A stretch of 62,981 bases of DNA, the filler included, from Reticulomyxa filosa (taxonomy: Eukaryota; Protista; Foraminifera), in the NCBI GenBank assembly GCA_000512085.1. It is 21 parts of 21 records of this genome, joined end to end, with 100 filler letters (N's around TTAATTAATTAA, not from the genome) between each part and the next. Parts side by side here need not be neighbours in the genome. Positions count along the whole stretch, not along the records: positions 30,431 to 34,399 come from ASPP01039483.1; 20 more parts are not named here. One strand, given 5' to 3'. The translations under genes were made by a program, and so were the position numbers. Below, piece after piece: positions 1 through 62,981 of this stretch. Position 1 is the stretch's first letter, and every line of letters starts with the position of its first letter. Below the pieces are notes generated by a model. It had not been told where the DNA came from. It was given only the letters and a program-made list of their open reading frames with translations, and made no database searches.

Positions 1-56
1 AGAAAATCAATCATCTCTATAAGGTGCCATTTTAGGTGTCAACTTTACTTTGCATT
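1..56 (+). repeat. Dispersed repeat, copy 1 (identical to 5800-5855 on another contig)
   Basis: The 56-nt string AGAAAATCAATCATCTCTATAAGGTGCCATTTTAGGTGTCAACTTTACTTTGCATT matches exactly, then the copies diverge. Confidence 0.9.
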
Positions 57-695
57 CTACTGTAATAGCATTTTAAATTTAAATATCTATTTATATCGTT
101 TATTTTATTTCATCAAAGAAATAATTTTTAAATCAACTTACAAAACTGACAAAATATGTTGATAATTGTGAAATCTTTGAAAGAAGTATTAACAGTTATT
201 TGTTATCAATTAAAACTTATTTTTGAAACATTACCTTTCATTTTTCATAAACAAGAATGTAGTCATTTAAGTAAATATCCACTAGATCCAGAAACAGTTA
301 CATGCGCCAAATTCTTTTCAGGGTATTAGATATACTAAAAATTTGTTTTCAGTTAAATATTTTTGTGATACATTTTAATGTCTGCTACAATAAGCTACTG
401 AATATTTGCATATCCTTTTTCCGTGTTTGGTATATTGTATAAAAAAGCACAACTGAAATAATATGCAAATTAAATAACTGCGTTACGTAAACACAAAAAT
501 CTATAATTGCACGCATATATGTGCTAATTGTAATCTCAATCTAAGTTATCCAAAGAACTTCAAAATGTTGTAATTTTCTTAATTGGTTACGTTGTACCTA
601 AAAAAATACTGAATAATTCACCGCTTTTCCAAGTGAGCAAAAATACAGTTACTATATTTTGGAAATACTTCTAATTTTCTGAAATTTTCCAAAAA

Positions 696-928
696 ATGAC
701 TACATCTATGATTACAATGAAAAACGGACTTATGTTCTTCTTTGTCATCATTCTAAGTAATAATGTTAGTTGTCAAAAATCATAGTGTCAACTTTTTATT
801 TAGGTATGTTGTTATTGGCCATTGTTGTCATCTTTACTATCACTTGGTTATGTGCTCGAATATACTTAACGTACAGAAAGCTTGGAATTGAAAATCTTTT
901 GATCAAGAATTTGTTTATATTATATTGA
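696..928 (+). CDS. Candidate 61-aa single-pass membrane microprotein (exons 696-756, 804-928)
   Basis: Removing GT..AG intron 757-803 gives MTTSMITMKNGLMFFFVIILSMLLLAIVVIFTITWLCARIYLTYRKLG...: a long hydrophobic helix followed by basic residues. Confidence 0.3.
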
Positions 929-2553
929 ATATATTCTAAAAGAACGTTTGTGATTACAATTGATTAGCATATCAAAATAGACTGACATTGTTGAAACTTA
1001 GATTTATCTATTAACAAAATTTCATTTTCATTTTTAATATCAATGTCACTAAAAGTATTTTTAAAAAAGTGTTATAGATATGCTTACTTATAATACCATT
1101 GTTTTTTATTGAATTATTATTAAAAAAGTAAACTTAATACAATGCAAGTGTAATAAAAAAATGTAATTAGAATAAAATACAAATTCATTTTGGTTTTTAA
1201 TGTTCTGCAGAGTATATTTGGATATTATATTCGATATTTATTAAAATGACTTTTTTTGATCGATAATTCTCCACTTCAAAAGCCAGCGTACAAATACAGT
1301 ATTTGACAAACCGAAAAATCAAACTGGTATGTTTTCAAAAACGTTTTTATGCGTGAACTACAAGCAAAAAAAGAAACTTTTGCAAAATAGGTAAAATCTT
1401 CATTCAAATGTAATTTGATTTGCCCTACTAATAAATATACAAACAAGCATCACTACTCTACAATGCCACAGCAATTTGTCAACTCTGTCAAGTCCTTTTT
1501 AACAATGCGAACGCTTCTCAGTTTACCAAATTTTTTTGCAAGTTGTGGCTCAAATAAATTATTGTCTTTTTCATCTGTAATTATTAATATAATAAAAAAA
1601 TAATTAAAACTGATATTTTTCATTGAAAATTCATATAACAAATTAAGATATAATTGAACAGTTGTTCAAAAAGGGTCTAGTTCCATTTTTTTTTTTATTA
1701 TTTGTCATCAGTTACCGCTTTCTTCTTTTTTAAAGATTAATAAAGTAATTTTTTAATCCTGTAATTGCCGAAGAAATTGTCTGCATAAAACTAGTTGAAA
1801 AGTGTTCGGAACGAGTATTATTTTTTTTTAAGGTTATAAATGTTGAAAAATCTGTTTATTAGTCCAAAAGAAAGTCCAATTGAGTTCACCACAAAATACT
1901 TGAAGTGAATGTTGTGAATAGTTATTTGTTTGATTATTTATATTGTGTTGATTATTAGCCTTTTACACTTTGGCATTACAATTTAATGTCACAGTTAACG
2001 TATGCAGTTGCACTTTGTAAGCTTTTATGATGAAGACATATATATTGTTTCTTAGCAATGCAATGAAAGAAACGGGTCGCAATGGCATTTCCATGATTTC
2101 AAAAATGATTATCTGCTCAATGTATTTTTTGAGATATCCCATTTCCAACCTTACATAAAAAAAAAGTGGTAAAGTTCGCATTTTCTCTTCAATAGGAGAA
2201 ATGACTTCAACAACTCCAATTGAAAAGGGGCGTTCATGAAAAAATCTATTTGAACGGAAGGTAATCGGTTTTTGAATCTGGAAAGATTACTTGGAAAAAT
2301 TTGTATGAACAAATTTTGTACTTTATTGACGAACAAAACAAGTTAACGCATTGAGATCTTGTTTGTAGAAACATCAATAAAATTAAACCAATGGAATATG
2401 CAGAAAAAGTTAAGCAATAGAAGCAAAAAAGTGCCCTTAGCCCATCCCTTCATATCACAAAACGGGGATATTTGAAAAAAAAACAATACACCTTTTGTCA
2501 GGTTTGATTGGCACAGTTTTTGTTGTTTTCCCGTTTCCCCTTTTTCTTTACTC

Positions 2554-3161
2554 TTAAAATTCATCCGAAAAATCTTCCCCGGGTGCAAGAAGTCTAGGTT
2601 CATCATCTACAAGATCTTCCTCACAATTAACAAAATTGGACAAGTCTTTGTGATCTTTTACTGGATTTACAATTGGGGCTTGCAAAGTTCCTTGGAGGAA
2701 ATCTTTCCACGCAAAAGTTTGAAACCACGGATGCATTCGAATGTTATCTGCTCCTCCTTTGAGTATGCCAAGCCGTTTCACCGGACGACTTCGAAGTAGC
2801 TGTCGAATTAATTCCCTGGACTCTTGAGTGAAATAGCGTGGGAATTTGAGATGGCCACGAATGATTTTGCGATATGTTTGCATTGGATCTTCGTCAAAAA
2901 AGGGTGGAAATGAGGCAAGCATTTCATAGATCAGCACGCCTAACGTCCACCAGTCAACTGCGCGGCCATGCCCTTGTCCGATTACAATCTCCGGAGCTAA
3001 GTAATCTGGCGTGCCACAAAGAGTGAATGTTTTGTCGGTCACAATTTTGGCAAAGCCAAAGTCTGTGACTTTCAAATAGCCACGGTCATCCAACACTAAG
3101 TTTTCGGGTTTCAAATCTCTGTAGACTATGTCCTTACTGTGCATGTAAGCAAAAGCTTCGA
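2554..3161 (-). CDS. AGC kinase (cGMP/cAMP-dependent protein kinase), last exon, 5' partial
   Basis: EAFAYMHSKDIVYRDLKPEN, DFGFAK, TFTLCGTPDYLAPE, DWWTLG and an AGC C-tail ending DFSDEF. Acceptor AG ends at 3162. Confidence 0.93.
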
Positions 3162-3240
3162 CTTTTTACAACAAACAAAGTCAAAGACATACACAAAGAT
3201 ATATTATTATGATTTACTTTTGGAAAGAGAGAAGAGAATA

Positions 3241-3276
<36 letters not shown>

Positions 3277-3279
3277 GAT

Positions 3280-3379
3280 NNNNNNNNNNNNNNNNNNNNN
3301 NNNNNNNNNNNNNNNNNNNNNNNTTAATTAATTAANNNNNNNNNNNNNNNNNNNNNNNNNNNNNNNNNNNNNNNNNNNN
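3280..3379. other. Artificial contig spacer N44-TTAATTAATTAA-N44 (first of 20)
   Basis: Identical 100-nt linker with stops in all six frames. It recurs at 5615, 7199, 13268, 15496, 17884, 22144, 25541, 30331, 34400, 35500, 38518, 39793, 45213, 46967, 48140, 53778, 54996, 58867 and 61610. Confidence 0.99.
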
Positions 3380-3630
3380 TTCGAATATGGGACACAGCGT
3401 CAAGTAATCAACTTTGTGTATTGGAAGGGCATTCTGATTACATATTTGGAGTACAGTTTTCACATGATGGATCTAAAATTGTGTCATGCTCACTGGATAA
3501 AACTATTAGAATATGGGATGTATTATCAGGCCAACAAATTCAAATTTTAGAAGGACATTCATCAGATGTAAGTGCTGCGCAATTTTCATTAGATTGTTCT
3601 AAGATTGTGTCAACAAAACGATTTCATTGA
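3380..3630 (+). pseudogene. WD40-repeat fragment, truncated mid-repeat
   Basis: Two GH...WD repeats (LEGHSDYIFGVQFSHDGSKIVSCSLDKTIRIWD). The last repeat breaks off into a stop. Confidence 0.75.
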
Positions 3631-5458
3631 CCTTTTTTATTATCTTCCAGTGTCACTACACAATGTAAGTTTAAATTTTTATTTTGAAAAAAAAAATTAC
3701 ATAATGCTGTTTCCAACGAATTTTATACAGATTATATTGATAAGTGTTGAAGATTTAGAAACAAGTATATGAATGACACTTTTTTTTTACAAATTGACTA
3801 TCTTTTGAAGCCAATATACATTTTATCAGTATCTCTTCACTGACTAATGTTTGTATATTGACAATTGAAACGATTGTCAAAAAGTAATCTAGTATTTAAT
3901 TATTTCCGGATGGATGGCTTTGTCTCAAAAACGTTTCTAAAGATTAAATACTTTTATACTTTGTTTCAATTTTTTTTGAACGAGAAGCATTTATTTAATC
4001 TGCCATTAAAAGGGCTAGATTTATCTCTTTTTTATTAAATTTTTAAGAAACACTCCAATTTTTTTGGAGTAGAAAATTGGACAAGGAATCTATGTTTAAG
4101 GATATTCAAAAAATACTGTCATCGCTACGAACAGACCTATTATCTAAAATAAATTATTTTATACAATATTGCATATCAGGCAGCTGTCTATCCAATTTTC
4201 CAACTAATCAAAAACAGCATCAATTACATTTTTATGTAATATAAATCTATCCAAATTATAATCCAAAAATGTGAAATCAGAAAACATGGAAAACAGTAAA
4301 GTTCTTTATCAGTGGCAATTTTTTGAGATATGGTATTCATTGGTGATTTTTTTCAAAGAATAAACAAAAAATGGATTGATTTTCAAAATTCATCATATTA
4401 CTTTGGCACAACAAATAGATGGGACGAATGATGCACAAGAATTTTCAATGAGCACGTGTATAATTTTTAAAAATTTAGATATAAAAACTTGAATATTGTC
4501 AATTTTTGTTCGGTTTTCAAACAAAGTGCATTAAATCAAATTTTTTTTATTGAATAATAGCTTAAATAAATAAATGTGACGGCGGCACAGAGATGAGCAC
4601 ATACATGCCACATTTTTTACAAATAAATTATCTTATTTAATTTAAACAAAGCATTTAGTTCTTTTTTGTAAAAAAAAATTGTTCATCTTTTATTCAAAAG
4701 TATTTTGTTAAATTAATTTGGTTGTTAATGAAATGGAAGAAGTTTGAATACTAAGAAATAATACAATATACTTTTTTTCAAAAGGAATTGAACAAAAGCA
4801 AATTCATTAAGATATTTTTATTTTCTTTCTCCCAAATTACAAATAATTTCTCAAAATTAATTACTTGCAGGCGTACTGTTTAAAGCTCAAGGTGCCTCTT
4901 TTTAAAAAAAAGTCAGAAGTTTTAGCACAAAAAATTCCAATTGTTCTTCTGGTAACTGACAAATCAATTTGTATTTATTTCCTGAATAAAAATGGGAATG
5001 ACGGTCTACTGACTGGAAAAAAAAAAGTGCATACCTTTACTCCAATTTACACCACTTCACAAAAGTTTTTCTTTTAAATAACCAAAAATTTTTTAATGGC
5101 ATTACTTTTCTTTATCATACAAAAATTAAAAAAAAGCAAATGCAAGAAAAATAAATAAATAAAAAATTGAATCAGGCAGCACCTTCTGGCCTTCTTTTTG
5201 ATCTTTTCTCACTTTGCTTTTTTTCTCGTCAAACTTCCAGACAATACAAGTTGATTACAAAAATAAATCCAGTTTTCATATTTGGAAAAGAAAAACATTA
5301 CCTGTAGCATTTTTTTTTCTGGACTTTTTTCAAAGGGTAAAGTAATGAAAAAAAAGGCCCTTTCAAAGTTTGCATTCAATCAAGTCAAACAAATTCAAAC
5401 CATTTTCATTTTCTTTTTATCAGAAAATACTTTCATTTCTTTCTGGACAAAAAATAAG

Positions 5459-5614
5459 TTATCCCCAAATACGAATATGACCTTTGTATGAACCATAACA
5501 CAAGTTCAAACAATATTTACCATACTTTCCATTTCCGTTATCCATATCTTTCTTTTTTAGTAATATAAATTTTAAACATAATATTCCATCAATGTCATTA
5601 TCATCTGCTTTGAT
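5459..5614 (-). CDS. C-terminal end of a WD40-repeat protein, 5' partial
   Basis: Open frame from the contig end: IKADDNDIDGILCLKFILLKKK...LNLCYGSYKGHIRIWG*, a terminal WD-like blade. Missed by the ORF track. Confidence 0.7.
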   Translation of the reverse strand: MKADDNDIDGILCLKFILLKKKDMDNGNGKYGKYCLNLCYGSYKGHIRIWG

Positions 5615-5799
5615 NNNNNNNNNNNNNNNNNNNNNNNNNNNNNNNNNNNNNNNNNNNNTTAATTAATTAANNNNNNNNNNNNNNNNNNNNNNNNNNNNNN
5701 NNNNNNNNNNNNNNTTAATAAAAACCAAATAATATTTAAAAGGTACACGATTTGTAGATATTTTTTTAAAAATTAAGTCTGAATGTTATTTTTTCATGA

Positions 5800-5855
5800 A
5801 GAAAATCAATCATCTCTATAAGGTGCCATTTTAGGTGTCAACTTTACTTTGCATT
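5800..5855 (+). repeat. Dispersed repeat, copy 2
   Basis: Exact match to 1-56. Confidence 0.9.
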
Positions 5856-6286
5856 ATGCTGTACTTTTTAAAAATATATATATTTGTAGTTTTTGAAAAA
5901 GTCTTATTTTTTATTTTAGTTTAATTCATCAGTATGTCAAATAAAAACTGAAAACACAATATTCAACTTTTTAAATTTTACTTCTTTTTTATGAAAATTG
6001 AATTTTTGATTTTTGAAATGTCAAATTTTTTACTTTTTATTTTTATAATTTGTTTCTTCTGCTTCAATTACTGGTGATTCTTTTTTCATTGATCAATCAT
6101 TGCTTGTTACAATTTAGTGTCGATATTACTAATCAAAAATATTACAATTTTAATGTTATTGCTTTTTCTATATTGTGTTGTAACCCAATTAACGTAAAAA
6201 AGCAAAGCAATGCTGGTTTAAAACGAACCTTTGAACAGGTGCGAGCGTTTTTTTGATAAATGCTGTTGTAAATAAACGGGGCTAGC

Positions 6287-7009
6287 ATGTCTATTGATCC
6301 TCTTGTTTGCTCAAATGGTTGTACTTTGTTTACTTCTTCAAATCACTTCAATAACTCGTGCAGCAGTATTTATGCATTTGTTCCCAACGGTGACAGCAAC
6401 GGCAGCTCAGGAATGAACTCGCATATTTGCGCAGAAGTTCTCATCAACGCTATAGTGGACAATCAGTCTTCCATTTTTCCCAATGGACTCAGTTTTTTTT
6501 TTTTTTTTTTTTTTTTGAAAAGGAAAGTGTTTTGCAAAAGGAACAGTCAAATGAAAAAAATTTTAAAAAAATAATGATTGACAATAGTGAAACCAGCAAA
6601 GTTGTGGGAAGCAATAGTATTGTCATTTTGCATACCAATGGGATTAGTAATGCTTTTGATTTGTGTATACGTGAATTGGGGAAGCAAAGGAAGACGTCGT
6701 CAATTTTGGAAAGAAGGTGTATTGGGCCGAGTGTTCAATATCAAAAAAAGGGTCCCCGAGCCGAATAGCGGAACAGTAGCAGTTGGACCGGCAGTATCCC
6801 CACAAACGAAATATTCGACATTGCGAATAGTCACACGTCAAAATGATGGAGATGACAATGAAAAAATACTGTTCATCCTTCGTCATCCTCATCCCCTTGC
6901 TCTTCTTCTTCTTCTTCTACTCAATCCCGATCCCAGTCTCGATCCTACTCGCGGTCTGTGCATCAACGCAAGCACGAAGCGACACAATCCAAGACAACAC
7001 CGCACGTAG
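6287..7009 (+). CDS. Hypothetical single-pass membrane protein (exons 6287-6491, 6588-7009)
   Basis: Intron 6492-6587 joins two ORFs in frame. Cys/Asn/Ser-rich N-terminus, TM segment AIVLSFCIPMGLVMLLICVYVNW, then basic KGRRR. Confidence 0.5.
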
Positions 7010-7135
7010 CAAAGCAAAAGCACAAAGATAAAGAACAGAAAACACCAAAAAAAAGTCACTCAAAAAAAGGCGAACGAAATCAAGCCACAAAACTGGTTGT
7101 CCACAAATCAGGAGTCATTGTCAATACTATCAATG

Positions 7136-7166
<31 letters not shown>

Positions 7167-7440
7167 CCTCCTTTCTATTATTCCCCCTCCTCCTCCTCNN
7201 NNNNNNNNNNNNNNNNNNNNNNNNNNNNNNNNNNNNNNNNNNTTAATTAATTAANNNNNNNNNNNNNNNNNNNNNNNNNNNNNNNNNNNNNNNNNNNNTT
7301 TTTTTTTTTTTTTTTTAATACAGTTGAAAAAAAAAAATACAATTCAATTTATTAAGGACGTTCAAATCTTACCCCTTTATCTCTCTATCTCTCTCTTCTC
7401 TTCCCTCCCTCCTCCTTTCTTCTTGTGCAATACATGCTGA

Positions 7441-7784
7441 CCTTCTTCGTCATATGTAATAGCCATATTTCGACGGTCCCTACTACTTATAAGACGTATA
7501 CACACTCGTAGCGCATCCAAACGGTCAAATTTATGTCTTGGCTTGCGGTGATTGTATTTGATGTCGTGAAGTGGTCGTTTCTCCAAAGTATCTAACAAAT
7601 GGATTATTGGTACCACTTGCGAATATGCATCTGTGATCTCTTCAATGAACATGTTTTGACTCGCCAGGTGTGCGTTTATCCAACCTGTGAAGGCCTTCTT
7701 TTGTTGATCCACCCATGTCTCCTTCGTGGTTGTGTGTGATAATCCTCTATCTTTTTCTCCAATGTATAATTTGCATTGAGCCAT
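7441..7784 (-). CDS. Calponin-homology (CH1) actin-binding protein, filamin/alpha-actinin type, first exon
   Basis: WVDQQKKAFTGWINAHL...IHLLDTLE matches the CH1 consensus QxxTFTxWxNxxL. Confidence 0.8.
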
Positions 7785-8235
7785 TCGCTGTTCAAGAGTT
7801 TTGAAAATAATTTAAACAACTTACAAAAAATTCAACGCATGCAATCTCAGTATACAAATACACGCACTTGATTACAAAAAACATGTATCTAAAATTAGAT
7901 CTTATTGCATTTGACATTTTTTTTACAGAAAAATAAAGATCATTTGAAACAACAGTCTGAAATTTTGAAAAAAAGTATTAGTATTTCTTATGATTTTTAC
8001 AATTTTTGTCAAGAAATAAGACTAATGAACAAGTGCAAAAAGTATTGACGGTAGAACAAAAATGGATGAACGAAAGCTGGAACCAGTTGGAAAGCAAGTG
8101 GACTACAAAAAAATAGCGACTTGTATTGAAATATACTAAAACTCAGTAAATATTATTTCATTAGTAGCAATGTCACAAAAAAAAAAAATGATGATATTTC
8201 TTTGAATTGAAAGAACAAAAAAGTTGTATTGATAG

Positions 8236-8665
8236 TAATTTTTCAAAAGTAAAATTGCAAATAATTTCGTTCCTATTGGAAAAATAATTGATAAACTTGT
8301 TATTAATTATGTTAGTTTATTTGTTCTTTTTTTTTTAAATATAAATCAAAATATAAAATATTTATTATACAATATACTATGTTCATGTTCAATATATTTT
8401 GCTCATCATTCAAATTATGCAATACATTGGCCGGACATACTGGAGCTTTGCAAAGTATTGATTATAAAATATTTGATAGTCGTCAATTGATTTGTTCTGG
8501 ATCATATGATAAAACAGTTAGTGTATGTGATGTTGATAACAACAAACAAATTCAATTTAATGATGTTCAAGTCTTGTGGATGTGTGAAATTTTCATCATA
8601 TCATTATTATAATAATAGTCAAAATGTCATTTGTTTTTCATCAAATGACAAAAATATTTGTTTTT
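8236..8665 (+). pseudogene. Decayed WD40-repeat gene
   Basis: LAGHTGALQSIDY...ICSGSYDKTVSVCDVDNNKQIQ, followed by frameshifts and stops. The upstream exon remnant ends DKLVINY|GT. Confidence 0.7.
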
Positions 8666-11154
8666 GGCTTGTTCAATGATGCCATCACAACTTCATATTT
8701 CCTACCACTGAAGCTGACTCTTCCCTTTTTCAATTCATTTAATTAAGGCAATTTTTTTTCTTTTTTCTATTTCTTCGCAAGCATTTTGCAACTACAAAGA
8801 AGTTTCTATTTATTCGAACTTTGTGTTCATTTGGCTTGTGAAAATAAATTGCCGATCTTATTTAAATTGATTATTTATTTCCCGTTTTCCAATATTTCAC
8901 TTATTATTATTATTATTATACTCCAATCACTGGCTTCGTGTTTGCAAAAAGTGTTGTTGTTTTCTCTTGGTTCAAATATTTTAATATCAATGCAACAAGA
9001 AATTGAACTTTGGAATCTTCTTCCAGATACTTTTTGACAAAATCTTGGATGTGAATTTGATCAAAGTAAGACAAGTTGACTTGTATTTGTGAATTTGGAT
9101 CAATGTAATTTACTAGTGATTAAGCTGCCATTGGTTAGATTCAGTCCTTTCTTAGCAAACAAGATAGATCCAATCCCAGTACAATTCAAATTATGACAAT
9201 GACAGACCAATTTCCCCTCTATATGTACTTTTTTATTTTTTATTTTTATGTACCTGTATGGGATATCTTTCGAATGTCATCTCTCGTAATATTGAAAAAA
9301 CGCTTGATGATAGTACAATCGTGGCAAAACAGAAGATTCTCATAAGTGAATTCAGCAAATGGATCTATCATATCTTGACTAGGGGCAAAAGGATAAATCT
9401 GTCTGGTGTTCATGGTTTGGGAATGATTCTTCCTAAGCTCTTAAGAATGTTTCCACAGTCCAAACATACAAAGCATTTAATCCAAATGTATTTTTGTAAA
9501 AATCAATGTCCGAATGGCGGATAATACATGTACATTTCATAATAAGCACTTAGGCAAGGAAAACTATACATAAGTTGAAATACTACTTCGCCACTCCAAG
9601 TTTTTTTGAGATTTTCTTGTGCCATTTCAATAACAAATACACAATATAATATATACATATATTTAGACTTTTTCACTGATCCTATTTCAAATGAACTAAA
9701 CAACTCTTTCCGTATATACTATGAACAATGATAATTATGCATGGTGAGGCAGTGTCAACATCTACTTTCATTACTTTCCATAACTCTATTCCAAAATCTG
9801 CTATTGATAACAAATTCGCAAACATCATTGCTTTGTATGCAAGTCTTTCACTATGTGTATCTTTCCAAATTGCTTTAAGTAAGATTCTATTCTCTATTTG
9901 TTTTATTAATTGCCAAGAATAGCCCACTCTCAACATTAGCAAGAATATTAGTATCATTATTGTGCTAATTAGCGGAAACAAAATCAGTGTAAGTATTTTT
10001 ATGGAAGATTAAAATAATATTGAAGTGAGTTTTTGACAATAAGAAACAAAATTTGATGTTAAGAAATTTGATTTAAAAAGATAATAAACTGCTAGTTGAA
10101 AAAAATGTCTAAAGAAGGGCCAATAACACTTGTAAAAAATGATACTAAAGAGGCCTTAAAAAAATAACTATACAAAAGAGAAAAGAGATAATAGCCATAA
10201 ATGAGCCAGGTGGAATAGATGAAAGATATAAGCAATTGCAAAATGAAATAATAGCTAAAAAAAGATCGATTGCAAATTTGAATAGAAGGTACAACAGCAA
10301 GTTGGACTCATTGCAATCAGTTTTGCGTTTACACATATTATCCTAACCAAAATATTATTCAATTTTTTTTTTTTTTTACGAATACTGTTTACTATATCAC
10401 TTCAACTAGCATCATTTATTTTTGATACTTTTTCTTACATTTGGGTTGACACGCGTATTTTTAGTTGGGATTGTTCGCTTTTTTTTTACTGCATGCTACA
10501 CGGATTTGAGTAAACAAATAAGTATTACTTAACATGAATTTATTGAAAGAAATATTTTAAGCTCTCGGGCATGCTTAATGCAATTCAATGAAGGCATTTC
10601 AATTATAATGAATTAAGGTAAATGAGAAACAAAGTAAAAAATTATTATTACTTTGGAGTACGACAATGTGCTATTCAAATATTTATTTGAAAGACAAGAT
10701 GTAAAGCACTACAGTAATAAAATTGTAAGAAAAATGTCCTTTCGAATTAAATTAATAAAAAATTAAAATAAAGCAAGAGAATGAAAAGAGTCGAGAAAAA
10801 TTTTCCTTGAGAAGTTCAGCTACTATTGGTTAATTCTACAATCTAACACTAGCTCTATCCTTGGAAAATATGTCACTACATTATGTCTGAGTTTTTACTA
10901 GGAGTAACAACTTGCAAGACAAAGAAAAAATAAATTGATGCACTTGGCAGATTTTCTGATTTGGTGAATGTTTCATCATAAGGAAATGTAGTATAAAACC
11001 AGGCTTACAAGATAAAAAAGAAAAAGGAGAGGTTTGAGGGACAATGCACCACGAAAAAATTTTGAAATTAAATGATCAAATCCATTTCAACACATATAAA
11101 AAACTAACAAAAAAAAAAAAGAAAAGGTAATGAGTTACTCCAAGAAATTTGAAA

Positions 11155-11685
11155 TTATCCATAGAAACGCCTAGATTTTAAAAGCACGTAATTTTTGTTC
11201 ATTTGGATCATTTGCTTCGTGGAAGTGATAGTAGGGTCGAGAGAGCAAAAGCAATAATTGTAGAGACGAATGGGGTTCTTATTACTCGTCATCGTTGGTC
11301 TGTAAAGAACTCTTTCGTCCTCTCGATGGGATAAGGTCTTATCTTTCATATTTATCTCATCGTTACTTTGCGGTACTCTGGCATTGACTCTATCAGTCCA
11401 TCCAGAACAGCCTTCTTGACCAACACGATTTGTTGACGAAATAACAGGAACTAACGCTGTGTTAAGAGGCTGCATTTCTCCTTTTAGAGTGGCATCTTTC
11501 GTCAATTTGCGACATTTTTGCTTGGGATAAAAATATAATGCTGATGAACTTGAATTTATACTGCAAGTGTTCTCGTTTTCTGTTCTCCCGTTGTCTAGTT
11601 CCGAAAACGTTCTTTTTTTTCCAAGTAAACTCTTGCCATCCTTATGATTATTTAATGCTAAAAATGTGTTCCTGGCTGTTATCAT
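11155..11685 (-). CDS. Hypothetical protein, 176 aa
   Basis: Long ATG-started ORF in AT-rich DNA with an NLS-like GKKRTF. No recognisable domain. Confidence 0.4.
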   Translation of the reverse strand: MITARNTFLALNNHKDGKSLLGKKRTFSELDNGRTENENTCSINSSSSALYFYPKQKCRKLTKDATLKGEMQPLNTALVPVISSTNRVGQEGCSGWTDRVNARVPQSNDEINMKDKTLSHREDERVLYRPTMTSNKNPIRLYNYCFCSLDPTITSTKQMIQMNKNYVLLKSRRFYG

Positions 11686-12146
11686 CTTTTTTTTCTCTTC
11701 AAATTGTATTCAAGATGAAAGTTCACCAATCTTTTTGTTAAATAAAACTTGACTCTTCTCACTCCCTCTTTTTTTTTCTCTTGCAAAACATTGCAATATT
11801 TACCTTTAGAGGTAGCTGTAAGCTATTCTCGTTGGATGAAATTTTTATTTTGCATTTGTAGGTTTAAAAAGATTAATTATAACATTATCCATTAAAGTAT
11901 TAAAAATTTGAGAGAAAACATTTTTTTAAAGAGTAAAATATTGAAGAACGGTTTGACAATTGATTGCAATATTTGTTCTTTAAGCACTTCAGCGTGCAAA
12001 GGAAGTGTATTGCATAATAGTGATTCGAGTGAACAAGCAAGGAAGAGCATCAAAGCAAGTTTTTTGTACTCAAGACGAAGAGGGGCTGGAGTAAAAAAAA
12101 AAAAAAAAAAAACAATCAACAAAAGTAAAACAATTGGTGCTGCCTC

Positions 12147-13267
12147 ATGAAGGCAAATCAACAAAGCTGTGTTCCAAAAATAATAGAGGATCGCACGTCG
12201 TATGCTCCTCATGTGAAGCGCTATGAGTGCGGAAAGCATTTAGGGCGAGGTGGATTTGCTCAAGTGTACGAAGTACAAAGTTTGGACAGTAATCGCGTGT
12301 ACGCATGTAAGATAATAAACAAGCAGATGTTGCGCAAGCCCCAGCATCAAGCAAAGCTGTTAAGTGAGATCCAATTGCATCGCAAGTTGAACCACCCCAA
12401 CATAGTGCGATTTGAGCGTTGTTTTGACGACAAAGAGAACGTGTATATTTTGTTGGAGCGTTGCAGCAACAAGTCGTTGATGCAGCTTATCCAGATGCGA
12501 AAGCGCGTGACGGAGCATGAGACACGTTATTTACTCCGAGAAATTTTGTGTGGCGTGCAGTATTTGCATAGCCAAAACGTGATTCATCGAGATTTGAAGT
12601 TGGGCAATGTGTTGTTGGACGAAGGATTGCATGTGAAGCTGTGTGACTTTGGCTTGGCAGCACAGCTGGACAACTCGGACGAGCGTAAGACAACAATTTG
12701 TGGTACTCCGAATTACATTGCCCCAGAGATATTAAACGGACGAATGACCCATCGAACAATGAATGGTAATGGTAATAACAATGGTAATAACATTGGTAAT
12801 AACATTGGTAATAACATTGGTAATAGTAATGGGTTAGATACCAATGCAAATGACACGAAACACGGACATAGCTTTGAAGTGGATATATGGTCGATTGGTG
12901 TGATATTGTTCACATTGCTGACGGGCAAGCCGCCGTTTGAAACCAAAAATGTAGAGACCACGTATGAGAAAATTCGAAAGCTCAACTACGAATGGCCCCC
13001 GGATGTGTCCGTCTCCGCCGAAGCCAAAGACATGACGAGGAGCATTTTGGTCATCAAGGCCGAAGACAGACCCTCCATTCACGGCCTGCTCGCACACCCC
13101 TTTTTAGCAATGCCCCTATGGGCATTTGCAAACAGTTGCCTCGCGTGTGTCTCCACTCTGTTCCTACCATCGAACAGCTCTTTGGAACTGATCATGACAT
13201 TTCCTGCCATCACAAGTCCATCTCTTCAAGTGTCCTTCCCACTACTACTACTACTACTACTACTACT
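12147..13267 (+). CDS. PLK1: Polo-like kinase, N-terminal kinase domain (3' partial; apparent 1-nt frameshift at the T-run 13101-13105)
   Basis: LGRGGFAQVYE, YACKII, EIQLHRKLNHPNIV, LLERCSNKSL, HRDLKLGN, ERKTTICGTPNYIAPE, GHSFEVDIWSIG, GKPPFET are all Polo-type. The shifted frame continues ICKQLPRVCLHSVP, as in Plk. Confidence 0.93.
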
Positions 13268-14924
13268 NNNNNNNNNNNNNNNNNNNNNNNNNNNNNNNNN
13301 NNNNNNNNNNNTTAATTAATTAANNNNNNNNNNNNNNNNNNNNNNNNNNNNNNNNNNNNNNNNNNNNACCCACAATGTAAAAAAAATAAACCACAATCAT
13401 ATTTGATTATGGAATATTCTCGTTTGCCATTTTTTGCAAAAAATAGCTGATATATTCTATGATTGAATCTGATCATGTGTATGAAGAGATTTTTTTTACA
13501 TTAAACGAGAAAAACCGAAAAGTAATAAATAATAACAACAATCATTTTTCACTTCCACTCCAATTCAAAATTTCAAAATTCATCCTTTAACCTTTGCAAA
13601 TCACGCTGTCGTAAACAGCAAGGTAATTGTACATTTTCTACTTGTATAACATAACGGTCAATTCCTAAAAAAAGTTGTTTTCAAATGATAGAATATTTTA
13701 CGACCACATTATCAAGATTACCAATTTCATAGCCTTATATTTATCAAATTTGAAAAAAAACAGTCCTTTTTCACTTCTGCCTGTTTGTACGATGACACTA
13801 TTTCGGTTGTTACAGCAATGATATCCAATTTATAATTAATGCGTGATGAAAATGTGATAAAATTTTTGGAAGAAAAAATGACTAATTATAATCAATTTTA
13901 CAGACAATTACCAATGAAATGTATGTCATTATTATAAGAAATTGAAAGCAAGAACGATTTGTAAAAGATACAGTATGTATTATTATTTCATATGTACAAC
14001 ATCTTTTTGTTTGGTATACAGCAAACAACAAAATATTATGCAACTTTTCTCTCGTAACACGTTTCAACAAGAAAGAATGAAGCAAAAGTGGCCAGGAAGC
14101 ACAATTAGCTTTTAGAGCTTTTCAATCTGGTACAAATCAGTACTTGCGTAAAAGAATTTAAAGACAAGTAAGAACATGATAAGAAAAAAGAAAAATTTGA
14201 AACTAGATCCTTTTTTTAAGCGCTTTCTTAGTGAATTTGGAACAAAATTTCACAGTAAAAGAATGAATTTTCATTGGTTTAATCGTGTACCGGCAAATTG
14301 CATATCAACTTTTTTTGATAAAAAATGAAAATAAATATTATGACAAGAATGTGGATCATTTTTAATTTTTTTTGAACATATTTTTTAAAATAACCTTTCT
14401 TCAAATAAATAAAAAGTATTTTTTGATTAAATAATGACATTATAATTCAGTTATTAAATTATCGATCGATTTTATCAAATCAAACAAGTATCAAATAATA
14501 AATTGAAAAACGTGTTACAAGGGGGAGCGCAGTTCAATTTTTTTTTACTTTGTGAATTTTGTCTTTTAAAGCAAACAGGATACAATTAATTCAGCAAAAA
14601 GAGAACTCACACGTCATTGCATAGTCTATCAAAATAACATATGATCAATAAAAAATTACTGTTATTTTTTATCTTTTTGGTGTCAAATAAATGTGTAATA
14701 ACATAAATTGCTTAACCAAAATAGAATTATTTCTTGATAATCAAATACTAATTTGAAAACTGCAATGTGTAATAGACGGAATTGTTTTGACCCCAAATAA
14801 AAAACCTATGGCAAAGAACGATAATGCTTTGGATAGCAAAACTTGGGAATCAATCGGGTAACTGGCAAATCAAGGCCATGAAGCCAATCCAATAGGCAAA
14901 GTAAGTGATAATGGAAAATGCAAC

Positions 14925-15495
14925 ATGGCAACAGAAAAGATGAAAAGTGCAGAAGTGAAAGCAGAGAGCAAAGGGACGACAGAAGCATCTGTACAAACGT
15001 CCACAACAACAACAGCAACAAAGACAGAAGGAAATAAAGCATCTGTGATTCAACGCTTGTGTGATTGGCAAAGAGAGAACGCACGATTGAGAGCGAAGCT
15101 GAAGCAAAGCCCAAAAAGAGTGTATGCAGCATGAGAGCGTGAAGAAGGAGTTGCAGACGTTGAAGGATACGCTGCACTTGCAGAGTGTGGACTGCAGCGT
15201 GACAAAGAGAAGCAAAAAGCTGGAGCAGTATGAAGCGCAAGTGAAGCACTCGAAGGACACTATTCAAGAGCTGAGGAGCCAGCTGCAGCAAATAAACCAA
15301 GAAAATGACTTTCAATCCAAACACGTGACGAGTCTGCAGAAGCTGGCCAATCGCCATAACGAATGCACCATCTACTACAAATCCCGCTTATGGCGAAATC
15401 AAAGCCAAATTGGAAGCATTGGAGCAATCGCCATACTGTCAATACCAATGATAATATCAATGTTAATGCTACACTCGCATCGGCCGTCCTACTCA
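14925..15495 (+). CDS. Coiled-coil protein, partial (1-nt frameshift near 15106)
   Basis: ORFs 14925 and 15124 join as ...KLKQAQKECMQHESVKKELQTLK if one A is removed. E/K/Q-rich heptads. Confidence 0.55.
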
Positions 15496-18156
15496 NNNNN
15501 NNNNNNNNNNNNNNNNNNNNNNNNNNNNNNNNNNNNNNNTTAATTAATTAANNNNNNNNNNNNNNNNNNNNNNNNNNNNNNNNNNNNNNNNNNNNGAATG
15601 AACGCGATGAATCTGCCTTGCAATGCCATCAAAGATGTATGCGGCAAAGAATCATTTGTTGCGGGCTAGGTTTCGAGAACCCATTTACCATGGACAACAA
15701 CTGATCGTTATATCTGCGCCAGTCGAGCCTCACTTCAGCACGTCACCCAAGCGCCTTCCTATGCAACTACATACCGAATCATTTTCTCAGCCTCCAATGC
15801 AATCTTCGTGCTATTTTCCAACATCGGATCCAACTTTTCTCTCAATCTCCATTCTGTTGTGATACCGACTGTGGACAGAGTTATCCATCGTGCTCGAACC
15901 AACAAGTTTATTCAAATATCAGTTTGATAGAATGTGCCTGCATCGATCAAAGCAAACTGCATTGTTCACGAATTTTTTCAATAATATCGTGGAAAATGTG
16001 TTATCTATTGCCATGAGAGGCAGAACAATTTTTGGTTTTTGTTTTTTGGTTTGCAGTTATTGCTACTCTTGCGCTAACTCGATCAGTCCAACGTGCAAGA
16101 TTTAGCACAACCTGAAATTTAGTAGGTTTTTCCTGGATTCGCTGAGACAGTCACTTCTACGCTTGCACAAATTCGTTCGATCACGTCCCGGCAATCACTC
16201 ACCCTTCATATCCCCCTGACACGAGTCCCAGATTTGAGCCAATGCAAGATCAAACGGTAACTATCTCGGTATTCTCAACAACACATCATACAATGTCTTT
16301 CTACGCCTTTGTACTATAGTTGCGAAGACTGTGCATATTGCCAGCTGTCAACGTGTCGTGGTGATTATGGCTGTTAAAAAGTCATCTTGGAGTGTGCCAA
16401 TCCGTTGTGTTTTTCCGATTATTTGGGTTATCTTGCCTGCGGATTAATTGTGTTAACAATGAAGAACAAGAATGAACCTGTCGCACAAATGGATATACAT
16501 ATTGAATGCGATAACACAGCAACAAAGATAAACCAATTACGAATTGAAGTGTATATTATCTAGATACAGTCCGAACTCAAGGTACAGAATTGATCAACAG
16601 TGATTATAGTGCGCATATCCGTTATCAGCTGTGAGTAGCGCAGAATTATTGAAGATGAATTGCGTCTGCAGATGGCGACAAGTTCTCAAGCGTGAATAAA
16701 GATGAAGATCTTTATTATCAATGCATATGCGTGCGAGTATTTTGTGCAACAAGGATCGTCACATTACGTTTTGCAGTGTTAATCGGGGCAGTTTCGGAGC
16801 GTGGGTTATTCTTCGTTGATACCTGTATCGAATGCAATGAAGGGAGTGAATTCAGCCTGTGGACATAACGAAGGACGTGACAACACATGATCGATATGTG
16901 GAAATGTTATTAGTATGACCGTACTCGGATGGAGGAGACAAATATATTCATCCAATTATTTGATAGCAAACACAGAACGATGCAATGAGTGAATACCACA
17001 GTCAAGCGAATGTCGTGTGGCGAGTGGGCTTGAATATTATGTACAACAAATTTTTAATTTGTTGTCATTCTTTCGCGTGTTAAATTACATCGTCGAAGAA
17101 TGCAATCTCTTGTTTCAATTCGAAGTCAAGTCGTGGTTCATATTCTTGTAAAACATAGGTATCGATTTGATTCGGGGTATTAAAAGTGTTTGAAATGGAT
17201 TGTCGAAAAGAAGTGCGCAACGCAAGGATTTGATGCTTGTAATTCACCATTTTCGCTGCGTGCGTTTAATTCAATTGCCTCCACTTTTTTATCGACGCCA
17301 ACTATTGTGACAAATGTATCGAGATTATATGGACAATGGTTGACTATACTTCTGGACTCACTTCCAATTTGATGAAAAGTCATACAAAAACGCGCAAATA
17401 TTTGGCTTTATCTATTCTCGATCAAGCAAGCAATATCAAAGCAGCTCGAGCACGCATTACAGAAAAAGTCACACTCAATCAAAAGAACACAACCATCGAT
17501 ATTTGCAACCCGGGGTCTCAATAGTCGCATCTCCTGGATATAATCACATATTCAAACATCGTCTTCAAGATATCGTACTAAGATACGTGTGGATAGTCGT
17601 TATCATATCTGGAAGGCAATCAATTTCATTTCAAACAAATAATCCTCCCAGAGAACGACATCAATTCAAATTCCACATGGTCCAATATTGCTTTCGAATA
17701 GAAATGCGTACGCAATCTCACCTGGTACAAATATGGTGGAACGACAATGGGCCAATGGCTGTCATTTTCATGAGCGCCATGTAATGTACACAACCAAGTC
17801 ATTCGAGCCAGTGGTGAGCTGCACACTATGACAAAGCAGCCCACAACATTGAATATTGACTATTTTGTCTATCAGCGCAATGGNNNNNNNNNNNNNNNNN
17901 NNNNNNNNNNNNNNNNNNNNNNNNNNNTTAATTAATTAANNNNNNNNNNNNNNNNNNNNNNNNNNNNNNNNNNNNNNNNNNNNCACACACACACACGTAT
18001 AAATACTTTTTTTTTTTCCTCCCCTTTCTTGGAAACGTTAAACAATTTGTTATGTCCCCCCCCCCCCTCCCCCCCTTTTTTTTTTTTTTTGCAAACATTA
18101 AATCGCTTAAGTCCTCATACGTATCCACACAAACAAACAAAAAAAAAAAATGCTAG

Positions 18157-19754
18157 ACAATGTCGAATATAGTCGCTCCTTGCAGTGAAGTGCCCGACAA
18201 TTTTCGTCAATTCTTAGTGCCAGAAGAGACAAAAACAAATGACACAGAAAAAGATGCGGACAAGAATGTAAAAACATCGAAATCAGACGCGAATCTGTCC
18301 TCTAATCCGCTTTCTGTTTCTGTAAAGACCCATTTGTTCCAACAACTAAACAACAGTCAAAAAAAAGCTGTCAAATCTGCATTACAACAGTTTTGGATAT
18401 TGTGACATAATTTGTTTAATTAAAGAAAAAAAAAATCTTTTGTACAAAATGTAATGTTATTATACAACGATAAACATAATCAGGAACCTGACATTAATTC
18501 AGGGACCACCTGGCACCGGGAAAACACAAGTTGCATCCGCGATTGTCGAACAGTTTCGAATTCTCAATGAAAATACAAAAATCTTGGTGAGTGGTTTTTC
18601 AAACATTGCAGCGGATGTGTTATGTAAGAGACTGATAGAACACCAAATGGATTGTTTGCGATTGGGTGTAGGTTCGATTTTGGACGAGCAAAAGTACCGC
18701 GGGGTGTTGCTACGCCATTACGGAAAAAAAGAATGGGCCAAAGTGGTAGAGCAGTCGGCAATAATTTCTTGCACCTGCGTAGGCGCAGCAAATGTGGTGT
18801 TGAAAAAGAAAAAGTTTGATTTGATTATCATCGATGAGAGCAGTCAGTGTACTGAAATGGCGCTGTTAACACCTTTACGAAAGTTAAAGCCAACTGGGTC
18901 ACTTGTTCTCATTGGTGATCACAAACAGTTACCGCCGACGATCAAGTCTGTTTATGCTAAAAAAGTTATGATGTACTTACTATTATAAGTATATAAATAC
19001 AATATATATATATATATATGTGTCGTATACATTGTGTATGCGTTGTTTTTAGCGTGGACTTGACACATCATTGTTTGAGCGCTTGATCAACAACGGCAGA
19101 CCTGTGGAGTTTTTGGATACACAATATCGTATGCATCACGCGCTAACCGAATTCTCTTCGATGGAATTCTACAATGGACAACTGAAGACGGCAGAGGATT
19201 TGAAACGACATGTTCCGAAAGGTTTCCCATGGCCTGTCAGAGATTACCCACTTTGCTTTGTTCACGTGGATGGATTTCATGAAGCGCGAGATATGTGGAT
19301 GAGCACGGAAAACGATAAAGAGGCGCATTTAATTGTGAAAATTGCATCCACTTTGTTGCAGCAAAACTGGAGACATGGTCGCATTACCATTATCACACCG
19401 TATCGAGCTCAGCGGGAAAACATTGAAGAAAAATTAAATGATTTGTACGGGAGAGCATACAAACAATGGTTCGAGGTTTGCACTGTGGACGGATTTCAGG
19501 GAAATGAAAGTGAAGTTATCATTTTCAGTGCGGTCAGAGCCAACGAGATGAATGATGTGGGGTTTTTAAGAGAAAGAGCTCGTGTCAATGTCATGCTGAC
19601 AAGACCTAGGTCAGGGTTAATTGTTGTTGGCAATATACACACCTTGTCCAAGGAAATGCTGTGGAATAAATGGCTCGAACATGTTGTCATTAAAAACAAA
19701 TCTTTTCTCGACAGCCGTATTTTAGAACAAAATGATCTATCTTCCAATCGTTGA
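18157..19754 (+). CDS. UPF1/DNA2/NAM7-family SF1B helicase (exons 18157-18389, 18484-18964, 19053-19754; probably 5' partial)
   Basis: LNNSQKKAV, LIQGPPGTGKT, SNIAAD, IIDESSQ, GDHKQLPP, SLFERL, QYRMH, IITPYRAQ, TVDGFQG, RVNVMLTR. Both introns restore the frame. Confidence 0.93.
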
Positions 19755-20513
19755 GGATGCTTTGTTGCTTTTTTATTTGTTTTTTTTGTGAATTGGTGTC
19801 ATATGGTAGAGGTTTTTTTCCCTCGTAAGTTAAAACTGGTTGACAACGATCTTCAATTAGATGAATTCTAATAATCTGAAATAATTTCAAACATTAATTT
19901 TCGAAATCCATAAGTTTCTATTTAAAAAATGCTTTTATCAAAAAATTTGTTTATGTGAACAAGTTTATAAAAATTGGATTACATTTTTGAAAGTTCGTTT
20001 TTGTAAGTAAAGAAAAACTCAAACAAGGGACCGTTTTGTTGACTTCTTTTTTTGTTAAACTGTTACTTGTTTTTGTTACAATAAGTTGTATTGACAAGGA
20101 CAAGCCCGTATCCTTGGTCATGAGAGGTTTTTAAATAGTTTTTTGTTGAGGAAACGCGTGTGCAATTGAGGTAACGTGTTATTTTCGTTAAATTGTTTTT
20201 TTTTTCTTTGATGAGTCTACTTTCCCTTACGACTGAGTCAAAGTGATAGATAATTCTTTCTGACTTCATTTGAAAGAGATTTTTTTAATAATTTCTTTTT
20301 CACGAAATTGCAAAATCAATAATAAAAACAAATAGACTTACCCTGTTTCGAACAAGATATAATTTTTCACAATAAATATCTATGAAAGTTTTCAATTGCT
20401 TTTGCGGTTTTATGAAATAACAGTTCAAGTTATACTCATAATTAAAAAGAAATTAGATCATGTAATTTAAAAAAAATTTTTAATATTAAAGTTGATGTAT
20501 TGTTTGTTAAGAT

Positions 20514-21563
20514 GAATGGAAATAAAACAAGAATTAAGATAAATCCTGTTGACAACCTTTTGCTGTCGCATCAAACGACAAAAAAAAGGAAAGGAAACAC
20601 AATAGGAAGTGTCAGTGGGACTAATGCACTCGTACAGGAGAGAAAGAAGCTAATTAAAAAATCGAATTGTGAGAAGAAGACGAATGAAAGACTTTTAACT
20701 AGTCAGGAAAAAAGAATTTTGACTAGTCACAAAAAAAAGTTTTAAACAAGCACCAACAAACAAAAAGCTATTTTCCCACGAAGGGATCACGATATTTTTC
20801 TAGAAAAAAGCGTCCATTTGGCAAGAGCGGAGAAAGAAAACCCACAAAAACAGCAGACGCATCCAAAACCAAGCCAAAGCGAATTAGCAATATTCATGGC
20901 TTTTTAAATGATAAAAATATTCCTCTTTTGCTGAAGAAAATAGCATATAATCGGCTAGAATTATTTATAATATTCGCACGCTTCAAAGCACTTTGTGCAA
21001 TGAGTGAATCACCAGAGGGAATAGATCGTAAAACCTTAAAACAAGGAATTGTGCGATTGTCTGTTGAAGATGAACTCTTTGTTAATAGAATTTACGATTT
21101 AATAGATGGAGATTCATCAAATAGTATAGAATGGAACGAGTTTTTACCTGTTATGGACGCGTTAGAAAAAGGAAATGAATTAACGCAACTTCAATATATT
21201 TTCCGAATTTATGACTTAGATAATGACGGACGAATTAGCAAAGAGGACTTATTCAAAATGTTTTCGTCTTCCACCATGCTAAAAATTGATGATACAATGA
21301 AAGAATTAATCAATATCTTCGTTGATAGAATATTTTATACTATTTTGTCTATTTCTCAATCTTGTCGCAGCGATAATGACAAGAATACGTTTGCAGATTT
21401 TTCAGAGGGTTCGTCATCATTTTCTGTCAAAAAAAGCAGTGACTATTTAACACGAGAAGATATTATTAAATATTTGGAAAGCGACAAACGTCGCAAAGAA
21501 GATGTATGGGAATTGTTTGGGAGATCCATGCTTCGTGATTTTGCTAATCCAACACAATACTAA
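20514..21563 (+). CDS. EF-hand calcium sensor, NCS/calcineurin-B-like, with a basic N-terminal extension (frameshift at the A-run 20731-20738)
   Basis: EF loops DGDSSNSIEWNE and DLDNDGRISKED, plus QLQYIFRIYD. The second frame stays open back to the A-run. Confidence 0.8.
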
Positions 21564-23500
21564 TGATGCAACAACCAAAACAATTTTTTTTTTATCTCAC
21601 CACATAACCAAAGGAATGTGGTATCATAAGTATTCATCAGTTATTACAAATCTCTTTTAAAAATTACATTATGATCAGCTGTTTCTTCGATTTTCATTTC
21701 TTAAATTTTTTAAACAATTAATTTATTTCTATTTTTCAAGAACTTAACATTTTAAATTTTATTTAAAGATGGAAGGCTAATATGACCACTAAGCCTCCAA
21801 ACCAAGTTAGACATCATCCAATAAGGATATAGCGCGCTTTAAAAAAAAGGCACTTGTCAAACCACAGCATCACACACCACTTATGTTTACAATTTTTCAA
21901 ATAAATATTTTAAATGATCAAGAAAAAAATCAATATAAATACGAACAAAAGTGCAAGGCGCTTCGTCTTTGTGATTGCTACAATTTGTATAAGTATATGA
22001 AGTCAATACTTCTCTTCATTATGATGTGAGACGTCAGCCAGAAAAGAGTTCGCACTAAATGTAATACGAAAGGGCTTTTTTGCTCAAAGAGCCTGATTTT
22101 CAACAAACAAGTAAATTAAAACAAATTAAAGAGAAATGATACGNNNNNNNNNNNNNNNNNNNNNNNNNNNNNNNNNNNNNNNNNNNNTTAATTAATTAAN
22201 NNNNNNNNNNNNNNNNNNNNNNNNNNNNNNNNNNNNNNNNNNNATATTTTGTCATTTATCATTCAAGAAAAATCAGGATCAGAAAGATTTATTCATTTCA
22301 ATAATATACAGTTCTTCAATAAATAATTCAAGCTCAAATTTTACAAGTTTTTTTTGTATTTATTAAAAAAATTGTATTCAAATTCCTATTTGCATTAGAA
22401 TACATTGGCTTTTATTATAGTCGATGATAATTTTTTTACAATCTATTTTTCATTAAAAAGAGCATAATTCTGAGATAATAGTATTTCTTTTTAAAAGATC
22501 AACTTTTTTCATATCATCCCCCTTTTGAAAATTGAACAACTTGAATATTTTGTATTATTTTAGTTTTTCAATTTAACAAACAATAACTTAAAAACTATTT
22601 TTTTATTTATGAAACGTTCCAATATTCTCTTTCAATTATTTCAAAACACAAATTAATGGAACAAAAAAACTTCACTCCAATTCAGAAATTACAGAAACTC
22701 TATTTTCTACTCCACTTTTGTATTTTCTAACAAAAATGATAAAAAAGTAAAGTGAAATATATTCTTCTTGAACAACAATTTATAATATTATATATTTTCA
22801 ATTCGTATCACATATACACTGGATCAAGCTGATAAATTTGTGACAATTTGATTAGACTAATGTAATAAAAAAGATAAAACAAATAATATCAATCATTCAC
22901 ATATTATTTGTTTTTTTTTCATCTAACAATCATCTGATATGCAAAATATCAATTAAATGTCTTACATATAGTACTCATGATGTCGTAATAAGTAATTCTC
23001 GCACTACAAGTGAACTTTGGAACCCTTTATTCTAACAACACACTACTCACTTTCACGACTTGTCTTTCCTCTTTCATTTGTTGAATCTTGTTGTTTATTT
23101 TCTCTTTTATTTAAATCATTAATCTTTTGTTTTAAATTGCTCAAAAGAACGAAAACCTTTCGTATTACAGTTTGCGCACCTCTTTCAGCACATACACAAG
23201 TATAGTGGCCAAGAATGAGTAAATTCAACAAAATTTTCTTGCTGACTATTTTTAAAAAACTATATACAACAAAAGATCTTTAAAGATATTTATACTTCAA
23301 TCAATTGTTTGTAAAAATGTATATAATAAACAAAACGAATAAAAATGCTCTATGACTGCAGATAACAAATATTATTGCAAAAATTGAATTTAACTGGAAT
23401 CAATTTATTAATTATTTTAAAGATTAAATAATTAAGTTTTTTATTTTGCATGTTGTGTTAGATTACAACATTACATGGTTCTCATGTCCATATTATAAGA

Positions 23501-23604
23501 AAAGGAGAGTACGATAAAACAATGGAATATCATGAAAATTATTTAAAATTAGATTGGATAAATTGGAATCTAATCACTTTGATGTCACTCGTTTATACAA
23601 CAAG
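23501..23604 (+). pseudogene. Degenerate TPR repeat fragment (kinesin-light-chain type)
   Basis: KGEYDKTMEYHENYLK/(frameshift)IRLDKLESNHFDVTRLYN resembles the GxYDKAxEYYEKxLxI...HxDVAxxYN TPR pattern. Confidence 0.55.
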
Positions 23605-24288
23605 ATTTATGTATCTTTAAAAAAATTCTTCTCCTATCAAATGAACATATTCTACATGCTTATGTTCATCAATTTGATTGAAAAGGTAGCAAATTAGTGT
23701 ATTTAGTTTTTGCTTACTGTAATAGAAGAGCATTTTGAAAATGTAAAATGCACAATAGTCTGTGATTACTTTAAAATCATTTATTATTCACTTTAGAATA
23801 ATCTCACCAAAGGCAATAATATATGGTATTCATTAGTTTTGAAAAAAAAATGAAAGCAAATTATGAGTAAGTATTGAGTTCTTTTTTTTTTTGAGACTAT
23901 CGAAATCAAAACATTTTTTTGTTAAAATATCATCCAATAGGTTTTTTCCTTTGTGAGCTCAAATAAATGACTTTCAGTTGGTCTGCTTTGTTTTTGGGAA
24001 AAGGATACAAAATACAAGGAATATCCAAATGTTATCTCGAGAATATATTTAATAAATAACCAAATTTCTTCTTTATAATATTAAGCAAACTCGCACTTAA
24101 AAAAAATTTGTCGACTATAATTACGCGTTGTGTAATACAACCAATATTGTAATCTTACATAGAAAAATCATAGCTTTAGTTTTCTTCGTCAAATCATGCA
24201 CTTTTTTTACTTTTAAAAAACTACTTTTTCCATATACTACCCCTTTAAAAAAATCTAAATTACATCATAGTTCATCAACATTAACAAC

Positions 24289-25523
24289 ATGAGCGACCAA
24301 ACCTTTCAAACTTTGAAGAATTTACCCAATCTACTTTATCAATCTCAATGTGTTCTACACAAACATGAAGTACTCATTTGTGGGGGTAAAGATAAAAAAA
24401 ATTGTTATTCTTATCATACACTCAAAAACGAATACAAGTTTATCTGTAGGTATCCAAGTCATCTCGAATTACGAGGACATTGTGTAGTGAAATTAGTAGA
24501 TAATAACAATAACAAAGATATCAATGAAATCACTTTATTGTCTTTTGGTGGATTAATTAAACATACGCTGGTGATGAAATATGTAAGTGTTTGGAGTAAT
24601 ATATCAAAAAAAATAAAAAAATTAAACAATTACAATCAATGGGTTCCTTTCACAGACAATCAAAATCAACCAATTATCATTGGAAGAGATGAATATCACA
24701 ATTATCAAGGAGTGCGTGCAGTGATTGGCGGAAGCAACAATCATTTGTTATTTATCACTTGTTATTCAAATAATATTAGTGTGTTCAATTTAAATACATT
24801 TCAATTTATTAAACACGATACTTTACCAACTGATGATGATATATTTTACCACTGCTTTGTATCAAATTTAGAAAATGAACAAGGACAAGAAATGACGAAA
24901 ACAAATAAAGGAGAAAATAAACAAAATTATCAAATGCTATTATTTTGTAAAAAGACAGGATTATCAATTAAATATGATGAAGATAACAACGCTTTTCAAT
25001 TTCATCAATTGCCTGTATGCAGTGATATTGCATCTTTCTTTTGTTATGCATATGTGTGTATCAATGATATCATTTTGTTTTTTGGTGGATGGAATAGTAA
25101 ATATGGTTTTGATTCTGTTATTTTAAAATCAGTACAAAAATATTCAATTCGAGACAACAAATGGACAGCATTCCAAAAAACTTTACCCAGCTCATTGTAT
25201 CATTCTGTTGCAATATTGAATGAAGATGACAATCATATACACATTATTGGAGGAAATGATGACGAAAATACAACAATATCAACTCACATGAAGACTAAAG
25301 TGCGTGCATGGGATCCTTCACAGTTGGTAATGATTTGTTTATTTATATTTATTTATTTTGATGAAATACAAATAAATTTGATTGTATGAAACTAATTTTA
25401 ATAAATAATGAATAGTCAAAAAATGAAATAGAATTTATTGTTCGACATTGGATTCGAACTTTACAAATAAAATTTGGATGGATCAATGATTTTAATAAAA
25501 TTATTATGAAGTACAGTAGATGA
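24289..25523 (+). CDS. Kelch-like beta-propeller protein (exons 24289-25326, 25416-25523)
   Basis: Repeated hydrophobic-GG motifs (LICGG, SFGG, VIGG, FFGGW, IIGG) with downstream Y/W. A phase-0 intron leads to the terminal exon SKNEIEFIVRHWIRTLQIKFGWINDFNKIIMKYSR*. Confidence 0.85.
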
Positions 25524-25640
25524 ACAATTAAAATTTCTGTNNNNNNNNNNNNNNNNNNNNNNNNNNNNNNNNNNNNNNNNNNNNTTAATTAATTAANNNN
25601 NNNNNNNNNNNNNNNNNNNNNNNNNNNNNNNNNNNNNNNN

Positions 25641-28600
25641 TTTTTTTTTTTTTTTTTTTAAACTGGAACGCGATTTCGCAGAAAAAAATTAGTGGATGAG
25701 ATGTGGTCAGTGTGTTTTGTTGGAGCTGATGCCAAATTGAATTTGTAGTCAAGAGTGGTTTGGGAATATCTTTGTTAACTTTACGTGTTTTCACATCGGA
25801 CACAGTTGTATTGTCCTTGTGCATAATGATAGTCTGTGATTTTCGATGGATTTTTTTGGTTTTAGTCTTTTTGTAAAGTGAGTCCGAATGGGGTATTTGA
25901 AAAGTGGCAGGCGACGACGGAGAGGAGGATGAAGCAACTTCTTGTTTGCTGCTTCCATGTTTGTTGCTATCGATGGAACTTGTACTGCCATATCTGCGAT
26001 GATTTTTTTCACGCGATCTTTGTTGTTCCAAGCGATTGGTTCGTTTCGCACCTTCCCACATGCTGTCCGCAGCACTGTTTGTGTCGTCGTTGTCCGTTGT
26101 TCTTTCTTCCATCAGCTGTTTGGTATTGAAAGGGAGTTGTATTTTCCATTATGCAATTTATGCCAGACCAAAAAAAAAGCACATAACAAAAACAAGTGCA
26201 ATACAAAACAGAACAGTAGATATTGGATTGTGCATCGCCAAGTAATTGGCATTTGGAATGAGAGTGTGGACATGATTGAAACGGTTGATGCTCTTGCCAC
26301 CAGTGGAATGGTGTTTTGTGGTTGGACTTGGACTTTTAGAGGTGATGGCTCGGATGTCGTGTTTGGAAACGTCCCACTCACGTCTAGAAGCGTGACTGTT
26401 TGTAGATTTTCTGTTTTTTATTCCAATGTCCTGAGGAGTCGTAATTGTATTGTCTAAGACACAGGCCAGCGTCGTATCCGAATGATTCGGAGTTGTCTTG
26501 ATCGTCGGATTGACGTTTGAAGAAGAAGAAGTGGCTAACAAAGGAATGGCCTCGGTTACGTCTTTCATTTGTTGGTGGTAGGCCGGGACTGCCGAATTTC
26601 CAGGCGAAGGCATTTGCAAAGGATTTGCGTTGCTATTCTCTTCCTCCTCCTCCTCCTCCTCCTCCTCCTCCTCCTTCTCCTCCTCACTTTCATTGCCGTT
26701 ATTTGTTGTATTCGTATTGCTTGTATTGTTGTTCTTCGTATTCTTGTTTGTATTCGTACTGTTATCATTGTCACTGTCGTGGTCAAAGTCATGAGGTGGG
26801 GTGGCTGTATATTTCTTGGCAGTCGAGTCGATATACTGGCCCTTTATTACTATCGCATTTTTAGGGTCGCACGTGGATAGATTGCCAAAGTATTGTTTTA
26901 AGATGGCTGCGTCACATATTCCTTGTTCTTCGTACATTTCTGTGTCACTTTGGGCCTGCGTATCTCCTCCATTTCTCTCCTCTTTTTTTTTTTAATAAAT
27001 ATAAATACAAAGAAAGGGTTGTATTGAAAAGGTACAAAATGCATATGAACAGAAATACAAATACAAATAAAGAAAACGAACCAAAGACTTTGGTATTTGA
27101 GACTGAGACATATTTGTGAGGTGTTTGAAGCGGCCTTGTCACCGACACGGTGTCTGTGGTATCGGTGTCATGGTCGTGTGAATAGGACTTTTCGGATTGA
27201 CTACATTCCAATATTTTTGGCAGCGAACTCGGAGAGACATTGGCATAAGGTCCATTATTCGTTCCAATGCGTTGAATTATTTGAGTCGGTGTCGATGCAG
27301 GCGTCTGTGTTGGTGTGGGTGTTGTTATTATTCCTGTTATTCCATTAATTCCATTGATTCCATTGATTCCATTAATTCCATTGATTCCATTAATTCCATT
27401 GATTCCATTAATCCCATTGATTTCATTGATTCCACTTGTTCCAGGTGTTCCACTTGTCGCAGGTGTGCCAATCGTCCCCGTTGTCGTCTGCGAACGCATT
27501 AATTCCAGCGTACCATTGGTCAACGACACACTGGGAGAGGTTGTTGTTCCAGTCGACGTCCACGAGTCGTTCGATTTGCGACGAGTGATTGGATTGCTGT
27601 TTTACGAGTATCACAAAAAGAGAGAATAAGACAATGGAGAGGGGGAGGGAGGAGAAGAGAAAAAAAGATTGATAGTTGAGAAACAAAACTTGTCATATTT
27701 TCCACCATTGCAATTGTCTTCAGGTTTGAGCAAAGGGGGGACATCAAGTTCCCCGCGAGGGGTCTCTCGTGTCTCTTCTCTGTTTTTTTTTTTGTCGATT
27801 TCCTTCTTTTTGATACTTGCAGTCGTGGTCGTATCCGTGTTCGCGCACGTTGCTGTTCCGCCTCAACCTCCGCCTCTGTTGTTTCGATTTCAATGTCTAT
27901 TTCCGTCTCAGGCTCAGGCTCAGGCTCGGGTTCGGGCTCGGGCTCCGGCTCCAGCTCCACATCCACCTCCACCTCCGGCTCAGATTCTTGCAGACGTTTG
28001 TGGTGAGTGTGCTGCGTGTAATGTGAGGAACATAGCGAATGGATATCCGAGTGGAACGATGGGACGTGCAGCGCGTCCAAGCCCAAGTCCATGTTGTTCG
28101 ACGCTTGTATCGAATGCGTGAACAAATGACTTGGCATTGCTTTAAACGCGGATTGCAACAAATGCAATCCTTTGCAAAGAGATGGCAACCATTGCTGCAT
28201 TTCAGCCTTTTGTTTTTTTTTATTATTATTATTATTTTTTTTTTTTAAAAAAAAGGTACATTTGTAAAGGTCATTTCAATCCTCTTTTTTTTTTTTTTTT
28301 TTTTAAATTGGACACCCCCCCCATTTAGAGAGTATTCTCTCCTAACTCGTTTCAATACATCGCTTGTCAGCTCTTTGTTATGCTCAACTCTTCCTTTGCT
28401 TGTGCTCATTTTGCTGTGATTGTTATTCGGTGTGTTGTTGTTGTTGTTGTCCATGACAATGTCGCGAGTATTGATCTGAATGTCGTTTGCTACTTCTTGC
28501 AACATTGATAATGTTCGTGCACATTTGTCACTACTCTCGACAAACGGAAATGCACTCGCATTCGAACCCACTCCATGTTTTTTATTGCCTTTTTCGTCCG

Positions 28601-28904
28601 CTAATGTCCCTTTCATCTTTGAATGATTCAACATTGATACATTTGTTAAATTACTTATTACACTGATGGCACCGACGCTCGGTGACACAGAGTAACACAT
28701 TGGTAATAGATTGTTCCCATTGCTTTGCATGTGATCTATATTCCCTGCTTTTTTTTGAGTCGTCCCTTCGTTTTTCACTGATGCTGTTGCTCCTGCGTTT
28801 TCATTTGATATACTTGTTTGCAGATAGTCATTGTTTTCGCTATGTCCACTCGCTTGTCGGGATACTAATGTTATGTCATTATCAGCAAAGTTTAACGATG
28901 TCAT
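25641..28904 (-). CDS. Large multi-exon low-complexity (disordered) protein, 3' partial
   Basis: Five consecutive minus-strand ORF blocks (28904, 28200, 27529, 26937, 26112) separated by intron-like T/A tracts. Contains EP, GIN, poly-E and poly-N tracts. Confidence 0.6.
27335..27432 (-). repeat. 9-bp coding tandem repeat (ATCAATGGA-like) encoding (GIN)n
   Basis: About 10 near-perfect copies are visible in the sequence. Confidence 0.9.
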
Positions 28905-29793
28905 CTCTTTGACACTGAAATTTTTTATTAAAGTTTTTTTTGTAAACTTTTATTTTCCCAATTATTTTTTGTTTTCACGTTCCTGAATGATATTTATATA
29001 TTAAGCTTTAAGTCTAGTACATCACAAGAATATTTTTAAAGTAAAAAACCTTTAATGAAAACATGTTGGAATAATTTTTATAAAATGTAAAAATAATGTA
29101 ATTTTTGCCTATTTAATTGTGTGATTGCCATATATTTGATTATTTTTCGTCAAAAATGTGTTTGGTTCATCAGTGTTTGAGCCCGCAAAATTATGGGAGC
29201 ATTGATCTAAAAATAATTTTCTCACTACGATAAAATCAGCCTTACAAAAAATATACTGATTAAATAATTGAATGTAAATATATTAAATAATGATATTCTG
29301 CACAAAAAACAGGTCAAAAATGAAATAAATAATTGCAAAAAAGTGTTACAGAGCACAAGTATAATTAACGATAAAAAAGTGCTGTGTGCATTCCTTTAAA
29401 CTGTCAATGAAACCCAATTGACATAATATAAAATTCAGTGTAACAAGGTTATATTTTCGCGAGATTAATGCTTCGCAAACGACCTAAATTTAGAATAGAA
29501 TGATTAATTATTTCAGTAATTTCGTTTTTGGACTATGACAGATATTTTGTAATTCAATAGGATCAAAATGGATCTAAAAAAAAAAAAGAAAATAAGAAAC
29601 CAGAAGTTGATCTACTCAATGGCAATAAGCAAGAAACCTCACAAAACAATGCTATTTCATCTCAATAAGATATGTGTATTTGTCTGGAATAAGATGTGTA
29701 CCCCACAAAAAGGTCCATTTGACAACAAGGAAATAACCTTGATACCAAATCAACTTAAAAAAGTATCAACAAAAAAAAAAGAAAAAAAAAAGT

Positions 29794-30244
29794 TTATTGA
29801 ATGACGGTAGAAACCAATAGACTGCCATATAAGTCCAAATCATAATCTTGAAGACCGTCATGAAAATCATAAACCATTTGGTTTTGAAACAAGTGACATT
29901 TCATGACAAATTTGGCATAATCACTACAATTGCCGTACAAAGTGCCATGAGCGCCGATGCCATTGGCAACAATGACACCGTCCTTATGTAAGAGTTGGTG
30001 TTTCAGCAAGTACAACAGCGTTTGAAAATAGTCTTCTCGGTTGTGGTCAAATATGATCAAATCAAAGTACAATGGGGTTGATGTGTTGTTGTTTGTTTTG
30101 AGTTTCTTGACATCCTTGTCATTCGACAACCATGAGATGACGTCTCCTAATATCACTTCAATTCTAATTGTGCCGATATTACATAAACGAATCAACTTTT
30201 CAAATAAACTTATATTAGATTTGCACTTTTCAATGGAAACAATT
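29794..30244 (-). CDS. Catechol-O-methyltransferase-like SAM-dependent methyltransferase, last exon, 5' partial
   Basis: IVSIEK...IEVILGD...FDLIIFDHNREDYFQTL...LLHKDGVIVANGI aligns with the COMT pattern ITIE...VVGAS...LDMVFLDHWKDRY...LLRKGTVLLADNV. Confidence 0.7.
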
Positions 30245-30430
30245 CTTCAAAATCCAATTCAATTCAATTCAATCCAATCAAACAAACTTTTTCATATCAT
30301 ATATACATATCATATATATATATATATATANNNNNNNNNNNNNNNNNNNNNNNNNNNNNNNNNNNNNNNNNNNNTTAATTAATTAANNNNNNNNNNNNNN
30401 NNNNNNNNNNNNNNNNNNNNNNNNNNNNNN

Positions 30431-33400
30431 ACAGATGGAAAGAGTACGTCCAAGCATTGGCACGAATAGAAGAAGTGGCAAGAACAGAAAAAGACATTTC
30501 GATTGCAGAGGCATCTCAATACTACGATGCGTGCGCTGAGTGTGTGGGTAAAGATGTTTCATCATACGCGAAAATTGGTTTTTTTGATGTATTGATTCGT
30601 TGTGAGAACGAACTGAAAATATTGGCAAGGGATTCAGATTTTACGAATAACACAGAGTTTGAGAGGGTTGTTCATGCATTGAACGAAAGTAATCACCAAG
30701 GTCTTCAGCAGTTGATTCATTCCTTGAAAGTTGTGAATCCTATAATGCAACAAAAATTGTGGAAGCGTCCATTGGAAAATATGACAAACTTGGTCAAGGC
30801 TATATTATCATTATGTCCGGACGATGAAAACTTTGTGCAAATGCTAAAAGACTGTTGTGATGCAAATTTGAAAAATATTTCTTCCTTAGTCAAGGAGGAA
30901 GATAAAGTCCGTACAGAAAAAAGTTTGGAGCAATTGAAGGAGGCAGTGACGTATGGTCGATGGCAATTTGGAAGTTGTGAAGATATATTGCAAGGAAAGA
31001 AAAACCATGAATTAGTGCTGGAAATTACTACTATCGTTTGGCATTATGACGAAATTGGAAAAAACATTGATCGTGTGTTGCTTGGAGTAAACGAAAAAGA
31101 GTTGAAAGGAATTGAGGCTGTGATCAAGCAATTCGAAGAATGCAAAGAAATAAGCGCATCTCAAGTTGAGTTTTGGAAGAAAGGAGGAAGAATTTATAGT
31201 CACAATAATCGTGACAGCAGTGGCAATGAGGTATTATATTTGTCTGTGAATTCACAAATGAGTAAATTGACAACGTGCAAAGATCTTTGGCAACAACGAC
31301 TAAGTCAATGGAAAGAACATGCTTTTCAATTAAGAGAAAAGTTTCCTGCTCTCAATTATTTCCGTTTCAATGAAATACACTCTTTAATTCATCAAATTGA
31401 TACTTTGCTATCACCCAAGTGCCTTGACCGTTCTCTTCAAGCAGCCAAATCTATCAAACCGTTTCTTCAGAAAATCGACTGCCAAGTCACTGATGAAGAT
31501 ATTGACAAGATATTACAAGATTGGAGAGATTTCAATTGTGATATATTGAAAAATTATGATTTATATAATATTAGCGATCGAGACTTCAAAAAGTGCAGAG
31601 ATACCATTGCAAGGTTCGGATTGATCCTTCGGCCATTGTGGGCTTGTTTTCCATCTGATCGTGTCGAGAGGCCCTGCCCGATCTTGTTAAATGTCGGAAA
31701 ACCTAATTTAATCCTTTGTCCACATAAATCACTATTGTTGGAAGTTCTTGGTTTATTTGAATCGCATGAATATATCCCACGAGCGGAACATATTTTGATT
31801 TGCAACGAGCATACAGCCGAAGAGGATGTCACTTGTTTGATATTTCGGGCCATTGGCAGCGACAAACGAATGCAGATAGAAACTACGAACATGGAGATGG
31901 ATCATGGTTTTGTGAAACCATTATATTGCTTGGTGTGTCCAGAAAATTTAGCTCCTGAAACATTGAATCAAGTCTGTAAAAGTGTACACGGTACATTATT
32001 GAATGATATTCAATCCGAAAAATTAAAGCGCTGCTTTTATATGTTTGCTGTCATGTCCTGCGAACGTGACAATCTTTTATGTAAACTCTTGGAGCCATTT
32101 TGTATTTCACTCTCAAATATATCACTCCGAACTCTTCCAAATAAAATGTTATCTCGATTTTATCGTAACAATTGGACCAATCCACAATCTCATTCCATTG
32201 CCACAGAGCCACCATGGATACAGTTGTATACATCGAAACAGGTTGGAATGGGCAAGAGTACACTTATTCAAAGAGATATCGAAAAGATTCGAAAAAACAC
32301 GAAAATAGCACTAAAATGGTCAAAGAAATTTATGTTGCGTTTAATGGCAAAGATATCGATTGGACACAAATAATGGATAATCTTTGGAGTTATCATCCTT
32401 GCCCCAAGGATTCATTGATTATTTATCATTTAAATATCTCCTCTTGTGTTTCAGTGCAAATCAACGACTTTTTATTTGAATTATTATTTCTACGACACAT
32501 TGACTCTAATTCTCAAATATCGCAATGCTTTCATGTCAATCCCAATATGATCTTTTTAATTGAAATTCCTTCCACTTTGGATAATCTCAGCCCCAATGAA
32601 ATGTTTTTCAATTTATTCTCTCATACTATTCAATTTCCAATTGTTGAAGTGTCAGGTCTAAATAATCCATTTGAATTTGGAATGGATGCACAATATACTG
32701 TCAAATGGATGCAACAATATTTCCAAGGAAATTTAGAGTTCTCTTACATTTTTTTTGCTTTTTTTTAACAAAAACTACTTATATCTCTCCTGGTGTGCAT
32801 TTTGAAAAAGAAGGGCTGACTTTGATCCAAATACATCCGACCTTCGCATAGAGGACATGCAACAGTTTATGAAGAAGAACTTTTATGGAATAGCCAGCTC
32901 AATTCCAGTGCATCAACGTTCCTTTTTCAAATATTTATATCAACAGTTTGTACCTCTATTACAACCTCCATTGAAAGAAAAGACAGTTCAATTGAGATAT
33001 GATATTACAAAATCTGTGATCGATATGGCCAAAATCTTATGTTGTCGCCAGTATGATCATATCGAACTGAATGAAGACGAGAAAAGCGAAAAAATCGAAA
33101 GTACTGGTGAAGAGGAATTTTATTTGTGTAAAAAATGGCGTAACTCCAGAAAAGGCTGGTTCTTGGTTAATCAAAATGGAGGTTAAAGTATATGTGTATA
33201 CCTTAGTTTATTTCAAGTAAATAAAATCGTTTGTTAATATGTTCTCATAGAGGATCTTTCCATATTGATTAATGACTCCCAAAATATAAGCAAACAAGAA
33301 CTAGGCATTTTGAAAAGGTTAACATCTTATTTATTTGATCAACAACAAGATTCGAAACAAATGGAAGCAGCCTTTCTAGTTTAAAGTCTTTGTCTATTTT

Positions 33401-34399
33401 TTTTTTGTTTCTTTATATCTCAAAGCACTAAAATTTGAAACAAATAAAATAAATTTTAAAGGTTAGAGAATCGGAGGTAGAGAAGACAGAATTGTTATTA
33501 CGAACAGATAAAGAAAAAAAATTGCGGGTATTACTGCACATTTTGGGGATTCCAAGTCGAGGAGTAATGAAAAATTGTGAAAAAAAAACAGAACAAAATA
33601 AAGATGGTTCGGAAAACACAGAGGCAGAAAATCTTCACGACCAAATTGTGAAAAAGTTATGTGACGATGAAAAATGGTTAAATTATGTGCTAACACTGGA
33701 CAACATTCTGAAAATGGTTGCCATTTTTATGAAAATTCGAACTAACACTCCTGTCATTTTAATGGGCGAAACGGGATGTGGAAAGTCATGTCTGATAAAA
33801 TTTTTAAGCTATGCCGCCAATGTGAAGTTAATTGCAGTGGATGTCCATGGAGGATTTGGGAGGGATGATCTTCGCCAAGTGATGAAAGATTGTAACACGC
33901 AAATGTCTAGAGATAATGAACCGGAAATGTGGGTATTTTTAGATGAGGTAAACACATCTCCAGATATCGGATGGTTCAAAGAGCTGATTTGCGATCGCAG
34001 ATTGGATGGAATGAAAATTCATGACCAAATAAAGATTATTGCGGCATGTAATCCTTATCGACCACGAAAAATACAAAATACTGACAATATAAATGTAAAT
34101 GATCCATTGAGCAAATGGGTGTATCGTGTATTTCCATTGTGTGAGACCATGAAAGAATATGTTTGGTTCTTTGGTCAGTTATCTGCATTGGATGAAAAGC
34201 AATATATTCGAGGCATGGTTAAAGAATTGAAAGAAAAATTTGACAAAAAAAGTAATGTATTCAAAAAAATTGAAAATTCGGAATTAACGATTACAGAAAG
34301 TATTGTAGAATCACAACAATTCTTACGTAAACACTTGGCGAATGAATCCATTGTATCATTGCGTGATGTTAGCAGATGTCTCAAGTTTTTCCATTGGTT
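30431..34399 (+). CDS. RNF213 (mysterin)-like dynein-type AAA+ ATPase, internal fragment (exons 30431-32737 with frameshift at 32292, 32814-33181, 33251-33378, 33462-34399)
   Basis: SKQVGMGKS, YHLNIS...FLFELLFL, YVLTLDNILKM, PVILMGETGCGKS, VHGG, FLDEVNT, IIAACNPYR, VYRVFPL, VWFFGQL, VSLRDVSR follow the RNF213 AAA core in order. Three introns restore the frame. Confidence 0.88.
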
Positions 34400-34515
34400 N
34401 NNNNNNNNNNNNNNNNNNNNNNNNNNNNNNNNNNNNNNNNNNNTTAATTAATTAANNNNNNNNNNNNNNNNNNNNNNNNNNNNNNNNNNNNNNNNNNNNT
34501 TTTTTTTTCCTTCAG

Positions 34516-35347
34516 AAAAACAGTGGCACTTCATCGTAAATAAGAGCCGATTGCACACAAAAAGCGATGAGGGATAAATGAATGATGAACTTGTGCTTGT
34601 GTACTAGGAGAATGAGAAATGACGATAATGGGAGTTGGATAGTGGATAGTATATGCGAGACCCTTGTATTTGATATGCTACGTCATCAGACAAAATTACA
34701 ATACAAGCTCAACGTACATGAATTGCAGCAGACTATAAGAAAAGCGATAAGAAAAAGGTATTCCCAAACGGAAGCGAGCGTAGTCGACAAAATATTACAC
34801 GAATTGGACGAAGCAATGAATATTCTTGAATTTTCTAAATCTCCAGATGGATATTGGAATTCCACTCGTGATAATTTTAGTTCCAAACAATTGTGGATAG
34901 GACTCCGTAAAGTTTTAAAGAATGAATTGCGACCCAGGTAAAAGAAAGTTATATTTATAGCTTTTTCAATATTTTATTTATTACGTATAAAAAAAAAAAA
35001 ATAGCTACTGCTTCCCAGAAAAGATGCAGATGAAGAATGAAAACGGGGAATGGAAAACATATAGAGCAGCGTTCAATTGGAAAAGGCGTAGACTGCTACT
35101 GTTTGATGCAGTCGCAAACGAGCAAGAGAAGATAGTATTTATTTCAAAAAAATGTACAGAGATTGATCTAAAGTTCAGTACCGACTTTTCGAAACTTGAG
35201 ACATCCCACAAGAAATGGCATATTGCCACTCTAAGCCCCTCTTTCCATGTTCGATTGGATTCTTGGATAGTGTCCCACTTTCGCTTTAGCTCTTGGCTGG
35301 ACTTTCAAATCTTTTCTTTGACTTGCGCAGTTACTGTGGAACCATAG
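34516..35347 (+). CDS. Hypothetical protein, 5' partial; possible caspase-like small-subunit segment followed by a PH-like domain
   Basis: Exons 34608-34937 and 35005-35347 join in frame. RMRNDDNGSWIVDSICETL resembles caspase SWRNxxxGSWFIQSLCxxL. Confidence 0.4.
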
Positions 35348-35599
35348 ACACACACACAAAAAAAGTGGAGTGCAGCAAGAAAAATAGTCAGTGGCTCTGA
35401 AAAACTTAGATTTACTAGTTTGTTTTGTTTTCATGTGCATATGTGAAATAAACAACAAAAAATGTTAAGCGTTTGAGCTGTTTCCAAGTGCAAATAAAAN
35501 NNNNNNNNNNNNNNNNNNNNNNNNNNNNNNNNNNNNNNNNNNNTTAATTAATTAANNNNNNNNNNNNNNNNNNNNNNNNNNNNNNNNNNNNNNNNNNNN

Positions 35600-35633
<34 letters not shown>

Positions 35634-35699
35634 TTATATATTATATCGTGTATCATACATATACATATACATATATAATGTGTATTGCATGTGCGAATG

Positions 35700-36270
35700 G
35701 AAAAGCACTCCACGGATACGTACTGCAGATGCTATGGGATATCTATCACCACGACCAAAGAGACTCAGAAAATGGCAGCGATAGCGAAAACGGAAAAGAT
35801 AAAAACAATGAGACAACGAACGATGACAACGACGACGACAACGACGTAATGATAAGACGAGCTTCAAGTCGACAGAGTGACCCCATCGAATCCAAAGACA
35901 ATTCAAATGGAAATGCAGATGCAAATGCAAATGCAAATGCAAATACAAAGAGCAATGACACCAACGACGATGACAAAGACGACGAGTCATTCGACGAAGG
36001 GGACTTTATTCTCAAACCAAACTTTAGCAAAGAAGCAGAAGACCAATGGAATATCACCAAGTTCTTTGATAACCATCCGAAATGGTCCGACTTTTTTCAA
36101 GTTCTAACCCACGAAATGGAAGTGCAGACCAGTGCGGATACACAAGTCCCTGCTCTGGGCGCACAAGGAACCGATGACTTAAGTGCTTTGATGAACAACA
36201 TAATTAGTGACGGAGCTGATGACAATGAAAATGATGATGGCAATGCTGATGGAGATTCTTCTGACTCCGA
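35700..36270 (+). CDS. Acidic D/N-rich hypothetical protein, internal exon
   Basis: Long ORF 35648-36355 with a coding-like core flanked by intron-like tracts. Confidence 0.5.
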
Positions 36271-37688
36271 TGTATGTTGGTTGTTTTGCTCTCTTTCGTT
36301 TGTCCGAGTATTTTATTTTTGCTTATTTTGCTCATTTACTTGTTCGTTTGATTGAACAGGAGGATGATTGAAAGCAACATAACACGAAATTGAAGTAAAC
36401 AAAGAAATAAAAATGTATTGCATCTAGTTTCAGAGGGTATCTGCACTGACCTTTTTGTCTTTTGCACTCCTGCAATGTGTCCACATTTTTGCAAAATTGT
36501 GGGTATTGTTTTTATTGTGTATAAGGCAGTGCAATGTGGGGAGGGGGAAGAGGGGGGTAAAGAAAAAAAAAAAAAAAGTTTAATTTGATAAAAACTCAAA
36601 ACCGCTACCTTGCTGTTTTTGCGTGTTGTGTATAAATTTTCTTTTTTTTAGATTCAGCAAGAAAGTAAATAGATATTTTTGTGTTTCTTGCCCTGCTATT
36701 TGTGTCGTGGTGATTTTTCTTTCTTTGCCGTTTTTATTCCTTTTTTTGAAAGGAGCACCTTTTTCTTTCCACGGATTGTGTCTTTGACAATAAACATGTG
36801 TCTGTTTTTACGACGCAATATTGCTCATATTTTTTCCGTTAAAAAAAAAGAAGAGGTACTCTGTAAAGCTTGTGGATCTTTCTTTCGTCAAGTATGCACA
36901 ACCATTGAAATGGTTTGTCGAAAGTGCAAAAAAAAAAGCGATTGATATCTAGGTATCCTTCTTTTCGTTAGAGAAACACCACAAAAAAGCCAAATGACCC
37001 AGTTTTAGACAATCACTTGATTTTTTATTATTTTGGCTCTGAAGGAGAATTATATCATCAATTAAATAAACTTAATTTTTTTTTTGTATGTAATACTTTT
37101 GAGAAAGTTAAAAATATTAATTGTATATCTTACTAAAAAGATGCAAAGTATTTGATGAACTGTGTACTTTTTTTCATTATGAATCAAAATTTAAAAAATT
37201 CATTTACATTTTTACTTATAAAATTCGTATATATTTTCCTCAAATATGAGTTGGCCCTTTCAATGAACCATAACATAGTCTACAGCACAAACAAATCACA
37301 TTTCTATATGTAAGTAATCTAAATGTAGATTGAGCGATTGATACTGTTTTTTTTTATGTTTTAAAAAAGTGAAATACAGATCCAAACTAAACGATATAAT
37401 ATACTTTACAATTTTCTTTATTTGTTCATTAGAATAATTACATCCAACAGCCAAATAATCACCAATTAAAATAAACCACTTTGTAATTAACAGGACCAGT
37501 CTTACACTTTACAAATTTCGGAGCCTCAGGCACAAATAAGCAACACTTGAGTACAACTGAATGTTTGCAGACTTATTTCATAGACACCTGCTCCAAAATA
37601 AAAGAAAAGCCAAGCAAAAAGGAAGGAATCACAAGGATTTTTTTTGAATAAGACATTATAGTAAGGCTTATTTTTCAGCAACAATATC

Positions 37689-38475
37689 ATGTCCCAATCA
37701 GAAGTAACAACACCAAAAGAGGTTATAACTCCTAAGCAAACAACTCGTCAGATTGAAAATGAAAAGATATCGAATAAGTTTAAACGCAAGAAAAAAAAAG
37801 AAGCAAGTGGCGTGAGTGTATCTCAACGTGCGAACGGAAAGTGGCAAGCCATCTCATCACACAATATCAAGTTTGGCATTGCTAGCAGCCAGGAATCCGG
37901 TGGCGATGGACGAGTTGACAAGAACATCAGTGGACTTGCGATCACAACGAGAAATAGACCGTTTACAAAAAATTGTCCAACAACAAGAAACTCAATTTTC
38001 ATGTGCTTTGGAAATGGCCGACAATTTGAACATTTCCAATACCAAAGTTTGACAACGCTTTATCCAGCAAACAAACTTTCAGAATCCTCAAAAAAAAAAA
38101 AAAAAAACGGGGGGGGGGGGGGGGGGGGGTGGGGAGAGAAGGAAATGAATGAACTAAACTTTGTCAACATGTTTGTGCATGTATACCTACATGTACACAT
38201 ACATATGTATACGTATGTATGTGACAAAAAAAAATAAAAGTTGAAGAACGAATGTGCAAATTTGGAAGAGCAAATATCACGCTTGCAAAGCGAGAATCAG
38301 GAGTTAAAATCAAAGACAGCAACGTTGGAAGACAGATACGAAAAAGATGTGCAACAATTGCAAGCGACGTTGGACGAGCATGTACAAATGATAGCTTCCT
38401 TGCAAGAGGAGTTGTCGAACAAGGAAAAGACTTTACAGCTTGTTGAACAACAAGAGCAACAAATCAAAGAAAAAG
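37689..38475 (+). CDS. Coiled-coil protein, multi-exon, 3' partial
   Basis: REIDRLQKIVQQQE... and LKNECANLEEQISRLQSENQELK... heptads. GT..AG intron about 38047-38240. The 5' structure is uncertain. Confidence 0.55.
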
Positions 38476-38617
38476 TTTCGTTTTTTGTTTTTTTTTTTTT
38501 TATAACAAAAAAAGTAANNNNNNNNNNNNNNNNNNNNNNNNNNNNNNNNNNNNNNNNNNNNTTAATTAATTAANNNNNNNNNNNNNNNNNNNNNNNNNNN
38601 NNNNNNNNNNNNNNNNN

Positions 38618-39792
38618 CCTGAACAATCCATTGACACGTGCTATGTTCGATTGGCCCTTTTGACTCAACAACAATTCCAAAAACAAAAAGATAAAATGAT
38701 CAACAATCAAGAAAAGAAAAAAAGTGAAGAAGATGAAACATATAAAAATTACAAAGAAGAAAATGGAAAATGGCCAAATTCATTAGATTATTCATTAATC
38801 TATGGAAATCAAACTGAACATATCGAATTGCAGGATATTTGGAATGATAAACAAAGCCAATCAAAAATACATCACATTAGTATTCGAGGAGAAGCAGGGA
38901 GTGGAAAAAGTGTGTTATCTCAAAGAATTGCATATCTGTGGGGAAATCATCAAATGTGGAATCATCAATTTCAATATCTATTGCACATCCCTTTGAGAAA
39001 AATTATCAATGCTTTTCATCACATTCATGACAATAATAATGATGAAAAAAAAGATGAAAGTAATAATGATATTGAATATTTGTGGTCAGTTATTATCAAT
39101 GAATTACATATTCCACTATGGAATTTAGATGATACTAAATGTATTATTAATTCAATGAATGGATTGTTATTATTATTAGATGGATTTGATGAAATTGCAA
39201 ATGAAATTCAAAACAATAATAATTTACAATCATGGTTACAATATTGCACTTCAAATCAAAATTATTCAATAATTATGACAAGTCGACCCAATGCAATGTG
39301 TGAATATCTAAACAATCCAAGAATGTTGAATGTCATTGGATTCCAATCACAAGATATTCAAAATTATATCAATGCCTATTTCAAAAATAACAATGAATCA
39401 AATATTTTGATGAAGAAATTGAATAATAATCAAAGTTTGAAATTATTAAGTCATATACCATTGTATTTGAGATTATTTTGTTATTTATCAAGACAAGGTA
39501 AATCAAGTAATGAAAAATGGGATGAAATGACCCTTTCAAAATTGTATGAGACACTGTTGAAAAGTTATATGAAATGGAATTGGATGAAATTAAATGGATT
39601 CAATAAAAAATTAAATGATGACAAGATATTGAATATGTTTGAAATGGAAGTGGATTATTTATCTCAAATTGCATGGGAAGGATTAAAATGTGGTCAAGCA
39701 ATCATTTCTTGTGAAATCCAACAAAGAGTATTAAATATGATAAAATACAAATATCCACGTAAAGATATATCAGTGATATCTCAATGGTCTCG
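38618..39792 (+). CDS. NACHT-domain STAND NTPase (NLR-like), partial at both ends
   Basis: Pre-NACHT YVRLAL, Walker A ISIRGEAGSGKS, FQYLLHIPLR, Walker B LLLLLDGFDEI, sensor IMTSRP, VIGF...IQNYI, HIPLYL, T-x-SKLYE. Confidence 0.92.
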
Positions 39793-39892
39793 NNNNNNNN
39801 NNNNNNNNNNNNNNNNNNNNNNNNNNNNNNNNNNNNTTAATTAATTAANNNNNNNNNNNNNNNNNNNNNNNNNNNNNNNNNNNNNNNNNNNN

Positions 39893-40701
39893 AAAGAGAA
39901 AGAAAAAGAAAAAGAAAAAGAAAAAGAAAAAGAGAAAGAAAAAACAAAGACAAAGATAAAGATAAAGATAAGAACAAAGAGAAAGAGAAAGAAAAAGATG
40001 CACCTTTAACTGATGCCAAATTACCAGACTCGTCCAATACTGTTGATCCTTCTGCTCAGTCCATTGCTTTGCCTAACTTCCATTCCGCAGCCTTAGACTC
40101 AGATACAGTTGAATCGGATATTGAAACAGTCGACTCCGACGTGGAACCTGCTTCCAATTGGAAATGGAGAAATTCCACTACTCGTCTTCATTCCCAATCG
40201 ATGCACTTTTCTCGTGCTCCTTTCCTTTCTCGTCGTCACTCTCACTCCCACATTCGGGTTAAAAGCGCTAGTCAAATACTTTATCGGCCTCCTCTTCCTC
40301 GTTATAATCCGCCTCCGATCCCTCTCCAAACGCCTCTGCGAAATCAAGACTCTGATAGAGACAACTCTGAATATAGCGAAAGTGACCATGAGGCTGCAGA
40401 GGAGGTTGCTACTGCAATCACTGCCACCGCTACTGCCACCACTACTGCCACTGCTATTGCCACTGTCACTGCTACAACCACGACAACTTCCACTACCACC
40501 ACTACTAGGACCTCATTATCTCATTTCAAAAATCGATTGGTCAAGTTATTGAAACCTTCCAACGATAATGTCAGTGCTGAGGTTCCACCTCCCAATCCAA
40601 CTTCTTCTCTTGAATCGGAAAACAATCCTCAAGTATTGCCGCCTCCAGTGTCTCCCACCCCACAAGCATCAACATCACAAAAACAAGACAATGTTCAGTG
40701 A
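39893..40701 (+). CDS. Low-complexity C-terminal region (KE/KD, poly-T/A, Pro-rich), 5' partial
   Basis: Frame is open from the contig start through ORF 40069-40701. Confidence 0.5.
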
Positions 40702-41752
40702 CTTGTTTTTTTTTTTTTTTTTTGCTCGGCTTAGTAGAAAATATGTTGCATACGCGTGAGGGTTTTCTATTTGGTTTTTTTTTTTTTTTTGGGTCAATTT
40801 GAAGCATGTCGCTTATCCTTTTTTTTACATGCATACAAATGTTCCTTGTTTGGGTCGTTTGGAAACATGTGCCAGTGAGATACTATGGATATATGGGGTG
40901 TTCAAATATATTGCATTGATTTTTTTTAGATATTGTGATGATTCGGTTGTTCATAACGTCAACTAATTTAAACCGTAACAAAAAGTTTTATTTCACAAAT
41001 TTGAGGCTGCCGTTTATTGCAACACTACAATTTCATCATTGTGAGCCGTGAAAAATTACTCAAATAACAACATATTACACGTAAAGTCAGTAACGCAAAA
41101 ATTGATGCGAAATCCGTGAACCTTCTGTCACTCTTTCCAATAAATATGACACCTTAAGTCGTTGTAGATATTGTTGTCAATTTATAACTTATTTTGCATT
41201 ATTTTTCATTATTCTATGTTATATTTACATCACGTAAAAAAATACGACTGTTTTCTTTTCGTGCCACACATAAGACTCCAATAAAAAATATTATCCTCAC
41301 GTTACCAGAAATAGTGATCGATAAAAAATACCAAAAAAACTGTATTGTGAGTTTGGCAAATTAGATTGAAAAAAGACTTTTCTAAAAGGAATAAAATCCA
41401 ATTATCACTTTTTCCCCTTTATTTTTTATTTATAATAATATCAAAACTTATTCTTTTATCTTTTCTCCCAGAACCGTTCTCAAACAATCAAACAAAACCA
41501 TACATGTGCAAATGCTGAAAATTCCTGAATAAACAAAAAATTCCAAATTTAGAAACTAATCTCAATTATCTCAAATTTAGTCTATTTTTCCCTTCCTCCT
41601 GCTCTCTTCTTCCATTATTGCACACCCTTCCTCCTTTTAGTTTTGTGTGGGGGCTTTTTTCACTTGAATCTCTTAAAAAAAATTTTTTTCAAAAAAAAAG
41701 AAAATGTATTTCGTTTTATGATGTTGTTCTGGGGGGGTGTTGATTGGTCAGT

Positions 41753-42840
41753 TTATTCGATATTTTCTTCTTCTTGTTGTTGTTGTTGTTCTTGAGGGCC
41801 AATTCCCAAGGAAACCAAACCGGATTTGAATAACGAAGGTTTCAACAAGGGATGAATTAGCAAAGAGCTGTAACGGATGAAGTCAGGCAGGCTGATTTCA
41901 TCACCGATTGATCTCAACAAGTCCTCAGCTTCCTTTCCCTATTTTTTCACGCCACAAGAAAAATATCTTTTATTTTTTGACTGGAAAAGTCCGCGCCCAT
42001 CCCCGTGTCTTCATTTTCGTATTATACGTACACTTGCCTCCCCTCGTAATAATAAAATTTAAAAAAAAAAAAAAGACAGCAAAATTAGAAACTTGTTGAG
42101 GTGCGGACAAAAAGGTCTTAGATAAGTTCAATTCTTCCACTTTTTTTTTCTTGAGTCTTCCAGAATGCTCAGGATCATTGATTTCAAATATTTCAATGAC
42201 TTTTCTTTGTTGGAAGTCACTTACATACGTTGCGTGTTCGCCACGTACCAAGTGAAACACAATTGTTGGCACTGGCTCCCCCCACGCCACGTTGCCACCA
42301 TATCGGCGGAAGTTGGGATTCAAATTCATATTTGTTGCAATTTTTGTTACTTTTGCAATTTTTTGGCGTTTCAACAGTTCCACCAAGGTGCAAGTCAATG
42401 TGATGGCTTTTTTTTTTTTTTTTTGTTTTTTTTTATTTAAAAAAAATTTGTGTGTATATTATTACCATCATCAAAAGAAACGATTTTTCAACAAACTAAA
42501 AAACAATTGTAAAATATTATGGTACGTATTTTCGCTCTTCTCCTCTCCTCTATTTAAAAAAAGGGAGAAGGACAACAAATAATTAGAGGAATATACCTCT
42601 ATCAACGCCAGTGATGGTCAAGGTTTCATCATGTCTGAGTATCTTTCGAGCTCGTTCAATGAAAAACGACAGACGACCAAATTTTGGTGGTCTTGTTGTT
42701 ATAATTAATCGATTTGGCAGAGGCTTTATATAAATGCTATCTTTTTCCGCGTTTCCTTGTGATTCATCTTTCGTTTTCTCTATGGCACCTACGGTTTGTA
42801 TTTCTTCTTTTGTGTCATTTGCAACTGCGTCACTTGACAT
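41753..42840 (-). CDS. Alba-domain nucleic-acid-binding protein with C-terminal EF-hand-like pair (exons 42840-42597, 42406-42093, 41938-41753)
   Basis: FFIERARKILRHDETLTITGVDR|AITLTCTLVELLKR...KIAT...VPTIVFHL fits Alba (GxGxAIxxAVxVAExLKR; PxIxIxL). It is followed by EIFEINDPEHSGRL...EAEDLLRSIGDEISLPDFI. Confidence 0.78.
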
Positions 42841-43585
42841 TCCTATGTCATCATATACATTTTTAAAATTAAACATGAACACAAATTTTTTTACCCACCG
42901 CCATTTCGGAGGCAAATTTTTTTTGTTGTATGTTTTAAATTATTGCGCTAATTCAAAATTTGGATACGAAAAATTCAATTTTTTTTGCATTTTTCTTAAA
43001 GAAAAATTTTTGCACACGACTTTTTTGGGGTAAGGGTATTTAAGGGCAAATATGGTTGCAAACTGAGATTGTTCTCGAAAAGGATAATGACACGGTTGAA
43101 TCAAAGCTCAAGCAAAAATTTTTAAAGTATTGAAAAGTGTGGTTTGAAAGTACGAGTTCCTTTCTTGCTACTCTGCAACTGTTAGAGAAAAGTCACGACA
43201 ATATTCATCACTTTTGTTGTGTATTGCCATGGTTTAAGATTTTTCGCAATATCACAGATCAATTGTTGTGATATTTGGAGTACATTGTTGAAACAAGCAT
43301 CGTATACATATTTTTTTACTTTTTTATCTTCTCTTGTCTCGCATCAAGTTATTACTTTTCATAATTTTTTTCAGCTGGCTGTTTTTAAATTATATTTATT
43401 CAGCTCTTTTTTTGTGGTTTGTTGAATGAAAAGCACATGATTTGCAAAGACGTAAAATTATTACAAGATCTTCGAAAAATCTCTGTTTCTCAATTTGTTT
43501 TAAGGCACAAAAACGTCTTCTGTATTAAGACGGAAAAAAAAAGAAACAAGGCTTTTTCCCTCCTGGACGATTTTACGCATATGTA

Positions 43586-45084
43586 ATGGATGGTGAAGAA
43601 GCATCAGCAATAATACTAGACACTGGAACTGACACAACAAAAGCTGGCTTTTGTAGAGAAGAATCTCCGAATGTAATGTTTCCAACACTCTCTGGAAGCC
43701 TAAAGCAAAGTTCGCAAGCAGGAGCAAAGGCTCCAGAGGCGAGTGAAGACAAAACGTTTGTTGGAAAAGATGAGGAAGAATATGATGAAGCAACCATACA
43801 ATTTCCTATGCACCGTGGGATTGTGACAAATTGGGATATTATAGAACAGATATGGTATCACACATTTCACAAGTTTTGTATAATAAAACTGGGAAAAAGA
43901 GCAATCAAGTAAATCTTTTAAAAAAAAAAGGCCATTAAGCCTTCAGTAGTATCAATTGGCCCACCTTTCCTTCGCACATTTTCTTTTTCCATTCCGCTGT
44001 GTACAGTGAACTGCGCATCCAACCTGAAGAACATCCTATATTAACAACCGAGGCACTATTTCATCCAAGAGTAAATCGAGAAAAAAAAACCCAGGTGACA
44101 TTAAAATATAGGTTCTCAAAAAAAAAAAAATAGATTTTTTTGGTTTTGTTTCCCCTTTTCATGAGCTCAGAAAGTTTCAAAGGAGGAAAAAGAGCGTGTG
44201 TGTGTATAAATTGTAAAACGATTTTTGTGTACATATGACATATGGCATAATATTAATGTACATATCTCGTATACGTCTACTTTTGCAAATTATTATATGT
44301 ATGTTTTTTTTTTTTTTTTTTAAAAAAAAAGCTACTTTTTGAAAAATTCAATGTACCGTCAATGTATATGGCATTTCAATCGCAACTGTCGTTGTTTGCA
44401 AGTGGCCGAATCAATGGATTGGTCATGGACCTCGGCGAAGGAGTGTCACAGGCCGTGCCAATCTACGAGGGATATGCTGTGCACGAAGCAGTGTCACGTT
44501 CGTCTGTGGGTGGGTCAGAACTGACCACTTTTTTGAAGCAATACTTGCGCGATCGTGGTTATGAGGACTTCCCTCGGGGTATTGTGAAGAAAATTAAAGA
44601 AAGCCTCGCTCACGTGATCGACGATTTTGAGATGGAATATAGAAAAAGTATCTGTGGCGACCTTGAAAAATGCTATGAGCTGCCGGACGGGTGTGTGATT
44701 ACCGTTGCGTTCGAAAGGTTCATCTGCGCAGAAGCTTTGTTTCATCCAAAACTCTTGAACATAGAAGATGAGGGCATTCAAACATTGGCATATCAAAGTA
44801 TTATCAAATGTGATCTCGATATTCGAAAAGAGCTATTTCATAATATCGTTTTAAGCGGAGGCACTAGTTTGATTGCCAATCTGGACGACCGTTTGCTCAA
44901 GGATGTAGTCGCTTTGGTACCACTTCACACCAAGGTCAAGGTCATTGCCCCATCGGAACGAAAATACAGTGCATGGACGGGAGGAAGTATTTTGGCCAAT
45001 TTGAACTCTTTTCAAGACATGTGGATCACCAAACACGAATACGATGAACATGGATCTGGCATTATCAACAAAAAATGTTTTTAA
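43586..45084 (+). CDS. Divergent actin / actin-related protein (exons 43586-43872, 44007-44094, 44332-45084)
   Basis: [73 protein letters not shown]-terminal KCF. Both introns restore the frame. Confidence 0.95.
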
Positions 45085-45458
45085 TATAAAACATGCTTAA
45101 GTTTGTAATAATTTAGGAAATTTTTTTTTTTTTTTTTTTTTTTTCTAATGACAGCACTGAACAAAAAAGTGTTAAATTTTTTTTAGCATCGTTTTGCTGA
45201 TATCAATGGAATNNNNNNNNNNNNNNNNNNNNNNNNNNNNNNNNNNNNNNNNNNNNTTAATTAATTAANNNNNNNNNNNNNNNNNNNNNNNNNNNNNNNN
45301 NNNNNNNNNNNNACACACACATAGATTTATACGTTATCATTGTCATACCCGCAGGGCACTCATTTTTTTTTTTTTTTTTTTTTTTAAGTAGTGAGAAAGG
45401 AGATATTATATGCAGATATGTACTTTTTGTTGTTATTGTTGTGGTTGTATATGTTAAC

Positions 45459-46307
45459 CAGGCTTCAAATCTCTATGAACAATATTTCGATCATGACAAT
45501 ATCCAATCACATCCAATATTGTTTTGGTTATTTCTGCTGCCCCCCTTTCGGGAAAGCTGTGGAGCTCTTTTATTCTGTCTGCCACGTTCCAAGTAGAGGA
45601 AGAAGCAAAAGGGGTTTAAAAAAAAAAAAAAAAAAAAAGGGGGGAGGGGTATAAGCATTTGCAACGTATAAAAAAAAAAAAAAAAACAAACTGAAGAAGA
45701 TACCGCAAGGAAAAGAAAAAAAAATAAATACCAAATAATTCCCCTCCAGTGCACAGTGTTGTGCAAATGTAAAAGTTCTTGACATCCATGTAACAGCCTT
45801 CAAAGCTATATAACCCACCCCCGCCCCCAATATACCCATTCACCCACCATTAAAAGATGATAAAGACCGCTCTACAAACAAAACCATTAAAAAAAACAAA
45901 AAAAAAACAGAAAATAAAAAATTGGATGGTTGTATCCGAAACTGCAGGATGTTCGGATGTCCTGCCAATGTTTGTAGCATGCGCACCTCTTGCTCGAATA
46001 ACATGGGATTCCATCGATCGTTTTGACACAGCTCTTTCATTGCCATCAATTTGTGGTCTGAGTTTCTTGACACTCGCAAAACCCGACAAGACGCTCCTCG
46101 TCCCAACTCTTTTTCTACATTGAACAACCGGTATACGTTATTCACTTTGTTTTCCTCTGGCACAAATGAAAATCGTGATCTATCCATTTTCGTTTTCAAA
46201 TGCTTCGTTTCTGAGTCTTTGTCCCTCTTTGCATTTGCTTCTATTTTTTTCTTCTCCTCATTCGTAGTCAGTTTTTTTTTTCTGCTCTTCCGTAGTTCGA
46301 GTCTTTT
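45459..46307 (-). CDS. CaMK/CDPK-family Ser/Thr kinase, partial (exons ~46307-45943, 45805-45732, 45578-45459)
   Basis: [34 protein letters not shown]|[17 protein letters not shown]. Confidence 0.88.
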
Positions 46308-47066
46308 CTGAAATGAGAAAGTGAGTCATTTCTATCACTTTCTTCACTGTTCTCGTCTTTACATATATAGCAATTACCCATGTGACTTATCCGTCTTCTT
46401 GAACGTGTCAAATTTCAACAGGTAGTTTTTTTTGATTGTTTGCGTTATTAAGGTACCTGTCTCGACACGGAACATTTGTTTTTATTGTTGTGCCGATTCA
46501 GTTAAAAAAGAATAACAAAGTTTTAGTTAACATCAAACTTGATTATTTTTATTGTCCTGTTTTTCTGTGTCAAGTAGTTATCCATGAATGTTGGAACAAG
46601 ATTGTGAAAATTTGCACAACAAACAAGTGAATTTGAGTACACCCCCATTAACCACAATAACAACAACAAAAAATTTGACGAAATCAAAAAAACTCAAAAC
46701 AAACAAACAAAAGCAAAAGGAGGGAAAAAACAAAACCGAAAAAAAGGTGATTCAAAAAAAAAAAAACAACAACAACATATTTCACAAAAGAAGGCCAAAA
46801 GCATTCCACTGTTGTGTTTGTGTAGGTGGGTGGATTCATTTTCGAGATAAATCCTCATTTCCGACCTGCTCTTGAGACCGTGCTATGTTTCTGTGTACAT
46901 ACGCATATATGCATGTTTTTGTGTACGTTGCATGTACGTTACTGTTTTTGTTTTTGTTTTTTTTTTNNNNNNNNNNNNNNNNNNNNNNNNNNNNNNNNNN
47001 NNNNNNNNNNTTAATTAATTAANNNNNNNNNNNNNNNNNNNNNNNNNNNNNNNNNNNNNNNNNNNN

Positions 47067-47177
47067 ATAGCCTCCACAAATAAGAAGTTCTTCCTTGAAC
47101 AAAATACATTGTGCTTTTGTGAATGGCTTGGGTAATTCAGGCAAAGTTTGAAAGTAGTTGTTGACTTGAGTAAACAT
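47067..47177 (-). CDS. N-terminus of a second Kelch-like propeller paralogue, 3' partial
   Basis: MFTQVNNYFQTLPELPKPFTKAQCILFKEELLICGGY aligns with MSDQTFQTLKNLPNLLYQSQCVLHKHEVLICGG at 24289. Confidence 0.8.
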
Positions 47178-47890
47178 GTTAGATGAATCTTTTTTTTGAG
47201 TATCTAGGTAATCCTTTTTTTTTTTTTTCTGGAACGAACTTGAAAGTGATTGAAATTTTAAAAATGATTATTTTATAAAATAATGAGTTTTGAAATTTTT
47301 GTGGCTGCTTCTTTAAATTTTATTTGATTGGATGAGTAATGATTTGAGGATTTGTTGATTATTGAATCATTTTGCATAATTGTATATTTGCAATCAATAG
47401 AACATGTTTTTACAGACATAATGATAACGTATTCACATTTTATTTTTTTGATGATGTTTTCTTTTTAGAAAACTTGTGAAAGAATATTCCTTGATGAAAG
47501 AGATGTACTGTTTTTTTTTGTATTGTATAAAAAAAACTCTAAAAACACTGTTTTTGAGTTGCTCAGTCAGTATGTAGTGTCGAATTTCAATATCGATTGC
47601 GAAAAAAAAGGGGCTGTTTTGTTGAATGGCTTCCTCTCTTGGACAAGGGTTTGGTTTTTACAATCTTGGCATGACAAGTGAACACATCACTATACAACAC
47701 CATCCTATAAAGAAAGGTTTTACCTCCTTTTGTTTTTTAGGCATTGAGTTTCGTTCAATCCTTGTTGTTTAAATAAATTAATTATAAAATTCATTGTATC
47801 GCAAAGATTTGGATTATTTCAAGATAACAAAACAAGTAAAATTTATAAATTACAAGTTTATAATGACGCACTTAATATTTCTAAATCAAG

Positions 47891-48054
47891 TTTCTGAGTC
47901 TTCAAAAGTAAAAAAAATCATCATTATCATGCTCATACAACTTCAACAAACGTTTCCTAAGATAGATGAAGAGATCATTTCAGATGCATTGAAATACCTT
48001 AATCAAGATGTTGAAAAGACAAAAAGTGTTTTAACATGGCTAACTGAGAACACG
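47891..48054 (+). CDS. CUE/UBA-like ubiquitin-binding domain exon
   Basis: LIQLQQTFPKIDEEIISDALKYLNQDVEKTKSVL fits the CUE pattern LxxMFPxxxxxxIxxxLxxxxxxVExxxxxL. Confidence 0.55.
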
Positions 48055-48313
48055 TAACAACAAATTTCTATTCTTTTCTTTTTTTTTTTTAAATCTATAA
48101 ACATCAATTTATTGCTTCAATATCTTAATATTTTAATATNNNNNNNNNNNNNNNNNNNNNNNNNNNNNNNNNNNNNNNNNNNNTTAATTAATTAANNNNN
48201 NNNNNNNNNNNNNNNNNNNNNNNNNNNNNNNNNNNNNNNTTTTTTTTTTTTTTTTTTGAATTTTTTTTTTTTTTTTTTTTTTTGCGAACATCACTACGTA
48301 TACATTAAACACA

Positions 48314-48771
48314 CCTCAACATTGACATCGCCACTGCAAAATTCCGAAAATTAAGTGCCCCCATATCGGATTTGTCCATGAAGTTGAAAAAACGCTGAAC
48401 TAGTAATGATTTACTGTCTACTCCCAACACTCTTGCAAACTCTTCAATCGAAATCGTCCCGTCTTCACGTAAGTTCACATCTATTCCTAAAAATCGGGCA
48501 TGCAGTAAACGCAGCGTATTCTCGTCGAAATGCGTTATCTTTGCCAAGTATTGATACTCTGTTTGTGCTTTGTAGTGCTGTTGTAGCGACTCACGCATTT
48601 TGGATGCCCCTGGTGCGGGGTTTTCTGTTGCGTTAGTATTCGCATTTATTGCGTGCGTGTTTTGCAGCGCTGTTAGTCACACATTATTTTTCATTCAGAA
48701 GAATGTTGAGTACGCTTTATTAACAAAAGCAACAGAAATATAAGCTTTACTACTCAACTAGTATTTCCCAT
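48314..48771 (-). CDS. Calcineurin-B-like EF-hand protein, 3' partial (micro-exon 48771-48759, exon 48669-~48314)
   Basis: THFDENTLRLLHARFLGID...DGTISIEEF...LLVQRFFNFMDKSDMGALNFRNF is the CNB/CBL pattern. A 13-nt first exon supplies MGNT. Confidence 0.85.
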
Positions 48772-49392
48772 GACTGATTTACAAAATAAAATTAGAAAAT
48801 ATACCTTTTTTGACGCTCGGCTTCCTGTTTTTTAACAGTACAGTGCTCATCTTGAGTCCAATACAACATTTTCTTAATGGCATGGCAGATCATCTTTGTG
48901 AAGCAAATATTACTTTTATTTTGTTTTTAAGTAGTTGTGTAGCTCTATAATATTGGTTAGAGCACAAGAATAAACAAAAAGCGGTACATCGCTTTATAAA
49001 GACAAACGCCATTACAATTAAACAGCAAAAATAAAGACAAATATTTCTAAAAAAATCACAGTTATACAACTGCTAAAAAGTGAGAGTAAATATTTAGTAC
49101 TTTAAAATATGATCGATCAAAGGAAATTAAAAATGAATGTTTGTATTAACAAGTTTTTTGTATTGCGATTTTCCGGTACGTTGCTATTTTTTAAAATATT
49201 GTTTACTAAGATGACCACTCTTTGAAATTGCTTTATTAGTTTAATAATTTATTAGAATGATAACCACAAATTGCAATCAGTGTCGGTGAATCGTTTTAGC
49301 GTGTTTTAAACTGTTCTGACGAACTTTAGTTCAAGTTTTTAAAAAAGGAGTCTGCTGGAGGAGGAAAAATCCATTTAGGAAGGAAAAAAAAG

Positions 49393-49885
49393 ATGGAATT
49401 TGATTTAACTTTGGACATTTGTAAGAATTTGGACCCACATTTGGTGCTTCATTTGTTGGATTTCTTGAGCACTTTTTGTGTTGACACAGCAGTTGTGTGG
49501 CTTTTTTTGTTGTTGGTTGTGTGTATGATTTTGGGGGCCAAAAGTAACGAAAGGTTGACCAATGTAAATCATGACAGGAACAAAAGACGGCAAATGAAGA
49601 GAAGTTTTATTCACAAGAGTCGATATTGAAAGCGAAGACGAAAGTGCTTCAATCAACGAAGATGATCGACGCAATTCTCGACTTAGAAAGAGGTACACCG
49701 GCAGAAGGTGATACGACAGACAACAAGGATGGTCAAACGGACACGAATATACAGCAAACAGTGAACGAAAAAGAGGCAAGCACAAAAAAGAGCGAAACAG
49801 ACATAACTGCAACTGCAAAAGAAGCCGGCGCAACAGAGCCATCATCCGCAACAATAAAAGAATCTGCGCAAATTGAAGGTTTTTT

Positions 49886-49916
<31 letters not shown>

Positions 49917-51691
49917 TTATGTAATCAAATAATAAATTATTATCTTACCAAAAAAAATACTTTGTCTTCCTTCACTTACCCCCCTTCCCTTACTCCCCCT
50001 TTTTTTTTTTTGGTTTTGCAATAGAATTGAACCGTCGTCGAGCAACGGTTCAACAGGAAATTGACACAATTGATGAAAAGGCGCAACGTGTAGTGAACTT
50101 ACTCTCAGACACGGAAAACATTGAAAAACTAGTGAATCAAAAGCAATTGACAGCCCAATATTTGAGCGAAAGCTACGATGTGTCTTCGGAGGATGTCGAG
50201 CTGTTGTTCGATTGGTGCCGCGTGAGGTATCAATGTGGTGTATATCAATACACCGACATTATGTTGGATTATTATCACAGCTTGACAAAAGATGCCAATC
50301 GATCTTATCGAGCTTTGTGGGGAAAACTTGTTTGTGAAATCTTGCAAGTTCAGTGGTGCCCTTTTTTTTTTTGTATAATTTTTTTTAAAAAAAAAAAAAA
50401 TTAATTAATCAATGAAGAGGAGGTACTCAAGTAAACGAGCCAATACCTTATTACTTTAAAATAAATTCAATCAAATCAAATAAATACATAATTTGATTGA
50501 TAAAAAAAATTTTCTCTCTTTCACGCAACTACGCATCTTTTTTTTATTATTATTTGTTTGTGACAGAACAAATGGGATCAAGCCTTGTTAAGTATTCAAA
50601 CAATTCGGCAGTTTTTGGATCAACTGAGCAAAAATGCGGTACCTTCGTCGGGTGAGTCAGAGCTACCAGATCGTCTGCCTGCCACTCCCTCGCAAATAAT
50701 GAACGCGAGATCGTGGTTGATGCATCACTCTCTGTTTGTATTTTTCAATAAAGCAGAAACATTGGATGTGCTTATCGAATTTTTTATGAGTGATTCATTC
50801 ATCAACTGCATTCAAACCATGGCCCCTTATTTGCTGCGATATTTGACTGTGGCCATTTTAATCAGCGAAAAAGACAGAAATAGCAAAATGAAATATTTGA
50901 ATGATGTGTCTCGATTTATTGCCGAGGTGTGTCTTTCGCTATGCAAGGAGATAGATAGACTTTAGAGAACAGCACAACTAGGAATTAAAATATCAATTCC
51001 ACATATTTATGTTGTGTGCAAATTATATATTATAACATATGAATATATAACACATGCATTACTTTACATATAAATTTAAATAAATATATGTATACGTTAT
51101 ATATGCTTGGTCAGGAAGAATATGCATTCAAAGACCCAATCACAGAGTTCATTCGTTTGTTAATTCGAACAAATGACTTTGATGGTGCGTCAAAAATGTT
51201 GGAAAAATCGATCCAAATCATTCAAAGAGATTTCTTCTTGTGGTATTATCAAGAATACTTTAAAGAATATGCTCGCTTGGTTTTCTTTAAGAAATATTGC
51301 CGCTTGTACAGTCGAATTGATGTCAAGTTTAGTTGCTTATTTTGTTTTACCGAACAGTGTCTGTATTTCAAAATTTTGTCTTGCACTCCCACGACACTGC
51401 ATTACGTTGCCTCATTGTATGCTTTTCTCTCTATTGTTTCAAAATCTTACTAGCAATTTGGCCAAGTTGTTGTTGATGAAAGATGAAATGACAACTGACA
51501 AGATTCAGTCCTGGATCATTAACGCAGTTAGAACAGAAGAAATTGATGCCAGATTGGATGTTGTCAAAAACGTTGTTCATATCAACTTTTCTGACACCAA
51601 TGCTTATCAACTTACTGTTGAGAGAACACGCGCAATGAATGCTAGAACCATTGAATTAGTCCGTCAGTTGTATGACAGATTTCCAAAGTAA
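49393..51691 (+). CDS. EIF3E: Eukaryotic translation initiation factor 3 subunit E (Int-6), six exons
   Basis: FDLT...LDPHLVLHLLDFL, YQCGVY, ALWGKL, RSWLMHHSLFVFFN, IQTMAPYLLRYL, KDPITEF, DFDGA, DFFL and the PCI tail WIINAVR...DARLD. Introns 49879-50024, 50348-50566, 50927-51114 and 51327-51453 restore the frame. Confidence 0.95.
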
Positions 51692-52185
51692 CAAATCCAC
51701 CTTTTTTGCTTATTGAATTTATAATTTTTTTTTGGTATGTTTTGTTTTAATAACGTCTTGTCAACAAAAAAATCATTAATTTTTGACAGACCCATCCATA
51801 ATTTCATAAAACGAAGGCAATGATAATGTCTTCTTTTATTGAACTACGGTCAGTGCAAATTCTTCTTTTGCTCAAATTTACCTTTGTGAGTAGTGTGTAT
51901 CTCTTCTGTCATTGCTGCAGACTTGATTTTCGTTTCGATATGGCAATTGTTTTATAAAAATCACAGGCTTTGTACGCAATTTTTATTGAAATTCAATATA
52001 TTGGAAACTGAATGCAAAGATCTTTAAAAATTGCAGAAAGGATTGTTTTTCATTTTTTAAAATGAATAAAATACAATATTTGCCAACACTGTTCGTGGAT
52101 GTATGACCACATCAGCAAAATTTTTACTTCTTCTCATAAGCCAAGTCATCAACTCTAAAAAACAAAGACAAAATAAAAAAAAATT

Positions 52186-53735
52186 TTATGTTGATTCGAG
52201 TGAACCTGATTTAACATCAAAAATGCCTCCATTGGGAGTGGGTAACATTTCCATTGAATTTGGATGATTATTGGGTAAATGAATGAATTGTTGATCTTTT
52301 TCATTATCAGTTGGAGTAGCAGTAACAGTAATGTCTGTATCCCATTCATTACTATCATTTCCTTCACTTTCGAGATGTTGCGTGTGAGTATCAACTTCCT
52401 TTGTCAGTGCAATTTCAGGTGTGGATTTTGTCTGTTTTGCAATTGATGTTGGTTGAGGCAATGGAGCAGGGTCAATGATACCTAGCGTGGCTTTCAACAT
52501 CATTTTCTTATCCGAATTCAGATCCTGACTATCCAAAAAATTTATTATGGTAGAGTCTTGCATTCCGAATTCTTTCATATTGTGAGTTATTGCTGCCAAT
52601 TGGCTAAATGTTATTTCTCTGTTTCTTCGATCTGCCTCCATTTGTTCTTGTGTACTGTGCCACCTTTGCATGATTGGATATTTCTTAAGCTCTTGTTTTA
52701 AACTATCGCAAAACGCTTCTTTCCAAAAAGTTTCCGATTTCCACAAGTGATGATGTTTTATTAGATCCACCAAAAATATTTTGTCTTGTTTTGGTAAGAG
52801 AGAGCGAGAGGAGGAAGAAACTGCCTGTATTTCAACTTTATCCCCAGTATTTGGACTCGTCTCTTCTTTTTTTTCGTTTTCGACGTTATCATCTTGCACA
52901 TTGGGTGGTGAGGAAGCTTCATTTATTTGACTTCTATAAACAAACAAAGCAAGAATGGGGAGAATAAATGAATAAAAACAGAGAGAGTTGTAAAATTAAA
53001 GGAAGAAAAAAGAGGAGAAAAAAAAAAAAAGATTCAAAACTCGGATGATCGCAATAGAGTGTCAGTCGAAGTGATAGTAGTAGTCGAGGTTGTGTTATTT
53101 GCAGGAGTTTGTAATAGTATTTTTTCTTGAAACTTCGGATCATCCGCCACACTGTCTTTGCGCACATACAGAGACTGGGTCATAATCATAACTAACTTTG
53201 CAGGCTTGACATCAATTGGATTGTGTTTTTCAACACTGTCACAAAACAATTCCACCAAATTGGCCAACTCAAGGAATTGTATCTTTCCTAATTCCAGTCC
53301 TGTTGTCGTGTTCGTATTTTAAGGGATTGTTATTCTATTTTTATGCTTTTGATAAATATATATATGTATATACATATATATATATTATGTATTCATATAC
53401 ACATTATATAACATGTATAAACATAATATACTCACCATGATCGGCATTTCTTTGTCGATTCAATAAGATGGCAAATGCCATTCTCCCTTCCACAGAATTC
53501 AAAGACTGCAGACACTGTGATTTCAGGTCCTGAAACTCTTCGTCGTTCAACTCCACGACTGGGGAAGAGGGTTGGTCCGTCGCATTTGCATTGGGACTGT
53601 CTCGAGGAGGCCCCTCTTTGCTTAACAGTTCCGGATCCCTTCCCAGTATCTTGCTCATCACCAAACGCCATTTCGCACACCACTTGTTCAATTCTGGCGT
53701 GTCTTCCACAGGTTCAGGTGGTTCAGATCGCAGGA
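52186..53735 (-). CDS. SBF2/MADD-like (DENN-associated) C-terminal region, three exons, 5' partial
   Basis: GRMAFAILLNRQR, AKLVMIMTQSLY, IKHHHLWKSETFWKEAF, ITFSQLAAITHNMKEFG. Confidence 0.65.
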
Positions 53736-53737
53736 TT

Positions 53738-53777
<40 letters not shown>

Positions 53778-55095
53778 NNNNNNNNNNNNNNNNNNNNNNN
53801 NNNNNNNNNNNNNNNNNNNNNTTAATTAATTAANNNNNNNNNNNNNNNNNNNNNNNNNNNNNNNNNNNNNNNNNNNNATCTTTGTTCTTCAAGCCGTGAT
53901 GAGGAATATAGAAAATTATGTCGAATTCTTGTTCATTCTTCTTTGTCTTGATATTGTTTTCAATATCCATTTCTGATTTCGTGTGTTGACTTGATCTTTG
54001 TGACAATACCAAATAACTCATTCAACATATCCGATTTTGTTCTATGTTTCAATGTCACATCGAATCCTTTAGAATTACAATCGGTACAATCACAAGTTTG
54101 AGAATTTGCTTGCTCCATCTTTTTAAACAGCAAACAAAAGTTTTAAAGCTCCTGTTTGCTGATAAAGCAGAATTTCTTTTATGAACATGTGTTTCTATTG
54201 GCCTGCTAGCCTTGCCAACGGCTTTCTCGTTAGCACCTCGTTTGATAAAATGCTCTTTCTTTTAACCGCACGCGCCTCAAAATCTGTGAAGTTTACACCA
54301 TCCAAAAATAAATTGCAACAAGTACGTTGCCAGAGGGTAACAAAAGAGTTGAAAGCCATACTCAAATCACAATATTACAAAATCTAACTATAAAAAATCT
54401 TTATATCACTATAAAAAAAATTTCACTAGTTGAAATTACTTCGAATTTTGTATTGCGATATCTAGTAAGTTGAAAATTGTCGACTTTTTCATGATCTTTC
54501 ATATCTTTCGAAATATTTGCTTTGCTTTCTAGATCTTGCTAATCTTTCACGATTATAGTCGATTGTAGATTTTTTTTTATGTTAAATATCCAAGTTTCCT
54601 CGCAGCTTTTCCACACTTAATTAATATTTGGATAAGTCATGTTAGAATCCAGAAACAATCCAAGATAGCACCAGGAAATCAACTCCAGAATCTTCTAACT
54701 CATTCTGGAGTGAAGTTGGCCGGACATGAATCTTATTCCACTCAAAGAAAAATGAAAGCAACACAAGACAAGTTCAACCAATTTGATTAAGATAAACTTT
54801 TGAAAAAAAGTTATATTTTGAAGGAAGGCAAGCACAGAACAACTAGATACTGCAACATCTAGCAGTATCTGAAAGAAGCTCGAAGTTAATCTTCGATTAT
54901 TAACAAAAAAAATAAATTATGAACAACAATTTTCGTCATCAACAAAATTGTGGTGAAAACAGAAACAAAGAAAATAATTTCACGACTAAAAAAAANNNNN
55001 NNNNNNNNNNNNNNNNNNNNNNNNNNNNNNNNNNNNNNNTTAATTAATTAANNNNNNNNNNNNNNNNNNNNNNNNNNNNNNNNNNNNNNNNNNNN

Positions 55096-57296
55096 GTTAT
55101 TGTCATTGTTATTGTCATTGTTGTCGTTATTGTTATTGTTATTGTCCTCGTCATCGTCATCGTCTCTGTTTTTGCTCGACACAATGGCGGTTTGCCCATG
55201 GTCTTGTCGTGGAGGAGAGCGATCGCGATTGGCTCGGGAAGACGATAGCGATTTGTGATGGTTGGTGTTGTCAAATTTCTTTCGGAATTCTTGCTGCGAC
55301 TTTTCCCATTCCACCTTCAATTGGTTCGTCGGTGTTTCTACAATCTTTGCAGAGGCCACGTTGCGCTTCGAGTCGCGAGGCTTGAAGCGCACGGCCTTGT
55401 TTGGATTTTTTTTTTTTTGGACGTATGTTTTCAACGCCCGGAAATGAATCATCCGACAAATATTGACTGTCTTTGTCCTGATCTCGTTCTTGTTCCTTTT
55501 CGTTTCCATTTTCATTATCATTATTGTTATCATTATCATTGTCATTGTTATTATTATTGTCGTTTTCGTCGGGCTCGAAGCGAGCCGTGCTTTCCATCGT
55601 CAACTTGCCCTTTGATGAACGCACGTCTGCGAACGTAATATCGTCGTGTCCGATCGTTGGATGGGCCACAAAGTCATCGCTGTATTTGGCGCCAGCAAGT
55701 GGCCCAAGTGTGTGATGACTAACAATGCTGGATGACGCTCTTTCTTTTACGCTCGGAGTTGGGAGTTCTGCCATTTTCGTCTTGTTTTTTCCAATTTACA
55801 AAAACAAACAAACACTTGCATAGTCTTCACATACATATATGTATATGTATATCCATGTGGAAAAATGAAAAGGTAACTTTAATTTGTTCACGTTCGACAG
55901 GAGTGACCATTTGATCATCCAATTGAAAATCCCGCAGGTCGTCTTGAATAAAAATATCCCTCAATTCAAATAAGCATTTGAAGCGGTAATTTTCTTCAAC
56001 ACAAATCGGGTTTTCATTTAAACGCAAGCATTCCAAATTCGGCAATTTGCGCAATGGTTGAATGTTTTGCAGTTTTGATATTATGTTGTATCGCAAGTCT
56101 AGTGTCTATTCATGTTTACAATTAATTATTTACATTAAAATATTGGCTTTACCAATTGAGATATGCATATATATATATAAATGTATAAAATATAAAAATG
56201 TAAATATATGTACACATATATGCATATATATGTATTTAAAATGATTAATATATAAACCTGTAATCCAAACAATCTCCACAAATCACCAATGTCATCGATT
56301 CTGTTCTGCTGCAAATTGAGATGACAGACATTGCCAATGACCAAGTGAATATTACGTACATAACGAATTTCATTGCAACTCAAGTCAATGTCGGTGAGTT
56401 GGAAGCACTCCTCCAGGTTGCAAATTTCGCGAATGCTGTTGAAGCTGAGATTCAGGTGTTTCAATTGGATCAGTCGTTTCAGACACTTGTGCATAAAGTT
56501 GATTTTGCAATTGCTGGCCCGAAGATACGTCAACTGCGGCCAGTCACTCACGCTGATAGAACTGAGACTGCTGTACGTTCGCAAAGGAGCAACGCGATCG
56601 TCCTTGTCCAACGACGGTCCCTTTTTCAATAGCGACAAATCCACGGACCGTTCGTACTCTCCTCTCCCATTCGTCAACGACTTGTCGTCAAAGTACTCGG
56701 ACCCATCACCGCCATATTCAGATTCGTTATCCAAGGATCTGTTCTGCCAGTCAACAAAACACATACACATACACGTACGCGTTAACATCCACGAAGCTCA
56801 ACTACAGTCCATTAAAAAAAAAAAAAAAAAAAAAAAGTCAAATAAAAATGAAAACGAATGGGAATCAACTCTTTTATCAATAAAATGGAAAATGAAAAAT
56901 GAAAACGGAAACTCATTGTGTGGTTCCAATAAATGAAATAGCTCTCGAATGCCGTTTTCCATGATCAAACATTTCAAAGACTTTCGCAGACGCCCGATGG
57001 AATGGAAACGACGTATTTCGACGTTTGTGACGGTGAGTGCCTCCAATCTCGTGAAAATGTACAAATCCAACACGCGGGACTTGCGCTTTCTCTCTTCCAC
57101 CATTGCTCGCAGTGATAAGTCGGCCGTGTCAAACGGTTGTTTCAGTCCCAATATATACTGTCCTTCTTCCATCGATATCACCGGTGGAGTTACGCACAAA
57201 CACATTACTTTCATCAGACACTCGCGCAAACGAAGGAATTGCTCCAGGCCTTCTTTCTTCAATTCCACGCGAGCAACGCGTCGCACTTCACTCACG
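55096..57296 (-). CDS. STK11IP/nischarin-like leucine-rich-repeat region (3' part of a larger gene)
   Basis: LDLYIFTRLEAL...LRKSLKCLI, WPQLTYLRASNCKI, LKHLNLSFNSI, LTDIDLSCNEI, LNLQQNRI, LDLRYNII, LRLNENPIC...YR (LRRcap), then a low-complexity tail. Confidence 0.82.
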
Positions 57297-57501
57297 CTAC
57301 ACAAACATTCGATTCCATCATACAGTCGAAGAAAATCCAAAAAACATGTATTATATATGTACATATACAATGAAAGAGACACAATATACTGGTATTGCTC
57401 TTTCCTTTATTTGCTTGTTTGTTGGAAGAGGGAGAAAAGCAAGGGATAGCAATTAACTTTTAAAAAACACACAAGTACACGCACAAACATAATCACATAA
57501 C

Positions 57502-58414
57502 GATTTGTGATGATGAGAAATAGAAAATGTTTCCAATCGAAATGAATTCACTGGTGGCAATTTCAATTTTGCACCTTTTTTGTTGTTGTTGTTGTCAATC
57601 CACAAACAAGTCAATCACTCTTTTTTTTTAATATAAAAAAAAAAACTAAACAAAACGCGTTGCACTTGTGTATTTTGACAAATTCGTCAAAAGCTTGTTT
57701 GCCTCGGTTGCCTGGACCATAAATATTTCCTTCTGATGACGAGTGCACTTGGGGCTCACTTTGATTTCCAAATGAATTTGTATTTTTGTATTGTTGTTGT
57801 ATTGACACAAAGAAAGAAAGAAAGAAAGAGAGGAAGAGAGAAGGGAACAAAAAACGAACGTGCAAAAGCCACTTCCAACACTTCCAACTTTTTTATAGTC
57901 GGTGATAAGAAAGTTCTTTTTGGAGTGATGAAAGACAAAGTGTGCAAAGGAGTTTTTGATTTCAGCACTCATGGTTTTCTCTCCATACGGCATTGTATTT
58001 TCAACCATTTTTTGCATTGGTTGGTCAAACTCGGGGATGTATTCCTCCACATAACACAATATTGCACCGTGACGATTTTTTAATTGCAACACGAATGGCT
58101 TCAAAAAGTGCAATGGCTTTGGGATATCTTTTTTGTTTCATGTTATTATTGTATTCATTGTTGTTGTTGTTGTTATTATCCAATGTTGTCAATGCAAAAC
58201 AAAGATCAAAACATTTGGAAAATGCATCTCCGAAATATTTGGCAATGTAAAAACATCTCAATCGATCCCAGAACGATGTGCGATCCCACTCGGTGCCGCT
58301 CTGGGCCACAGCAGCTACGCCTTTGCTGATACGAGCGCCACTAAAGAGGGGTGATCGAAAAGAGCGTATTGTGCTTGTTTCGTCATTGTCTTTATCCATT
58401 TATCCCACAACAAC

Positions 58415-58446
<32 letters not shown>

Positions 58447-58745
58447 GAATACAATGTTTGTTCACTCATTTCGATATACACACAAACCTTCGACCAACTC
58501 CGGATCCACATCAGTACAGCGAACCATTCGACATACAAACGACTTCATTTTATTTTTCGGCGACAAATCTTTGAGATGAAACAATAGATAGTGTTGTCCA
58601 ACGTAAAATGGAGTGATGTGTATTTTCACTTCTGTTTTCGTGCTTTTCAGTTTGTGTCCTTCACAACTCCATTTTTTAGCCGTTTCCGCATCCGCATTAT
58701 CCCACAATACATTCAATCTGCCACTGGTCAACATTTCGGGCAAAG
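57502..58745 (-). CDS. Alpha-kinase (eEF2K/MHCK-type) domain, catalytically divergent (5' part of the same gene)
   Basis: AKYFGDAFSK|YIPKPLHFL, VEEYI, SFAHFVFHHS, ITDYKKV, CT|EPQVHS, YGPGNRG, HKCNAF|CAKLKL. Confidence 0.8.
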
Positions 58746-59427
58746 CTTTATTTTTTAAAAAATGTATTAAAATTGGCGTGGTACACACATATGCATATAT
58801 GGCGTATATGCAATCAAACAAAAGGATAATAAAAAAAAAAACAATGGTATGATATACCCATATTTGNNNNNNNNNNNNNNNNNNNNNNNNNNNNNNNNNN
58901 NNNNNNNNNNTTAATTAATTAANNNNNNNNNNNNNNNNNNNNNNNNNNNNNNNNNNNNNNNNNNNNGTTGGATATCGTTTGTGGATTCTGCATAAAAACA
59001 ACATTAGTTACGGTTTTGTCAAAAAATGTATGCAATGGCAGAATTTCCATCAAAGAGACGCGATTTTAGAGAACATGGAATGGGCTGCTATGTAAATTTC
59101 ACAGCATGTGTTAAGAGTTTCTTGGACATTTTGAATATTTTTAACGTAGACTTGAGACAGGTTCATAAGTGTTGTGTTTATCCAAAAAAAATGGAAGCAT
59201 CGTTGAGAATATATGGAGAGTATTTTTTTTGACAATTTCACTTCAACAATTGTTATCCATTAGTAAAAAAAAAAAACCAAAAAGCAAGTGCTTACCCAAT
59301 TCAACATCGACATTGAGCATGCACTGTTCAAATTGCAAAAATGAAAAACTTTGCAAATGACATTTTTTTTTTTTTTTTTTGAGTCGGAGAGAAGAAGGGA
59401 GGAAAAAAAAGCACAAAAGAAAATTGG

Positions 59428-60722
59428 TCAAGTGTCAACCATATCCCATTCATTACTTTCATCACTATCCTCCTTTTTAGTTTCCGAATTTGGAGCCGTT
59501 TTTGTGTCTGAATGAGGTTGCTTTTGCGTGTCATAAAGAGAAGTGACGGCTTTGGTTTTCACATTTGTCAGCGTACTTTTCATTTGTTCGAAAGCTTTGG
59601 TGGCTGCCTTTGTGAGTCCAGCAGTTTCAGCCAAAGAAGAAAAGATGTCGTACGTAGAATGAGAACGCGACTGAAGCACAGAGGAAGAAGCAGACAAAGG
59701 CGCAGGAGAAGTGGAGTTTTGAAGTGGCAATTCCTTCTTCGCGTCATTGAGTCCTTTGACATTGTCGCGATGATGAGTCATCGTATTGGCATTGTTGTGA
59801 GTATTGTTGTGAGTATTGTTGTGAGTATTGTTGTGAGTAGTCGTAGTAGTAGTAGTAGTAGTATTGGTAGTAATAGTATTAGAGTTACCAGGATCACGTC
59901 CAGTGTTATTGGAATGATTCATAGACTCATGTTTAGAATTGTGTTCCAACGTTTGGATAGGAGGTTTGTTTGGAATGGAAGACGACTTGCTGTTCGAATG
60001 TGCAAATGGAATAAGAGCATTGTTTGTCTTTGTCGGTTTCGTCGATTGGGGCAAATTGGATTCGATGGTTGCAAGAGGATGTTGTTGTTGTTGATGACAA
60101 TGTGTAGTACTAGTAGTAGTAGTAGGAGTAGTAGTAGTAGTAGTAGTAGTAGGAGGAGGAGGAGGAAGAGGCTTGGATAATCTCTTGACATTTTGTTGAT
60201 GCTTCACAAGAAAAAGAGCGTCTTGCTGTTGCCACTTGGACTCATAATCGTGCTGCAACTCGCGCAGATGACGCATGAAATGGAGCAGGTTTTGCACAAA
60301 AGTAAAGTAGCCAATGTCTTGTCGTGACATTCCGATGCTGATGCAAATGTGACGAATGTTCGCCTCCAAATGCAGCAACGCCACTGCGAACTCGTGATTG
60401 TCCGCAAATCGAGGCTGCTCTTTCCCGTCTTTGTCGACGATGCTTATGTTTTCGATTACTTTGATAGCATGTTCTCGTTTGCGTTTTTTGGCATGTTTAT
60501 CTTTCTGTTTTTTGCATTTGCATTTGTGTTTGTGTTTGTGTTTGTGTTTCGAGGTTGGTGGAATTGTATATATTCTTAGCTGATTCCTTGGATGAAGGAC
60601 TCGCTTTATTACAATCGCCGTCATCCAAGAGCATTGCTCCTTGTGGCATGGACGCAGACCTCTTTCGCATTCCATGTTCGCCAAGATATCACCGCCATTG
60701 CGATTGTCTGTGCTCGCTTGCG

Positions 60723-60766
<44 letters not shown>

Positions 60767-61562
60767 GAATTGACTTTGGTCGGAAGAATAGCATTAGTAC
60801 TCATGCGTCTACGATTAACCTTGTCCAACGCATCCAAGGCCTTTGTTTTGGACACATTGATATCCACATTGGTGAATGTGGTGAGTGGCATCTGCTTCAG
60901 ATTGGACTCGGTGATATCGTTCCAGTACAGACGGAATATGTCACTGGATTGCTGATCCTCCACATATGCATGCAGCACGAGCACATTCGACGGGTCACGA
61001 TGGAACAAATGCATGGGGTACAGCAAGTCAATGTTCAAGTATCGACTTATGCTAAGACACAGCATTACAATGCTTTCCAACGCCGCACAGCCCGCATGTT
61101 CCGGATGAGGTTCTAATGGGATTAACCAATCCCCCATTCAAAACAACAACTTTGTTCCCTTTTTTTTTTTAAAAAAAAAAAACAATACAACTCAGTTTCT
61201 ACTAAAACGATGTCTCCATCCACTCTGCTTTTCTTTTTCTTTACTTTCCGACGCGTTGATATTTTCCCCCTTTGCTTTTGCCTTCTCTCTTTCTCTTTTA
61301 TCTCTTGCCTTTTCCTTTTCCTTAATCGCCGTCAGCTTCTTGTCCAGCAGCACAGGATTCAAGCTGGTGTGCTGCTTGTAGCTCGGGGCTATCTGTTCGT
61401 CCTTGCCATGGAGCACGCACAGTGTAGAATTGGAAATGCTAATGTTGTCAGTGCTCTTTTGGCATTCCATGCTATCGTTGCTGGTCATGCTGTCGCCGCC
61501 ATCGGGTTGAATGTCCTCACTGCAGCTGCTGGTACCACTGCTGCTGCAAGTGCTATGACTGC

Positions 61563-61609
<47 letters not shown>
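59428..61609 (-). CDS. UVRAG/Vps38/ATG14-like PI3K-complex subunit, C-terminal part, 5' partial
   Basis: AALESIVMLCLSISRYLNIDLLYPM and FAVALLHLEANIRHICISIGM...FVQNL match the UVRAG/Atg14 C-terminal pattern. Long low-complexity inserts. Confidence 0.6.
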
Positions 61610-62981
61610 NNNNNNNNNNNNNNNNNNNNNNNNNNNNNNNNNNNNNNNNNNNNTTAATTAATTAANNNNNNNNNNNNNNNNNNNNNNNNNNNNNNNNNNN
61701 NNNNNNNNNTGCTGGGTGTTAACAATTGATGAACATTTCAGACACTGTACGTTCCGAAAATAAATGTCAATACTAGAAAGAAAATATTTTTTTGTATCAT
61801 TTTTTTTCTAAGCCTAAAATGACCTACATCAAAATATTTTAAAATAGTTATTGCATTTTCTTGTTATTAAAAAAATGATGTGTTTTTTTAGGGTGCGAAT
61901 TCGCGAATGGTTAAAGAGACAAAACGCAATCATAATTGATAATTTTTTCTCTGATTTATCAAGTGAGAAATTGTTTTTTCAACTTTACCAAACCTTTTGT
62001 TGCAATTGGGGGACAGTATATCGAAGGCCACTACGCACTTGCAGTGAAAACGATATGATTATATCTGGAGTACAATTTTGTTAAAGATGTCACATCATTT
62101 AATTCAGCACAAAAAAGTCTTGCAATCAGGAATTTCAACCTGTCAAAAAAAAAAAAGAATTTTTTTTTTTTACATAAGTTCGTATAAAAACGTTTTCGTT
62201 TGTATGAGCCCAATAATAAAAAAATAAACTTGAAATCAAACTTCTTGGTAGCCAAATCTTCGAATCCTTGGCAGTACGAACGACAATACTTCGCAGCATC
62301 CAGCTTGCGTGTTGCAGGTTGCTTCGTTCTCGCTGGAAAACGTGATCACACTGTTCGTTGTCGGATAACAATGCCACCACGAGGGACACTTGGGCGGCAA
62401 TGTTTCGTATTTTTTTATAACATCTCATTTTCAACAATATTGCGTTTCATCGAGATTATGCTCGCGCATGGTTATACGTGTCATAAAAACTATCACACGC
62501 TTCCTTCTTTAATTATTCGTGTCTTACGTAATATTCACCATTTGTACGACGTTCGCCACGGTCCAAGACGTGTCAAAGAACTAACTTTCAACTTATGAAC
62601 TTCCAACACATTGATATCCTTTGCTGTAAGTGAGAAATTCTCAAAATTTCTGCAACACGTCATATCAGGCATTACTCAAAGGGGGCTACCCCTATATCAA
62701 ACAAAATAAATGAACGAAAACTTCGATTTTTCTATAATAAGTTCACAAAATTTTATGATGTTCAATCAAAAAAAAATAGTAAACTTGATTTATTTTACTT
62801 TGATTTGTATTTATTCACAGTTTTTGATTGTTTTTTTATTTTTTTTTCGACAGTGTTCTCAAAGGGATTTAGAAAAAAAACTAGCTGATTGAATAACTTA
62901 ATGTCATTATAGAGAAAAAACGAAATTTTGTATTTTCTTCATTAATTTAGCAATAAATAGAAAATAAGAAACGGAATGACT

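Follow-up and report, generated by a model that had tools for sequence, protein, structure and literature searches.

A contig-length fragment of a giant RNF213/mysterin-family AAA+ gene from an expanded paralogue family in the foraminiferan Reticulomyxa filosa

The window, that is the whole stretch of DNA analysed here, is 62,981 nucleotides long and joins 21 parts of the genome of Reticulomyxa filosa (Rhizaria, Foraminifera; assembly GCA_000512085.1), which bears out a first-pass annotation that had read the DNA, from its sequence alone, as that of a likely rhizarian protist. Positions 30431-34399 are the entire 3,969-bp contig ASPP01039483.1, with identical sequence. The coding model on its + strand consists of five coding segments, A to E, interrupted by three short GT-AG introns and by a single 1-nt frameshift at ~32297. 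The segments hold about 621, 146, 123, 42 and 312 codons, 1,244-1,246 in all, in agreement with the earlier figure of more than 1200 spliced codons. That earlier gene model did not report the frameshift and has to be amended by a 1-nt deletion at 32297 relative to L002, the nearest paralogous copy. Segment A is open at the left contig edge and the gene is thus cut there, while on the right the contig ends inside AAA3; the start of this gene, its own AAA4 and its RZ finger therefore lie outside view. The features, all on the + strand, are the following.

30433-32296, +: segment A, left side open at the contig edge
30433-31644, +: linker-position part of segment A, first ~404 codons, predicted all-helical, immediately before the match to the beginning of AAA1 in mouse RNF213
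31645-32232, +: AAA1-like alpha/beta module without Walker A, matching mouse RNF213
31696-31719, +: GKPNLILC in the P-loop position of AAA1, aligned to mouse GQPNLILC
32245-32262, +: AAA2 P-loop GMGKST, read directly from the sequence
~32297, +: 1-nt deletion (frameshift) in an A-run just past the AAA2 P-loop helix, from comparison with paralogues
32298-32737, +: segment B, remaining AAA2 large domain, matching mouse RNF213
32553-32570, +: degenerate Walker B FLIEIP of AAA2, in segment B
32738-32810, +: intron 1, 73 nt, GT..AG; L003, L004 and L005 lose frame at the same place
32811-33181, +: exon C, between the AAA2 and AAA3 matches, in agreement with GenBank RFI_36441
33182-33250, +: intron 2, 69 nt, GT..AG, junction confirmed by RFI_36441 (P0001)
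33251-33378, +: exon D, 42 codons, as in RFI_36441 (P0001)
33379-33461, +: intron 3, 83 nt, GT..AG, junction confirmed by RFI_36441 (P0001)
33462-34399, +: exon E, AAA3 module with a complete ATPase site, cut by the right contig edge
33765-33788, +: Walker A GETGCGKS of AAA3, aligned to the human RNF213 AAA3 motif
33936-33956, +: Walker B FLDEVNT of AAA3, aligned to the human RNF213 AAA3 motif
34041-34061, +: AACNPYR with the sensor-I Asn of AAA3, aligned to the human RNF213 AAA3 motif
34356-34376, +: SLRDVSR of AAA3, aligned to the human RNF213 AAA3 motif

The junctions that join exons C, D and E are identical to those in the GenBank protein RFI_36441 (P0001). The GenBank model RFI_36440 places an intron over the frameshift region, removing the AAA2 P-loop. 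Relative to L002, exonic indels are all multiples of 3 except at 32297 (those of exon D measure 12 and 3 nt, both in frame), and the other indels that are not multiples of 3 all fall inside the three predicted introns: both local 1-nt indels in intron 1, a 4-nt indel in intron 2 and a 10-nt indel in intron 3. No tRNA and no meaningful tandem repeat were found in the ASPP01039483.1 piece, and its minus-strand ORFs reach at most 112 aa and are without support.

Similarity searches of the spliced model were run exon by exon. Exon E matches human RNF213 AAA3 with 132 bits (E 2.8e-37) over 239 residues (2432-2690 of the tagged construct), with all motifs aligned; the human module has its Walker A at K2426 and its Walker B at E2488 (human numbering). 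The AF2 model of exon E has a pLDDT of 89.7, and its top 8 Foldseek matches are all RNF213 (E 3e-16 to 6e-14, TM 0.63-0.66, 32-38% identity). The earlier description of the protein as RNF213-like is thus upheld both by sequence (132 bits, against 57 for midasin and 23 for dynein) and by fold. Two details of that description hold in part. All four of the AAA core motifs it listed in order are present and align to human RNF213, but they sit in the single module AAA3 and not across the core. Furthermore, SLRDVSR, previously assigned to the R-finger region, is present, but SLRDV lies ~105 residues past sensor I in the helical lid (AF2 model helices 274-291 and 300-311), and by this position it is more probably sensor II than an arginine finger.

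The upstream ~500 aa, in which no domain had previously been recognised, can now be assigned to a putative helical linker, AAA1 and the start of AAA2, including a second P-loop, GMGKST. Residues 405-477 of segment A match mouse RNF213 1773-1847 (7oik numbering, E 8e-5) and contain no GK[ST]; in RNF213 the linker spans 1291-1774, the AAA core runs from 1775, and AAA1 is without either Walker motif (Ahel 2020, PMC7311170). In the AF2 model of segment A (pLDDT 54), residues 1-404 are all-helical at low confidence and a beta-alpha-beta pattern extends over residues 426-542. Residues 426-606 resemble AAA+ large domains weakly (Z 3.5-4.9 in VIA-align, chains of up to 3,000 residues), and Foldseek with the segment A model places RNF213 at ranks 1-5, but with E 0.01-0.03 and a TM of 0.15. 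The first ~404 codons have sequence relatives in R. filosa only; by position and by the low-confidence model, the first ~400 residues are assigned as a predicted RNF213-type helical linker, and upstream of this linker-like region the paralogues extend for at least 1,500 further residues. At the AAA2 P-loop, MGKS is the consensus in a 13-row paralogue alignment. Residues 40-96 of segment B match mouse RNF213 2012-2066 at E 0.012-0.014 (whole sequence), which is weak alone but collinear, with LIEIP aligned to LVEIP; AAA2 of mouse RNF213 binds ATP and has no catalytic Walker B (PMC7311170). The motif states specific to RNF213 are thus reproduced, with an AAA1 that lacks Walker A and an AAA2 that has a P-loop and IEIP (mouse VEIP) replacing DE, and the three anchor points, AAA1, AAA2 and AAA3, are collinear with RNF213. 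For exon C there was no Pfam or PDB match and no detectable similarity outside R. filosa, and Pfam found nothing in any of segments A-D.

At ~32297, ASPP01039483.1 reads CGAAAAA-ACACG and L002 reads CGAAAAATACACG, and four paralogues (L002, L003, L004 and L005) are all in frame across this point. Either the sequencing erred here or the lesion is recent. The dN/dS relative to L002 is 0.29 over 1,089 codons and 0.19 in exon C, and the five segments contain no in-frame stop; the value of 0.29 against the nearest copy shows that the gene is under constraint. If the 1-nt deletion were real, it would truncate the protein past the AAA2 P-loop and this copy would be a recent pseudogene, a dead locus in a functional family, which we regard as rather improbable but worth weighing. 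First of all, the deletion is seen in ASPP01039483.1 alone, and some gene death is expected in a large, quickly duplicating family. Second, the difference is not a plain change of homopolymer length, AAAAATA in L002 facing AAAAAA here. On the other hand, the lesion sits in an A-run, a classic base-calling error site, and the low dN/dS, the lack of stops, the remaining exonic indels in multiples of 3 and the AAA3 motifs, all intact 3' of the frameshift, argue against a pseudogene. Constraint and intact downstream motifs together imply that any inactivation would be very recent.

The longer collinear paralogues indicate what may follow beyond the right contig edge, namely an AAA4 that is active as judged by its motifs, ~1,900 further residues and then a C-terminal RZ-type zinc finger. 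L003 goes on to match RNF213 AAA4-AAA5 in collinear order (human 2915-3161, E 4e-23), and AAA4 in L004 and L006 carries the Walker A GKPGTSKT or GNPGTSKT and the Walker B DEIGLAE. The similarity of L003 to RNF213 was untraceable into AAA6, and neither Pfam nor the PDB yielded a match for its ORFs beyond AAA5. Neither a Pfam match to a RING nor a RING pattern was found in L003, L004, L006 or P0139, nor was a RING found in a metagenomic relative that is complete at 3,808 aa. RNF213 can do without its RING for activity (PMC7311170), and the absence of a RING is thus a variant feature and no ground for exclusion from the family.

The zinc finger itself occurs in two forms. Three R. filosa proteins, P0123, P0126 and P0129, pass the Pfam ZnF_RZ-type cut-off of 27 with 35-44 bits (44 for P0126, 35-38 for P0123 and P0129) and share the pattern C-x3-H-x6-C-x8-C-x4-C, with a loop Cys at H+7, which reproduces the spacing between H4455 and C4462 in mouse. 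At last-Cys+9, where mouse has H4483, P0123 and P0129 carry a His and P0126 a Tyr. The L006 locus combines the AAA core with a ZnF_RZ-type finger that has both the Cys at H+7 and the His at +9; L008, L009 and L010 hold C-terminal parts only, and thus provide no further linkage of AAA3 to a finger type. The fingers of L003 and L004 keep the CHCC zinc ligands and are missing both catalytic residues, the loop Cys being absent in P0118 and P0119 as well. The L003/L004 finger reaches Pfam ZnF_RZ-type at E 0.19 only, a profile built from two sequences of the region retrieved no RNF213 from the PDB, and a word search with the region returned one fragment. Against P0123, P0126 and P0129 the region matches with E values between 1e-35 and 3e-24, and the homology of the L003/L004 finger to RZ thus rests on these intermediate R. 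filosa paralogues.

In the AAA3 tree, which like the other trees here is a 'quick' tree with no outgroup, this gene falls within a 99-supported clade of 11 rows and is bracketed by L003 and L004, its two closest long copies, while L006 lies in the other R. filosa clade. From just these two bracketing paralogues we infer that the C-terminus of this gene would be without the catalytic Cys. It is unlikely that the gene encodes a fully catalytic RNF213-type E3 whose RZ finger has the nucleophilic Cys and the His, as in L006, P0123 and P0129. Such copies, in which one locus holds both AAA core and ZnF_RZ-type finger, do exist in R. filosa, and the C-terminus of this gene lies outside the contig with just two bracketing loci known; however, its clade is bracketed by two Cys-less loci with the Cys-containing L006 elsewhere, and exon E is 72% identical to L004 but 49% to L006. 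The suggestion in the first-pass annotation of a possibly different effector thus survives in a restricted form: in full-length paralogues an RZ finger is present and a RING is not, and L003/L004 are without the catalytic Cys and His, which makes ubiquitin coating by this subfamily doubtful, whereas the L006 type keeps both residues.

The genome-wide count of paralogues, called for earlier and now carried out, gave 30 AAA3 fragments in R. filosa, each on a separate contig, with Walker B in 23 and only 3 pairs at least 90% identical. There are at least 23 distinct AAA3 loci, and this gene belongs to a lineage-specific expansion of at least 20 paralogues. In the quick tree all 25 R. filosa AAA3 rows group with two further sequences in a single clade (SH-aLRT 100), separate from that of animal RNF213 (98). 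Relatives are present in the transcriptome of the rhizarian Euglypha rotunda and in a marine metatranscriptome, and identity to animal RNF213 is ~34-40%. The high fragmentation of the R. filosa assembly and the fact that RNF213 is known best from animals could raise the idea of a contaminant contig or of recent horizontal transfer from an RNF213-bearing animal; this is highly improbable in view of 25 or more copies, each on its own R. filosa contig, that form a clade of their own well apart from animals, the low identity, the short GT-AG introns at positions common to paralogues and the relatives in Euglypha and in marine material. The reading of the protein as midasin/Rea1, dynein or a MoxR-type AAA outside the RNF213 family is effectively refuted already: Pfam does name generic AAA families alone for exon E, dynein-related AAA_5, AAA_7 and AAA_8 among them, and midasin does match at 57 bits (E 1.6e-14), but it does so over just 50 residues about the P-loop, compared with 239 for RNF213, dynein stays at 23 bits, the fold search puts RNF213 nine orders of magnitude ahead of the best dynein (E 7e-7, TM ~0.53, 13-17% identity) with midasin absent among the top 50 Foldseek matches, the AAA1 and AAA2 anchors further upstream follow the order of RNF213, and RZ fingers occur among the paralogues. 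A grouping with midasin or dynein, which the first-pass annotation had named as a result that would overturn it, was found by neither sequence nor fold search.

It is thus very probable that ASPP01039483.1 carries a fragment, cut by contig edges at both ends, of an R. filosa giant RNF213/mysterin-family AAA+ gene, comprising the last ~400 linker residues, a P-loop-less AAA1, an AAA2 with GMGKST and a non-catalytic IEIP, and most of AAA3, as one of at least 20 paralogues; family membership, motif states and expansion are shown here, and we infer the unseen C-terminus and the mechanism from relatives. By analogy with mouse and human RNF213, ATP would reside permanently in AAA2 as structural glue, and ATP binding at AAA3 and AAA4 would set the conformation of the ring and so switch the C-terminal module. 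In the L006-type subfamily, with its RZ Cys/His dyad kept, this module would probably act as an RNF213-type transthiolating E3. In the L003/L004 subfamily, which has the zinc ligands CHCC, both catalytic residues are gone, and the product of this gene is thus more probably a non-catalytic partner, sensor or scaffold gated by ATP than a ligase. A putative role in defence against bacteria or viruses, such as the pathogen-coating machine that the first-pass annotation proposed, is possible, although we lean against it, and the expansion suggests an arms race while being in itself no evidence for one. More speculative, and in our view unlikely, is that a RING-less AAA-RZ machine has diversified in Reticulomyxa into catalytic copies with the Cys/His dyad and non-catalytic copies with zinc ligands only, in which this gene's subfamily would provide ATP-gated sensors, decoys or partners of catalytic paralogues, in an NLR-like sensor/helper split in protist cell-autonomous defence. 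If this were true, RNF213-type immunity would originate before animals.

RNF213 is usually treated as a vertebrate or animal protein, known as a Moyamoya susceptibility factor and as an LPS-ubiquitylating immune E3, and here a free-living foraminiferan has 20 or more RNF213-like genes that share its ring logic and the RZ finger. That the RING is absent agrees with biochemical work in which the RZ finger, and not the RING, proved to be the catalytic core. Furthermore, the L003/L004-type subfamily, in which the dyad is lost and the ATPase sites are under purifying selection, offers natural separation-of-function variants, and copies lacking the Cys and His could reveal the role of the AAA ring apart from ubiquitin transfer. 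No paper on RNF213 relatives in protists or Reticulomyxa was found in the literature on RNF213 with Reticulomyxa, protists, evolution or phylogeny. In databases, some R. filosa paralogues already bear the names 'ring finger protein' or 'RZ-type domain-containing protein'; membership of the RNF213 family is thus implicit in automatic annotation and is not a discovery in itself.

Among known systems, RNF213 (6TAX, 7OIK, 8S24, 9JW1) is closest. First of all, AAA3 is 32-38% identical and has the same Walker A, Walker B, sensor-I and SLRDV motifs. Second, the states of the ring sites correspond, with AAA1 dead, AAA2 apparently binding only, and AAA3 and AAA4 predicted to be competent (AAA4 as seen in paralogues). 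Third, the parts are collinear, the distance from AAA3 to RZ being ~1,880-1,890 residues in L006 and P0139 against ~2,060 in mouse, and one R. filosa subfamily has the RZ finger Cys at H+7 and the His at last-Cys+9. The R. filosa proteins differ, on the other hand, in that the last zinc-ligand pair is C-x4-C and not C-x2-C, no RING was found in the paralogues, the catalytic Cys and His are missing in the L003/L004 subfamily, paralogues number dozens rather than one or two, and there is no detectable sequence similarity outside AAA1-AAA5 and the finger. Besides RNF213, the RZ-type finger (Pfam PF20173) belongs to ZNFX1, a helicase without a six-AAA ring. Paralogues of this gene have this finger too, but no part of ASPP01039483.1 resembles ZNFX1. 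Midasin/Rea1, with its MIDAS domain and its role in ribosome biogenesis, is likewise a giant protein with a six-AAA ring and belongs to the same AAA clade, but the similarity, 50 residues at E 1.6e-14, ends at the P-loop region and midasin lies outside the top 50 structural matches. Finally, dynein heavy chains, cytoplasmic and axonemal, are the second-best structural match to the AAA3 model, and the AAA2/3/4 organisation of RNF213 is analogous to that of dynein (Ahel 2020, PMC7311170); identity, however, is only 13-17%, and AAA1 is the main motor site of dynein, whereas here it is P-loop-less.

The region at 30431-34399 matches the whole of contig ASPP01039483.1 (3,969 bp) base for base, and the rhizarian origin proposed in the first-pass annotation is thus confirmed, since this contig belongs to the Reticulomyxa filosa assembly GCA_000512085.1. 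Its GC content is 30-39%, its minus strand carries only short open reading frames (the longest of 112 aa), and neither a tRNA nor a notable repeat was found within it. The gene amounts to about 1,245 codons in five segments:

30433-32296, plus strand: segment A, coding, open to the left contig edge
32298-32737, plus strand: segment B, coding, one frame off from segment A
32811-33181, plus strand: exon C, coding
33251-33378, plus strand: exon D, coding
33462-34399, plus strand: exon E, coding, cut by the right contig edge

The gene is interrupted by three introns (73, 69 and 83 nt, all GT..AG), and the junctions joining exons C, D and E are identical to those of the GenBank protein RFI_36441. 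The splice model is supported by comparison with L002 (ASPP01039482.1), a 92%-identical sister contig, because exonic indels between the two are all multiples of three, with one exception, and the remaining indels of other lengths all fall inside the three predicted introns. The exception is the boundary between segments A and B, where there is no intron and a single base is deleted from an A-run at about 32297; L002 has one extra base here and a continuous frame, and the paralogues L003, L004 and L005 are likewise in frame across this position. Judging by the exonic indel pattern, the frame has been preserved, and the gene is under purifying selection, with a dN/dS against L002 of 0.29 (dS 0.16; Nei-Gojobori, 1,089 codons) and no in-frame stop over the codons compared. 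Given the maintained frame, the low ratio and the lack of stops, this copy would be either intact with a base-calling error or very recently inactivated. The database protein RFI_36440 is mis-modelled, because its GenBank model places an intron at 32103-32199 (1673-1769 of the piece) that bridges the frameshift and deletes the AAA2 P-loop region, and because its first 28 residues begin in another frame. The two sister contigs have adjacent accession numbers and share the same homologous first base (30431 here, position 1 in L002), which suggests an assembly break at a common repeat boundary or collapsed/uncollapsed copies.

Sequence searches, carried out exon by exon, place the gene in the RNF213 family, as had been claimed earlier. 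Residues 74-312 of exon E match human and mouse RNF213 (E 3e-37 to 2e-34), corresponding to 2432-2690 of a tagged human construct, and we assign this exon by alignment to AAA3, because it aligns in Walker A and Walker B with the published lysine and glutamate (K2426/E2488 in human, K2387/E2449 in mouse; PMC12075652). The AlphaFold model of exon E (pLDDT 89.7, pTM 0.85, 47 relatives in the alignment) agrees in fold, the best eight PDB matches all being RNF213 (E 3e-16 to 6e-14, TM 0.63-0.66, 32-38% identity). A grouping with midasin or dynein is rejected, since RNF213 outscores both in sequence and structure searches: the midasin match is confined to 50 residues around the P-loop (E 1.6e-14), and midasin is absent from the top 50 structure matches, while dynein reaches 23 bits in sequence and comes next after RNF213 in fold (E 7e-7, 13-17% identity), followed by MoxR/NorQ. 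The motifs listed in the first-pass annotation as an AAA core are indeed present in order, but all four lie within one module, AAA3. SLRDV is placed some 105 residues past sensor I, within the helical lid, and from this position it is more likely to be sensor II than the arginine finger it was taken for.

The AAA3 module belongs to a large family in R. filosa. Exon E retrieved 30 R. filosa proteins in a word search, each from a contig of its own, and 23 of these proteins include the AAA3 Walker B; most retain GETGCGK[ST], AACNP and SLRDV, and only three pairs are at least 90% identical. Together these counts point to at least about 20 distinct loci, a figure drawn solely from annotated fragments (171-546 aa). 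For segment A, 13 relatives turned up, every one of them an R. filosa sequence. When 87 AAA3 modules were placed in a maximum-likelihood tree, the 25 R. filosa rows all fell into one clade with two unnamed sequences (SH-aLRT 100), one of them from a marine metatranscriptome; this clade stands apart from the animal RNF213 clade (98) and from the groups in which Heterosigma and Symbiodinium proteins lie, a topology that argues for a lineage-specific expansion. Contamination or recent animal transfer is ruled out by the separate clade. A cercozoan transcript (Euglypha rotunda, P0060) is also a relative. Transcript-derived relatives are P0060 and P0019 (Tara metatranscriptome ERR1719483), and P0019 and P0024 (Logan/ENA) lie inside or beside the R. 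filosa clade; with these three, the family extends beyond R. filosa, and some relatives at least transcribe it.

Longer paralogues indicate what may lie beyond the contig edge. Over their full length, the R. filosa contigs L003 (14.7 kb) and L004 (23 kb out of 30 kb) are collinear with the gene and with each other, and L003 runs on into AAA4-AAA5 of RNF213 (E 4e-23). A complete AAA4 site (GxPGTSKT and DEIGLAE) is found in L004 and in a further paralogue, L006. In L003, at about 6460-6810, the Walker A region of AAA4 and its Walker B stand in different frames, L004 and L006 being continuous there. Several breaks of this kind are found in L003 and L004; short introns, base-calling errors or the decay of some copies may account for them. 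At 1072-7891, upstream of its long paralogue, L004 (ASPP01046428.1) carries genes for a fatty-acid desaturase and a TPR-repeat protein.

About 1,250 residues beyond these AAA modules, both L003 and L004 contain a small Cys/His motif, which alone barely touches Pfam ZnF_RZ-type (E 0.19). An exhaustive profile search with this finger region returned 22 proteins (of ten whose source was checked, nine belong to R. filosa), among which P0123, P0126 and P0129 match the finger profile at E 1e-35 to 3e-24 and exceed the Pfam RZ-finger threshold (35-44 bits), as does a metagenomic protein (1,602- to 3,808-aa; 63-64 bits). Because P0123 lies directly 3' of the AAA3/AAA4 core on L006, which is collinear with L003 to its end, full-length members combine an AAA ring with an RZ finger and are comparable to RNF213 in size. 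Neither Pfam nor a pattern search detected a RING in L003, L004, L006 or the 3,808-aa relative, which is complete. The latter (P0139; L007 1696-13122, ENA ERZ27254846) is an intronless, RING-less metagenomic ORF with an AAA3/AAA4 core and a strong RZ finger (63 bits). It is collinear with the copies in R. filosa, and in AAA3 it shows a loose grouping with a Symbiodinium protein.

Two kinds of finger can be distinguished in the regions compared:

L006 (ASPP01001449.1) 6357-6719: finger region
L003 11367-12101: finger region
L004 21409-22482: finger region

In mouse RNF213, C4451, H4455, C4471 and C4474 are zinc ligands, C4462 is the ubiquitin-accepting nucleophile and H4483 the general base (bioRxiv 10.1101/2021.05.10.443411; PMC12075652). 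L006/P0123, P0126 and P0129 read C-x3-H-x6-C-x8-C-x4-C, with the loop Cys exactly at H+7; nine residues past the last Cys, P0123 and P0129 have His and P0126 has Tyr. L003, L004, P0118 and P0119, on the other hand, keep the CHCC zinc ligands (C-x3-H-x13/16-C-x4-C) without the loop Cys or the His at +9, and the loop Cys is likewise missing from a third group (P0131, P0133, P0135). In an AAA3 tree including the long loci, the gene falls within a 99-supported clade of 11 rows, which at its deepest node divides into L003 (P0002) and the group holding L004 and the gene, and L006 is placed in the other R. filosa clade. Bracketed in this way by L003 and L004, the gene, whose own end lies outside the contig, most likely ends in a nucleophile-less finger.

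The gene is already in GenBank as a hypothetical protein and automatic annotation names some of its R. filosa paralogues 'ring finger protein' or 'RZ-type domain-containing protein'; in the library searched, papers combining RNF213 with Reticulomyxa, protists or evolutionary terms gave no description of such relatives. By analogy with mouse and human RNF213, the ATP in AAA2 would serve as a structural element, whereas its binding at AAA3 and AAA4 would switch the C-terminal module, which in the Cys/His-bearing subfamily would take ubiquitin from an E2 by transthiolation. Members of the gene's own subfamily would be ATP-gated proteins not themselves forming a thioester, and could serve as scaffold, sensor, decoy or partner of catalytic copies. 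The pathogen-coating role first suggested is best treated as a tentative and rather doubtful reading; a part in defence would be plausible in view of what is known from animals and of how large the expansion is. Two variants deserve further study, the architecture without a RING and the subfamily without the nucleophile.

The upstream modules can be compared with RNF213, in which the linker spans 1291-1774 and the AAA core 1775-3405 (Ahel et al. 2020, PMC7311170). The first approximately 400 residues of the gene are predicted to be all-helical and occupy the linker position; the model is poor (pLDDT 54), Foldseek with segment A places RNF213 top but only at E 0.01, and residues 426-606 align to AAA+ domains with Z below 5. 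Segment A matches mouse RNF213 with its residues 405-477 (1773-1847 in mouse, E 8e-5), which by these domain limits is the start of AAA1; as in mouse, the P-loop position lacks GK[ST], reading GKPNLILC here and GQPNLILC in mouse. A true P-loop, GMGKST, follows about 180 residues farther along, at 32245-32262, and LIEIP, a strand-plus-acidic motif of segment B, aligns to LVEIP of mouse RNF213 (E 0.012). The same combination is described for AAA2 of RNF213, which binds nucleotide at a genuine site, has no catalytic Walker B and keeps its ATP as 'molecular glue' (Ahel et al. 2020, PMC7311170). Judged from these motifs, three collinear anchors show the RNF213-specific pattern reproduced in the gene, with AAA1 dead, AAA2 capable of binding only and AAA3 competent.

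Follow-up and report, generated by a model that had tools for sequence, protein, structure and literature searches.

Protist alpha-kinases are described as recombining with many domains in the available portion of one account, which also gives K1648, D1767 and D1777 of TRPM7 as invariant in alpha-kinases and names the GXGXXG loop as the part that recognizes the substrate (PMC2827801). For MHCK-A, the accessible sections of a further source report that Asp766 is catalytically essential, that D663A/S leaves about 1% of the kinase activity, and that R592 is important but not essential, R592A causing only a 6-fold drop in kcat (PMC4876393). ALPK3 has been described as the first alpha-pseudokinase, with losses at G1725, K1729, Q1769 and N1797 in TRPM7 numbering (PMC9698156, in part), although ALPK3, which was called a pseudokinase on grounds similar to those considered here, has been reported to be active by another group (PMC11358020, in part). 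Among LRR proteins, nischarin has the order PX-LRR-PH and STK11IP has an LRR, a PH region and an N-terminal LIP1 domain. In the accessible text of the study concerned, membrane targeting in animals is attributed to binding of PI3P by the PX domain for nischarin and to binding of TMEM192 for STK11IP, which is lysosomal by this means and for which that text describes no kinase-like domain (bioRxiv 10.1101/2021.08.27.457973).

The gene of Reticulomyxa filosa analysed here resembles nischarin (PDB 8esf) in its LRR and the cap that follows it, a likeness taken from similarity ranking, but both on its contig and in a paralog, P0006 (R. filosa RFI_03666), an alpha-kinase domain occupies the N-terminal position that PX has in nischarin. 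It resembles STK11IP in the LRR as well; STK11IP, however, ranks below nischarin as a match and has LIP1, which was not found here (PF15904, no match at E up to 1 in the ORFs or in the deposited protein P0001). A PH region is absent from this contig and would lie beyond it; in P0006, residues 1060-1141 match PH_S11IP_C and PH_NISCH_C weakly, at 20.6 and 18.8 bits, below the cut-offs of 22 and 27. With eEF2K and Dictyostelium MHCK the gene has in common the zinc site, the hinge Glu, the GNxG loop and the N-terminal position of the domain, whereas it is altered at the R592, D663, K722, Q758, G759 and D766 positions, and its partner domain is an LRR instead of the WD40 or eEF2-binding region.

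Structure of the gene on its contig

The window, that is, the whole stretch of 62,981 nucleotides analysed, consists of short contigs strung together by N44-TTAATTAATTAA-N44 linkers, and the gene is confined to one contig of R. filosa, an experimentally difficult organism, at 55096-58866 (3,771 bp, minus strand). When joined, its nine exons give 827 codons with no stop, which comprise an alpha-kinase domain, a linker and a nischarin-like LRR region (Table 1). The first-pass annotation of this DNA had placed introns 2 to 5 and claimed that the kinase frame runs through them into the LRR without a stop; all four introns were recovered as it had given them, with GT-AG ends and in a single frame, the junction peptides that it quoted were correct, and the stop-free 827-codon join agrees with its claim. 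Introns 1, 6, 7 and 8 were added in the present analysis, and the register of exon 2 was set against MHCK-A and eEF2K.

Table 1. Features of the predicted alpha-kinase-LRR gene, in the order of transcription (window coordinates)
Feature	Position	Strand	Evidence or remark
Intron-like AT-rich stretch with AG end, at contig edge	58746..58866	-	GC 0.26; scores -0.21 to -0.31, intron in all frames
Exon 1, alpha-kinase N-lobe	58488..58745	-	P0009 N-lobe alignment, 0/1000 shuffles; GQHY, VCR
Intron 1, 98 nt, absent from first-pass annotation	58390..58487	-	GT..AG, frame preserved
Exon 2, subfamily insertion and helix alphaC (WDRLRC; D663 position = R)	58213..58389	-	P0005 and P0006 matches
Intron 2, 85 nt	58128..58212	-	GT-AG, frame preserved
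Exon 3, hinge Glu, G-x-F-x-K lost, zinc His 1, DYKK for DIQG	57860..58127	-	Alpha_kinase E 5.6e-9
Intron 3, 101 nt	57759..57859	-	GT-AG, frame preserved
Exon 4, EPQ for DPQ, GPGNRG loop, zinc His and Cys	57652..57758	-	Alpha_kinase E 1.5e-6
Intron 4, 77 nt	57575..57651	-	GT-AG, frame preserved
Exon 5, final zinc Cys and linker	57502..57574	-	Similar segment in P0006; coding score +0.10, lowest of nine
Intron 5, 205 nt, kinase-LRR junction	57297..57501	-	GT..AG, phase 2, stops in 3/3 frames
Exon 6, N-terminal part of nischarin/STK11IP-like leucine-rich region	56913..57296	-	P0010 and P0006 matches
Intron 6	56739..56912	-	Donor chosen in this analysis; deposited model uses later donor
Exon 7, low-complexity insert and LRRs	56258..56738	-	Pfam LRR_8, LRR_4; top PDB match nischarin 8esf
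Intron 7	56106..56257	-	Identical in deposited model
Exon 8, final LRRs and nischarin-type cap	55878..56105	-	LRR-family Pfam match; nischarin PDB match
Intron 8	55781..55877	-	Identical in deposited model
Exon 9, low-complexity tail	55096..55780	-	Open frame
A13 run	55406..55418	-	Likely homopolymer frameshift error

A protein search with exon 6 led to the deposited 693-aa R. filosa record ETO04755.1 (P0001), named nischarin, which likewise joins the kinase and the LRR, but with different splice calls. For the kinase half, neither the start nor the splice calls of this model were adopted, since with them the Pfam match to Alpha_kinase breaks down, at 15.3 bits. In the predicted paralogs, intron-like text at the positions of introns 2, 3, 4 and 7 gives indirect support for the splice sites; at the position of intron 3, both the deposited P0001 and P0006 run into such text.

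The coding test was a leave-one-out 3-periodic Markov model trained on this one gene, a small training set, and by this measure the coding score was positive in all nine exons (+0.10 to +0.31 bits/base), and all nine intron-like stretches were non-coding in all three frames, including the disputed 205-nt intron 5 (-0.17 to -0.28). Pfam matched Alpha_kinase in the ORFs of exon 3 (36.8 bits) and exon 4 (28.9 bits), both above the cut-off of 21.3, and LRR families in those of exons 7 and 8, the former exceeding the LRR_8 cut-off; the ORFs with exons 1, 2, 5 and 6 gave no relevant Pfam match. Exon 1 alone had no match in Pfam or the PDB, and its alignment with the N-lobe of the canonical alpha-kinase P0009 had a score of 70, which was not reached by any of 1000 shuffles.

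The gene is probably incomplete at both ends on this contig. The earliest ATG in exon 1 is at 58734-58732, and, because the 121 nt before exon 1 resemble the 3' part of an intron, the 5' end may be off the contig; this stretch looks like an intron in the UTR or one behind a missing coding exon. The A13 run is likely a sequencing frameshift. Downstream of it, the Markov test gave 0.33 for a frame without stops up to the edge of the contig and 0.14 for the deposited frame. Since this best-coding frame reaches the edge while still open, the contig probably lacks the 3' end of the gene as well, and exon 9 probably continues beyond the contig.

Relatives and the kinase-LRR junction

An exhaustive HMMER protein search with exon 3 as the query returned nine proteins, namely, the gene's own record P0001, two canonical alpha-kinases (P0009 and P0012), four relatives with altered motifs, and P0007 and P0008, which were dropped as repeat artefacts lacking an Alpha_kinase match. 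The fusion is present in two of the four altered relatives (P0006 and P0010); the other two, both fragments, stop short of any LRR, P0005 (RFI_08727) at the position of intron 3 and P0011 some 35 residues beyond the zinc site. P0006 has Alpha_kinase at 138-336, followed by the LRR at 531-672, and aligns with the present gene over the kinase-LRR junction. P0010 is a protein of 402 aa from a 12,344-bp contig in Logan/ENA. Its sequence, in which there is no stop, covers the kinase C-lobe (Pfam E 4e-12) with the zinc site and continues into a region like exon 6; residues 256-391 match that exon with an E of 6e-12, and none of 1000 shuffles matched as well. Because its inserts are S/T/N-rich and protein-like, P0010 would represent an uninterrupted reading frame. 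Both are known here as protein records, and P0006 is a gene prediction with visible mis-splicing. The automatic name of RFI_03666 already mentions an alpha-kinase domain, and the architecture of this paralog is visible in automatic annotation.

The fusion of an alpha-kinase to an LRR, as proposed in the first-pass annotation, is backed by these relatives, because P0006 has the same domain order and P0010 crosses the junction as one protein. Judging from the sequences, the kinase and the LRR very probably constitute one gene, joined by the predicted splice 57502/57296. The same stretch could be read as two adjacent genes, with a TAA at 57455-57453 closing the kinase gene and an ATG at 57364 opening the LRR gene, both of which exist in the right frames, and P0011 does end soon after the zinc site. 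However, the gap from stop to start would be just 88 nt; unspliced read-through scored -0.33 and the 5' extension -0.08, compared with the values of the exons in the same Markov test; and the stop-free passage of P0010 over the same junction, together with the order in P0006, also argues against two genes, making this arrangement very improbable.

Word-indexed protein searches revealed no further fused relatives: the one with exon 6 as the query returned only P0001, another returned P0001 with three LRR proteins that have no kinase domain, and a third, of proteins of 705-2010 aa, returned P0006 only. The sole locus from a scan of JGI metagenomes (L001) was rejected as a chance match, which ends in a stop and has no kinase motifs. 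The Atlas contained no usable match for P0010, and the other contigs of the window had no match to the kinase relatives or to the C-terminus of P0006.

Conserved and altered positions of the kinase domain

VAK and hinge are used here as labels for kinase motifs. Residue numbers are those of MHCK-A, taken as the chain position plus 534; this offset reproduces R592, L659, D663, W692, F720, K722, D756 and D766 as they appear in the accessible sections of PMC4876393; K645 was placed by way of the VAK motif of P0009, and Q758, G759 and E713 were obtained from the offset of 534. The zinc site is conserved in the joined frame, at H207, H264, C266 and C270, and the motif changes are GAMR to GQHY, VAK to VCR, DIQG to DYKK and TDPQ to TEPQ, both as the first-pass annotation had them. 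In the altered-kinase subfamily, the first zinc His is kept in five of five sequences and the second His and the first Cys in four of four, and the final Cys is kept in this gene, P0010 and P0011, P0006 being mis-spliced there. The hinge Glu is also retained (4/4), as is the GxGNxG loop, with the GN Asn present in three of four sequences, including this copy.

At the catalytic site, the Q758 position is K in all five sequences (K223 here) and the G759 position is K or R in all five; among the sequences that cover them, D766 is replaced by Glu (4/4), D663 by R (3/3; R128 here) and the P-loop R592 by Y or Q (2/2; Y52 here). The G-x-F-x-K motif was unalignable in the four covering sequences, and this gene has no Lys in the register of K722. 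The catalytic D756 is Asp here (D221) and Ser in two of the five, and the K645 position is R here (R72); in P0006, whose register is uncertain at this point, it may have remained K. Thus, of the hallmarks of active alpha-kinases, the first catalytic Asp is present in this gene, whereas the invariant Lys, the second Asp, R592, D663, K722 and the Gln of DxQ are absent.

As far as the aligned sequences indicate, the catalytic-site substitutions are common to the whole altered-kinase subfamily. The five altered sequences grouped apart from the two canonical kinases on a branch supported at 100/100 in a tree of seven rows, which is too small for dating or rooting the family; label shuffles were as low in 80 of 500 cases. 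The subfamily profile found its best PDB matches in alpha-kinases of the eEF2K and Dictyostelium MHCK type (E 3e-17 to 4e-16); the match to 7rdr was set aside as a repeat-protein artefact. When ALPK3 is mapped onto this family, a mapping made in this analysis, the family also lacks the residues that ALPK3 has lost at its G, K and Q positions. We take TRPM7 N1797 to be the position of the GN loop Asn. The present family keeps this Asn in three of four sequences but, as a difference from ALPK3, alters the P-loop Arg, the alphaC Asp and the Asp of DPQ, and has other partner domains. Its origin was presumably independent of ALPK3, which is outside the seven-row tree.

Taken together, the changes recur in five sequences and extend beyond those listed previously, which strengthens the earlier suggestion of a pseudokinase, and the domain probably has little or no kinase activity. 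Simultaneous alteration of the P-loop Arg, alphaC Asp, G-x-F-x-K motif, Gln of DxQG and Asp of DPQ would abolish phosphotransfer; the requirement for D766, the residual activity of D663A/S and the importance of R592 (PMC4876393, accessible sections), along with the invariant residues (PMC2827801, available portion), make a loss of activity likely. Against this, the present copy retains D756 together with the hinge Glu and the Asn of GN, its K-to-R and D-to-E replacements are conservative, and P0006 may retain the VAK Lys; the disputed case of ALPK3 also calls for caution. It may therefore be asked whether the one fused gene encodes a rewired kinase or ATPase that is still active, in which the basic residues stand in for contacts with metal or phosphate and the LRR brings the substrate. 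The intact D756, hinge Glu and GNxG loop and the conservative changes at D766 and K645 would suit such an enzyme, as would the small cost of R592A in MHCK-A (PMC4876393, accessible sections), the reported activity of ALPK3 despite its residue losses (PMC11358020, in part) and the finding of substrates by alpha-kinases through appended domains (PMC2827801, available portion), as with the WD40 repeats of MHCK. Nevertheless, at least five positions of the catalytic cleft are altered together, the catalytic Asp is Ser in two of five relatives, and a single substitution of D663 suffices to bring MHCK-A to about 1% activity (PMC4876393, accessible sections), so that an active enzyme seems unlikely. 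The opposite extreme, a decaying relic carried as a functionless passenger, could be imagined from the high divergence of the N-lobe among paralogs and the long low-complexity inserts in the hinge region; it is hardly credible, with identical new residues fixed in five sequences although exon 3 is merely 35-61% identical to three other altered-kinase sequences, and with zinc ligands, reading frames and splice sites intact.

The nischarin-like half and a putative adaptor role

The first-pass annotation had called the LRR half STK11IP/nischarin-like. Its identity as an LRR was confirmed, and nischarin was found to be closer than STK11IP in two comparisons. In the first, nischarin 8esf was the top PDB sequence match for the LRR and cap, over a single 188-residue stretch (E 2.8e-20), and nischarin was also the top PDB match for the LRR of P0006 (E 1.5e-6). 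With the profile of alignment A1, three LRR entries, which we take to be Roco-type, ranked above nischarin. In the second, the Atlas model of P0001 (pLDDT 0.51) had PX+LRR clusters as structural neighbours 1-3 (TM 0.67), followed by fungal LRR clusters, with STK11IP clusters in rows 8-10 (TM 0.63-0.64); exon 6 falls within the stretch that the Atlas matched structurally to clusters of nischarin and STK11IP. Pfam detected no PX domain on the contig, where the 5' end of the gene may be incomplete, or in P0006, and the protein was therefore classed as nischarin-like, not as nischarin.

We propose, with a probability of roughly 0.6 and on sequence grounds, that a degenerate and predicted dead alpha-kinase replaces PX and serves for partner docking on a nischarin-like LRR-PH scaffold at endosome- or lysosome-like membranes. 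The splice would be made in the cell and give a single protein with the kinase domain ahead of the LRR; phosphotransfer would have been lost, with the zinc site holding the fold and the substrate-side loop still binding a protein partner. The full-length protein would end in a PH region of the nischarin/STK11IP type, like P0006, and this adaptor at endosome- or lysosome-like membranes may couple the partner to trafficking or cytoskeletal machinery. The endosomal or lysosomal location, which the first-pass annotation had put forward along with possible nucleotide sensing, is suggested by animal nischarin and STK11IP (bioRxiv 10.1101/2021.08.27.457973, accessible text), and an endomembrane adaptor role, which depends on this analogy, has about even odds.

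The dead domain could alternatively be a ligand reader, in which a cleft lined with Lys and Arg binds a metal-free nucleotide, a phosphopeptide or a phosphoinositide head group, and thereby switches or targets the LRR scaffold as PX does. Three neighbouring positions in the cleft have become more positively charged (D663 to R, Q758 to K and G759 to K/R), these basic substitutions and the hinge Glu (4/4) are conserved throughout the subfamily, and the domain sits in the position of PX. On the other hand, the cleft could be closed off by pairing of the basic residues with E766, and the P-loop and G-x-F-x-K motif of the nucleotide pocket are lost or unalignable; we consider ligand reading improbable. 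Predicted folds of P0010 (pLDDT 45.7) and P0006 (pLDDT 38.6), both from 10-row alignments, were unusable and too poor to tell a sealed cleft from an open one, and Foldseek matched the P0010 fold to nothing at an E of 0.001 or lower. We are similarly doubtful of the broader statement that a conserved, multi-copy alpha-pseudokinase family reads a phospho-ligand with its basic cleft and takes over from PX the targeting or switching of an endomembrane adaptor of the nischarin type.

The literature search, which mostly did not extend to subscription papers, found no description of an alpha-kinase-nischarin fusion or of alpha-kinases in Reticulomyxa or Foraminifera, and the subfamily of conserved, probable alpha-pseudokinases joined to a nischarin-like scaffold is a real variant that is apparently undescribed. 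ALPK3 represents the sole claim of an alpha-pseudokinase that we met in the literature consulted, and its inactivity is disputed (PMC9698156 versus PMC11358020, both in part). Because more catalytic positions are altered in the present subfamily than in ALPK3, and are altered alike in several copies, it could provide a cleaner test of what the alpha-kinase fold does without catalysis. It also suggests that the nischarin/STK11IP scaffold is able to bear another N-terminal module. If the reading of a phospho-ligand should prove true, a kinase fold would here have been converted into a sensor, which might serve organelle transport in the reticulopodial network of foraminiferans.

Deposited model and contig joins

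The deposited model of the kinase-LRR gene, ETO04755.1, probably switches to a wrong frame at the A13 run and then meets an early stop. The contigs are joined by artificial linkers of the form N44-TTAATTAATTAA-N44 (at window 55040-55051, at 58911-58922 and in other gaps), with the N runs forming 20 pairs, and contigs that adjoin in the window are therefore probably not neighbours in the genome.

Features located in the window
Feature	Window position	Strand	Remark
A13 run	55406-55418		within kinase-LRR gene
569-codon ORF, no interruption	59428-61137	-	ordered-looking N-terminal part
269-codon ORF	52186-52995	-	weak SBF2 (myotubularin-related) match

Two further minus-strand ORFs

The unbroken length of the 569-codon ORF is unusual compared with the intron-rich kinase-LRR gene in the same window. 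Its N-terminal part was ordered-looking, and a Pfam search at E 0.05 returned no match. The SBF2 match of the 269-codon ORF (E 0.002) was under the cut-off; together with the ORFs at 53034-53318 and 53404-53775 it probably makes up part of one gene, in which it would be the final exon.

Third copy of the degenerate kinase

With P0005 (RFI_08727), R. filosa carries the degenerate kinase a third time. The annotation there covers no more than a 172-aa fragment, the contig is 9.4 kb long, and another LRR fusion may lie in the DNA downstream of the fragment.
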